The translations under genes were made by a program, and so were the position numbers. A stretch of 64,000 bases of DNA from Hypanus sabinus (Eukaryota), in assembly GCF_030144855.1 (NCBI RefSeq), contig NC_082712.1:141918001-141982000 (forward strand), written 5' to 3'. How positions within the stretch are numbered: the stretch's first letter is position 1; every line of letters starts with the position of its first letter. Shown piece by piece: positions 1 to 64,000 of the stretch. Below the pieces are notes generated by a model. It did not search any database. It was not told where the DNA came from and worked only from the letters and a program-made list of their open reading frames with translations.

Positions 1-417
1 GCTAATTTTGGTGGTATCGGAAAGGATCTGCCACATGTGGATTGGGACAGGTTGGTTCCTGCCAAAGCTGTACTTGGTAAGTAGGAGGTCTTCAAAAGTG
101 AAATTTTGAGAGTACAGATTTTGTAATTCCTGTCAGAATAAACGCAAGGGTAACAGGTTTAGGGAGCCTTGGGTTTCAAGAGATATTGAGGCCTTGGTTA
201 GGAAAAAGAAAGAGGTGAATGGTAGGTATAGGCAGGAAGAAACAAATGAGGTACTTGAGGAGCGTAGTGGTAGTTAATAGTGTTATTTCTATGTCACTCC
301 CATATGGGAGGGGTTCACATGCTGTATAAGCAGGATTGTCAATAAAGTTCAGTGGAATATCCTGCAAGGCAGCTGTCTTGGTGTGCTCTGCACCATCCCA
401 CAATACCAAACGCAACA

Positions 418-432
418 CGATGTCAGAAGTGG
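418..432 (+). promoter_or_regulatory. Primer-binding site, tRNA-Leu type (degenerate)
   Basis: cgatgtcagaagtgg directly after the 5' LTR; compare TGGTGTCAGAAGTGG, the complement of the tRNA-Leu(CAA) 3' end. Confidence 0.75.
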
Positions 433-1088
433 TTGATTGTCCAGTGAGATCTCCAACAAGAAAGAATTTACAGCAAGATTGTTTTTGTTCCCATATATCT
501 ATGAAAAATATCCAGAGTCTTATCAACCTAAACTAATGATTCCATTTGCTAAATGTATGCAGAGCATGAGCTGGAACTAGCCAAGGTTGCTCAACGACGC
601 CTTCAAGCTGCACAAAAAAGTAGATACATTGTAATCTGTGGGCCACTAGCCCACAACAGAGAAGTCAGTCAAACTCTCAGGGAGAAAAAAGACTTTTGTA
701 GTCCAAATAAATAAAATAATTAATAAACAAACAAACAGGAAAATTGAGCAAATACCTCCAGTACCTGCATCTACTTACCTAATAAAGGCCCCTGAGACAT
801 TCGATTTCTCTAAACCAGGGGATCTAAAATATTTAGGGTTGCAAGCAATCTGACTTAGGCTTCAGAGGAGCATTACGTAAGCACACTGATATACTGCAAG
901 GGGTGACAAAGCAGACAACATCATGGATGGAGTAGGACTGATAGATATTCAGAAAAAGGAGTACAAAACAGTTCAGGACAGATTCAAAGAATATTTCACA
1001 GGAAAGTGAAATGTGATATGTGTGAGAAAAAAAATTCAACTCCAGAAAACAAGAGCCCAATGGAAGTATAAATGACTTCATCACAGCA

Positions 1089-2389
1089 TTGTATTCCCCG
1101 TCAGACAACTGTGCATATGGAAATCTGAGAGATGCGCTCGTTAGAGACAGGATTGTTGTCCGGCTACTAGACACCAGATTGTCAGAGAGATTTCAGTTCC
1201 AGGCAAGTCTCATGCTAAAGAAAGCTGTAACTATGGTCAGGCGGAGTGAGAATGTTCGAGAACAGCAGGCAGAACTCAGACAAGAAAACGACGCTAAGGT
1301 AATGCAAGAAACTGTACAAAAAGAAAGGCACCAACAAGGTGCAGTCAGAAAGACTACAGAAAGAGGTAGAGCTCAGCTCAAACAAAACAGAGAAGTGAAA
1401 CAAAGAGCAGGTAACACGTCCAACTGCAGGACATGCAGCAAGTCTCCACTCCATGTCAAAGAACTCTGCCCAGCAAAAGAAGTGAAATGCTACCAGTGTA
1501 ATAGAGTTGGCCATAATAAAAGCCAGTGTCACTCAAGAAGTTCTTCAGGAGGTCAAAGAAAACCATGATTCAGCTGGAGAGAGAGCTTTCCTTGGGGCTC
1601 TAGATTCAAATAGACAAGGCAGGTGTACTATGGTTCAGTTGAAAAATGAGGCAGTGATATTCAAAATGGACTCTGGGACAGATGTCACAGTCGTCACTGA
1701 ATGTCTGTTCATAAAACTGGTGAAGAAACAGGCATTACATTAAGCCCAACAAAGCAAGTGCTCATGGAGCCAGGGAAGTATAAGGTCAGTGTGAAAGGAA
1801 TGTTTACTACTTTCATCTGTAAGAATGAGAAACCGTTAAAAGATGATTGAGAAGCTCTTTTCACAACTACTGGGAAGACATGCCATCAACAAACTGAACC
1901 TCATTGCAAGGTTGGGTTCACTAAACAATATCCAGTGGCAAGAGGAGTACCTGGAGTTGTTCACAGGACTGGGTGTACTGACAGAGGAGTACCTTATCCA
2001 ACTGAGGCCAGGGGTGAGGCCCCCCCCCCCCGACCACAGTGAGGCATATACCAGTCCCATTGATGAACAAAGTCACATCATAACTAGAGTGAAGAGACCT
2101 ACTGACCGAGATGCAGGCATTGTTTCTGTTCCTAAGCCAGGTTACACTGTGAGGATCTGTGTTGATCTAACGAAGTTTAATAATGCAATGGGGTGGGAGA
2201 AGTTTATTCTGCCCTCTGTGGAACACACATTTGGTATGCTGGGTGGAGCAAAGTTCTTCTCCAAACTAGATGCAAACTGAGGGCCCTGGAAGATCTGTTT
2301 AGCTCCTGAGTCATAGCAGCTCACAACCTTTATCGCGATCACCCTATGATCACTCTATAGAGGCTATGCTTTCAAGAGACTCCCCTTTG
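1089..2389 (+). pseudogene. Gypsy gag (zinc knuckles), aspartic protease and N-terminal RT, frameshifted
   Basis: CYQCNRVGHNKSQC CCHC knuckle; FKMDSGTDVTVV protease; VRICVDLTKFN and FSKLDAN RT motifs. Confidence 0.9.
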
Positions 2390-5300
2390 AATAAGTTATA
2401 CTTCTAAAATTAAGAAGGAATATATGATAAAAATAGATCGATTGGAAAAAGAGATTACAAAATTAGAAAAAGAATCTCAAAGAAATATGACAGAAGAAAA
2501 ACAAAGACAACTTATTAATAAGAAGTTACGATATAATACACTCCAGACATATCGAACAGAAAAAGCAATTATGAGAACTAAACAGAGATATTATGAACTA
2601 GGTGAAAGATCACACAAGGACCTTGAATGGCAGTTAAAAACAGACCAGACTTCTAAAACAATAAATGCAATTCGAACAAGAGTAAATAAAATTACTTATA
2701 AATCTTTAGAAATTAATGAAACTTTTAAGAATTTTTATTCTGAGTTGTATAAATCAGAATCACAAAATGATAATGTCAAGATAGAAAGGTTTTTATCACA
2801 AATAACTCTTCCAAAATTAAATACGGAAGAACAGAAGGGATTAGATATGCATTTTACATTGAAAGAGGTCAAAGAAGCCCTAAGATCACTTCAAAGTAAT
2901 AAATCTCCAGGAGAAGATGGTTTTCCGCCTGAAATTTATAAAAAGTTTAAAGATTTATTAATTCCTTCTTTTATGGAGTTAATACATCAAGCGGAAAGAA
3001 TGCATAAACTTCCAGAATTTTTTTCGACAGCTATTTTAATAGTATTGCCAAAAAAAGGTAGAGATCTTTTAAAGCCAGCATCATATAGACCTATTTCTTT
3101 ATTAAACACTGATTATAAGATAATAGCAAAAATCTTATCTAACAGATCATCTAAATACTTACCAAAATTAGTACATATGGATCAAACAGGATTTATTAAA
3201 AATAGACAATCGGCAGATAATGTAACTCGGTTATTTAGTATAAATCATTTGGCGCAAAAGAGGGAGGAAATGAGTGTAGCAGTTGCTTTAGATGCAGAAA
3301 AAGCATTTGATAGATTGGAATGGGATTTTTTATTTAAGGTATTGGAAAAATATGGATTAGGAGTATCTTTTATAAAATGGATTAAAACCTTGAATACTAA
3401 TCACAAAGCTAAAGTAGTGACAAATGGTCAAATTTCAACACCATTTCAGTTAACAAGGTCAACTAGGCAAGGTTGTCCATTATCACCTGCTTTATTCGTG
3501 TTGGCGATAGAACCATTAGCTGAATTAATTAGAATGGACCCAGATATTAAGGGTTTCAGAGTTAATCAGGAAGAATACAAGATTAACTTATTTGCTGATG
3601 ACGTTCTGCTTTATTTAACAAACCCATTGCACTCGTTGCGTAAGTTATCCTACAGATTAGAAGAATATGGGAAAATATCAGGTTATAAAATAAATTGGGA
3701 TAAAAGTGAAATTTTACCTCTTACTAAAGGAGAGTATAGTCAATGTCGATTAATAACTCAATTTAGATGGCCAGCAAATAGTATAAAATATTTAGGTATA
3801 AGAGTTAATAATGATATAAAGAACTTATATAAATTAAATTACTTACCATTATTGAAAAAAAATTCAAGAAGATCTTGATAAATGGATGGTATTACCAATA
3901 ACATTAGTAGGTAGAGTAAATACCATAAAAATGAATATATTCCCTAGACTACAATACTTATTCCAATCACTACCAATACAACTACCCCAGAAGTTTTTTC
4001 AAGAGTTAAACAAATATGTGAGGAAGTTTCTCTGGAAAGGTAAGATATCAAGAATAACGTTGGAAAAATTGACATGGAAATTTGATCTGGGAGGGTTATA
4101 ACTTCCAAATTTTAAGAATTATTATAAAGCAAATCAACTTAGATTTATTGCATCTTTTTTTGAGAAAGATAGACCAGCATGGATTAGAGTAGAACTAGAT
4201 AAAATAGGAGAAAATACACCAGAAGATTTTATATATAAATGGGAATCTAAATGGATACGGGAAAAGAAAGAGTCTCCTATATTAAAACATTTGATTGACT
4301 TATGGAGTAAGATAAATGTTGATGAGACAAAGAAATCTTTATTAGCAAAGAGATCTTTAATTCAAAATGGACTTATTCCTTTTACAATGGATAATCAACT
4401 TTTATATAATTGGTTTCAAAAAGGGATTAGATATATAGGAGATTGTTTTGAAGGAGGTATATTAATGTCATTTGATCAATTAAAGAATAAATATAAAGTA
4501 TCAAACAACACTCTTTTTTGTTACTTCCAACTAAGGGCTTATGTAAGAGAAAAATTAGGTCAAACAATGTTATTGCCGAAATCTAATGAAATAGAAACTT
4601 CAATTCAAAAAGGAAAGATTAAAAAATTTATTTCTTGTATGTATAACTTGATTCAAAAACAGGCAATTAAACAAGTTCATAAGTCAAGACAAAAATGGGA
4701 AAGTGACTTGAATATTAAAATTGAAGAAACAAATTGGTCAAGACTATGTCTTGACAGTATGACAAATACAATAAGTGTCCGGTTAAGATTAGTGCAATAT
4801 AATTTTTTACATCAATTATATATTACACCAGAAAAAATAAATAAATTAAACCCAAATTTATCCAATCAGTGTTTCCGATGTAATCAAGAAATTGGTACTT
4901 TTTTACATTCTACTTGGTCTTGTTCTAAAATTCAACCTTTTTGGACAAATTTAAGAGTTTTATTGGAACAAATTATTGGAACACAACATCCACATAATCC
5001 AATATTATTTTTACTCAGTGATATTGAAGGGATAAAACCAAAACCCAAATTGAATAAATATCAGAAAGAATTTATAAAAATTGCACTGGCAGTAGCCAAA
5101 AAGGCTATTGCAGTTACTTGGAAATCGGATACATACTTAAGTATAGATCATTGGAAGAAGGAAATTTATGGCTATATTCCACTTGAAAAAATTACTTATA
5201 ATTTAAGAGATAAATATGAAACATTTTTGAAAATTTGGCGCCCTTATTTACAAAAGACAGGATTAAATATATAGGTGCTCCGAAGATGAAATAATTGGTT

Positions 5301-5522
5301 ATTTGGGGAAAGAAATAAATATATATACTAAAGTTATTATGAACTCCGTGGAGGATGTGGGGATCTTCCGATATCCAGGCACTCTTTCTTTCTTTCTTTT
5401 TTTTCTATAGGGATGTTAGGGGGGAGGGGTTAAGGGGAGAGGGGAAGGGTATATATTTTTTTCATATATTTTCTTTTATTTCTGTAATTATTTGAAAACA
5501 ATAAAATAAAGTTTTTTAAAAA
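2390..5522 (+). mobile_element. 5'-truncated L1-clade LINE (ORF2 RT plus Cys-rich C-terminus, 3' UTR, short poly(A)) inserted in the Gypsy RT
   Basis: ORFs 2424-3878, 3886-4101 and 4291-5274 with KSPGEDG, YRPISLLNTDYK, DAEKAFD, RQGCPLSP, FADD and CFRC..H..WSC. G-rich 3' UTR, aataaa and an A tail. TSD aagagactcccctttg (2374-2389) / aagtgactcccctttg (5523-5538). Confidence 0.95.
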
Positions 5523-7150
5523 AAGTGACTCCCCTTTGGCATCTCCTCAGTCTCTAAACTCTTTCAGATGAGGATGAACCACATTTTGGAGGGATTGGAA
5601 TGAGTAGCCTGCCACATAGATGATATACTCATCTTCAGAGGCTCAAGTGAGGAACATGACAAAATAGGGTGAAGCTGCCTTGGAGAAACTGAAGCAGGCT
5701 GGAATCACCCTGAGCAAAAAGAAATGCTAATTTACAAAGTTGGAAGTAAAGTTCTTAAGCCACCAGCTGTCCTCAGATGGATTTCTACCAGATTCAGACA
5801 AACTGGCAGGAGTTTGGAAAAACTTATGAATCTATCAGAGATCTATAGATTCCTAGGCATGGTAAAGTTGCTGGGAAAATTCACTCCAGATCTGGCAGAG
5901 AAAACAAAACCACTACATGACCTTCTCTCTCAGAGAAATGTTTGGATCTAAAACACACCACACGAGAAGTCATTCTCATCATTTAAAGCAGTTTCTCTCT
6001 CTGCCAATATTGGCATTCTTTGATCGGAATAAAGCAACCAAGGTCTCAGGCGACACCTCTTCAATTGGCCTAGGAGGTGTGCTCATGCAAACCTGCAGTG
6101 ACATATGGAAACAGGTGGCATCTGCATCAAGAGCACTGGCCCCTAATGAACAGCGTTATGTCCAAATCGAAAAGGAGATGCTGGCTCTCATGTGGGCTAG
6201 TGAACACATTATCTGCTATTTGATAAGCACAAAATTCCTACTTGAAACAGACCACAAGCCACTTCTCAGCCTCCGTAGCTCAAAACAGTTGGATGGCTTA
6301 CCTCCACATCTGAAAAGATTCAGAATGAAGCTTATACGATACTATTATGACATTGAACATGTCCCCCAGCAAATCACTCACACCACCAGACACTGTCAAG
6401 GATGCCATGCAAAAGTGAGTGGATGAAAGCTGACTCCACCCTCATAGAAGATAACAACATCTACTTTGCTCAGCTATATTAAAGCTCTCCCGAATCACAG
6501 AGTAAACTGGATATAATTCATGCTGAGTTGAGAAAAGACCAAATCTGCACCAAGGTCATACAATACAGTGAGCATGGATGGCCAATTGTTCAAAAAGGAG
6601 CTCACAAACTCAGACCTGGCTAGTTTGAAAGAGACACACTCTCCATTCTTGGTGATTTGCTGCTAAAGGGCTCCAGACTCATCATTCCTGCTTCTATGCA
6701 TGCCAAGATCATCAGTCAAATCTGAGGACATCAAGGCATCAAAAATTGCCACCAAAAAGCAAGATAATCCATGTGCTGGCCTGGTCTGAGCACACAACTG
6801 GGAGATTACGTAAAGCAATGTGTAGCCTGCAAAAAAATACACAAAAATCATGCTGAGTTTCTCTGTCTTACTGAATTCCAAGACTTTTCATGGCAATTCG
6901 TAGGCACAGACATTTTCAAGCTGAAAAAAGACAAATATCTTCTCACTGTAGATTATTACTCAAGTAACATTGAGATGTCCAAATTGTCTTCTACATCCTC
7001 AGCAGAATCTGAAAACTGTATTCACTCACCGTGGAATACCAGAGACAATGGTCCCAAATTCAGCTACTTAGAATTCAAAGCCTATAAGTTCAAACAGTCC
7101 AGAGCACCCACAGGCAAATGGAGATGTGGAACGAGCAGTGTAAACTGAAG
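5523..7150 (+). pseudogene. Remainder of Gypsy pol: RT (HIDD), RNase H, partial integrase
   Basis: CHIDDILI near 5610; DTSSIGLGGVLMQ, YVQIEKEMLA and ETDHKPL; WPG...CVAC and YLLTVDYYS. Confidence 0.9.
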
Positions 7151-7378
7151 GCAAAAGAGACTTTTTCGTAAAAGAAAAGGAATTGGTGAAAAAAAGAAAG
7201 GAAACAAAGTGAGAGAGACCATTAAAAACAGAGAGAAAGAACTTTATAATGTTGGCAAATCCTTTTTATGTTTCTGTAAGGTGCTTAAGTTACATGCTGT
7301 GGGTAAAGTGAACTAAATCACTCAGTTTCAATGCAATTCTCCAGACAAGAAGTACATACTTTGCTTTTCTATCTTTTC

Positions 7379-7390
7379 AAGAAGGGGAGA
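7379..7390 (+). promoter_or_regulatory. Polypurine tract
   Basis: aagaaggggaga immediately before the TG of the 3' LTR. Confidence 0.8.
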
Positions 7391-7586
7391 TGTGGTAGTT
7401 AATAGTGTTATTCCTATGCCACTCAGTTAGCCACTCCCACATGGGAGGGGTTCACACACTGTACAAGCAGAGTTGTTAATAAAATTCAGTGGAATATTGG
7501 TATGCTCTGCACCAGCCCTCAATCTGGAACATAACAACAAGTATAAGAAATACAAAGGAATGCTCAGGAAGGCTAAAAGAAGGCAT

Positions 7587-7842
7587 TGTGGTGACCCACT
7601 TCCTAGCGCACTCGAACCAGCTCACAAATAGGCAGCGCGCAGGCACAAAGGCCAGGTCCGCAACAAAGGGAAAAAGCCTTCGGGGGTTTGTGAGTACGTG
7701 TCCCTTACAGCATCCGCGCCCGGGGAGGACGGGATAAGGGAGGCTTTAAAGCAAGACTGTGAAATTCGAATAAAATCGTCTTTAATTGCAGTTTACCGAC
7801 TCCATGTCATTATTTTAGCACTGCGTGTAGCACACCGCTACA
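7587..7842 (+). mobile_element. Solo LTR (256 bp)
   Basis: TGTGGTG...CGCTACA termini; exact 4-bp TSD gcat (7583-7586 / 7843-7846); internal tttaaa and aataaa; interrupts CR1 cleanly. Confidence 0.88.
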
Positions 7843-8579
7843 GCATGTGGTTATTCTAGCAGAGAAGGCGAAGGCGAATCCCAAGGGCTTCTACAGATAT
7901 ATAAAAAGCAAAAGGATAGCAAGGGACAAAATCGGTCCTCTGGAAGATCAGAGTGGGCATCTATGTGTGAAGCCGAAAGAGATGGGGAGATTTTTAATGG
8001 ATATGCATCTGTATTCACTCTGAAGATGGAAACAGTGACTACAGAAGTGACACAAAGCAGCAGTGAGGTGATGGGTCTGATACAGGTTACAGAGGAAGAT
8101 GGGATTGCTGTCTTGAGGTGGATAAATCTCTGGGGCCTGACAAGACGTTCCCTCAAAACCCAAGGGAGGCTAATGCAGAAACTGCAGGGGTTCTAGTCAC
8201 TGATATTTAAAATGCCTAAGCCATGGATGAGGTGCCGGAGGATTGGAGGATAGCTAATGTTGTTCCGTTGTTTAAGAAAGCCTCTGAGAACAAGTTGGGA
8301 AATTACAGGCCGGTGAGCCTAACATCAAGAGTGGGAAAGTTATTAGAAAGCATTCTAAGGGACTGGATATGGATAGACAGAGGCTAATTAGGGATAGTCA
8401 GCATGGGTTTGTGTGTGGTAGACCGTGCCTATGTAATGATCTTCAGATGAGTGAACCCAGGTGCAGAGTAAATTCAGGACTCAATGGTAGAAATTAACAA
8501 TGAAGATTTATTCAGAGAATAATACAGGGAATAATCAAACTAGGAGCTCACTTACTCAGACACTGATCTACAATTTGCT

Positions 8580-10151
8580 GAGTCACACATTTTCTTCCCC
8601 AGAGGCCACTGCAAAATCATTCTGTGGCAAGGAACTAATCTGGGTGCTACAGTCTCCTCTGCTGCTTTTCCATGGGAACCGATTACTTCAAATGGGACCA
8701 CTCACACTGAATGCTCTTTATATTTTGTGTGCGTCTGCTTATTTGGAGACTTGGCAATCATGTGTTGCTGCTCAGTTTCTGATGCCAAATTATCTGCACT
8801 AGTAACCTTCATTGAAGTATTAGGGTCACTTGAATGATCCCATCTTTGTAGAAACTTGTTAGGTGGTGGGAATGCTGGGGTTAGATCTGTAAAAGCTTCC
8901 TCTCAGAAAGAAACATTACAGCTACAATGACAAAGGATCCCAGTCACCATTTTCCCACCATTCTTTCTAATAGTGATTTCTCTGGATCTCAATCCTCTAA
9001 ACGTGGTTCACTGCCTGAATGTCTCTGCACGTGAGAAATTCCTTTCCTAATTTTCTCTTCCTCATGTACCCGGTCCAATAGATATCTTAAATACGCTGAA
9101 CGGGCATGTTGCACCTCTTGTTTAAACCAAGGAGGCGATGAAGCTTTCAAGAAGCTACTGGGAGAGATGGCAGATCTCTGGCTCTGTTCCAGGAAAGCAA
9201 ATAACCATTGAAGTTTCATCATTAAGGGCTGTGAATCAGTCTCCTTGAGTAGCATAACAGCATGCCTGTAGTCAGAAGCTTTTAAAACATTCCTGAAAGA
9301 CACTGTTCTTGTAGCAGGTATTGCCAAGATCTGCCAGTCGTGTCTTTCTTGTATATAATCTTGCAGCAAGTCTTGACTACAAAGGTTCCAATGCATTTCT
9401 TTGTGATATCAGGCACTCTGATTGAGCAGCTGCTCTAGTTTTTTTCTCGTTTGGAATTGGAAAATCCTTTAGTGCTTAACAGGTTCATATAGGTTAGGGA
9501 AGTCTGAAAAATGGAAGTTCATGCAGTGTACCAATTCAGACTGTTGTTGTGACAGCTTATTGCAGAGTTAGAGAGTAACATCATTAATTAGGGTATGTGA
9601 GGAACAAGCACATGAAATGCTTCTGATGAAAGTTGGAAACTTAGAAGTCTATATTTCAGCATATAAGCTCCTGCTCTTACAACTGGGGAAGAAAAGAGCC
9701 TTGAGAACACCTGTTCAATTTGTGAAAGTGTGATTTCAATCAAAAAGCTGAACTTCTTCACAGCAGTTAAACCTTTCAGTAAGCCAATAATGCACTTGCA
9801 TGTGTTATTGGCTAATGGCCATGAAAGCCAATCAATCATATTGGTTAAAGCAGTCATCATCTTTACATCCATGATGCAATTACCATTTGTCAGGTTTTGA
9901 ATCCATCCATAATTTTCAATGGCTCATACTGGACCACAATGGACAATGCATTTGATGCCCCATCAGATACAGCCACATCCTTTTGGAATTGCATATCACT
10001 CAACAGAATTAACTTTGTAGACAACTCAAACATAGCTATGCACTGTTTACAGTTGAGAGGTTCTATGCTGTTTCTAAAATGAGTCTTACAAGAATGTGCT
10101 TTACAGAAGTTGATGGCAAGGCAACATCACAGCTTCCTAAATCTGGTCCAT
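8580..10151 (-). pseudogene. USP35: Processed (intronless), internally deleted and 3'-truncated ubiquitin-specific peptidase 35 copy
   Basis: MDQI*EAV start at 10151; MIDWLSWPLA..IIGLLKGLTAVKKFS; EAFHVLVPHIP; Cys box LGNTCY (9311-9325); SQPLMMKLQWLFAFLEQSQRSAISP; YLLDRVHEEEK; GGKMVT; EEAFTDL.PAFPPP. The QPLM.KLQWLF and AFPPP motifs favour USP35 over USP38 (from recalled sequences). Many stops and frameshifts; the low-coordinate end is approximate. Confidence 0.88.
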
Positions 10152-10369
10152 GTCTTTTCAATTCTATTTCCTTCAACCAATGTTTTTTTTACTTCAATCA
10201 CATCAAGATTCCAATACAACAAATATTCAATTTTGTACATGCCATCCATGGAAAGTTACAACTTGAGATCATCCTTCAAACAGTTAGCTGGCAGACACAA
10301 AGGGGGGAAGACAATAAACTTAAAGATCTCTATCACCAACCACAAGTTAGTGACTCCATAATTTCTAGA

Positions 10370-11801
10370 ATATTCCTCCATAGCTTGCCTCTCTGGAGCA
10401 GACAAGGCATAGAGCCTTCCTCAGCTGGACATGTACCAGGTAGTAAACTGATGGTGCAATTGTATTCTCTGTGCGGGGGAAGCATAGGAACTCTCCTTTT
10501 GCTGAACACCTCCAAAAAATCCCAATTCTCTGAAAGCACTCTAGACAACTCCACTGAGTTCAAGTCTGGTCTTGTGTGTCAGGAGGCAACTCAACCTGGT
10601 TCATACCAAGTCGCTCAGAAACTTGGGAAGGCAAGTTGGGACCTCGGGAAGGTATCTCAAAACCTCTGCAAAGGTACTTATCCCAGCACTGGGTTGACCA
10701 ACCCTGAATGGTACCAGAAGACCAGTTAGTCCCAGGATTATGAAGATGTAAACATGGATAACCAAGGATAATAGTAACAATCAGTAATCCTTGAGAATCA
10801 TGGAGAATATAAAAGATGGAAACTATTTGTCTCCTTGTACCTTCCAATATTCAACTTGAGAGCAACAGAAAGATAAAAGATTTGTCCAGTTTCCAATGGT
10901 CTACCATCCAGGGCCATAGCAGAGATAGGCTGGTCGAGATGTACCTTATTAATTTGGATTCTCTCTGCCAGTCTGGTGTCCAAAAATGTGCTCACTAAAC
11001 CAGAGTCTACCAGGGCTCTCACAGAATGTTGATGTCTCCCCTAAGGCAATAGGTATAGTAAAACTGCTCCAGGACTTGATGGAATGGGAGAGAGACTTGG
11101 GACTATTACAGTTCTCCCCTCACTGAATGGTTCTGGAGTCTTCCTGAAAACTCAGGGGAAGTGACTCAGAAATGGCCGGGCTTACCACTGAATAAGCAAC
11201 ATCTCTACTTTACACATCTCTCTCACTCTGCTGGGGACACCTAGGTTCTTCCAAGTTGCCTTGGTTCTTCCGGAGATGACTCTGGGGATTTGTGTTGGTT
11301 ATTGGATTGAGGAACTGGGGCAGGCATTGGGTAGATCTGAGAACTAGACCTCTGGGTGAACTCACCAGATCTCTCCTTCCTTCTTTCAGAAATATGGTTG
11401 TTGATTCTTTTGGCCACTTCCAATAGTTCTTCCAACTCTTCCACCTAATCCCCGGTCACAAGAATGTCTTTCAGCCGCCTAAGAGGAGGGAAATTATACA
11501 GGCCATCTTGCTCCTGTCCAAGAGGAAATTTGCGAGCAGTAATTCAAAGACTAGGGAGCATTGATCTCAGAACCCATGGCAAGACTCAGGGTTCCCATTG
11601 TGTCGCTCCAGGACTGGCAGCTTAATTCATTCTCCACAGTAGTTCTGTGAACACGTAGCAGGAAACACAGGTGAATGCCCAAAACCAGAGTCTTTCTGCA
11701 AAGATGCAAGCGTGTCCCTGGAGAAACTCTTCATGCCGCCCTGCTGCCTGTCCTTGACAAGCCAATGTCATGCAAAGGTGATCAATATCTGTTGGGTACA
11801 T
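10370..11801 (-). pseudogene. Gypsy gag, protease and start of pol of the USP35-bearing element
   Basis: MYPTDIDHL start; CLFSGKPGHF knuckle relic near 11170-11205; RALVDSG protease; ILGYP.LHLHNP..NWSSG; LPPHREYNCTISLLPG; LSAPERQAMEEY, after which similarity stops. Confidence 0.85.
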
Positions 11802-11802
11802 A

Positions 11803-13396
11803 CAGTGGCGTGCAGAAGTTTGGGCACCCCTGGTCAAAATTTCTGTTACTGTGAATAACTAAGCGAGTAAAAGATGAACTGATCTCCAAAAGTAATTAAG
11901 TTAAAGATGAAACATTCTTTTCAACATTTTAAGCAAGATTGGTGTATTATTTTTGTTTTGTACAATTTTAGAGTAAAAAAAAGGAAAGGAGCACCATGCA
12001 AAAGTTTGGACACCCAAAGAGATTTGAGCTCTCAGATAACTTTTACCAAGGTCTCAGATCTTAATTAGCTTGTTAGGGCTATGGCTTGTTCACAGTCATC
12101 GTTAGGAAAGGCCAGGTGATGCAAATTTCAAAGCTTTATAAATACCCTGACTCCTCAAACCTTGTCCCAACAATCATCAGCCATGGGCTCCTCTAAGCAG
12201 CTGCCTAGCACCCTGAAAATTAAAATAAATGATGCCCATAAAGCAGGAGAAGCCTATAACAAGATAGCAAAGCATTTTCAGGTAGCCGTTTCCTCAGTTC
12301 GTAATGTAATTAAGAAATGGCAGTTAACAGGAATGGTGGAGGTCAAGTTGAGGTCTGGAAGACCAAGAAAACTTTCTGAGAGAACTACTCGTAGGATTGC
12401 TAGAAAGGCAAATCAAAACTCCTGTTTGACTGCAAAAAACCTTCAGGAAGATTTAGCAGACTCTGGAGTGGTGGTGCACTATTCTACTGTGCAGTGACAC
12501 CTGCACAAATATGACCTTCATGGAAGAGTAATCAGAAGAAAACCTTTTCTGTGTCCTCACCACAAAACTCAGCGTCGGAAGTTTACAAAGGAACATCTAA
12601 ACAAGCCCAATGCATTTTGGAAACAAGTTCTGTGGACTGATGAAGTTAAAATAGAACTCTTTGGCCACAATGAGCAGAAATATGTTTGGAGAAAAAAAAG
12701 GTGAAGAATTTCATGAAAAGAACACCTCTCCAACTGTTAAGCACGGGGGTGGATCGATCATTTTTGGGCTTGTGTTGCAGCCAGTGGCATGGGGAACATT
12801 TCACTGGTAGAGTGAAGAATTAAATACCAGCAAATTCTGGAAGCAAACATCCCACCATCTGTAAAAAAAAGCTGAAGATGAAAAGAGGATGGCTTCTACA
12901 ACAGGATAATGATCCTAAACACACCTCAAAATCCACAATGGATTACCTCAAGAGGTGCAAGATGAAGGTTCTGCCTTGGCCCCTGACCTAAACAGCATCG
13001 AAAATCTGTGGATAGACCTCAAAAGAGTAGTGCATGCAAGATGGTCCAAGAATCTCACAAGAACTAGAAGCAAGGAAGAATGGATGAAAATCCTCCAAAC
13101 AAGAATTAAAAGACTCTTAGCTGGCTACAGAAAGTGTTTACAAGCTGTGATACTTGCCAAAGGGGGTGTTACTAAGTCCTGATCATGCAGGTTGCCCAAA
13201 CTTTTGCTCTGGGCCTTTTCCCTTTTTTGTTATTTTGAAACTGATGGAAATAAAAAAGTAATCTTACTTAAAATATTAAAGAAATGTGTCATCTTTAACT
13301 TTATGCCTTTTGGAAATCAGTTCATCTTTTACTCGCTTAGCTATTCACAGTAACAGAAATTTTGACCAGGGGTGTCCAAACTTCTGCACGCCACTG
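11803..13396 (+). mobile_element. Full-length Tc1-family DNA transposon (1594 bp) with long IR/DR-type TIRs
   Basis: TIRs CAGTGGCGTGCAGAAGTTTGG... / ...CCAAACTTCTGCACGCCACTG of about 200 bp with inner direct repeats (~11996-12015, ~13191-13207). TA TSD at 11801-11802 and 13397-13398. Confidence 0.96.
12183..13182 (+). pseudogene. Tc1 DDE transposase, inactivated
   Basis: Paired-like HTH with [19 protein letters not shown] and [10 protein letters not shown]. Stop at 12495 plus frameshifts. Confidence 0.93.
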
Positions 13397-16300
13397 TAAC
13401 TAGTTGAGTCCTGCTGTAATGATCTTCAGATGAGTGGACCCAGGTGCAGTGTAAAGTCTGGACTCAATGGTAGAAATTACTGATGAAGATTTAAGAGTCC
13501 TACTGCTACCCAGTGCCCCTCACTGGTCTGATCATGACAGTCTAACCAATCATAGAGTCTTTTGAGAAAGTTACCAGGAAAGTTAATGAAGATAAGGCAG
13601 TGGATGTTGTCTACTTAGACTTTGGCAAAGCCTTCTTCTAGGTCCCGCATGAGAGCTCGGTCAAGGAGGTTTAGTCACTTGGAATTCAAGATACTGGCTT
13701 CACAGGAGAAGCTGGAGAGTGGTAGTAGACAGTTGCTTCTCTGAGTGGAGGCCTGTGGCTAATGGTGTGCCACAGGAATCGGTGCTGGGTCTGTTGTTTT
13801 TAGCAACATAGAAAACCTACAGTACAATACAGGCCCTTCAGCCCACAATGCTGTGCTGGACATGTCCTTACCTTAGAACTATCTAAGGTTACCCATAGCC
13901 CTCTATTTTTCTAAGCTCCATGTAACTTAAAACTGAGGTGATTGAGATAAACCATTGGAACTTGTAAAAGTCTGGCTGCAGGGTTGGAAACAGCAGATAC
14001 TCATTAGAAGAACTATGTCAAATTGGATTCAATAAGGGTTGATGTGCCCTGAGACTTGTAGCTGGAACTATCACTGCATCTGATTTGCATAAATGATCTG
14101 AAACTGATCCAAAGCCATGGAAATTTCAGATACCATACCACAAAGAACAGTGTAATTACAATCAAGCAATTCAGCAACCAACAGGATGTTACACCACATA
14201 TGTAAGGGAGCAAAACAAAGGGATTTTCAGTGCAGGGTGGTGTAGACAACTTCACATGAAAGAAAGGAACAGATTACACATTAGGTCATGAATCAAGTGG
14301 ATAGAGAGAAGGCTTAAAGACCCTGGAATCAGGGGTATTTACAAGTCCAACTAAAGAAATGCAGTAAAATAACAAAGTTAGCACCATTGTACTCATGCTG
14401 GAATACACTGTGACATCTGATCTTCGAGAAGTAAGAGAGAATGTGCTATAAGTTTATTTAGCCTATGACAGAAGACTGGAAATTCATCCCTCTTCACTTG
14501 CTCTAAGTGTGGTCATGTCAGTACTTTACACTCTGTCTCTGTTTGAAGCAGAACAGTCCATATGTGGTTATTAAGTCTCAACTCGTGGAAGCCTAATAGG
14601 CTTCCAACAGCATGTCTTCTCAGCCTTTCAGTTCCACTGTTCCGAAATGTCTCTGATGATCAGAGGCTTACAGAAATACAAACTCAGTAAATTAATATAA
14701 TATAATATCGCGTTAGATGTTATGATCTTACTGTTTATTTATTAAGTCATTGAAGAATACTAAATGCAAAAATAAGCTCATTTATCAGGCATTAACTCTC
14801 TGCAAAGTGAACAAATGCTTCTTAAGTTGTTCACAAAATACAAACTAGAGGGATTTCCTCCTGAAATAAGTGATAGAAGCAACATAGTGTTATCAGACTT
14901 AAAAACAGTTAAGAGTGAAACTGATGATCACAAACTGCAAGAGTTAACCAAGTAGAGTAGACTTTATTTATTAGAATAGAGATCGTTTAGATTGAATACA
15001 TTTTTAAAATAAAATGACTGGTTGTTATTGTCAATAAATGACATTTGATAGATCTTCACATAATGTGCTTTAGCATCAAACAATATTCAATTAAGCTCAT
15101 TGTATTGACTAAGCAATACACTTTTGGGCAACTACAAATCAAGATGTGTTGTAAAAAGATCATTGATTCATATTCAAAACTTGAGTATGATAAAGGTAGA
15201 TTGAATGGAGAGCTGCCAAATCCCATGCATCTAAAAATGCTGCTTTGGCCAATAATCCTAACCTAACAATGCAAGTCATCACTATTAAATGAATAAGCTG
15301 TTTGCTGCCACATTTTATGGAGTTATCATTTCACTGTAAATTTTCTGTGACTAAAAGGATTTATATAAAGAGTAATGGAAACCTGGGACTGATTACAAGG
15401 CAGTAATCCAATTGAAGGGTTCAGATGACATCATGAACTGCAAGAATGAAGCTGCAGCAGTTTATAACAGTCATCTGAAGGCTAAATTACTGACTTAAAT
15501 CATTCCATAGTTTTTATGTACTTTATGCACTGTTAATGTAATTTAACAGTTTTCCTTGGTTTGAATTCATCCTAGTCCAATAGACAGCCTGTGAGGATTG
15601 ATTTTCAATCAATACAATGGCTTTCACTCCGAAGGAGAAAGAAGTTCCAACTAACTTCTAAGAAAGTTACTGAGCAATATCATTAAAAACTTTCACTTTC
15701 CACAGTGAATATGTAGTATCATGCAATGTTATGGTGATGAAGATGTCAAATAAAGATGGTGAGTGTGTTCTCAATGGAATGTAGAGTATCACAGGCTGAG
15801 ACAGTCTTACCTACTAACCTTTTAAATTGTGTCATGATTCCATTCTCTTCTCTAGAGTCAATCTCAAAATTATCATTTCACCTTTCAGACACAGGTAAAA
15901 ATTCTGCTATTCCATTACACAGTGAGGTAATTAGTTACTTCATGCAGTTAAGACAACAATTATATTTTGTAAACATCAGCTATGTTTTGTAACAGCACTC
16001 ACTTTTAGCTTGTAGAGCTTGGCAATGTCCTGGCTTTTCATGATGCCATAACACAGAGGCGTGTTGAAACTTCTTCTGCCGAAGAACAGTGAGCCTTTGG
16101 AATTCTTTGTCCCGGAGGGAGAGGGAGGTCAGATCAGAGGAATATTTAAAGTGGAGAGAGATAAATATTTCAAAGATTTTGGGGAAAAAAGAGCTTTGGG
16201 AAACTGGCATAGAAAAGGGGACATGATCTAGAGTAAATTAGCCGTGGTCATATTGAATTCAGGGCAGGCTTGGGGGATCACATGTTCTACTTCTTCTTCT

Positions 16301-19300
16301 ATGACGTTCTTACATTCATTTGTCAAAGGTCATGAAAAACTGACCTAAAGTACAAAACTGAAATCTGATTGACATTCTGCAGGGACAAAAGTTATTGAGA
16401 CAAACTCAGAGTGACAAGAAGAACGATATTTGGGATTACTATTGAGAAGGAGACACATTATAAATGTCCCTTGTTTGACATTTGATAGCATTCTAGCAAG
16501 TTACAGAAAAATATTATTGAATACAAAAACAATGGAAACAATACAGAGAAGAGGCCGAATGTAGAAAATACAGAAGTTGCAAATCATCACCTGAAATTTC
16601 AGTATCTATCAAGATATGATAAAATCTATTTAGGTCATGATGAAAGTCAAAGTTGTGCATCCAAATGTAAGTGTAAAAATAGTCTTTTATCAAGGCCATA
16701 GAACTAAAAGCGTTCCAAAATAGAGGCAAACGCAATGGATATTAATTGAAATTGTTCTGTTTTTCCATTACCGATGATACAGAAATAATACATTAAATAA
16801 GATGAAAAATTATCGTAGGCATTAATAATTTTTAAAATTACTGAACAATGGGATATTCAAACACATATGTTAAACTGCTGACTTCCCCCCCAGGTAAGAG
16901 AAAGTTTGGAAATTTAGTTGGTTTTCTTTATTATATTTGGTGAGTCTATAAAGCATTGCTTTGTGTAAGTTTCCCTTCACCACCTGCTCTGTTTTAGACC
17001 ATAAAATATAGGAGCAGATTTAGGCCATCTATCCCATTGATTCTGCTGCCATTTCATCATGGCTAATCCACTTTTCCTCTCAGTTCCAATTTCCTGCCTT
17101 CCCCTCCTCCCCGTATCCCTTCATTCCCTTACCAGTCAACAATCTATGAACCTCTGCCTTAAATATACATAAATACCTTGCCTCCACCGCTGCCTGTGGC
17201 AAAGAAGTCCAAATAATTCTTGCTGAAAAAATTCGTCCTCCTCATCTCCATTCTAAAAGGATGTCCCTCTATTCTAAGGGTGTCCTCTAGTTGTAGACAC
17301 TCCCACCACAGGAAACATCCTCTCCACATCCACTTTATCAAGGCCTTTCACGATTCGATGTGTTTCAATTAGGTCACCCTTCACTCTTCTGAATTCCAGT
17401 GAATAGAGGCCCAGAACCATCCAATGCTCTTGATACGATAAGCCATTTAATCCTGGAATAATTTTTGTAAACCTCCTTTGAGCCCTTTCTGTTTTCAGCA
17501 GATCATTTCTAAGATAAGGGGCCCAAAAGAACTCACATTACTTCAAGTGAAGCCTCACCAGTGCTTTTTAAATTTCAAAATTACATCCTTGCTTTTATAT
17601 TCTAATCCTCTTGAAATGAATGTTAACATTACATTTGCTTTCCTCACCACAGATTCAACTGGCAAATTAACATTTAGGGAACCTTTAGGTCACAGTTTTT
17701 TTGTATCTTCTCTCCATTTAGAAAATAGTCAACCCTTTCATTTCTTCTACCAGAGCACTGACCAGACACTTCCAGACACCGTATTCCATCTGCCACTTCT
17801 TTACCCATTCTCCCAATCTGTTTAAGTCCTTCTGTAGCCTCCCTACTTCCTCAGAACTACCTGACCCTACGCCTGTCTTTGTATCATCTGCAAACTTTGT
17901 AACAAAGCCATCAATTCCATCATCCAAATCACTGACATATAATGTAAAAAGAATCGGTCCCTGCACAGACACCCGTGGAACCCCACCAGTTACTGGCAGC
18001 CAACCAAAAAAGGCTTTCTTTATTCCCACTCTTTGCCTCCTGTTAATCAGCTGCTGCTTTATCCATGCTAGAATCTTTCCGGTAATACCATGGGCTTGTA
18101 GCTTGTTTTGCAGCCTCACGTGTGGCACTTTGTCAAAGGCCTTCTGAAAATCCAAGTACACAACATCAACTGATTCTCCTTTTTCAATTGTGCTTGTTTT
18201 TTCTTCAGAGTTCCAACAGATTCATCAGGCAAGATTTTCCCTTGAGGAAACCATGCTGACAACAGCCTATTTTATCATGTGCCTCCTGATTCTTATTAAT
18301 CAACTCCAACATCTTCTCAACCACTGAGGTCAGACTAACTGGCCTATAGTATCCATTCCCTCTCTCTTCTTGAAGAGTAGAGTGATATTTGCAATTTTCC
18401 AGTGTTCTGGAACCATTTCAGATTCTAGTGATCCTTGAAAGATCATTACTAGGTCCTCCACAATCTCTTCAGCCACATATTTCAAAATTCTGGGGTGTAC
18501 ACCATCTGGTCCAGGTGACTTATTTACTTTCAGACCTTTCAGTTTCCCAAGAACCTTCTCTCTAGTAATGGCAACTTAACAAACTTCATAACCACTGACA
18601 TCTGGAATTTCCACCAAATTGCTACTGTCCTCCACACTGAAGACTGATGCAAAAGTATTTATTTAGTTCATCCGCTATTTCCTTGTCTCCCAGTACTACC
18701 TCTGCAGCATCATTTTCCAGTTATCCAATATCCACTCTCACCTCTCTCTTACACGTTATGTATCTGAAGAAACTTTTGGTATCATCTTTAATAGTATTGG
18801 CTAACTTACATTTGTATTCCATCTTTATCGCCTTAATGACTTTTTTAGTTGCCATCTGTTAGTTTTTAAAAGCTCTCCAATCTTGTAACTTCCCAGTAAT
18901 TTGTGCTATATTAAATGCCCCCTCTTTGTCTTTGACTTCTCTTGTTAACCATGGTTCTGTCATTTGCCTTTAGAACACTTCTTCTTTGGGATAGAGAAAT
19001 CATGTGCCTTTGGAATTGATTCCAGAAATTTCAGCCATTGCTGTTCTGCTGTTATCCCTGCCAGTGTTCTTTATGAATGATTTATGCCCAGATCCTCTCT
19101 CATACCTCTGTAATTTCCTTTACTCCACAGTAATACTGATACATCAGATTTTAACTTGTCCTTCTCAAAGTTTCAGGGTGAAGTTGATCATATCATGATC
19201 ATTTACCCCATGGGATTATTTTACCTTAAGCTCTCTAATCAATTCTGGTTCATTGCACAACACTCAATCCAGAATAACTGATCCCCTAGTAGGCTCAACC

Positions 19301-19549
19301 ATAACCTGCTCTAAAAAGCCACATCGTAGGCATTCTAGAAATTCCCCCTCTTGGAATCCAGCACCAACCCGATTTTGCCAATCCACCTGCATATTGAAAT
19401 CCCTCATGACTATTGTAACACTGCCTTTTGACTTGCATTTTCTATCTCCCATTCTAACCTGTAGCCCATATGCTTACTATTGTCTGGAGATCTGTATATA
19501 ATTACCATCAGGGTCTTTTTACCCTTGCACTTCTTTAGTTCTATCCATA

Positions 19550-22500
19550 GAAACCTAGAAACATAGAAAACCTACAGCACAATACAGGCCCTTCAGGCCA
19601 CAAAGGTGTGCTGAAAATGTCAGCTTAGAAATTACCTAAGTTTACCCATAGCCCTCTATTTTTCTAAGCTCCATGTACCTATCCAGGAGCCTCTTAAAAG
19701 ACTGCATCATTTCTGCCTCCACCAACGTCGCCAACAGCCCATTCCACACGCTCACCACTCTCTGGGTAAAAAAACTTACCTCTGACATCTCCTCTGTACC
19801 TACTTCCAAGCACCTTAAAACTCTCATTCTAGCCACTTCAGCCCTGGGAAAAAGCCTATGACTATCCACATGATCAATGCCTCTTATCACCTTGTGTATC
19901 TCTATCAGGTCACCTCTCATCCTCCGTCGCTCCAAGGAGAAAAGGTCAAGTTCACTCAAGCTATTCTCATAAGGCATGCTTCCCCCAAACCAGGCAACAT
20001 CCTTGTTCATCTCCTCTTTCCACATTTCCACATCCTTCCAGTAGTGAGGCGACCAGAACTGGGCTCAGTATTCCAAGTGGGATCTGACCAGGGTCCTATA
20101 TAGCTACAACATTACCTCTTGGCTCTTAAACTCAATCCCACAATTGATAAAGGCCAATACACTATATGCCTTCTTAACCACAGAGTCAACCTCTGCAGCA
20201 GTTTCAAATGTCCTATGGACTCAGACCCCAAGATCCCTCTGATCCTCCACATTGCCATGAGTCTTACCATTAATACAATATTCTGCCATCATATTTGACC
20301 TACCAAAATGAACCACCCCACAATTATCTGGGTTGAAATCCATCTGCCACTTCTCAGCCCAGTTTTTCATTCTATCAATGGCCCACTGTAACCTCTGACA
20401 GCCCTCTACACTATCTACAATACCTCCGACCTTTGTGTCAACAGCAAATTTACTAACCCATCTCTCCACTTCCTCACACAGGTCATTTATAAAAATTATG
20501 AAGAGTAGGGGTCCCAGAACAGATCCCTGAGGCCTGAGATCACTGGTCACTGACCTCCATGCAAAATATAAGCCGTCTAAAACCACACTTTGCCTTCCGT
20601 GGGCAAGCCAGTTCTGGATCCACAAAGCTATATCCACTTGGAGCCCATGCCTCCTTACTTTCTCAGTAAGCCTTGCATGGGGTACCTTATAAAATGCCTT
20701 GCTGAAATCCATATACATTATATCTACTGCTCTACCTCCATCAATGTGTTTAGTCACATCTCCAAAAGTTCAATCGGGCTCATAAGGAATAACCTGCCTT
20801 TGACAAAGCCATGCTGTTATTCCTGATCATATTATGCCTCTCCAGATGTTCATAAATCCTGCCTCTCAGGATCTTCTCCATCAACTTACCAACCACTGGT
20901 CTATAATTTCCTGGGCTATCTCTACGCCCTTTCTTGAATAAGGGAACAACATCCGTAACCCTTCAATCCTCCAGAGCCTCTCCTGCCCCATTGATGATGC
21001 AAAGATCATCGCCAGAGGCACAGTAATTTTCACCCTCACCTCCTACAGTAGCCTGGGGTTCATCTCATCCAGATCCGGAGACTTATCCAACTTGATGCTT
21101 TCCAAAAGCTCCTGCACATCCTTTTCCTTAATAGCTACATGCTCAAGCTTTTCAGTCCACTGTAAGTCATCCCTACAATTGCCAAGGTCCATTTACGTAG
21201 TGAATACTGAAGCAAAGTACTCATTAAGTGCCCCTGCTATTTCCTCTGGTTCCATATATGATATTCAGGCCCTTGTGAGGGGGGGGGGGACATAGAATCA
21301 AGAGATATAGAGTCAGTATGGATAGAACTGAGAAATTCTAAGGGTAGAAAGACCCTAATGGGAGTTATCTATAGGCCCCCAAACAGCAGTCTGGATGTAG
21401 GGTGTAAGTTGAATGAAGAGTTAAAATTGGCATGTCATGGCATAAAATTGTAAAATGTAAAATTGTAAAATGTAAAATTGGCATACAGTTGTCATGGGGG
21501 ATTTCAACATGCAGGTAGACTGGGAGAATCAGAATGGTACTGGACCCCAAGAAAGGGAGTTTGTGGAGTGCCACCCAAGATTCTTAGAACAGCTTGTACT
21601 GGAGCCTACCACGGAGAAGGCAATTCTAGATTTAGTGTTGTGCAATGAACCGGATTTGATCAGGGACCTCGAGGTAAAGGAACCATTAGGAGGTAGTGAC
21701 CATAATATGATATGTTTTAATCTACAATTTAAGAAGGAGAAGGGAAAATCGGATGTGTCAGTGTTACAGTTGAACAAAGGGAACTATGGAGCTATGAGGG
21801 AGAAGTGGGCCAAAGTTCAATGGAACAATACCCTAGCAGGGAAGACAGTGGAACAACAATGGCAGGTATTTCTGGGAAAAATGCAGAAGGTGCAGGATCG
21901 GTTCATTCCAAAGAGGAAGAAAGATCCTAAGGGGTGTAAGGGGTGGCCGAAGCTGACGAGGGAAGTAAAGGGCAGTATAAAAATAAAAGAGAAGTATAAC
22001 TTAGCAAAGATGAGTGGGAAACCAAAGGACTGGGAAGCTTTTAAAGAGCAACAGAAGATAACAAAAAAGGTAATACGCCAAGAGAAAATGAGGTACGAGG
22101 ATAAACTAGCCAAGAATATAAAGGAGGATAGTAAAAGCTTCTTTAGGTATATGAATAGCAAAAAAATAGTTAAGACCAAAATTTGGCCATTGAAGACAGA
22201 AACGGGTGAATTTATTATGGGGAACAAGGAAATGGCAGATGAGTTGAACAGGTACTTAGGATTTGTCTTCACTAGGGAAACATTCTCCCAGATGTAATAG
22301 TGGCCAAAGGAACTAGGGTAAAGGATGAACTGAAGGAAATTTATATTAGGCAAGAAACGGTGTTGGATAGACTGTTGAGTCTGAAGGCTGAGAAGTCCCC
22401 GGGACCTGATGGTCTGCATCCCAGGGTACTTTAAGAGGTGGCTCTAGAAATCGTGGACGCATTGGTAATCATTTTCCAATGTTCTATAGATTCAGGAACA

Positions 22501-24550
22501 GTTCCTGCTGATTGGAGGGTGGCTAATGTTGTCCCACTTTTCAAGAAAGGAGGGAGAGAGAAAACAGGGAATTATAGACCGGTTAGCCTGACGTCAGTGG
22601 TGGGAAAGATGCTGGAGTCAATTATAAAAGAGGAAATTATGACACATTTGGATAGCAGTAGAAGATCAGTCCGAGTCAGAATAGATTTATGAAGGAAAAA
22701 ACATGCTCGACTAATCTTCTGGAGTTTTTTGAGGATGTAACTATGAAAATGGACAAGGGAGAGCCAGTGGATGTAGTGTACCTGGACTTCCAGAAAGCTT
22801 TTGATAAAGTCCCACATAGGAGATTAGTGGGCAAAATTAGGGCACATGGTATTGGGGGCAAAGTACTGACATGGATTGAAAATTGGCTGGCTGACAGGAA
22901 ACAAAGAGTAGTGATTAACGGGTCCCTTTCAGAATGGCAGGCTGTGACCAGTGGGGTACCGCAAGGTTCGCTGCTGGGATCGCAGCTGTTTACAATACAT
23001 ATTAATGATTTAGATGAAGGGATTAAAAGTAACATTAGCAAATTTGCCGATGACACAAAACTGGGTGGCAGTGTGAAATGTCAGGAGAATGTTATGAGAA
23101 TGCAGGGTGACTTGGACAGGTTGGGTGAGTGGGTGAATATATGGCAGATGCAGTTTAATGTGGATAAATGTGTGGTTATCCACTTTGGTGGCAAGAACAG
23201 GAAGGCAGATTACTATCTAAATGGAGTCAAGTTAGGAAAAGGGGAAGTACAATGAGATCTAGGTGTTCTTGTACATCAGTCAATGAAAGCAAGCATGCAG
23301 GTACAGTAGGCAGTGAAGAAACCTAATGGCATGTTGACCCTTATAACAAGAGGAATTGAGTATAGGAGTAAAGAGGTCCTTTTGCAGTTGTACAGGGCCC
23401 TGGTAAGACCACACCTGGAGTATTGTGTGCAGTTTTGGTCTCCAAATTTGAGGAAGGACATTCTTGCTATTGAGGGAGTGCAGCGCAGGTTCACAAGGTT
23501 GATTCCCGGAATGGTGGGACTGTCATATGTTGAAAGATTGGAGCGACTGGGCTTGTATACACTGGAATTTAGAAAGATGAGAGGGGATTTGATTGAAACA
23601 TATAAGATTATTGAGGGATTGGACACGCTGGAGGAAGGAAGCATGTTCCCGCTGATGTGTGAGTCCAGGACTAGAGGCTACAGTTTAAGAATAAAGGGTA
23701 GGCCATTTAGAACAGAGATGTGGAAAAACTTATTCACCCAGAGAGTGGTGGATATGTGGAATGCTGTGCCCCAGAAAGCAGTGGAGTCCCAAGTCTCTGG
23801 ATGCATTCAAGAGAGAGTTAGATAGAGCTCAGATAGATAGCAGGGTCAAGGGATATGGAGAGAGGGCTGGAACGGGGTACTGATTGTGTATGATCAGCCA
23901 TGATCACAATGAATGGCGGTTCTGGCTAGAAGGGCTGAATGGCCTACTCCTGCACCTACTGTCTATTGTCTATTGTCTCTCACATCTTATCCACTTCCTC
24001 TTCACATACTTGAAGAATGCCTTGGGGTGTTCCTTAATCCTTTCCACCAAGGCCTTCTTATGGCCCCTTCTGGCTCTCCTAATTTCATTTTAAAGCTCCT
24101 TCCTGCTAGCCTTATAATCTTCTGGATCTCTATCATTACCTAGTTTTTTGAACCTTTCGTAAGCTCTTCTTTTCTTCTTGACTAGATTTACAACAGCCTC
24201 TGTTCCTGTATCCTACCATCCTTTCTCTGTCTCATTGGAACATACCTATGCAGAACCCCACGCAAATATCCCCTGAACATTTGCCACATTTCTTCCATAA
24301 GTTTCCCTGAGAATATCTGTTTCCAATTTATGTTTCCAAGTTCCTTCCTGATAGCCTCATATTTCCCCTTAGTCCAATTAAACGCCTTCCTACTTGTCTG
24401 TTCCTATCCCTCTCCAATGCAATGGTAATTGCTATGAATTGTGATCACTATCTCCAAAATGCTCTCCCACTGAGAGATCTGCGACCTGACCAGGTTAATT
24501 TCCCAATACCAGATCAAATACAGCCACTCCTCTTGTAGGCTTATCTACAT
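19550..24550 (-). mobile_element. CR1 LINE (element B) nested in element A
   Basis: 8-bp TSD tatccata (19542-19549 / 24551-24558); (aacatag)n-type tail at the left end; RT YMDFSKAF and PQGSVLGP. Confidence 0.88.
21260..23976 (+). mobile_element. Young 5'-truncated CR1 LINE (element C) nested in element B
   Basis: ORF2 pieces 21494-22297, 22438-22692, 22689-23255 and 23313-23825 (GDFN, SDHN, FADD); (ctattgt)n tail. Confidence 0.92.
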
Positions 24551-25138
24551 TATCCATAACGATTCAACACCTTATGACCCTATATCACCTCTTTCTAATA
24601 ATTTAATTTCATTTTTTACAAAGAGTCATGCTACACCCTCTGCCTTCCTGCCTGTCCTTTTGATACAATGTGTATCCTTGGACATTAAGCTCGCAGCTAT
24701 AATCTTCTTTCAGCCATGATTCAGTGATGCCAACAACATCATACCTGCCAATCTGTAACTGTGCTACAAGTTCATCAACCTTATTCTGTACACTGCGTGC
24801 ATTTAAATACCCATTTTGACTTTGTCCGCTTTTTACATTGCGACTCATCCTGGTGACTGCAATTTTGCCCTGTCAACAGCCTCTCCTTGCTAGGTGTCTT
24901 ACTATACATTGCCTCTGTTTGTAAGCCAACTAACCCACCTTCAGCCCTATCACTCCGGTTTCCATCTCCCTGCCAAATTATCAACACTCCCGAACAACTC
25001 TAGCCAACCTGCTTGCAAGGATATTGGATCCCCTTGGGTTCAGGTGTAACCCGTCCCTTTTGTACGGGTCGTACCTTCTGAGAAGAGTTCCCAATGATCC
25101 ATAAATCTGAACCCCTCCCCCCTGCACCAGTTCCTCAG

Positions 25139-25898
25139 TCACACATTCATCCTATTCCTACCCTCACTGGCATGTAGCACAGACAGCAATCCAGAAATTA
25201 CTACCCTAGAGGTTCTGTTTCTCAGCTTTCTGCCTAGCTCCTTAAAATCTCTCTTCAGGACATCCTCACCTTGTTTACTTATGTCATTGGTGCCAATATA
25301 AATGAAGACTTCTGGCTGCTCACCCTCACCCTTGATAATGTCATTGACATGATCTGAGACATCCCTGATCCTGGCACCAGGAAGGCAACATAGCATCTGG
25401 GTGTCTCTATTGGACCCTCAGAGCCTCATCTCTGTTTCTGTGACTAAGGAATCTCCACTCAACATTGCAGTCCTCTTCGTCTCTCTGCTCTTCTGAGCCA
25501 TAGCACCAGACTCCCAGACTCAGTGCCAGACCCGGTCACTGTGAGCCCCCATCTCACCCGCACTCTGGTACTTTGTTCCTCTCAATAGTATCTAAAGTTG
25601 TATGCTTATTATTGACGGAAATGGCCACAGGTATATTCTGCACTAGTGGTGCATTTCCCCTCCTTCTGACAGTCACCCAGTTACCTGTCTCTTGCAACCT
25701 AGGGGTAACTACATCTCTGTAGTTCTTGTCTACCACCTCCTCATTCTCCCGTATGAGTCGAAGGTCATTGAGCTGCAGCTCCAGTTCCTTAATACGTTCT
25801 CTCAGGAGATGCATCTCGGTACACCTGGTGCAGATGTGTTTATCTGAGAGACTGGTCATCTCCCAGACTTCCCACATCCCATACAGACTACAAAACAC
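25139..25898 (-). pseudogene. CR1 ORF1: zinc finger, coiled coil and SGNH esterase domain
   Basis: C..C / ICTRC followed by a leucine heptad; CLPGARIRD, IGTND and VVISGLL. Confidence 0.82.
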
Positions 25899-27389
25899 TA
25901 CCCCTGGAGCAGGTCATGATGCAGGATGTCGACCCAAAATACTGACAATTCCTTTCTCCTTCAGATGCTGCTTGACCAGCTGAGTTCCTCATATGACAAC
26001 GCTCCTTCCCCATACTATCCCAAGAATTAAACTGGGGAATCTCTTCTGAATTTTCTTCAAAGCAAGTACATCCTGTCTTAAGTAAAGTGATCAGAAATGT
26101 ACACAATACTCCTGGTGTGATCTAACTAGAGATCTACACAATTTCACCAAGGCACCTGTACTCCTGAACTCAAACCATTCTGCAATGGCAAACAATGTGA
26201 ATCGTGCTTTCTTAACTGCTTTCCCTACTGGCAAGTTCTCTTTTGGAGAGTAGTGTATCGGACATTTTGTATATTCCCCAATCTATCATCATTCAATTAC
26301 ACACTGCTCTGTTGTGTTTCTAAGCAGTACTGCATCTGCTATGTATTCCTCATAAAGTAAATGTGCCACTCTGTCACCAGAATGATACCAGATCTAAATG
26401 GTTTTAATTATGAAGACAGGTTGCCCAGACTAGACTTGTGATTACTTAAGGGTGATCTCATTAAGGTACTTAGAGTTAAATAATTTGTCAGGAAAGAGAA
26501 GAAAAAACACTTCTGATGGGGTAGAGTATAACAAGAATGGAAATCTAGTTTGTTCAGGAATAAAAATCAATATTTACTTACAAAGGATAAAAAAAATCTG
26601 CATTACTAAGACAATTGAAAACTTCAATGGTAAACTTGATCAATTGAGAACTTGAAAATTGAGGATGGTAGGCAAAGGACAGCGGTTGGTAAGTGTGGCC
26701 GAGTTGCAGATCACTCATGATCCAATTAAAGAGCACAACAGGATTTAAAGAATGGTTCCAGTGGCATAAAAAATGTGCACAAGGTTAGACCAAGCTCAGA
26801 CAAGTTGGAATTGAATTAGACAGGTTAAAGGAAGATAATGTGCTTGTGCAAAATGACCAAAGTGAGAAGTTATTGTCTAAGGCAGACTAAAACAATGCAA
26901 TCATTAAAAACATATCATATGAAATTAAATCACACAAAATACGTAAATATTGCTTACCCTCTTTGCAAGCCTCAGATGCAAGGATACCAATATTACAGTA
27001 TTTACAAAATGAGACCTCTTCTATGCTCATATAGAATTGAGTAGCAACAAAAATGGTCAGTATTATCTGCCCATAAATGCACAAATTCTACTCATACACA
27101 AAACCACTCTGTGGAGTCCAATTTTTCTACTATAACCTTCCAGGCTGTTATGGATAAAATTTTGCCAGTAGTTGCCCATTGCTTGAGTATCCAAAATGAT
27201 GTGTCGATTGCCAGAATACTTAAATTTGAAGGGTGTGCTATGAACATAACGCAAAGATAAACTAAATGGGCATTTTTTGCAACAATAAGAATGAATGTTC
27301 AATGCCAAAAGCCTACAAATTTAGGAAAGAAGGGACACTATCAATAATGCATTAAAATCTAAAAAGGTAGAAAACTGAAAAGCAGGACC

Positions 27390-29520
27390 TCAAGCGTAGT
27401 TACGCTTGCTGCCAGTGCCACGTGGGATCATTGGGATCTCTTCTGGAGACGGTACCATGTGCACAAAAAGGACAGGTTACACATGAACTTGAGGGGGGTG
27501 GTCAAAACTCCTGTGGGCAGGTTTGCTAGAGCAACTAATTTGGCAAAGTACGGGAATCGGAATGATAGCGCGGAGGATTGGGCAGATAGTAGACAAATCA
27601 ATGTGGTGTGTAGTGAGACTGTGAGGAAGAACAGTCAGATGATGGTGACAACCTGCTGTTAGTGGGATGAACTGAAGTGTAGCATGGGGACAAGATTAAA
27701 AATGTTGATAAATACAACACTTAGAGGCACATGGTAAAATAAGCCAAAGTCATCATGGTTTCCTGAAGGGAAAATCTTGTCTGACAAATAGTGGACAAGA
27801 GTGAGCAATAAAGTCCAGGGAGTAAAAAACTCTGACCACATCTGAGTGTGTTTGAGGAAAAACTCCAAATGCATGAGGTTTCAGGATACTTGGAGGCACA
27901 TGATAAAATAGGCTGCAGTCAATATTTTTCTTTTGGGGAAATCTTGTCTGAGAAAGCTGTTGGAAGTTTTAGAATAGCAGGCAGAATAGACAAAGGAGAG
28001 TCCGTGAATGTTTTTTCCTTGGTTTTTCAGGCGGCCTTTGACGTTTGGATAAAGAATATAAGCTGCTAAAGAAGATAAGAGTCCATGATATTACAGGAAA
28101 GATACGAGCATCAGTAGAGGATTGGCTGATTGGCAGGAGGCAAAGAAGAGAAATAAAGTATAACCATATAACAATTACAGCAGGGAAACAGGCCATCTCA
28201 GCTCTTCCAGTCCGTGCTGAACACTTACTCTCACCTAGTCCCACCTACCTGCACTCAGCCCACAACCCTCCATTCCTTTCCTGTCCATATACCTATCCAA
28301 TTTTTTAAAAAATTACATAATCGAACCTGCCTCTACCACTTCTACTGGAAGCTCATTCCACACAGCTACCACTCTCTGAGTAAAGAAATTCCCCCTCGTG
28401 TTACCCCTTAATTCTCACTCATGTCCTCTTGTTTGAATCTCCCCTACTCTCAATGGAAAAAGCCTATCCATGTCAACTCTATCTATCCCCCTCATAATTT
28501 TAAATACCTCTATCAAGCTCCCTCTCAACCTTCTACGCTCCAAAGAATAAAGACCTAACTTGTTCAACCTTTCTCTGTAACTTGGGTGCTGAAACCCAGG
28601 TAACATTCTAGTAAATCTTTTAAAGTCTTTAAAACCTTCTAAATCTTCTAGTAAAGTAGCCTTTTCTTTTTGGCTGATGGAGACCTGTGGTGTCTGCAGG
28701 GGTCGGTGTTGGAATCATTTCTTTTTATGTTGTCTATCAATGACTGCAGCGATATTGATGGCTTGTAGCCAGTTTTGTAGGTGATATGAAGATAGGTGAA
28801 GGGCTAAGCAGTGTTAAAGATTCAGGGAGTCTTCAGAAGGACCTAGACAGATTTTGAGAATGGGAAAAGAAGTGGCAGATGGAGTATGGTGTTGGGAAGT
28901 GTATGGTCATGTAATTTGGTAGAAAGAATAAAGCTATTGACTATTTTCTAAACAGGGAGAAAATTCAGAAATCAGAGGCGCAAAGGGACTTAGGAGTTTA
29001 AGAACAGATGTGCTGGCATTGGAGAGAGCCCAGAGGAGGTTTATGAATATAACTCTGGCAATGAAAGTTTTAACATACGAGGAGCATCCGATCCTGTACT
29101 CACTGGAGTTTAAAACAATAGTGGGGGGGGGGGGGGTGGAGGGGGAGTCTCACTGAAACGGACTGAATATTGGAAGCCCTAGGTATAGTGGATGTGGTGA
29201 GGATGTTTCATGTAGTGAACGAGTCTAGGAGCAGAGTGTACAGCCTCAGAACTGAAGGATGTCCCTTTAGTACAGAGATCAGGAGAAATGTCATTAGCCA
29301 AAGGGTGGTGAATCTACGGAATTCATTGACACAGAGGGCTGTGGAGGCTAAGTCATTGGGTGGAGGTTGAAATATTCTTGGATACTCAGTAAGCTGGGAG
29401 AAGGAAGGAGAATGGGGTTGAGAAGGATAACAAATCAGCATGATGGAATGGGGGGTGCAGACTTGTTGGGATGATTGGCCTAATTCTGCTTCTATGTCAT
29501 ACAGTCTTATGGTCTTGTGA
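27390..29520 (+). mobile_element. Rearranged CR1 relic with a nested minus-strand CR1 3' fragment (~28160-28620)
   Basis: ORF1 end (WDHWDLFWR..KKDRLH), duplicated and deleted RT pieces, CR1 3' UTR; the nested piece encodes LGLYSLERRRLRG. Confidence 0.75.
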
Positions 29521-30121
29521 TCTTATAGTCTTATGAAAATATAACAGGAACAAAATCCTTCCTAGGAAAGATAACATTTTTATATGGATTTTTTTTTCAA
29601 ATCTAAGAAATTTAGTGAAACTCATTTTGTGCTTATCATATTACACAAGTTATAGTTGACATATGAAGAGCCAAGTTAGAATACAGGTGCATTACTAAGT
29701 CTTGTGATGGATAATTGGCAAGAGAAACCCATTACTTTTGCTTTTCACACTTTTTCAAGGAGCAAGCACAATTATACCACAATCAAGATGGAACCATTTT
29801 GACTCAGAGCACTGCATCAGAACTTTGCCAGAATAATCAAGTATAAGTCATTACTGGTGATATTACATCTCACATCGATGATACTTTTTACGATAGTATC
29901 AAGGATGTAAAGATTAAATATCTTTTTTTCGTAACATAGTCATACAATTGAGCAGAGGATTTCCCACTCTGTCAAGGCTACTGTGTGAGAACTCTAATGC
30001 TGAAAGTGAAAATGTGAAACATGTGATAAATGAGTTGATGACATTTTTCTAGCAGTTGCTTTTGATACTGCAGTCAAGTCAGAAGCAGTCAACAGTGTAA
30101 ATGAGCAAACATTAAAAGGAT

Positions 30122-30218
30122 GGCAACACACAAGAGATGCTGGTGGAACACAGCAGGCCAGGCAGCATCTATAGGGAGAAGCACTGTCGATGTTTTGGGC
30201 TGAGACCCTTCGTCATGA
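30122..30218 (-). mobile_element. Short Penelope-terminal-repeat-like element with degenerate hammerhead motif
   Basis: Minus strand reads tgacgaagggtctcagcccaaaacatcgacag; same family as 38376-38507. Confidence 0.65.
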
Positions 30219-30239
30219 TGGATAGAGTTTGATCAATGT

Positions 30240-32170
30240 ACAGGTGAAGAATTCAAACCTTTCAATAGCCATTGCAATGAGTTATCCTGGGAAGATTGGA
30301 TAATGAATGGGATTGATGTGCCCAAATGGGGGAATGGATTTTAGCTGAACATGGTACTCAACACACATGTATAGTCTGTATGAAAGCAACAGCAAGCACC
30401 TTTGTTTACTGGTCTTGCTTGAACAATGGCTTTGGATCATTGGTAAGCAAATTCAGTACTTATACAAGTACTTACATAAGGTGTTGCATTTTTGAAGGAC
30501 AAATCAAGGTAGGACATACACAGTAAATGGTAGGGCACTGAAGAGTGCGGAGGAGCAAAGGGATCTGGGAGTTCAGATACATAATTCCCTGAAAGTGGCA
30601 TCACAGGTGGACAGGGTTGTAAAGAAGGCTTTTGGCATCCTGGCATTCATAAATCAAAGTATTGAGTACTGTATAGGAGTTGGGATGTTATGGTGAGGTT
30701 TTATAAGACATTGGTGAGGCCAAATTTAGAGTATTGTGTGCAGTTCTGGTCACCTAACTACAGGAAGGGTATCACTGAGATTGAAAGAGTGCAGAGGAGA
30801 TTTACTAGGATGTTGCCGGGTCTGCAGGAGTTGAGTTACAGGGAAAGATTGAACAGGTTAGGACTTTATTCCTTGGAGTGTAAAAGAATGAGGGGAGATT
30901 TGATAAAGGTTTACAAAATTATGAGGGGTATAGACTGGGTAAAAATGAATAGGCTCTTTCCACTTAGATTAGATGAGATAAATATGAGAGGACATTGCTT
31001 TAGGGTGAAAGGGGAAAGATTTAGGGGGAACATTAGGGGGAACTTCTTCACTCAGAGAGTGGTGGGAGTGTGGAACGAGCTGCCACCTTACACAGTAAAT
31101 GCGGGCTCACTTTTAAGTTTTAAAAATAAATTGAATAGATACATGGACTGGAGGGTTATGGACTGGGTGCAGGTCAATGGGACTAGCGGAAAAAAGTTTC
31201 AACACAGACTAAGGGCAGAATGGCCTGTTTTCTGTGCTGTAGTGTTCTATGGTTCTATGTGAACATCCTTCATAAAATGCCCTTGCAGTTTTGGCCTTGA
31301 CCTATGAATCTTTTCAGAGACTACACGTACAAGTTTGTAAAGAGGAATGACCTTGTCCTACTACCCCTGTGGATTACCTGAAGAGCTCATTTCTGACAAT
31401 AGTCAAGTTCTGAATCACTCTATTTGCAAACTTTTAAAATGGAACAATATCAAAGGCACTTTTGTTGTTTCCAATGATTTAGTTGCTAGTTGAGTAGCCA
31501 AGGAGAAAGTCAACAAAGGTGACTTTGGGATGAAGAGATGATCTCAAGGTTCAAAGGTCGCAGCAATAATTGAAATTCAGAATGCAATATTGCTTGCCTA
31601 GCTTTCTGTTGAAGTAAAACCAAATCCATATGCTGCCACAGTGCACATACCTGTAGCATTGCTGCTGGAGAAGACTGAGAATAATCATGAGGCTTGCTCA
31701 ACCAAATTAAAATACCAGGTTTATTCAGAAACTAATACTTCAAAATCATCACTTGAGACTAATCAGAAAGAACATAGCTTCAAGCAACATGAGCACATTT
31801 CTATTTTTAGCCCACCCACTAAGTTGACCTCACACAAGTCTGTGGGAGGAACGAGTGTAAGAATTTGCAGATTTGAGAGATACTTTGCCATAGAGCCATA
31901 GTCATTTGAAAATGGCAACAGCTCTCAAAGTGCTGACCTGACGCAAATGATTTATGCTAGAGATAAGCCAAACTTGGATAGTGAATCACTTGGTCGTGAA
32001 GTTGTGTCTGATTTTGATCCTCTGCAGTTTTTTGACTTTCTTCTGAAGAATGAAATCAAAAGCAAGTCTGACATATATACTGCACTTTCTTTGGGTTCAC
32101 ATGCAGAACCACACAGTTCAAGAGTTGATTCAACATCAGAACCATTAAGGAGATCAGGAGGACTCTGATA
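30240..32170 (+). mobile_element. Very old Gypsy integrase relic, split by a CR1
   Basis: Residual motifs MKATAS..VYW (near 30380-30410), GLPEELISDN (near 31372) and terminal PLRRS. Confidence 0.5.
30425..31259 (+). mobile_element. CR1 3' fragment
   Basis: ORF 30690-31262 with YKTLVRPNLEYCVQFWSP and FFTQRVV; (ttctatg)n tail. Confidence 0.9.
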
Positions 32171-34999
32171 AACTGATTACAAAACTAGAATTTTAACACG
32201 TTAATTAAATGTTGTTCACGTATCTCCTGTTCAAGGACTGAGAGTCATGCACAAGAGGATATAGCTACAAAATAATAGGCCAATCATTTAAACCTAAAGG
32301 TTGTGGACGCCAGATCATTAGAGAGTTTTAAGATGGGCATAGATAACTATTTGAAAAATTGAGAAGTTGAAGTTTACAGGCAACTGGCTCAGAAGAGGAA
32401 TTGAGGCCAGCGTAGATCAGCCATGATCATTTTGAATGGCTAGTCAGGTCTGAGCAGCCTGGTGACCTACTCCTGCTCCTAACTTCTTGTGAAATTGTAT
32501 GTAGGAAAACAGTTACCTTTATTTAAAAGGGTGCAAGCGCAATATAAATATGTATTTTTGCACTGGCATATTGCATTTTGCATGTTTTCATACTGGAGAA
32601 GAGAATTAGACAGTGAGCCTGCTTTATAACAAATCTGCAGATAGATTAAGTCTCAATATGTGAATTATTTAACTTGTGTCTTACAAATTAAACCATTTTT
32701 GATACATAATCTATTATGTCCTAATACACATGAAGAAACTACACAACCTTTCCATATTAATACCCCCAGTGACAATCTCCGGATGTCCCAAAACAACTTA
32801 CTATTAATGACTTTGTGTGTAGAGGCATATACACAATATATCTGTTTGGCATTTGATGTAGTCAGAATGAAACAAGTTCATATCATTGAGAATAAACTAT
32901 ATGTGACAACCAATTTACCTTGTCTTAGCAAAACTGTGTACATAGTGTATGGAGCTCTTCAGCGGACATGACAGTACAACTTCTAAGCCCTTCTAGGGTT
33001 AAGATCTGTTTTCTCCACAAACTGTCAGCTTCCTAATGCAGTTACATTAAAGTGTTTTTCTGAATGTGATGCTGCTTTAACAGGGTCCTGAGGGCATTGT
33101 TAGTTATCATTGCCTATCACTGTTGAGAGTAAGAGGCTGGTAAAAGCAATTTTATCTTTGGTCCCAGTCATCTACAATATACACAGAATGTGGGTTTTAG
33201 CAAAAGAGTACTTCCTCTGCTACAACCTCACTGATGATTTTATCATGTTCTTCATGCAATTTAGGGCAATCTAAAGATTTGGTAATGCCCCTAAAAAAAG
33301 AAAAAATTCACAAGGTCACATCTGTCATACATCAACATTAGATGGAGAGCATCAGCTTTTAAGTGCTTCAAGTTGTACTGAGTGAATGAGTGTGGAACAA
33401 TAGATCTGAAAAAAATAATGATATCAAGTAGTTGATGGCAGTGATTCATTTAAATTGCTACGTCTGCTGGAAATAAATTTCACTGGATTTCACAAAACTG
33501 GGAGAGCGACTTTATTTACAGTATCAAGAATATTGAGCTATAGTAATATACCAGAAAGAAAAACATAACACAAACTAAAGCAAATAAACTGCATTATTTG
33601 CTTTAAAGTTTTTTACTATAACCAAGATGAAAATGATATGAATTCATTGATAATAGGATCTAGCAACCTAAAGATTTGTTTCATTCACCTTTCAAACACA
33701 ATGAACCAAATCATGTAGGCCGTTCAACCACTTCAATCGAATTAAGAGCAGGATGTATAAGATCTGTGAGTCTGGGATGACTAGCAAATTTAGGAGCTGG
33801 ATCCCAATAGCAGGGCCCAGTCTTGCCCTGGAAAGTGAATACTGCATTTATCACAATGCTGGATGTGAGAATGAAAAGGGCATTGGATCTATCATCTGCA
33901 TCTGCTCCAGGCTTATACAAGCCCACTGGAACTGTGACTGATTTTGCCATGTGCAGGACAAACCTATTGGGCCAGGAGTCCAGCTTAAACAATATTTTAA
34001 TTTTGTTGTACATTTTATTGTTTCACAAGTGCAATTTACAGAAATAAGTTTTAAGCTCTGTCCCATTTTAAACTTTTCAGCAAAAGGAATCCAGTTGGTC
34101 TATAAAAGCTTCTCTTCAGTCCCTATAGTCTGAAAGTGTTAACTTTTAGGGGAAGGGATGGTAAAAAAGAGATGGAAGATTATAGGTCAAAGACATTAAT
34201 GGAGCATTTAGCTTCTGAAGCAAGAGTTCATATTAATTCATTCTTGTCACTGATAAGCTAACAACAGTTTGGAAGATGAGATGGATAGGTTCAAGTGTGC
34301 AAGTATCTCTTTTGCACATAATAGGTCATGAATGAAATGCTAGTCTTACATTGTGTGTCAACCGTTACCAACCAGTACAGTATATTGAATCATTTAATCT
34401 GACATCAAAATAAATGATAATAACTTTCTAGGTGATAATGGCAGGTAGGCCTTAGGCCAACAATACTTGCATTCTCATTAGGTTTGTAAGCAGGTCATTT
34501 TTGCTGGAACTGTAATTACATTGCAAATTTATGAAATCTTATGAATAAGCTTAGCCAAGACAATGAAACAAAAATAACGGAAGTATTTCACACAAACTCT
34601 CAAATTTATGGTTCCTCATATTTTTTCCAGGAATGCTAGAAACCAGGAATTCCAGGTCTCCAGCAATGGCATAGGCCTACTCTGTCACCCACTGTTGCTG
34701 GTTGTGGTTACCACATTGACTCCACTGACTGGAAACCCCTTTCTTAGCCTATACTAGATTAAAGCTGGCATGAGCATGTCATTCCCCTCTCCAATGAATG
34801 GCTGTGATCTACTACAATACTTCTTTAAATATATTTTAGATGTTATAAATTAATTTTCAGCAAGTGAATTTGTTTTTTTAAGTTTTAAAAGTGGTAAAAA
34901 TATTCTTTTTAACAGCATCACCTGCAAGATGCAGCTCAAATACTGAAATTCAGGTGACTTGGTCTTGGAGTATTGTTGTATGTTCACTGTAAGTTGAAC

Positions 35000-35400
35000 A
35001 ATTTTCTCTAGTTAGCTCCAGCTCCACTGGAGCTTTGTTGGAGGTGAAGAGAAACACTGCAGCAAGAAAGATTCAGAAGTTTGTTGGGGAAATGAGACAG
35101 CCTTTGCTAACACCAGTCTTCACTGAGATTGGTTCTGCTGGGGGTGATTAGTTAGAATCATTGCATGACAAATAGAGATGAATTTCTGTGGCAGTTGAAT
35201 TTGAGGAGGATGATCCACAATCCCTCTTGGTTAATGGTGTCGAAGGCCATCTATAGAGAGGATGGTGCTGTTCCCTGCATTTCACTTGGAATTGTTGAAC
35301 AGTGAAGCTGTGCATAGATTGTACCTGGATGGACAGAATCCACATTGTGATTTGGATAGCAACCACACCAGTGTGGATTCAATTATAGACCTTGGCTTGC
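35000..35400 (-). mobile_element. RTE-clade LINE RT relic
   Basis: AFDTINQEGLWIIL and PISVKTGV..GC motifs on the minus strand. Confidence 0.55.
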
Positions 35401-36900
35401 ACTTCTTGCTTTCATTGATGGCCTCCACTACACTTTCATATCAAGGAAAGTACAAAAAATGACAATATTTCCATAAGAAAGGACCTACAAGCATAAAAAC
35501 AACCTCAATACTCTTCTTCATCAGATTGAAATCATTTACACTTGATGAGCTTTCTCATCTATTGCACCAATTTTTCAATTGCTCTCAGACAAAAAAAAGA
35601 AATGTCATGTTAAAGTGATCCCTCATGCATGAGGGCATTGGAAACAGATGTCAGCAGCTATATGACCGTGAGGCACATCAGGCTTCACCAGGATGGTTTT
35701 CAAGTTTGGCATCCTCTTAATCCTGGGTGGAGGTAATGACTGTACATACTCTCCATGATGAAAACCATCTCTTTTCACTCAGGAACTTCATTTGTATCAG
35801 CTTTGTTTCATTCCATTTACTACTAGCTTCATTCTTTTCTGCCTGCCTATTATGATGACCTCCTGACTGGCCACCTATTTTTTCACCTAAAAACTTGGTC
35901 ATAAGAAACTCTGCAGTTCATGCACAAGCTCAAGTTGACTTCCACTGACCTAAATTGGTTCCCCTCCTACTAGCACTTTAAGTTTTGTTTTCTCACATGT
36001 TTAAGTTTTTCCAGTATTTTCCTCCTCATTGACTCCGTATCTTCATCTTCAACCCTAAAATTCACATGAAAACTACACTTTCTTCTGAGTTTGGGCTATC
36101 AAGAATGACATGCTCTTTTCTTTACCCTTCATTCCCTCCTTAAACACCTCATCTCTCTCTGTCTTCCATGAAGTTTCTCAATCACCTTTACAAAATTTAC
36201 CAAAATTTTAGCTATTCCATCTATACTTCTTTCCATAAATCTGTTTTAGTTTAATTATACATGATCGGTAATCTGCAGCAATTTCCTAAATTAAAGATGC
36301 AATATGAATATAAATTTGATTCCATAAAACAAAATAAACATCATGCAAATCATAGCATCATGAATAGACAGATTTGCCTTTGACGCCAATGTCAATGATG
36401 GAAGCTGAAGCAACATGAATTTATTTTCTAGTTGCAATTTTAATCAGTTTTGCAGAATGAAATTCTGACTTATGTTGGGCCTACTATTGTGAGCTCACAA
36501 CAGCAGGACACTCTCCAGAGGACATCAACACTGCATACCTGCTGCAGACAGTTGCAAGGCTCGCTGGTGTGTAGAATTACTTGCAACAACTGGGAATAGG
36601 AAGAAATCACACACTAAAAGGAATCTGCTGAGATAATGGCATCTAATCTTATCATTTTACAGCCCTGTTGCTGCTCATGGATAGAGCACCTAGCATTAAC
36701 TAGCAACTTACACTAACCAGCTATCAGTATTTGCATACAGCAGCCTCTTGCCTCTTGTAGAACTATATCGAACTGAAGGTGAGTAGATGCCGGAAGGCTG
36801 GGTGAAAATGCAACCTTGGCTCTCACTGGCATTAAGGTTCTGAAGGTGTTAGGTTAAGCAGCTAACCAGATACGAATGATGACAGAACACCAGGTGGAAC

Positions 36901-37115
36901 TGTGGTGAACTACATATACCTGTCTGGACACGCCCCCTGCTGACTGCTCCTGTGGCTTCTCCCACAGACCCCTGTATAAAGGCGATTGAGACCTGAGCCC
37001 GGCCTCATTCTCCAGGATGTAGTATGGTGGTCAACTACTGCTTGTTCCTTCTTCCAGTCAATAAAGGCCGATATCTCGCCTTTACGTCTCAGAGAGAGTT
37101 ATTGATGGTGCATCA
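36901..37115 (+). mobile_element. Solo LTR-like element (215 bp)
   Basis: TG...CA termini; tataaa (~36975) and aataaa (~37060); GC-richer than its flanks; no matching TSD. Confidence 0.65.
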
Positions 37116-38375
37116 ATCCCCAATCTTATTCTCAAGTTTTCTTTCATCGTATGTCACCTCAACCACAAGCATTTAAAGAACAAATGTTACGCTTAATTTG
37201 AACTTCACTACTGCCAAAATGGAATACAATAACTTACATTTTGATGCTTTGCCTCTCCTTGAGTTCCCATGAAAATTCATGTTGAGAGAACTTTTCCATT
37301 TCTTTTTTTTGAGGCGGGGTGGGGGGGTGGTGTCCTTTTGCAGTTTAATTACTACTCTTGTATGGTCTGAATTCTGAATATTTAACAGCTTTTAGATGTT
37401 TAAAATTCTACATAAATGTTTCATTTTTCTCTGAGAAGTATTTCACCAAATAAAAAATTATGAAAATCTTGGTAATAAAAATGACAAAAGAATAAAAGCC
37501 CAGCGTAATCAAAAAATTTACATTAAAAATAATAAGTGACAATAGACCTACTGTCTAATTAATAGCTACACTGTACCTGAAACTTTAAGTACATTCTGAT
37601 GGCTAATCAGAGCAAATAGAATAGTAATAACTGAAACAGTTAATTCAAGCATATTATAGTGTTTAAATTAAGCTGTCACTCTGTGTCAGCAACAGGAGTT
37701 GGGGTCCAGCCCACGGAGCAGCTGAAGGAAAGACACAGTGCAGAAGTGGCTGTATAGAACCGCAGCTAATTTTCAAGCTCCCAATTGTCTGTTCTGTTCC
37801 TGTGCCATTCACAATACAACTTGAAAATGTGCCTCAAGATGTTTATCCAAGCAGTTCCCTGTAATTAAAATGTTGATTGCATTACTAAACAAATAAAATA
37901 GCTTTCATTTCTACATTGGGTTTAAGTGTTGGCTTTGCTTCCATTATAGTGAAATTGCTCTCAACAGAAATTTGATCTTACTGGGGATAATACGAATGAG
38001 AAGATAAATTTAACTAGAACTCAAAATACTCTTTTGAGGGGCACTCTGAAGGATTTTAGAGAAGGGTAAAAAACTTGATTGCTGATTTTTGATTTAGTGA
38101 AAAGAGGGAGAGGTTCAGTTTTCCGTGGTATTAGATACAGATGGCGTCCGCGGTGCATTGATATGATGGATCTGGAGAAGTTTTTAATTTGTGTGACTCT
38201 TTAGATGAGTAAACACTAATGAACTGAATGGTAACCTAAAACAGCCAGCAACTAACCTTGGATTAAGAAGTAACTTTTTTATACTTGTGTTTTCCCTCAT
38301 CTTGTCAGGCATCTGCCATTCATTATGGAAAATGCTAAATAAGTTGGCACGTTGAAAAAAAAACATACTGAATTA

Positions 38376-38507
38376 ATCCTGATGAAGGGTCTCAGCCCAA
38401 AACATCGGCTGTATACTCTTTTCCATAGTTGCTGACTGATGCTGAAATCCTCCAGCATTTTGTGTGTATTACTTTGCTTTCTAGCATCTGCAGATTTTTG
38501 CTTGTTT
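38376..38507 (+). mobile_element. Short Penelope-terminal-repeat-like element with hammerhead-like motif
   Basis: ctgatga-a-ggg-tctcag-ccc-aaaa-catc; exact 8-bp TSD ctgaatta (38368-38375 / 38508-38515). Confidence 0.75.
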
Positions 38508-39020
38508 CTGAATTACTTCTGCTACAGGATGAAATTTAGGAACATTGAATTGGGAGAAAGGAAGATATATGTTGCTGGCTATCTGGTGGTACCCTGGAGA
38601 AATGCTGACTACTGCAGTGAACTTGGCATTCACTTTGGTAGCACAGATTGTGGGAATGCACAGAAAGTTATCGAACCTCTTGGTCCAACCTGAACTCACC
38701 CTTGGTATTCCATTTACTGCTGCACCATGGGATTGGGATTCGTATCTGGACCCTCAGCTTATGGCGGTAATAACTACTGCACCTATGAAAATTGGTGTAA
38801 GGATATGTTGTAATGAGGGCATTGTGAATCTCCCACAGGATACAGATAGATTGAGTGATTGAGTGAAAAGCTGGCAAATGAGATTTATTTGGAGATCTGT
38901 GAGGTCACTTACTTTGGTAAGTAAGTGAGAAGAATGGTAAATGGTGAGAATCGAAAGGTGAATTATTATGTAAAAGGAGAGATACTGAAAGTGATTGAAG
39001 TACAGCAGGACCCAGGGTAT

Positions 39021-39309
39021 TTTTTTTTGTTTTTTTAAGATACAGCATAGAATAGGCCCTTCTGCCTTTCGAGCCATACTGCCTAGCAATCCCCTGATTT
39101 AATCCTTGTTTAATCATGGAACAATTTACAATGATCAATTGACCTACCAATTGGTACATTTTTGGACTCTGGGAGGAAATTGGAGCACCCAGAGGAAATC
39201 CACGGGGTCACAGGGAGAACATACAAACTCCTCACGGGCAGTGGCAGGAATTGAACCCAGGTCGCTGGTACTGCAAAGTGACGTGCTAACCACTATGCTA
39301 CCATTTCAC
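39021..39309 (-). mobile_element. tRNA-derived V-domain SINE (HE1-like)
   Basis: A box TAGCATAGTGG, B box GGTTCAATTCC, V-domain ggagtttgtatgttctccctgtg, CR1-like tail plus A tract. TSD cccagggtat / cccagtgtat. Confidence 0.85.
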
Positions 39310-39942
39310 CCCAGTGTATGTATCACAAAAAGTTAGCAGGCCAAGAAGTAGCTAAGAAGACAGTTGACATGTTGGCCTTGATTGCAAAGGGGTTGGAGTT
39401 TAAGAATAGGTTAGGTTTGTCACAGTTCTGCAGGGTGTTGGTGAGCAGCCAGGAGCAGTATATATTGTGTTGACCCCCTTACAAAGAAAATGATATAGTA
39501 GTATTAGTAGCAGTTCGAAGGAGATTCATCAGGCTAATTTGAGATGACTTCTGTAAAGAGAGGATCTAGAGTTTCAAACAGAGAAACAGAGAACCTACAG
39601 CATAATACGGGTCCTTCAGCCCACAATGTTGTGCCGAACATGTACTTACATTAGAAATTACCTAAGGTTACCCATAGCCTTCTATTTTACTATGCTCCAT
39701 GTAGCTATCCAAGAGTCTCTTAAAAACTTGCGTCTGTATTTCTTGGAATTTAGAAGAGTGAGGGATACCTTTATTCAAACAAAACCCTAAGAGGGCTTTA
39801 CAGGGTAGATGCTGAGATGTGGGAGAGTCACAAACAAAATGACACAGTTGCAGAGTGAGGTGTATAGAATCTTCTTCTCTCAGAGGACAGTGAATGTCCG
39901 GAATTCTCTTCCCCCATGATGGTAGGAGCCAGATTATTAAAT

Positions 39943-40925
39943 ATCAGAATCAGATTCAGGCTTATTATCACTGTCTTATATGATATAAAATTTGTTATTT
40001 TGCAGCAGCAGTACCCTGAAATAGATAAAATTACTATAAAGTACAAAATAAATAAATGTGAAAAAGGACCTAGTGCTTTCCTGGCATATATGATGAATAA
40101 ACTCTCCTCGTACTTCCAGCCAGGGAGAGGAACTGATTATAACCGACGTTTTGTTGACGGACTCTGCTATCTTCATCAGGGATGCTTCCCGGGTATATCT
40201 AGTCTAGTGGTAATCCTTCCCTTCTGATTGGTTAGTCCTCATCCAATCAGGTTTCCACTCTCCCACCTTGTTTACTATCGAATTCCAATTCTGATTTAGA
40301 GCGAGACCCTTTGTCTTTGTTAAAATTCTTTTCCTTTAGTTTTATTTCAATGACTTCCTTTGCCAGGTGGTCCCAAAAGGCATTGGTGCAACACAGTAGT
40401 TGTGTGCCATTGAAGACATTGCGAATGCAGTGTTCAGCTACTGCCAATTTTCTCCGGGTAACCCAAATGGATACACCTCCCATGCTCCTTGTTGTGGATT
40501 TCCACTGTGCATTTCATCTGGCTGAGATACGCTGCTCCACATTCACAGGAAATTTAGTAAATGCCGGCGGACCTGAGTCCCAAGTCACCTAGCCGCATAA
40601 TCTGTGACTTAAGTTTGCAAAAATCTTTGGTGACATGCCAAATCTCCCCAAATTCTTAATGAAGTAGAGCCACTGGAGTGCCTTCTTTGTGAATGCATCG
40701 ATGTACTGGCTGGCCCAGGACAGATCCTCTGAGACGTTGACACCCTGGAACTTGAAGCTGCTCACCTTTTCCTCGACTAACCCCTCAGCGAGGACTGGAA
40801 CGTTCTCTCATCTTCTCCTTTTTGAAGTCTATAAATCAATTCCTTGATCTGGCTGATGTTAAGTTTGAGTTTACTGCTGTCATACCACTCAACCAGCTGA
40901 TTAATCTCACTCATGTATGCCTCCT
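39943..40925 (-). mobile_element. Rex1/Babar-like LINE 3' fragment interrupted by Penelope
   Basis: (ctgatt)n tail; VSSFKFQGVNVSEDLSW motif on the minus strand. Confidence 0.65.
40065..40592 (-). mobile_element. Penelope-like element 3' end: GIY-YIG endonuclease relic plus terminal repeat with hammerhead motif
   Basis: GIY*ISCECGAAYLSQ, KEH, AVAEHC and EVIEIK...NFNKDKG. Downstream: ccctgatgaagatagcagagtccgtcaacaaaacgtcggtt (40141-40183). Confidence 0.85.
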
Positions 40926-41469
40926 AAAGAGGTGACAGAAAAGCAAGACTGAGGAATTGAAGGTTGTAAGGAACTAGCACGGAGTAAGGTTTGAGGCCAG
41001 CATAATTCAGCCATGATCATATTGAATGGCATAATATGCTTGAGGGATTTGATGACCTACTCCTAGTTTCTAGGTTGTTATGGACCATCTGTTTAAGTGC
41101 ACTCTAACCCACAAAATCACCAGGGTGTTATCTAAAAGAAGGTGAGTTTATCATACAAGCAATTATGCTGAAATAGCTTCCTTTTTTACTCTATCATTCA
41201 ATGAAAGAATAGAATTTCATGGAACTTCATATAATTTTGATCTAATTACAGGCCATTATCATACATCCTGCATTACAACCTAAACTCTTTGGCAAAAAAG
41301 AAATTCCCAAATGACTTATCTTGTAAGTTACAATGAAATTTGCACAGATTTTTGCCATCAACAAACAATTCTAAAATATTCCGAGACTCGCGTTAGCATC
41401 TAACGGATAAGGAGTATAGTGATATATTATAATATATTATATAATATCGTGAAAGGACAATAAGGAACC

Positions 41470-43073
41470 AGTGATGAGGACCTTAACATTGGATGGGGGA
41501 TCTGTGCCGACATACAGAACCTGAGGTGAGGTGTGTACTCAATGCTTGCAGAAGAGCAGGGCCAGACATCATATCCTGATGGGTCTTCAGGGACTGCGCC
41601 AACCAGCTGCCGGAAGTTCTGATGGGCATTTGCAACCTTTTGCTGTCCCAGGCATGGCTTCCGGCATGCTTCAAAGCAGTAACATTAGCAGTAGCAGTAG
41701 TATACCAATTCCCAGGACGTCAGTGGCAACATGTCTTAATGACTAGACTGGCGGTACTCACTCCCATAGATGACAAGTACTTGAAAAGATTGGCCATGTC
41801 CCAAATCAAGGGCGTAATCCCGGATCCCTCAGACCAGCACCAATTAGCCTATAAAGCGAATAGATCAACTAAAGACACCATTCCTATTGCCCTTCACAGT
41901 GTCTTGAAACACCTGTAGCACAAAGATACCTTCATCAGGATGCTTTTCATTCATTACAGCTCGACCTTTAACACTGCACTACCAAACAAGCTGACTGTCG
42001 AGCTCCACAATTTAGGTCTCAGCACATCAGCCTGTAACTGGATCCTGTATTTCCTCATTAATCATACACTGACCCTGAAACTAGGCAAGTTTCACCATCA
42101 ACCCATGACTCTGAACACCGGTGCACCGCAGGGGTGTGTACTGAGCCCTCTTCTCTACTCTCTCTTCACTTATCACTATACTCCTGCTCTTGCTACAAAT
42201 TCAGCCATCAAATTGCAGATGACACAACTGTGGTTGACTTAGTCACAGCCAGTGACAATAACGATATAGAAAGAAGGTGCTGAAACTGTCCAATTGGTGC
42301 AGGAACCACAGCCCATCGCTCAAAATCACAAGAACAAAAGAAATGATAATTGACTTCAGGAAGACAAGAGGTCCCAAATATGCCCGACTATTCATAAATG
42401 GTGAGGTAATGAAAAGGGTTCCCAGCTTCAAGTTTTTGGGGATGAACATTACCAAGGAGCTCTCTTGGCCCATCAACACAACCTTGATAGTAGGGAAGGC
42501 ACAACAATGGCCATAATGCCAGAGGTGCTTAAGGAGAGCTAATTTACCTCAAAAATTGCTGGCCAACTTTAACTGATTAGTGGTGGAGAGCATATTGACA
42601 TACAGAATGACAGTGTGGTACTCCAACCACAGCAAGACAGATCACAAAGCACTCCAACGGGTCAGTAGGATGGTTCATCACATCACTGGGACTCAACATT
42701 TGGACCTGAAGACAATCTACAACCCTCAAGGCCAACTCCATGTTCATAACATCATTAAAGGTCCATCCCATCCTGGACATGGTCTGTTCAATCTCCTGCC
42801 ATCTGGTAGGAGAAACGGAAACTCCTTAGCTAAGATGGTAAGACTGAAAAACAGCTTCTTCCTGAGGGCTGTTGTGCAGCTGAATAATGCTACACACCCC
42901 GGCTTGCCAATGGCTTTCGAATGTTATGGACAATCAAAGTCACATGTTATAAGTAAATATGGGAATTTTAAAAATTAATTTATATGGTATGCAGTGCAAA
43001 TATCTGTTTTGCATGGACTGGAGTAGCACCACAATCTTCTTGCCTTGAGCAATGGCAATAAAGTTTTATTCTA
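41470..43073 (+). mobile_element. Rex1/Babar-clade LINE, RT region and 3' end, degenerate
   Basis: QLAYKANRST, MLFIHYSSTFNT, GAPQGCVLSPLLYSLFT, TKEMIIDFRK and LPSGRR..RLKNSFF. Confidence 0.85.
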
Positions 43074-43100
43074 ATGGAAAACAAATAAAGGGTAAAATAA

Positions 43101-44317
43101 ACAGACAATAGACAGTAGGTGCAGGAGTAGGCCATTCGGCCCTTCTAGCCAGCACCGCCATTCACTGTGATCGTGGCTGATCGTACACAATCAGTACCCC
43201 GTTCCCGCCCTCTCCCCATATCCCTTGACCCCGCTATCTATAAGAGCTCTATCTAACTCTCTCTTGAATGCATCCAGAGACTTGGCCTCCACTGCCTTCT
43301 GGGGCAGAGCATTCCACATATCCACCACTCTCTGGGTGAAAAAGTTTTTCCACATCTCCGTTCTAACTAGCCTACCCCTTATTCTTAAACTGTGGCCTCT
43401 AGTTCTGGACTCACCCATCAGCGGGAACATGCTTCCTGCCTCCAGTGTGTCCAATCCCTTAATAATCGTAAATGTTTCAATCAGATCCCCTCTCATCCTT
43501 CTAAATTCCTGTGTATATAAGCCCATTTACTCCAATCTTTCAACATATGACAGACCCGCTATTCCGGGAATTAACCTTGTGAACCTACGCTGCACTCCCT
43601 CAATAGCAAGAATGTCCTTCCTCAAATTTGGAGACCAAAACTGCACACAATACTCCAGGTGGGGTCTTACCAGGGGCCTGTATAGCTGTAGAAGGACCTC
43701 TTTACTCCTATACTCAATTTCTCTTGTTATAAGGGTCAACATGCCATTAGGTTTCTTCACTGCCTGCTGTACCTGCTTGCTTGCTTTCATTGACTGATGT
43801 ACAAGAACACCTAGATCTCATTGTACTTCCCCTTTTCCTAACGACTCCATTTAGATAGTAATCTGCCTTCCTGTTCTTGCCACCAAAGTGGATAACCTCA
43901 CATTTATCCACATTAAACTGCATCTGCCATACATTTGCCCACTTACCCAACCTGTCCAAGTCACCCTGCATTCTCATAACATTCTCCTGACATTTCACAC
44001 TGCCACCCAGCTTTGTGTCATTGGCAAATTTGCTAATGTTACTTTTAATCCCTTCATCTAAATCATTAATGTATATTGTAAACAACTGCAGTCCCAGCAG
44101 CGAACCTTGCGGTACCCCACTGGTCACAGCCTGTCATTCCGAAAGGGACCCGTTAATCACTACTCTGTTTCCTGTCAGCCAGCCAATTTTCAATCCATGT
44201 CAGTACTCTGCCTCCAATACCATGTGCCCTAATTTTGCCCACTAATCTCCTATGTGGGACTTTATCAAAAGCTTTCTGGAAGTCCAGTTATACTACATCC
44301 ACTGGCTCTCCCTTGTC
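43101..44317 (-). mobile_element. Young CR1 3' fragment, nearly identical to 22760-23975
   Basis: ORFs 43191-44127 match element C almost residue for residue; same ctattgt tail. Confidence 0.93.
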
Positions 44318-45312
44318 CAGTAATCAGCTTAGCTTATTGAGCCTGTGGGAAGCATAGAGGTTACACCAAGTTCTTTTGTATACAAGAATTAAAAGTTTGA
44401 AACTATAACACTATCCTTTAAAAAGATTAAGATCACTGATTTAAGGTTAGCCATTATTTCACACTTCGATTTCAGAAGCTGTAAGAACAAACAAGTGATG
44501 TTTAATGGAGATTTTTTCAGTGTTTTGTTTTGAGTACCTCTACTCAGAATAACCTATACATGACTGTGAATGTCAAGAACTACTTCATCAGTATACTTTT
44601 CTGGAACTCATTTTATGGTCCCAGTTTGTGGTACTTGCAGTTGATTGAAGCCGACATGACTATTTTTCAAGAGCTTATCTTGTGTACTTCTGGAAGCTTC
44701 ACTATTTCAAAAGTCCAGTTCCTGGTTGCTAATCAGATTTTGTTTGGAAGCAATGATGCCAATAACATCTATGGGCCAATATAATAGATGACTAATAAAA
44801 CATACAGTACATCCCTAACAGTGAACTCTTGGGTCAATATTAATTCCTCATATTAGATATATTGCTTCCTTTTGTGGAGAAACTGGGACCTTTCAATCAC
44901 AAGTGGATGGAACAGGGGACAAGTGATGGAACAGCACACAGCACAACATCGAGTCCTGCATCTGAAGTTGAGCAAATAAGAAACCATTCATTGAATTCTT
45001 TCTAGATTCTGCCTGATTGATATGCCTTTTTTGCTGCCAGAGAAGCCAACCCAGCAGTTCACCATATAGTAATATTTCTATGGAATATAAAAGAAAGTTG
45101 ATGTGCTTTGGGACATGATGCAATTAAAGGAGCACACAAGATCATAAAGTGCATGAGTGGTGCTAGAGTTATGGGGAGCTTGAGTCATGGTACAACCTGT
45201 AACATATATATAAGGCTTTTTTCTTTGCAATCTGTAGCATTTTAATGTTTCTAATAATACTTTTTGTCCAGGCAAAAAGATTTATTTTCATTATAAAATG
45301 CTGCACATATGT

Positions 45313-45649
45313 TGGGTGATGGGGTGGAGATACGATTCTACCACAGAGCAAGGGCTCCTTCTTTCTGCTAGCCTACGGGTCACCCTTGGGCAAGGTGTTA
45401 CACCTGCTTAGCCCCTCGCTCCGGGTCACAGGGATCCATGGGAGCAGGTGGTGGATGGGCATATGATCAGCTGGAGCACATCACAAGTCCTGCTTATGTG
45501 ACCACTGACCCCAGGCAGACAGTCTCTGAAGAATATTGATAATGCTGCCCAGAAGGCGGCAATGGCTAATCAGTTCTGCAGAAGTAAATTGCCAAGAACA
45601 TTCCCATGGTCATGATCAAATGACATGGAACATAACAAACGAATGAACC
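45313..45649 (+). mobile_element. RTE-derived short non-autonomous element
   Basis: 7-bp TSD catatgt (45306-45312 / 45650-45656). The 3' part gaaggcggcaatggctaa...ttgcc...cccatgg resembles the Bov-A/RTE segment. Confidence 0.65.
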
Positions 45650-47566
45650 CATATGTATTCTTTAAAAAAATAAAGTATTTCTTGAGAACAAGACTTTTCA
45701 TTGTATGCCAATGCTTCTGACATGGCTGTCATAATTGTCCATTCCTGGTTATTCCTGAGAAGGTAAAATGGATCCAGGTAGGATGGTGTGAGATTTTTAG
45801 CAGAAGATTGTTATGATCATTTTCCCTGTTCCCCTGATACCACAGACTTTCCAGGACTGAAGTGCAGGCTTCTGAGAGGGGTTCCTGAAGAGACTTGTTA
45901 ATAATATAGGACTTGGGGTCATGCCATTAAGTATCAAAAGATGCTTATGTTCTTTCTTGTTGGAATTATTAATTGCCCAGCACTTCAGTGGTGTGAATGT
46001 TACTTACACAAGCCCCAGCATTTTCCACTACATACAGTATATGGAACCAGACTACTCCATGTTACGACCATGAGAACAGCGTATGACTCACAATTCTGGC
46101 CTCACCCTGATCCAGCACCGAAATCTGGTTGAGACCTTGGGCACAGCTTTGAGGAAAGCTGTTATGAGGCTGAGATGATTGGTTTCAAAATATTGCTAAT
46201 ATCTTTCTTTGGGCTAGGTACACCTGCAGACAATGAAAAGGTTTCTCCGATATAAACTTGTACAATTTTAATAAGGTTCCTTGGTGCTTTCCCATCCCCG
46301 TGGACTTGCTACTTTGAATTTACACACACCCTGGGGCTAAACAGATGAAAAGTGATACAGAACAGTGAGCATACATGGAAGAAATGATACATTTACTTGT
46401 ATTATTTTGGTGTCAGGCAGAATTGCTTAGACAGCTTTACAATTTAAAAATCTATTATCACACTTCTCTGTTGAAAATTACAGAATATTTTCTGAAGAGC
46501 ACCTTTTTGTTTGGCAAGTTAGTACTGTGCTTCACCCATCCTTTGGATCAGTCGGGTTTACTTAACTGCTTTAATGTTTTACTTTTAGTTACATATATGA
46601 TACTAATTGATACAGCTATCATTTATTATAAATAGCAATTAAAACAACAGAGTTCCGTCAACTAGTTGCAATGCAGCGTGCAGTAAGCCTTAAAGCAGTT
46701 CTATATACATTTATGGGCATCTTTGAAGAATAATACCAGCCTATTTACTGCAAAACCCCCTTTGTTAAAATTTTGCAGTGACCTATTTATATGGTTTTGC
46801 AAAATCAAGGAGGATAAAGCAAATTTGTGGATATATTGCCCTAACCAGGGCAACTGAAATTGGGATGACAATAACTGATTTATCTACAGCCGTTAACTGC
46901 AACATACCAATTTCATTTTGGCCATGGAATCAATGGTTAAACATATCATTCATGAATCAGTACCATGAGTGGTAACAGTCAGCAAAAGTTAGTCTGATGA
47001 TGTAAAATCAGCCCTGCAGCTGGGATGGGGATTGACAACTGTTCTATGCCTGAACTGGTCCTGGAAAGCACACTGCACCAGGAAGTGGAGTCTGACTGAG
47101 ATCAGAATTTCAGACACTTTTGGCGGTACAAAAACATATATTGTTTATATGAAAACTAATTGATTTTTGTTTGGGCGTGAGCATCTTAATCATCATAAAG
47201 GTATTGCATTTGAATTACAACACACAACAAGCCTGTATTAATCCCGTAATCTATTTTGTTAGTGCAAAACTAGCAGATTTTCCATACTATTAAATGTTAT
47301 TCCTTACTAATACTCCAAAACAATCCAATTACCTTTGTTTAGATGTTACAGAGTCAACTAATATACTTCCATATAATTTTAAAGAGATGAAGGTGAGTTA
47401 CAAGGTAGCCTAGGAGCTGAGGCCTTGGTGGATGGGAAGTAGAGTTTGAATCAGGATCTCAGTGTGTTGAAAAGTGCAGGAACCAAGGCTCCAGTGCATT
47501 AATGGGATGTGGAACCAGGACTCCAGTATCTTAAAGGGAGCACAAGAGCCAGCACCCTGTGAGCCC

Positions 47567-50180
47567 GATCAGAATTATGTTTATTATCACTGACTTATAT
47601 GACATGAATGTTGTTGTTTTGTGGCAGCAGTACAGTGCAAAGGCATAAAATAACTATAAATTACAGAACAAATAAATGGGAAAAAAATAATGTGGTCAAG
47701 GGTGATCCTGTGCATTAGATAGTCCATACCAGGCTATGATGCAACCAGTCCAAAAGCTCTCCACTAGACGTATATAGAAACTACAAGTGCCTTTGGTGAT
47801 GTACTCAATTTTGGCAAACTCTTAATGAAGTTAGAGATGCTGGCATGTTCTTTTTCCTGATTTTGTCAATGTGTTGACAAGATAGACTCCCCAAAATGTT
47901 ACCACCCAGAAACATGAAGCTGCTCACCCTTTCCACCACTGAACCCTCAATGAGGTCTGGAACATGCTCTCCTGACTTCTTGATGCGACAATCAGTTCCT
48001 TGGTCTTGCTGATGCTGACTGCAAATCTGTTAACAACACCACTATCCAGGCTATATCACTCCTGTTACAAACTGGTGTTGCCATCTTAGATTTTATCATC
48101 AACCAATTAGAGATGGTGTTTGAACTGTGCTTAGCCAATAAAGACACTAAATGTCTGATTAGCAGACATTTCAGGGTTGAGAGGTTGAAAATGTCCTTGA
48201 ACATTACAGCCAGTTTGTTGGCCCAGGTTTCTGTACCCTGCCAGGTAAACCATTTGGGTCTGATATCTTCTGGGGGCTTTGCCTTCTAGAACAGGGGGTC
48301 ACAACTTTTTATATGCCATGGAACAATACTATCAATCAAGGGGTTCTGTGGACCCCAGTTTGAGAACCCCTGCTCTAGAATGGTGTTCTGATGTTAGTCT
48401 CCTAGACAGAGATCAGAGGGTCACCAGATGACACTGAGTTTGCAGAGATGTAAAGTTATTCTCATTTTCAAAACATGTATAAAGGACATTGAGTTCATAA
48501 GAGAGGAAAGTATCACTGCTACTTATATCATAAGATTTTGTCATGGGATGTAATGGCATACAGACTTTGTCACAGCCATCATGCATTTAATTGTGTCTTT
48601 AATTTCATTCAAAGTTGCCTTTTCACTCCCACAATGGATTTCTGTAGGTCATATCTAGACTTAGACTGTAAGACCGCAAGTCTTAAGAGCAGAATAAAGC
48701 CATTTGTTCCATTGAGTCTGTTCAGCCATTCCATCTTGTCTTGTTTATTATCCCTCTGTACCCCATTCTCCTGTCTTCTCCCCATAGATGTTGAAACTCT
48801 TATGAATCAAGAATCTATCATCCTCAATTTTAAATATACCCAAAGACTTGGCCTTCACATCAGTCTGTGGCAATGAATTCCATAGAATCACCACCCACTG
48901 ACTAAAAAAATTCCTCCTGTTCAAAACAGACATCTTTCCATTCTAAGGTTATGCCCTCTGGTCATGGACTCCCCCACTATAGGAAACATCCTCTCCACAT
49001 ACACTCTATCCAGGCCTTCCAATATTGATAGGTTTCAGAGAGATCACCTCTCATTCTTCTAAACTCCAGTGAGTACTGGCCCACAGGCATCGAACACTCC
49101 TAGTGTATTAACCATTTTATTCCCTGGCCCAATCTCATGAACCTCCTCTCAATTCACTCCAATGCCAGTACATTCTTTCTTAGATAAACGGCCCAGAACT
49201 GCTCAAGATATTTCAAGTGCAGTCTGGCCAGTCCCTAATAAAGCCTCAGCATTAAATTCTTGCTTTTATTTTCGAGTCCTCCCAAAATGAATGCTAAAAT
49301 TGCATTTGCCTTCTTTACTACTGACTCAACCTGTAAGTTAACCCTTAGGGAATGCTGCATAAGGACCCCCAAGTGCCATTGCACCTGAGATTTCTGAATC
49401 TTCTCCTCACTTAGAAAATATTCAATGCCTTAATTTGTTCTACCAAAGTACATGACCATACACTTCCCTACTCTGTATTCCATCGGCTAATTCTTTTACC
49501 ATTTTCCAAATTTGTCTGTGTCCCTCTGCTGACTCCCTCCACACTCACTGCCCTTTCACCTATCTTTGTGTCATCAGAAAACTTGCCATAAAACCATCAA
49601 TTCCATCATCCAACTCATTGACATATAACATGAAAGGAAGCAGTCCCAATACCGACCCCTATGGAACACCACTAGTCACTGGCAGTCAACAAAGAAAGGC
49701 CTCCTTTATTGCCACTCTTTGCCTCCTGACAGTCAGCCAATCTTCTCTCCATACTAGTATCTTTCCTGAAATACCATGTGCTCTTATCTGGTTTAGAAGC
49801 CTTAAGTGTGGCACCTTCTCAAAGGCCTTCTGAAAAATCCAAGTTCACAACATCCATTGATTCTCCTTTGTCTATCCTATGTGTTATTTCCTCAGAGAAC
49901 TCCTACAGATTTGTCGGGCAAGATTTCCCCTAAAGAAAACCATGTTAACTTCGTCTTACTTTATCATGTGCTTCCTTGTGGGAGGGTCTTGAATGCCACA
50001 GATGTAGGCATTAGTATGAATCTAATGGTTCATCCAGGGCTTCTGTTTGAGGAAAACTCAGAATGCTTTCAAAGCACACATTCATCCATGCAGTCTTGAT
50101 GAAGTCAGTAAAGGCCACAGTGTATTCATTCAGATCCAAAGATGAATCCCTGAATATAGTCCTGAACATGATGCTAAAAC
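47567..50180 (-). mobile_element. Old Rex1-like LINE relic containing a hAT MITE and a minus-strand CR1 (~48670-49975)
   Basis: Rex-type tail and VSSFMFLG motif; CR1 RT and 3' UTR motifs in the nested part. Confidence 0.6.
48292..48372. mobile_element. 81-bp hAT (Charlie-like) MITE
   Basis: TIRs CAGGGG...CCCCTG; 8-bp TSD ttctagaa / ctctagaa, matching the NTCTAGAN target. Confidence 0.85.
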
Positions 50181-50541
50181 ATTTTGGATTTCTGTATAGT
50201 AGGATGGTGGATTATTAGTATTTTATTTTAGCACATGTTCATCAGGTATCAATAAACATTCAACTTATTGGACAATCCTCACCTCTGATGAGACATTGGA
50301 GGTATGAAGGTACACAGGTTGTCACAATTCAGGCCACAGTTTCAGGCTCTTTGCCACAGACTCTCTGCTTCTCTCATTTCATGAAAGATTGTCAGATTTT
50401 GATACGTGTTTGTGTTATCTAGTTATTCAATTTAGGAATAACAACTGTTATTAAAAAGCCATAAAAATCACATTTGTCTAAACTGGATATCCCAGCAAAC
50501 AGCTGGATGTAAGGTGGGTTAATTCCTGCTTTGATACTGCC

Positions 50542-50638
50542 TGTGTCTCTGATGGAAGGTCTTGACCCAAAACATTGAGTTCTCCCAATAGCTTGCTTTT
50601 TTTGATCCCAATTCCAACAACTGTAGAATCTTGTGTCT
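50542..50638 (+). mobile_element. Degenerate member of the hammerhead-bearing short element family
   Basis: ctgatggaaggtcttgacccaaaacattgag...attccaacaactgtagaatcttgtgtct. Confidence 0.55.
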
Positions 50639-52639
50639 CCTTTTGTGCTGTCCACACTTAATATTGAATTCAGTATGAAGATCACACTTGTTTAACATTT
50701 CGTAAGGTGATCAGTTGTCCAAGTATATTAAGCTCGTTCACATTGTAGGCCTTTTGCACTGGCATCTGATCAAGATATTTTTGGGATATCCTTTGTCTTG
50801 ATATTTCATCCTTAAGTTCCCATACCAGTTCAAGTGTAGTTTGCAGTAAAGAATGTTTACTGCAATGTTACCAGGTTTTAGGACATGTCTAAAGGGAGAA
50901 GAGTGTGTTCCTGAACTATCAATTCCCTCCCAAAGTAAGATACGTTTTGACTGAGATAATCAAAAATAGATCACAGGATCTGTATTTTATTTTAAGTTAA
51001 AAATAGCACTCATCAATAAAGTGCTACTTTAATGTAAGAAATTGTTTTGATGAACTCATTCAAAATCTGGTGTAAGGGGTTATGAGTGACTTGGTTTGAA
51101 GTGAAATGTAGTGTACTGCAGGGAGAAGGCTTATTCTCAATACAAAGTTGTTTCCTTTAAATGATGTGAAGGAAAGCCATGGCCAAGGTATGTGGGGAAG
51201 GGTGGAAACTGAGTCTGCCCTTTCCTCCATCAATATGGCATGCCAATAAAATTTGACAACAATCCTAACATTATCTTGTTAATCTCAGTGATGAGAAGGA
51301 ACAATAATAACTATTGAAAAATGGTAAAATGCTGGACCTCTATGAATGGCATTAGGTATTGGGATAGATTCTGAAAGGAAGCAATGTTTAAAGAATTAGA
51401 AAACTGAATTTCAGTATTTTTAGTGCTAAATTACAAATTTCAAAAAAAATCATTTTACATGCCAACAATACAAATGTGAATGATTCTCATTACTGCCAGT
51501 AAGTAATTTTAATTCATTAAAATTAGAGAAAACTGAGAGGCAACCCAATAGACATTATGTAAGAGCATGATAAGGTAAGAATGCAGAAGATCTTTCTACT
51601 TTCAAAACAGTCAAGAAGTTGAGGAAAATAGCACAGATAGGCTTAATGGTAAGTATATAGAACAGAAAAGAATGGGAGGAGATATTTATGGAAATTCGAT
51701 GAACAAGCAACTGGAGGCTTCTTAAGCAGAACACAAGCACAAGCATGTAGCAGTTGGGCAAAATGCTCTATTTCTATGCCCAAGGTACTTCATAAACTTA
51801 AAATGTGCTGGTTCCATTCAGCAGGGCAAAGGCAGTACAAAATGTATGAAAGTAATGCTTTGGACCGAATGCATTTCAAACTAAACCCTTTCACCAGCTG
51901 GATTTAAAGAGTCCAGTTTACCTTACCCATTAACATGCTGGCAGTCAGCTCATTCTGCACGACTACTGCTTCTCTGGGGTTTTATTTGCAATACAAATTA
52001 TTTAATTCCATTTCATTTTTATTTTATTTTTGGATGGCATGGACCCCTGAATACCTCAATCACAGAGCCCCACATAGGTGTGAAACACCATCAACTGCAC
52101 AGAATGAGGTTCAGACACAAATCCAGGTTAATGGTGTCTGGAAGGGATTTTGCACCGACCTAGAGAGATGATTCTGCTGTTGAAGAGGCTGAAACTCCCC
52201 ATGCAGATCAGAGGCAATTCAGATTAAATCTAAATTAAAAATTCCCAGGACCCTTTTGCAATTTGAAAGCACATTTTCTAACACTGAATCCATAGAAGTG
52301 AATAAGTCAAAGAAAAAAAAAGCTGCCTTGTTTATTTCACAATACTGGGTCTCCCAGGTCTCACTGATCTTTTTGGTGAGTTTGATGAAGAGCTCTGCAA
52401 AGAGAGACATGATCTGCATATTAATTTGTTGAACCAAATCTGTTTTGGGAACTCAGAAGCTCGGGTTTTAACAGGAGGGAGACAGGGAAAGGAGTGGCAA
52501 TGGTGACTCAGCATTAGGGGTAGGGCCATTTTTCACCCCTCGGTTCTCTGGAGATCTCCAATCATGGCTCCTTCCTTGGAGCCATGTGAGTAATGTCAAA
52601 GCCAGCACACTGGAAGTGGAAGGCGATCTGCAGCAATCA

Positions 52640-53715
52640 GGTCAGTGTAAAAGTGAGGAATAGCTTATCTCCAGGTCCTGTCCATCTTTTAGAGGATGGG
52701 TATGGAAAATGGTGTTGCTAAGACGGATGATATTGCAGTTTTGGGATCTTAAAATTAGGGCTCAGAGTGGAGGCATAAATGAGTCTTTTTCTATTTGGTA
52801 AGTGCAGAGCTGGTGCAGGGGCCTCTACTCTTTACACCTTATGTAAATAATTAGGATGAAGGCAGCTAAGGTGTGGTTGTGATGACCCAAATATAGATGG
52901 AAAATAGGCTGTGAAAAGGACATAGAGGCTTAAAGGGATATAGATAGCCTCTGTGGGGCAAGGATTTCACAAATGGAGTTTAATGTATCTTTTTGACAGG
53001 AAAAGTGAAAAAAAAGCATATTATCAAAATGGTTTGAGAATGGAGAGCTCTAATGTGCAGAGAGGTCTGAGTGTCCATGTGCACGATTCATAATAGACTA
53101 GAATAGAGGTTGAGCAAGTAATAAGAAAAAGTAATAGTATGTAAGAGGAATTGAATGCAAAAGTAAGGAGGTTATACTTCCATCGTATAGGGCCATGATG
53201 AAGCCACATCTGGTAGACTATGCACAGGATTGATCTCCTTATTTCAGTAAGGTTGGAATAGGAAATAGTTCAAGGAACATTTACTGGACCAAAACCAGGA
53301 GAGTATAGATATTTTCTGAGGAAATGTTAGACAGGTCAGGCTTGCGTCCACTGGAGTTTAGAAGAATGAAAGGGGATCTAACTGAAATGAACAAGATCCT
53401 GAGAGGTCTTGACAACATGTTTTCTCTTGTAAAAGAAATTTAGAACTGGGGCCACCTTTTCAAAAGTAAAACATTGCACATGTATTATGGAAATGAAGTG
53501 AAATTCTTTGCTCAGAAGGTCACAGGTCTTTAGCGCTCTCACCTCAAAGGGGCACAAATGCAAAATTTAATAGATTCTAGCCAGGGGAATGAAAGGTTAC
53601 TGCTTGTAGCAGAGAGATCAGAGTTGAAATATGACTAAATAGCCATCTTGTGTTGAATGTCAGAATGGGCCCAAGAAGTTGAATGATCTGTTTCTGGTCC
53701 AAATTCTTTTGTTTA
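52640..53715 (+). mobile_element. Old CR1 3' relic
   Basis: YRAMMKPHL, LEFRRMKGD and a CR1-type 3' UTR; highly diverged. Confidence 0.65.
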
Positions 53716-54255
53716 CATGTTTATATATTCACTTCCCTAATCAATCAATGGGAACACAGCAATAGAGAAATGGATAGTTGAAAATAAATTTCACCATGCA
53801 TGAGGTGGTGTTAAAATAGCAGTCATTATTAAAATGAAATTGACTTGATGGTAGAGAAGATGAGCATCATAGGTATACGTTCAAAGAACATTAACTGTCT
53901 CAATTTCATAAAGGTACTTAAGTCTGTTTTTGGTTTGGAGATGCATTGAACATAATCAAGATCAGGTTGAGACTATATTATCCTTATTAAAACCCCAGTT
54001 AGTGGCCCACACAATCAAATTGATGTTGAGATTTTAGAGAAGGCAAAGACAGATTAGATAGGATGTTGCATCTATTCAAATAAGGCTGTATGCTAAAAGC
54101 GTATTGGCTGTGAAATACTAAAGTGTTCCGCAAGGGCCAAGAAATATATAATTTTAAATCTTTCCCTCGTTTTCTCTCCTTCAGAAAATTGGTCTGATTT
54201 TGCCTACACTTAAACAACCAGCCTGAAATTTTAAAGCTTCTCTGTATATCTAAAA

Positions 54256-54318
54256 CAACCTTTCTTATGCCATGGACCTTTACCAAGTGGTCTATGGACC
54301 CCATATTGGGAACCCCAG
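54256..54318. mobile_element. Second hAT MITE copy with left TIR deleted
   Basis: Shares tatgccatgga..tggacccc..gaacccc with 48292-48372; exact TSD atctaaaa (54248-54255 / 54319-54326). Confidence 0.75.
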
Positions 54319-54954
54319 ATCTAAAACATGAAGGAAAAATATTTAACAAGGATATTCCCTGATGGAAAATTTGGTGAACAGCTTTTGCTATTCAAAGGTC
54401 CAACACAGCTAAACCTTAACTACTCAAAGCTGAATCCAATTCTCTGTAAGAAATGTGTGTAATAAAACAGGAAAATGATGGAAACATGTAGCAGGTTAGA
54501 TAGCAGGACCAAAGGGAAATCAAGTTAGTGCTTCATAGTGAAGACCCTTCAGCAACACCTGTTGCATATTTCTAGCAATTTCTATTTTCATTCCGCATTT
54601 CCAACTCTTGCAGCTCTTTGATTTTCATCTAAGAGTGCATGTGCGTGTGTGTGTGTGCGCTAGTCTCATTACTGCTGAAAATAATAATTAAATTAATACA
54701 CAGATATAATGAAGTATATAAAAGTATACAAAAATAGGAGAAGGAGTAGGCCATTTGGCTCCTCAAAACGGCTCTGCTCTTCCGTGTGATCATAGCAGAT
54801 GTATGCTGGCCTCAGCTCCTCTATAGCTGACCTTCTATGCTAACACCATATTCCTGCTGTCTCCCTCTGCTCTATTAAGCTTTTTGTACTCAGAATTTTG
54901 TGTAGTTCCTTCTTAACAATATTCATCTACTTGAAATTTACACTATACTGGAAT

Positions 54955-56930
54955 CATTGAGTCTTACAGCATGGGAACAGGCTCTTCAGCACTGACTGTG
55001 TTGCTCAGCAAGCTAGCCCCATCTTCTCATGCTTGGCCCAGAGACTCCTTTATCCCTTCTATCCATGTCCTTACCTAGGTGGCTTTTAAATGTTGCTAAC
55101 GTGCTCCTTTCATCCACTATTTCTTTCAGCTCAATCCAAATATGCACTATCGTTTGTGTGAAGAAAGCGGTCTATGACACCCTGCCTCTAATCTTAAACC
55201 AAAGCCTTATTGTTTTTAACACCTCCCCCTTAGGAAAAAGACTATTGTTTTCACCCTGTATATGGCCCTTATGATCTTTTATAACTCTATCAGGTCACTC
55301 CTCAATCTCCCATAAAGAGAATAAAGCCCTAGTCTACACTAGCTCTCCTTGTAACTGAGGCCTTTATATCCAAGTAACACCCTAGTAAATCCTTTCTGCA
55401 TTATTTCTAGTTCAGGAATATCCTTCCCAAAAATGTAGATTATATTCTAAGTGCGACCTCACTAATGTTTTATATAACAGTAATATAAGTAACTTCCCAA
55501 CTTATGGTCAGTGCCCTAGCTGCTGAAGACCAGCATGCCAAAAGCCTTCTTCACTACATGAGACACCACTTTTAGTGAACTTGCAATTTTGTGTCCCTCC
55601 GCCCTTACAACACACGCTTCTACTCACTGTACAAGTCTTAACCTGGTTTGATCTCCTAAAATTCAAAGCCTGGTATTTATCTGGAATGAAAGTCATTTGC
55701 CAGTCCTCAGCCTACATAACTAGCTGATGAAGATCCCACTACAATTGTTTCATAAACTTCTATGTGGCTACAACACCAGCTATTTCAGGTTTATCAACAA
55801 ACTTAATAACCATGCCTTGTACATTTACATTCAAATCATTTATATAAATGACAAATAAATGTCCCAGCACCAACTCTGGTGGCACACCATGAGATAAAGG
55901 CTTTCAGTCTGAGATCCAGCCCTTGACCATCACCCCTGCTTGCTACCACTGAGGCAATTAAGAATCCTATCAGCCATCTCTCCCTGGATCCTCTGCAACC
56001 TATCCTTCCAGACTAGCCTGCCATAAATAATATTGTTAAAGCCCTTGCTAAAATGTATATACAGATCCCACAGCCCTATCCTCATCTTCCCATGCACAAA
56101 TTCATGCTGTTTCTCCAGAGTCAGACCCTCTCTCTTCTAATGTTGGTAGATCCTGGTCCTTGGAATTCCAGCAGCAATTTACCCACCATTGCTGTCGGAC
56201 TCACCAGCCTGCAGTTTTGTTACATTTTTTAAATCATGGTACCACATTAGCCACATTCCAGTCCTCTAGAATCTCATCTCTGGCGCAAGATGAAGCAAAA
56301 ATCCCTGCGAGGGCTTCTGAATGTCTTCTCTAGCTTCTCACAAAGTCCAAGAATGGAATTTATCAACTGTAATACATTATAAAGTCTCCAACATCCTTAC
56401 TAATTCATATGTGGTGCAAAGAGACATCACCTCTCATTTCCTTAGCCTCCATTCTTTTCTTCACAGTAAAATCTGAATAAAAATATTCCTTAAAAATCTC
56501 TCCCATTTCCTTAGATTTCACACACAGATGGTCACATTGATTTTTCAAAGGACGTACTGTATTTTCTATTTGGCCACCTGTTGACTCTTAAAATACCTAT
56601 AAAATATCCTGCAATATTTTTTCAATTTGCCTGCCAGATCCTTCACTTATCCTCTTTTTGGAATAACAATTCTACATGTTCACTGCATTCTTTGTCAATA
56701 AATTTCTCCACATCTCATTCCAAATTTTCTTTAAACCTATACCCTGAGATTATGATTCCATGTTCTGGACAATCCAGCCTGAGAAAATATCTCCCCTGCA
56801 TTGGGCCCTGTCAGAATCTTTCAATTCTCATTCTTCTAAATTCGAGTGTGTATAAACCAATACTCCCCTGAGTGCCATCATCCTCAGATTCAGTTTGGTA
56901 AACTTTTACTGCAGGCCATTTTTGGCAAGT
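54955..56930 (-). mobile_element. Old CR1 relic(s)
   Basis: CR1 3' UTR and degenerate RT motifs on the minus strand. Confidence 0.6.
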
Positions 56931-57565
56931 ATCAGAATCAGGTTTATTATCACCAGCATATGTCATGAAATTTGTTAACTCAGCAGCAGCAGTTCAATGC
57001 AATACATAATCTAGCAGAAAAATCAATCAATCAATTACTGTATATGTATAATGAATAGATTTGTATCGTGCAAAAACAGAAATAATATATATTTAAAAAG
57101 TAAGGTAGTGTTCACAAGATCAACATCCATTTAGAAATCGGATGGCAGAGAGGAAGAAGCTGTTCCTGAATCGCTCAGTGTGTGCCTTCATGCTTCTGTA
57201 CTTCCTACCTGATGATAACAGTGAAAAAAGGGCACACCCTGGACGCTGGGTGTGTTTAATAATGGACACTGCCTTTCTGAGATACCCCTCCTTGAAGATG
57301 TCCTGGGTACTTTGGAGCCAACTGAATTTACCACCCTCTGTGGCTTCTTTTGGTCCTGTGTAGTAGCCCCCTCTCACCATTCCCCCTCCCCCCCACCATA
57401 CCAGACAGTGATGCAGGCTGTCAGATTGCTCTCCATGGTACATTTATAGAAATTTGTGAGTGTTTTTGTTGATATGCCCAATCTCTTCAAACTTCTAATG
57501 AAGTATATACTCTGCTTTGCCTTCTTTGTAGCTGCATTGATACGTTGGGACTAGGTTAGGTCTTC
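56931..57565 (-). mobile_element. Rex1-like LINE 3' fragment
   Basis: LFSLLSSGRKYRSMKAHTERFRNSFF; (ctgatt)n tail. Confidence 0.8.
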
Positions 57566-59689
57566 AAAACATCCTTTATTGATAAGAAAAACACCAGGAC
57601 ACTTTATAATTGTAGTAACTTATCTTTGCTCTTATTCTCAAATCTCTTATGCAACATAAGTGCAACATAGCTTCACTGCTCAATGCACCTACTGGCAAAT
57701 ACAAGTATTGGGTGATGTACAAAGCCACTTAAGATCCATTTTTATCAATATTTCCAAATCTAACACCATTTCAATCTTCTTTGCTTTAGTGCAGCAAAGC
57801 TCAGTTTGCTCATTGATGATATAAGGCAGGGAAAGTGTAGATGGAGATGGGGAGCTGGGATGTAGGATGTCAGTTCACCGGAAGCCCATCAAAATTAGTA
57901 TTTAAATCCAGTCTGGTGTTCTTGAGAAAATAGCTTCAATGACCAACAGTGCTCAGCATGGCCACCAAATCTTACCTGCCAAGAGCTGTGCTGAAGGTAA
58001 GGAGGAAATTTAGAAATGGTGGGACATTGGGTAGTGGGAGCTCATTAACTTATGCCTTAATTGGTCTGGATGATGACATTGATCTTTTCTGACAGGGAGA
58101 AGACTTGTCATTCTCACTATAGAAAGAAGAGGGAAAACTTGATGGTGTGAAACAACTGGGATTTCAAAGATTTCAGCCAACTGGATGCCAGATAACACTC
58201 AGAGCCTAAGCATCTCAACAAATTCTGATGAATTAATGGTATGCCGGTCTCAGGTCGCTACGATGCAACTGTAAAGGTCATTTGCTCAGATAAAACATCA
58301 ATTCTTGTGCTTAGAGAGGGAAAGCATGTTACTTTAGTGAGCTAATGTTTTGAAATCTAGTTAAATTATTCCACCAAACATCCACATAGGAATCCCAAGA
58401 GGTTGTCCAAGTTCCTGGAATAATTACAAGTCTGGCACTTGTATGCCTAACGATATTCCTTGATAGTACAGAAAACTAAGCAAACAATGCACCAATGCAA
58501 ACCAGGTACAGGGAGGAAGGAGAGATGATTTATTTTCCCCTCAGGGGACTTCCCCAAATACACCTGCTGCATCTCATTAGAGTTTAATATCGATTTCGCA
58601 CTTGAATTGTTTTCTGACACTCTCTCTCTGATTCCCTCCTTCCTTATGTAAAAACTATAGGCATAACAAGAAACTATGCCAGCTCTTCAGAGTGCTTGAC
58701 CGATATTAATGGCTCACTCTGTGCCAAATCTACAAGATTTGTGCCAACTTTCCAACCAATTTCCAGCAGGGAAACCGCCGTTGACAGGAACAGAAGGATA
58801 TTAACTAAGAGCTCTAAGTGATAAATCCCTATTGGTGAGTTTGGAAAACACAGGAGTACCCAGGACAAATTTGTTTTTAGAAGGGCTCAGAGACATACCA
58901 GTTATGCTCAAAAAAACTGAAAGCAAATATAAAGCTTACCATTTTGGTTTTGCTGTTCCTGATGAGGTCTGACTGACAGGTTAATTATAACTTCAGCTCA
59001 GATGTCAGGTTGAAGTAGCAGAACATCACGGATTCTCCATTGGGCATTGTTAAAAAGGATTTAAGAACCTAACAGAATAGTAGGAGGTCACATGGCTGCT
59101 GAGATACCTTGATAATGCTACCTTCATGCAGAAGGTCATTTCAAGCCACATCTGGAGGTATATGATAGGTTAGGCAGTTGTTCATACACCAACACATCAA
59201 GTCAGTCTTGGAGTCAGGGACAACAGATCAGTCATTTTCCTCCAGAAAAGAGGGAAAGGAATGTACAGTGTACTAATCTGGGCAACAAGAGGCCAACAAC
59301 AAGTGTGCCATTTGGGATAAGGTGGATATCCATGGGGGGGGGGGGACATTAATTGGTGAACTGGGTGAAAAGTCCAAACTGGAATAGTACCAGGCATTCT
59401 AGAAGCCCAGAAGGATCATTACAAAAGTTTATAAAAGCACTAAGAAAAACTCATAATTCACTACATAAGATTCATTTACCTCCAGCTGCATCCTTTGCAA
59501 CTTGGGACTGATGAGAAGCTACAACCATTCTTTGGTTTAGGACTAGACTCACCATTCAGAGGAAACAGCAACCCTGTCCGTTCCTCTTGGAATGTTACAT
59601 AGCTTACATAAGATATGCCTACACTTTAAAATGGAAGTAATTCAAGTCCACTTGGGAAAGGAATGAGTCAATACCACATACTTTGGTCT

Positions 59690-60479
59690 TGCACTCAATG
59701 TCAGCAGGACCAAAGAACTGACTGTGGACTTCAGGAAGGGTAAGACAATGAAACACAAACCAATCCTCACAGAGGGATCAGAAGTGAGAAGAGTGAGAAA
59801 TTTCAAGTTCCTGGGTACCAACATCCCTGAGGACCTAACCTGGACACAACATATTGATGCAGCAACTAAAAAGCAAGACCACGGTTATATTTCATTCAGA
59901 ATTTAAGGAGATTCGGTTTGTCAACTAAAACACTTGAAAACTTCTGCAGGTGTATCATGGATAACATTCTGACTGGCTATGTCACCATTTGCTATGGGTG
60001 GGTGGGGGGGAGGGGCTTCTGCACAGAATCGAAATAAGTTGCAAAAACTTGTAAAATTAGTCAGCTCGATCATGGGTCTGTAGTATCCAAGATATCTTCA
60101 AGGAGCGATGCCTTAGGAAAGCGGTGTTCGTCATTAAGGATCCTCAGCACCCAAATGTTCCCTCTTCACACTGTTACCATCAGGTAGGAGGTACAGAAGC
60201 CTGAAGGCACACACTCAGCAATTCAGGTACAGCTTCTTCCCCTCTGCCATCCAATTTCTAAATGGACGTTAAACCTATGAACACTACCTCACCACTTCTT
60301 TATTTCTGTTTTTTTTCACTACTTATTTTTACTTAACTATTTGGTTGACATATGTATATACTTAACGTAACTAAATTATTTTTCTCTGCATTTATTTATC
60401 ATTTATTTCATTGTATTGGTGCTGTAAAGTTAACAAATTTCACGACAAATGACTGTGATGTTAAACCTGATTCTGATTC
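59690..60479 (+). mobile_element. Rex1-like LINE 3' fragment
   Basis: TKELTVDFRK, NFKFLG and LPSGRRYRSLKAHT; aaacctgattctgattc tail. Confidence 0.82.
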
Positions 60480-62009
60480 ATTGCTCAGTGCTTTCTTGAC
60501 ACAGGGTTAAACAAATCCATTTTAAATCCAAGGTCCCTTCTCATTATGCATATAATTCCTTTTGTTTCATCACAAAAGATCACAGCTATTCAATCTGAAC
60601 AGACTGAAAGTGGGATACCAGGTTTGGGTAATGATAGAGAGTTACTGTCAGCTAGTGCCTGAAATAAGCACAGTTATGTGTTTACTCCACAGCAGTGAAA
60701 CAAGAGTAAATTTAAAGTACCCGCTCCCTAAAGCCCACTGGCAGACAGATTGCAGCATACCTACTGAGCTGTGGCAATAGAGTTCTATCTCGCAATGCAG
60801 GCATTCAGTGTATATTAAATAGCTTTTTTTCAGCCAACAGGACTTCTCAGTATTGAATGATCTGCCTGCAAATGGGTCATCAACCATAACTACTTAATGG
60901 GCAATTTGTGGTTTTCACACCTCTACTTAAGGGATATCAAAGGGGTTTCCATGGTCTGTATTACCCTGCAGAAGCAACAGCATCTGTCTAAAGCTGGGAA
61001 ACCATTTTCTGCAAGAATCTAAATTGTCCGTGTTTCTGCTCATAACCAGGAAACAGAATTCTTTCCACACCTTAAAATTCACTTTGCAGCATTGATAACA
61101 TTTTTGTTCTTTGGCTTAAATATCAGCTGTTTTCAATAGGTTAGAAAAAAGATGTGATGCCTCAGGTAAATTACAAATTGTGGGTGAAAGCCCTAATGGT
61201 CTTATTCCAGAAGCCATTTTATATTATTTATCTTTTTTTTTCAAAAGGAAGTAGATGAGGGATTAGGCTTTCAAGGTATTATCATTGTTGATGAGAAATC
61301 TAGATACTATGGCTTAGTTTAAATTGTTTGCCCCAGGATACAGGCCTCCACGGTAAGTTAAAACCTGATCCACCACATGTTTTCTAGTTCATTGTTAATG
61401 TAGCTCTAACTCTTTCTCTATCCCATTATTCCCTGCAAGAAACATCACGAATGAGCACTACTGAATATTTATAAACCACAGAACTGTTTTCCCTGCAGTA
61501 TAGTTTTATCTTAATTTTCTTACTTACAGATGAACTTCATTAGTAAGAACTCCACTGGGACCAGCTAAAATGGTTCTCATTATCGAGGTTGTACAATAAT
61601 CCGTTAAAACATTCTGGGACTGATGGATTTGAGCTCATGTTAACACTGTGAGATCTGAAGGATATTTGTAGGTTTTTCTTATTTATTTCCTGCCTTTTAA
61701 ATATGGTAAAGCTCATAGTTACCAAATATATTAAGTTTATTTTGTTCTGCCAAATTCTGATATTAGCATGTCAACAGCCTAGAGGTATAAAAAAATCCGT
61801 CAGAATCTCAAGGGACTTTCCCATTCAAGTGTCTTCGTTCTCATGTCAAAGAGGTAAAACTTGCTCTTTTCCAACACTGAAACAAACTGCATTTGGATTT
61901 CTTCATGACACAACCACTGATTATCTCCTTTGCAAGTTAACATTATCTGGGGAAAAGGATTGGCCCTTATTAGCAGCTAATTTCCTCAGAGATGTCAATG
62001 AGTAAGTGT

Positions 62010-63040
62010 ATCAAGAATCATTAGAAACTGCAGAGAGTTGTGGGCACAGCTCAGCATATCATAGAAACTAGTCTCTCCTCCATAAACTTTGTCCGCACAC
62101 CTCTCGCTGCCTCTGTAAAGCAATCAGCAGAATCAAAGAACCCACACACTCTCAGACATTCTCTCTTCTCACCCCTCCAATTGGGCAGATGATACAAAAG
62201 CCTGAAAATACCTACCACCAGACTCAAGGATAGCTTCTATCCCACTGTTATAGAACTATTGAACAGCTCCTTGAACAGTACAATAGGATTGATTCTTGAC
62301 CTCACAATCTACATTGTTATGACCTTGCACCTTATTGTCTAACTGCACTGTACTTTCTCTGTAACTGTGTTGGTTGTCCATTGTTTCCAACAATGACGTA
62401 ACCTGTGCGGGAGGAGTTTTATAGTGAAAAAGCCACTGCACTGGGGCAATTCCACATCTCGGCCTCAGAAACCTTGGTCGAAAAAATCGTCATGACTGAA
62501 GGCTTCTTCGGCTGCAGTGGATCACCCTCGTGTCATGCCCTTTGCCTTCCATGAAGCGTGGCAGCACCGCCTTCTTGGCAGTTGGTTCTTTTAGTTGATC
62601 TCATCCGCCCAGTACGCCAGAACTGGCTTCACATGCTGGGGTAGACATATCCCTGTCTCACTGGGGTTGGAGGTTCCCAGCTACCCTCACCTGGTTCAGC
62701 CCAACTGTCGAAGTGGTGTACCGGGATGTGGCCACCGTCACAAACAGTTGGTTGGAGTCACAGGTGAGAGCTGGGAGGCAGTTGGGGAACCAAAGGTGGA
62801 TGAGCTGCCCCTGGGCGGAGCACAACAAGCCTGTCACCAGAGGTGCAACCTCTCCCTGGACACTCCATCCACCCCTAATAATGCTTAATTATATGCACTA
62901 AGGCAGTACAAATTTTAAAAACTGTTTTTTTTAACGCTGTGCTACTTCAATACACCTTAACAATGAATTGGTATGAATAGTATGCAAGACAATTTTTTCA
63001 CTATACCTCAGTTCATGTGACAATAGTAAACCAATTTACC
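62010..63040 (+). mobile_element. Rex1-like 3' fragment with an inserted minus-strand RTE-derived element (~62370-62875)
   Basis: RLKDSFYP motif and an aaaccaatt tail; the GC-rich insert carries an HDV-like fold at its 5' end. Confidence 0.6.
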
Positions 63041-63264
63041 AACTTGGCTACTAAGATCCATTATTACCCTACCAACTTCCATAACTATATTGACTCTTCC
63101 TTGCTTACTCTTACCTTGCCTTCTGTAAGGACTTTATTCCACTCTTCAACTATCTGTGGAATTCCCTAATATGATAACAATGGATCTAATATTTCCACAG
63201 CTACCTCTTTAGACTTCTGGAATGCTAATCACCATTTCATGGGGTTTTATCAGCTTTCAGTACT

Positions 63265-64000
63265 AGAGGCAGAAGAAAGGAAATTATAGGCCAGTTAGTT
63301 TGACCTCAGAGATTGGGAAGATGTTGGAGTTGATAGTTAAGGATGTGTTTTTGTTGTACTTGGAGGTGCATGATAAAATAGGCTGTAGTCAACATGGTTT
63401 CCTCGAGGGAAAATCTTGCCTGACAAATCTGTTAGAATTCTTTGAAGAAATAGCAAGCAGGATAGACAAAGGAGAATTAGTTGATGTTGTGTACCTAGAT
63501 TTTCAGAAGGCCTTTGACAAGGTGCCGCACATGAGGCTGCTTAACAAGCTACAAGCCCATGGTATTACAGGAAAGATTCTAGCATGGATAAAGCAGTGGC
63601 TGATTGACAGGAGGCAAAGAGTGGGAATAAAGGGAGCCTTTTCTAGTTGGCTGCTGGTGACTAGTGGTGTTTCACAGTGGACTGTGTTGGGACAGATTAT
63701 TTTTACACTTTTGCAACATTTGCAGATCATATGAAGATAGGTGGAAGGGCAGGTAGTTTTGAGGAAGTAGAGAGGTTCCAGGAGGACTTAGACAGATTAG
63801 GAGAATGGGTAAAGAAATAGTAGATGGAATACAGTGTTGGGAAGTGTAAGATCATGCACTTTAGTAGAAGACATAAAAGGGCTATTTTCTAAAAGGAAAG
63901 AAAATTCAAAAATCTGAGGTGCAAAGGGACTTGGGTGTTGTTGTGCAAAATTCCCTAAAGGTTAACCTGCAGGTTGAGTTTGTGGTGAGGAAGGCAAATG
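63265..64000 (+). mobile_element. CR1 RT fragment running off the window
   Basis: ORF 63300-63734: SQHGF.GKSCLTNLLEFFE and YLDFQKAFDKVPH. Confidence 0.9.

Follow-up and report, generated by a model that had tools for sequence, protein, structure and literature searches.

A decayed chromovirus family carrying a spliced USP35 cDNA in the genome of Hypanus sabinus

Introduction

A stretch of 64,000 nucleotides of the Hypanus sabinus genome (NC_082712.1, positions 141,918,001 to 141,982,000), hereafter called the window, contains an LTR element in which the cellular gene USP35 takes the place of most of pol. This raises the questions of how a host mRNA entered a Gypsy element, whether the combination spread as a unit and whether the cargo was ever of use. 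A sequence-only reading of the locus had proposed an oncoretrovirus-style transduction, giving rise to a dispersed, non-autonomous family.

Element architecture

The element in the window is a decayed sushi-like chromovirus (Gypsy), the pol interior of which (~2.5 kb) is swapped for a spliced USP35 cDNA (Table 1). Its LTR ends at 8432-8510 and 13415-13493 match at 91% over 79 nt and the 5-bp target-site duplication, GCCTA / GTCTA, is identical at four of five bases, which bears out the first reading; other copies of the interrupted LINE show GTCTA at the insertion point. That reading had also placed LTR, gag, protease and the start of pol on the minus strand. The aspartyl protease remnant (~11028-10894; PF13650, E 3.7e-5) and the pol start, ending at LSAPERQAMEEY, were recovered, whereas a Pfam scan of three stop-free gag fragments gave no hits, and gag is assigned by its position and by ~70% DNA identity to the same region in pol-bearing relatives. 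The putative primer site is complementary to an LTR site at 8-10 of 11 bases in all seven copies tested, a figure given without a chance control, and in five of these copies the LTR site lies 159-179 nt from the LTR end. A Tc1/mariner transposon with its TA duplication at 11801-11802 and 13397-13398 sits 15 nt inside the 5' LTR.

Table 1. Features of the USP35-carrying element, in the order of its own strand (positions are those of the window)
Feature	Position	Strand	Remarks
Target-site duplication, 5' side of element	13540..13544	.	GTCTA on +, within LINE
5' LTR remnant, 125 nt, TGT...ACA	13415..13539	-	middle ~316 nt of ~441-nt family LTR deleted
Primer-binding region	13399..13414	-	complementary to site in family LTR (putative self-priming type)
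Tc1/mariner insertion	11803..13396	+	later arrival, outside family; inverted repeat 121 nt, 93%; PF25787, PF01498
Leader, gag remnant and aspartyl protease remnant	10600..11800	-	many stops and frameshifts
pol start up to 5' switch point	10374..10599	-	in relatives the RT domain comes next
5' junction microhomology AGGA, pol / USP35 exon 1	10374..10377	-	
USP35 5' UTR	10152..10373	-	exon 1 (ends 10274), exon 2 (starts 10273), first part of exon 3
USP35 coding cDNA, short splice form	8557..10151	-	ATG 10151; Cys box 9325-9311; ends at private deletion
3' LTR, last 125 nt	8432..8556	-	remnant
Target-site duplication, 3' side of element	8427..8431	.	GCCTA on +

The USP35 cargo and its junctions

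USP35 (PF21246, E 1.3e-35) begins in non-coding exon 1 and, as had been read, continues without introns from its ATG through the Cys box (GNTCY), on the strand of gag-pro and with no poly(A); it ends 16 codons before the His box. Eleven host exons, spanning 31 kb on C17, are joined in it; ten of them match separately at 79-89%, and exon 1 in addition. The host exon 1, missed in a genome search with the exon-1 piece, was found by local alignment (summed score 219 against a mean of 97, sd 11). The ~210 nt ahead of the ATG, described earlier as non-Gypsy sequence, are the USP35 5' UTR (exons 1-3), which also settles the origin of 10152-10365. The cargo corresponds to the short, 827-aa USP35 splice form, with a short donor near 9973; 501 nt of the first coding exon are absent, and these skipped nucleotides were found nowhere outside the host gene. 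Since the pol reading frame terminates at a TAA in USP35 exon 2, within the UTR, there is no Gag-USP35 fusion.

In the window USP35 abuts the 3' LTR, and a direct passage from the one into the other had been described. This arrangement results from a deletion of ~720-750 nt private to the window copy: sister copies continue through ~300 nt more of USP35 into the chromodomain tail, the polypurine tract and a full LTR of ~441 nt. The loss of the USP35 3' end and the preservation of its 5' end were correctly recognised, but the true 3' junction lies in the chromodomain, not at the LTR. No bridging contig for the private deletion at 8556 was among the matches listed. The pol/USP35 junction is bridged by contigs from all four runs examined (four organisms, 93-98% alike), which confirms that it is not an assembly artefact.

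Both junctions recur. The 5' junction is identical in five of six aligned copies, the sixth having other sequence there, and the 3' junction in all six. A check for microhomology, recommended with the first reading, revealed 4 nt (AGGA) at the 5' junction (chance of at least 4 nt, 0.018) and 6 nt (GGAGGA) at the 3' junction, within the integrase chromodomain (chance 0.0018). The latter carries the USP35 frame into the chromodomain tail, as would happen by chance in one of three cases. In several dispersed copies one junction has gone by deletion. All four readable copies have both LTRs and a target duplication of the whole element, without poly(A) or a duplication of the cargo's own. The intronless insert, the replaced internal ORFs and the microsimilarity at both switch points are features of an LTR-mediated retrocopy; a LINE-type processed pseudogene would have an intact 3' end with poly(A) and a target duplication of its own, which were not found.

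Dispersal of the family

The predicted USP35-carrying family exists, and the search for further loci with the same junctions in different flanks brought it to at least 12 dispersed copies, the window copy among them, and ~20 tandem duplicates on contig C35; these counts are lower bounds, as scoring covered 40 of 49 and 40 of 108 candidates. Ten of 11 dispersed copies tested terminate at the 3' LTR end, and their ten flanks differ. Target duplications of 5 bp are present in all four readable copies, with 4/5, 4/5, 4/5 and 3/5 bases identical (15/20; P ~1e-5). Only these four can be read, because 10 kb more of sequence for each of C26a, C16a, C26b and C16d revealed no 5' LTR and the 5' LTRs of C1 and C16b are partial. 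The dispersed copies are independent insertions. The C35 copies have common flanks beyond the element and lack a 3' LTR; no host gene was evident in the long frames of a 50-kb sample of the array.

USP35 is carried by seven of the 30 best dispersed gag-pro matches. Of 20 relatives examined, 13 share one pol interior over >1 kb and none contains USP35. Their domains (PF00078, PF17919, PF17921, PF00665, the last weak, PF24626, and PF00385 with E 1.1e-5) follow the order protease-RT-RNase H-integrase-SH3-chromodomain, RVT_1 starting from profile position 1 at L066:7127-7444. The C-terminal chromodomain leads into the polypurine tract and LTR, leaving no space for env. No other captured mRNA was evident by eye in the stop-free frames of six relatives. 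Independent insertions, one structure and pol-bearing relatives as helpers characterise a non-autonomous LTR family. The gag-pro tree is a star without resolution, which leaves the USP35 copies ungrouped with low supports, so the single origin of the family rests on the junctions and the splice form; gag-pro sites diagnostic for the USP35 copies numbered zero (8 vs 19 copies).

Decay and age of the cargo

The window copy had been regarded as dead on the protein level, in agreement with the six stops and 11 frameshifting indels of its USP35 cDNA and its missing His box. All examined copies with more than 500 nt of cargo are broken: 19 of 20 scored copies have 3-12 stops and 4-17 frameshifts, and the exception spans only 263 nt. 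Four of the five most recurrent stops lie at CGA codons. No RNA data set containing the element was among those listed, which argues neither for nor against expression. For private changes in the cargo, omega is 0.91 (95% CI 0.79-1.05) with the four-fold-site mutation spectrum; a raw Nei-Gojobori omega of 0.63 between copies was dropped as a sign of selection after this correction. The cargo evolved about neutrally, and an intact cargo under selection, as in a functional transduced gene of the v-onc kind, was not found. The cargo tree is star-like with branches of 0.11-0.14. Judged from changes in the host protein, the capture postdates the sawfish split and predates the split between stingrays and devil rays; the copies retain four USP35 residues that the stingrays and devil rays compared no longer have.

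Discussion

These observations are best explained by a double template switch in a chromovirus particle followed by spread in trans, which we consider the probable course of events. The short-spliced USP35 mRNA would have been co-packaged in the particle of a self-priming chromovirus. In the course of minus-strand synthesis a first switch, at GGAGGA in the integrase chromodomain, would have taken the reverse transcriptase from the element RNA to codon 805 (of 994) of USP35; it would have read the mRNA as far back as exon 1, and a second switch, at AGGA just upstream of the RT domain, would have brought it back to the element RNA. Such a product would be without RT, RNase H and integrase but still have its two LTRs, primer site, polypurine tract and gag-pro. 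With pol-bearing relatives acting in trans, it may then have spread in a single burst to 12 or more dispersed sites; a truncated copy would later have undergone ~20-fold tandem duplication, and the cargo, a passenger, decayed. Against this course stand the short 5' microhomology, ~20 nt of exon 1 in the copies that are absent from the present host, the gag-pro tree that leaves the USP35 copies ungrouped, the deletion of one junction in several dispersed copies and the slight deficit of stops given below.

According to the classical retroviral model, capture takes two steps. An element inserts at the USP35 promoter, a DNA deletion fuses the start of pol to exon 1, splicing and packaging of the read-through RNA follow, and template switching accounts for the 3' junction only; the later spread is the same. 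The 5' junction, with only 4 nt of microhomology, does lie very near the probable transcription start of USP35 within a CpG island, and the product would look identical, so that an RNA-level 5' switch and a DNA-level deletion cannot be told apart from sequence alone. We nevertheless regard this course as unlikely. No LTR or gag remnant was found in the 70 kb around the host gene (L044-L050), where exon 1 is intact, although the rearranged allele need not have become fixed, and microhomology is seen at the 5' and the 3' junction alike, which is the pattern of the double-switch cases in PMC5131818.

Quite unlikely is an origin in which a LINE placed a near-full-length USP35 cDNA in the pol of one element, and a microhomology-mediated deletion followed, before the LTR machinery spread the product. 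The deletion would have removed the USP35 3' end, the poly(A) and the rest of pol. LINEs are abundant here, and short microhomology at the 5' end fits a LINE insertion. Yet no intermediate was found: the USP35 part beyond the 3' junction has one match in the genome, the host gene, and occurs in no copy, which also speaks against the retrocopy considered in the sequence-only reading. Moreover, this origin calls for two events, each of them rare, and for a cDNA that extends all the way to exon 1.

We see very little chance that the cargo was useful to element or host, as an inactive USP35 decoy fused in frame to the chromodomain tail or by giving rise to small RNAs against USP35. The continuing frame at the 3' junction, the lack of any frameshift common to three or more dispersed copies, a slight deficit of stops (0.68 of the neutral expectation, CI 0.48-0.99) and the share of USP35 carriers among the best gag-pro matches could be cited in its favour, and Pxyfem (PMC9674220) is a similar case of a tandem array amid dense repeats. 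Against it stand the omega value, the broken frames and the pol frame closed in the UTR. In dN from the host gene, the sampled C35 copies (0.15-0.22) equal or exceed the dispersed ones (0.10-0.16), and long perfect matches are without clear enrichment (13 observed vs 8.7 expected). It is very doubtful that a decoy helped the element to make up about one in four of the best-matching dispersed copies, or that the C35 array is a germline source of small RNAs against USP35. Segmental duplication or mis-assembly, which holds for the C35 array, is hardly credible for the family, because dispersed copies end at LTR termini in different flanks with target duplications and the junction occurs in four organisms.

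The double-switch reading has its closest precedent in LTR-mediated retroposition (Tan 2016, PMC5131818). Retrocopies of this kind derive from part of a spliced mRNA, which stands in place of internal ORFs with sequence of a single LTR element on either side; they have no poly(A), are truncated more strongly at the 3' end and show microsimilarity at the two switch points (median 6 bp). Two or more insertion sites are given there for CG17604_r and for CG10212_r and attributed to non-autonomous further mobilisation. The cases described in that source are recent, whereas the USP35 family is old, cross-species and from cartilaginous fish; it also has at least 12 dispersed and ~20 tandem copies, although the supplement of PMC5131818 may list larger amplifications. 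Transduced cellular mRNAs in LTR elements are also known from maize Bs1 and human HERV-K/FAM8A1 (via PMC5131818). FAM8A1 likewise has microsimilarity at its fusion points; Bs1 combines pieces of three genes, while the present chromovirus holds one mRNA from exon 1 on. Pxyfem of Plutella xylostella (PMC9674220) comprises template-switch retrocopies in tandem multicopy arrays in repeat-rich DNA, like C35, but yields piRNAs against its parent gene, whereas the C35 copies drift neutrally. Self-priming is described for Tf1/sushi-group chromoviruses (PMC4600332), with which the family shares TG...CA LTRs, a 5-bp duplication and possibly a primer site complementary to its own LTR, and its pol-bearing relatives the domain order. 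The USP35 subfamily differs in lacking pol.

Acutely transforming retroviruses are replication-defective and helper-dependent, cellular cDNA replacing their replication genes. The USP35 element resembles them in these respects; its relatives, however, have no room for env, and its cargo is without a His box or clear selection. Capture by an LTR element, as first proposed, is upheld, but as no selected or catalytically complete cargo is present, LTR-mediated retroposition (PMC5131818) is a closer precedent than oncogene transduction. The family is not described in the titles and abstract openings among the matches listed.

In its mechanism the family offers nothing new. It is an old, well amplified and clean vertebrate example of a known mode of gene capture, LTR-mediated retroposition with secondary mobilisation, which took place in the stingray/devil-ray ancestor and left a now decayed family. 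The case shows that 2 kb of host mRNA can pass through a retrotransposition burst in a vertebrate Gypsy element, and it leaves donor gene, helper family, splice form, phylogenetic bracket and the two switch points all readable. The short splice form of USP35 is likewise old, and the germline or early embryo probably contained it. The family is also an example of the way in which a single genome comes to contain dozens of broken USP35-like hits. Its copies preserve an ancestral state of ray USP35, including the four lost residues, and the insertions, scored as present or absent, could be of use as markers in ray phylogeny.

Structure of the Element in the Window

The decayed Gypsy LTR retrotransposon in the window, in which the interior of pol is exchanged for a spliced USP35 cDNA (the cargo), was inserted within a LINE and is flanked by a 5-bp duplication with four of five bases alike. 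By its motifs this LINE is presumably CR1/L2-like; the two flank fragments gave no useful match in a Pfam scan. The window structure is real: the pol/USP35 junction is bridged by contigs in all four public runs examined (four coded organisms, 93-98% alike), and long pieces cross exon joints of the cargo. The insertion predates the split of the four organisms. USP35 had been read as running straight into the 3' LTR; this join is present in the window, but it was produced by a later loss private to this copy, which took away the chromodomain tail together with about 300 nt of USP35 before it and the greater part of the 3' LTR after it, and is not the junction of the family.

Features of the element in the window
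Feature	Position	Strand	Remarks
5' LTR remnant	13539-13415	minus	
Primer region		minus	next after the 5' LTR remnant
Tc1/mariner, later insertion	11803-13396		TA duplication, long inverted repeats; 15 nt inside 5' LTR
Leader and gag-protease remnants		minus	PF13650 match
Start of pol	to 10374	minus	
USP35 cDNA	10373-8557	minus	
3' LTR, last 125 nt	8556-8432	minus	

Elsewhere in the window, long frames at 1026-2277 and 5866-6423 resemble another Gypsy-like element, unrelated to the first, that is interrupted by a LINE whose long open frames lie at 2391-5271, both labels being presumed from motifs; the remainder contains repeat-like frames only.

Dispersed Copies, Array and Carrier

A genome search with the cargo yielded 62 matches (40 of 49 candidates scored). 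Beyond the host exons, these lie at no fewer than 12 dispersed loci (contigs C25, the window; C26, two; C27; C19; C16, four; C110; C1; C35 at 3.99 Mb) and at about 20 places in C35:42.97-43.73 Mb. The 3' LTR terminus ends 10 of the 11 dispersed copies tested, with every flank different; no LTR was detected in the C35 3.99-Mb copy when looked for. Both outer ends were readable in four copies, whose target duplications match at 4/5 (window, C19 and C16c, a C16 copy) or 3/5 bases (C27), together 15 of 20 (P about 1e-5). The dispersed copies almost certainly moved as an LTR element, and the dispersed USP35-carrying family earlier thought possible is borne out by the different flanks and shared junctions. 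Near the C110 copy, at a distance of about 10 kb, the 3' part of a USP35 element stands in inverted orientation (stretch L082:7506-7880); either an inversion or another copy could account for it.

In the C35 array, the copies have no 3' LTR and their flanks agree even outside the element; they therefore arose from a single truncated copy by segmental duplication, and the cargo tree places them in one clade. The array (G000:C35:42.92-43.73 Mb; e.g., L004, L008, L085-L091) is old and tandem, with units of about 15-35 kb and about 20 truncated copies amid repeat-dense DNA; no host gene was evident in the 50 kb sampled.

A leader-gag-pro search, in which 40 of 108 candidates were scored, found dispersed loci numbering at least 30, seven of them carrying USP35. 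Among 20 of the other 23 that were fetched, none contained USP35 and 13, including the reference element itself, held more than 1 kb of pol interior. These pol-bearing relatives match RT, RNase H, integrase, SH3 and chromodomain profiles, and the carrier, a putative chromovirus, behaves like Tf1/sushi.

Donor Gene and Splice Form

The cargo matches separate exons of the host gene at G000:C17:59655330-59686826, whose large exon is 100% identical to P0001, named USP35-like of Hypanus sabinus (994 residues; Cys box at 451, His box at 822-830). The ~210 nt of non-Gypsy sequence, for which the question of a USP35 5' UTR had been raised, proved to be so: exon 2 matches at 82%, and exon 1, with a splice donor at its end, was located in the CpG island. 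Exon 1 of the copies (window region 10355-10335 and sister copies) holds about 20 nt absent from today's host exon, which may reflect a host deletion or a founder duplication.

In the window copy and five others inspected, an internal donor of the first coding exon is joined to the exon that follows, so that 501 nt drop out without a change of frame. This fits by length the annotated 827-aa isoform (P0124; P0123 in Mobula), and use of an in-frame alternative donor at L046:853-1353 (G000:C17:59660853-59661353) shortens USP35 by 167 aa. For the skipped part, as for the USP35 sequence downstream of the junction, there is a single match in the genome, the host gene. On the evidence of the retrocopies, the short splice form is older than the stingray/devil-ray split. 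The contig of USP35 also carries a paralogue that is intact (G000:C17:130638376-130647705, 40-61% identical in protein), probably USP38.

Junctions and Mechanism of Capture

On the 5' side, five of six copies aligned exit pol at one point and enter USP35 exon 1, with AGGA common to both; on the 3' side, all six exit USP35 at codon 805 of 994 into the integrase chromodomain, sharing GGAGGA, with short private deletions at or beside the junction in two. In trials with random switch points, microhomology reached 4 nt or more in 1.8% of cases and 6 nt or more in 0.18%. The best reading, which we consider rather probable, is a double template switch: USP35 mRNA would have been co-packaged in an element particle, reverse transcription would have switched template twice to give the founder, and the founder would then have been mobilised in trans. 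That the 5' join arose as a fusion at the DNA level is unlikely, and a LINE insertion followed by deletion is more unlikely still; either, if true, would alter the founder's origin only. One hexamer, GGAGGA, marks each point at which the element RNA is left (window 10374-10379; L068 near 6936), possibly a pausing or switching preference.

The USP35 frame continues through the 3' join into the chromodomain tail; the His box lies 16 codons past this junction, outside the cargo, so any cargo protein would be catalytically incomplete. The pol frame terminates at a TAA inside the captured UTR, and thus no Gag-USP35 fusion is made.

Decay and Age

As first supposed for the window copy, the cargo is broken as a protein in the copies examined that keep over 500 nt of it: besides the missing His box, stops and frameshifts occur in 19 of 20 copies scored (eight of the ~20 array copies included), and the remaining copy spans only 263 nt. 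For private changes, omega corrected for the mutation spectrum came to 0.91 (0.79-1.05). Stops stand at 0.68 of expectation (0.48-0.99), against pure neutrality, a weak signal based on 230 four-fold changes. A role for the cargo has little support and is improbable.

In the cargo tree the dispersed copies form a star whose branches measure 0.11-0.14 substitutions per site, and LTR pairs diverge by 0.085-0.20 (six copies); a single burst soon after capture fits. Gag-pro distance is 0.26 whether copies of one kind are compared or USP35-bearing copies are set against pol-bearing ones, and there are no diagnostic sites, so the gag-pro tree is indecisive on a single clade.

At 29 codons where most copies are nonsynonymous relative to today's host, 22 keep the outgroup residue, five are element-side changes and two are ambiguous. 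The copies have 6/6 residues that stingrays and devil rays hold in common with sawfish, 20/28 derived on the stingray/devil-ray stem (seven ancestral, one tie) and 0/5 stingray-only residues. A stretch of four residues that sawfish, skate, electric ray and a shark possess, and that is missing from USP35 of Hypanus, Hemitrygon and two Mobula, is retained by nine of the dispersed copies. Judged by these residues and this stretch, the capture took place on the stem lineage of stingrays and devil rays, in its late part; by divergence dates this would presumably be in the Cretaceous.

Relation to Known Retrocopies

The USP35 elements work like the LTR-mediated retrocopies described by Tan et al. 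(PMC5131818) and share every feature of them that was tested. Those retrocopies already number secondarily mobilised ones in Drosophila among them, and cases are also known from zebrafish, chicken, mouse and human. No description of the USP35-element family was found among the literature matches listed. The mechanism is of a kind already known; the USP35 family is notable for its age, its copy number and the completeness of its record.
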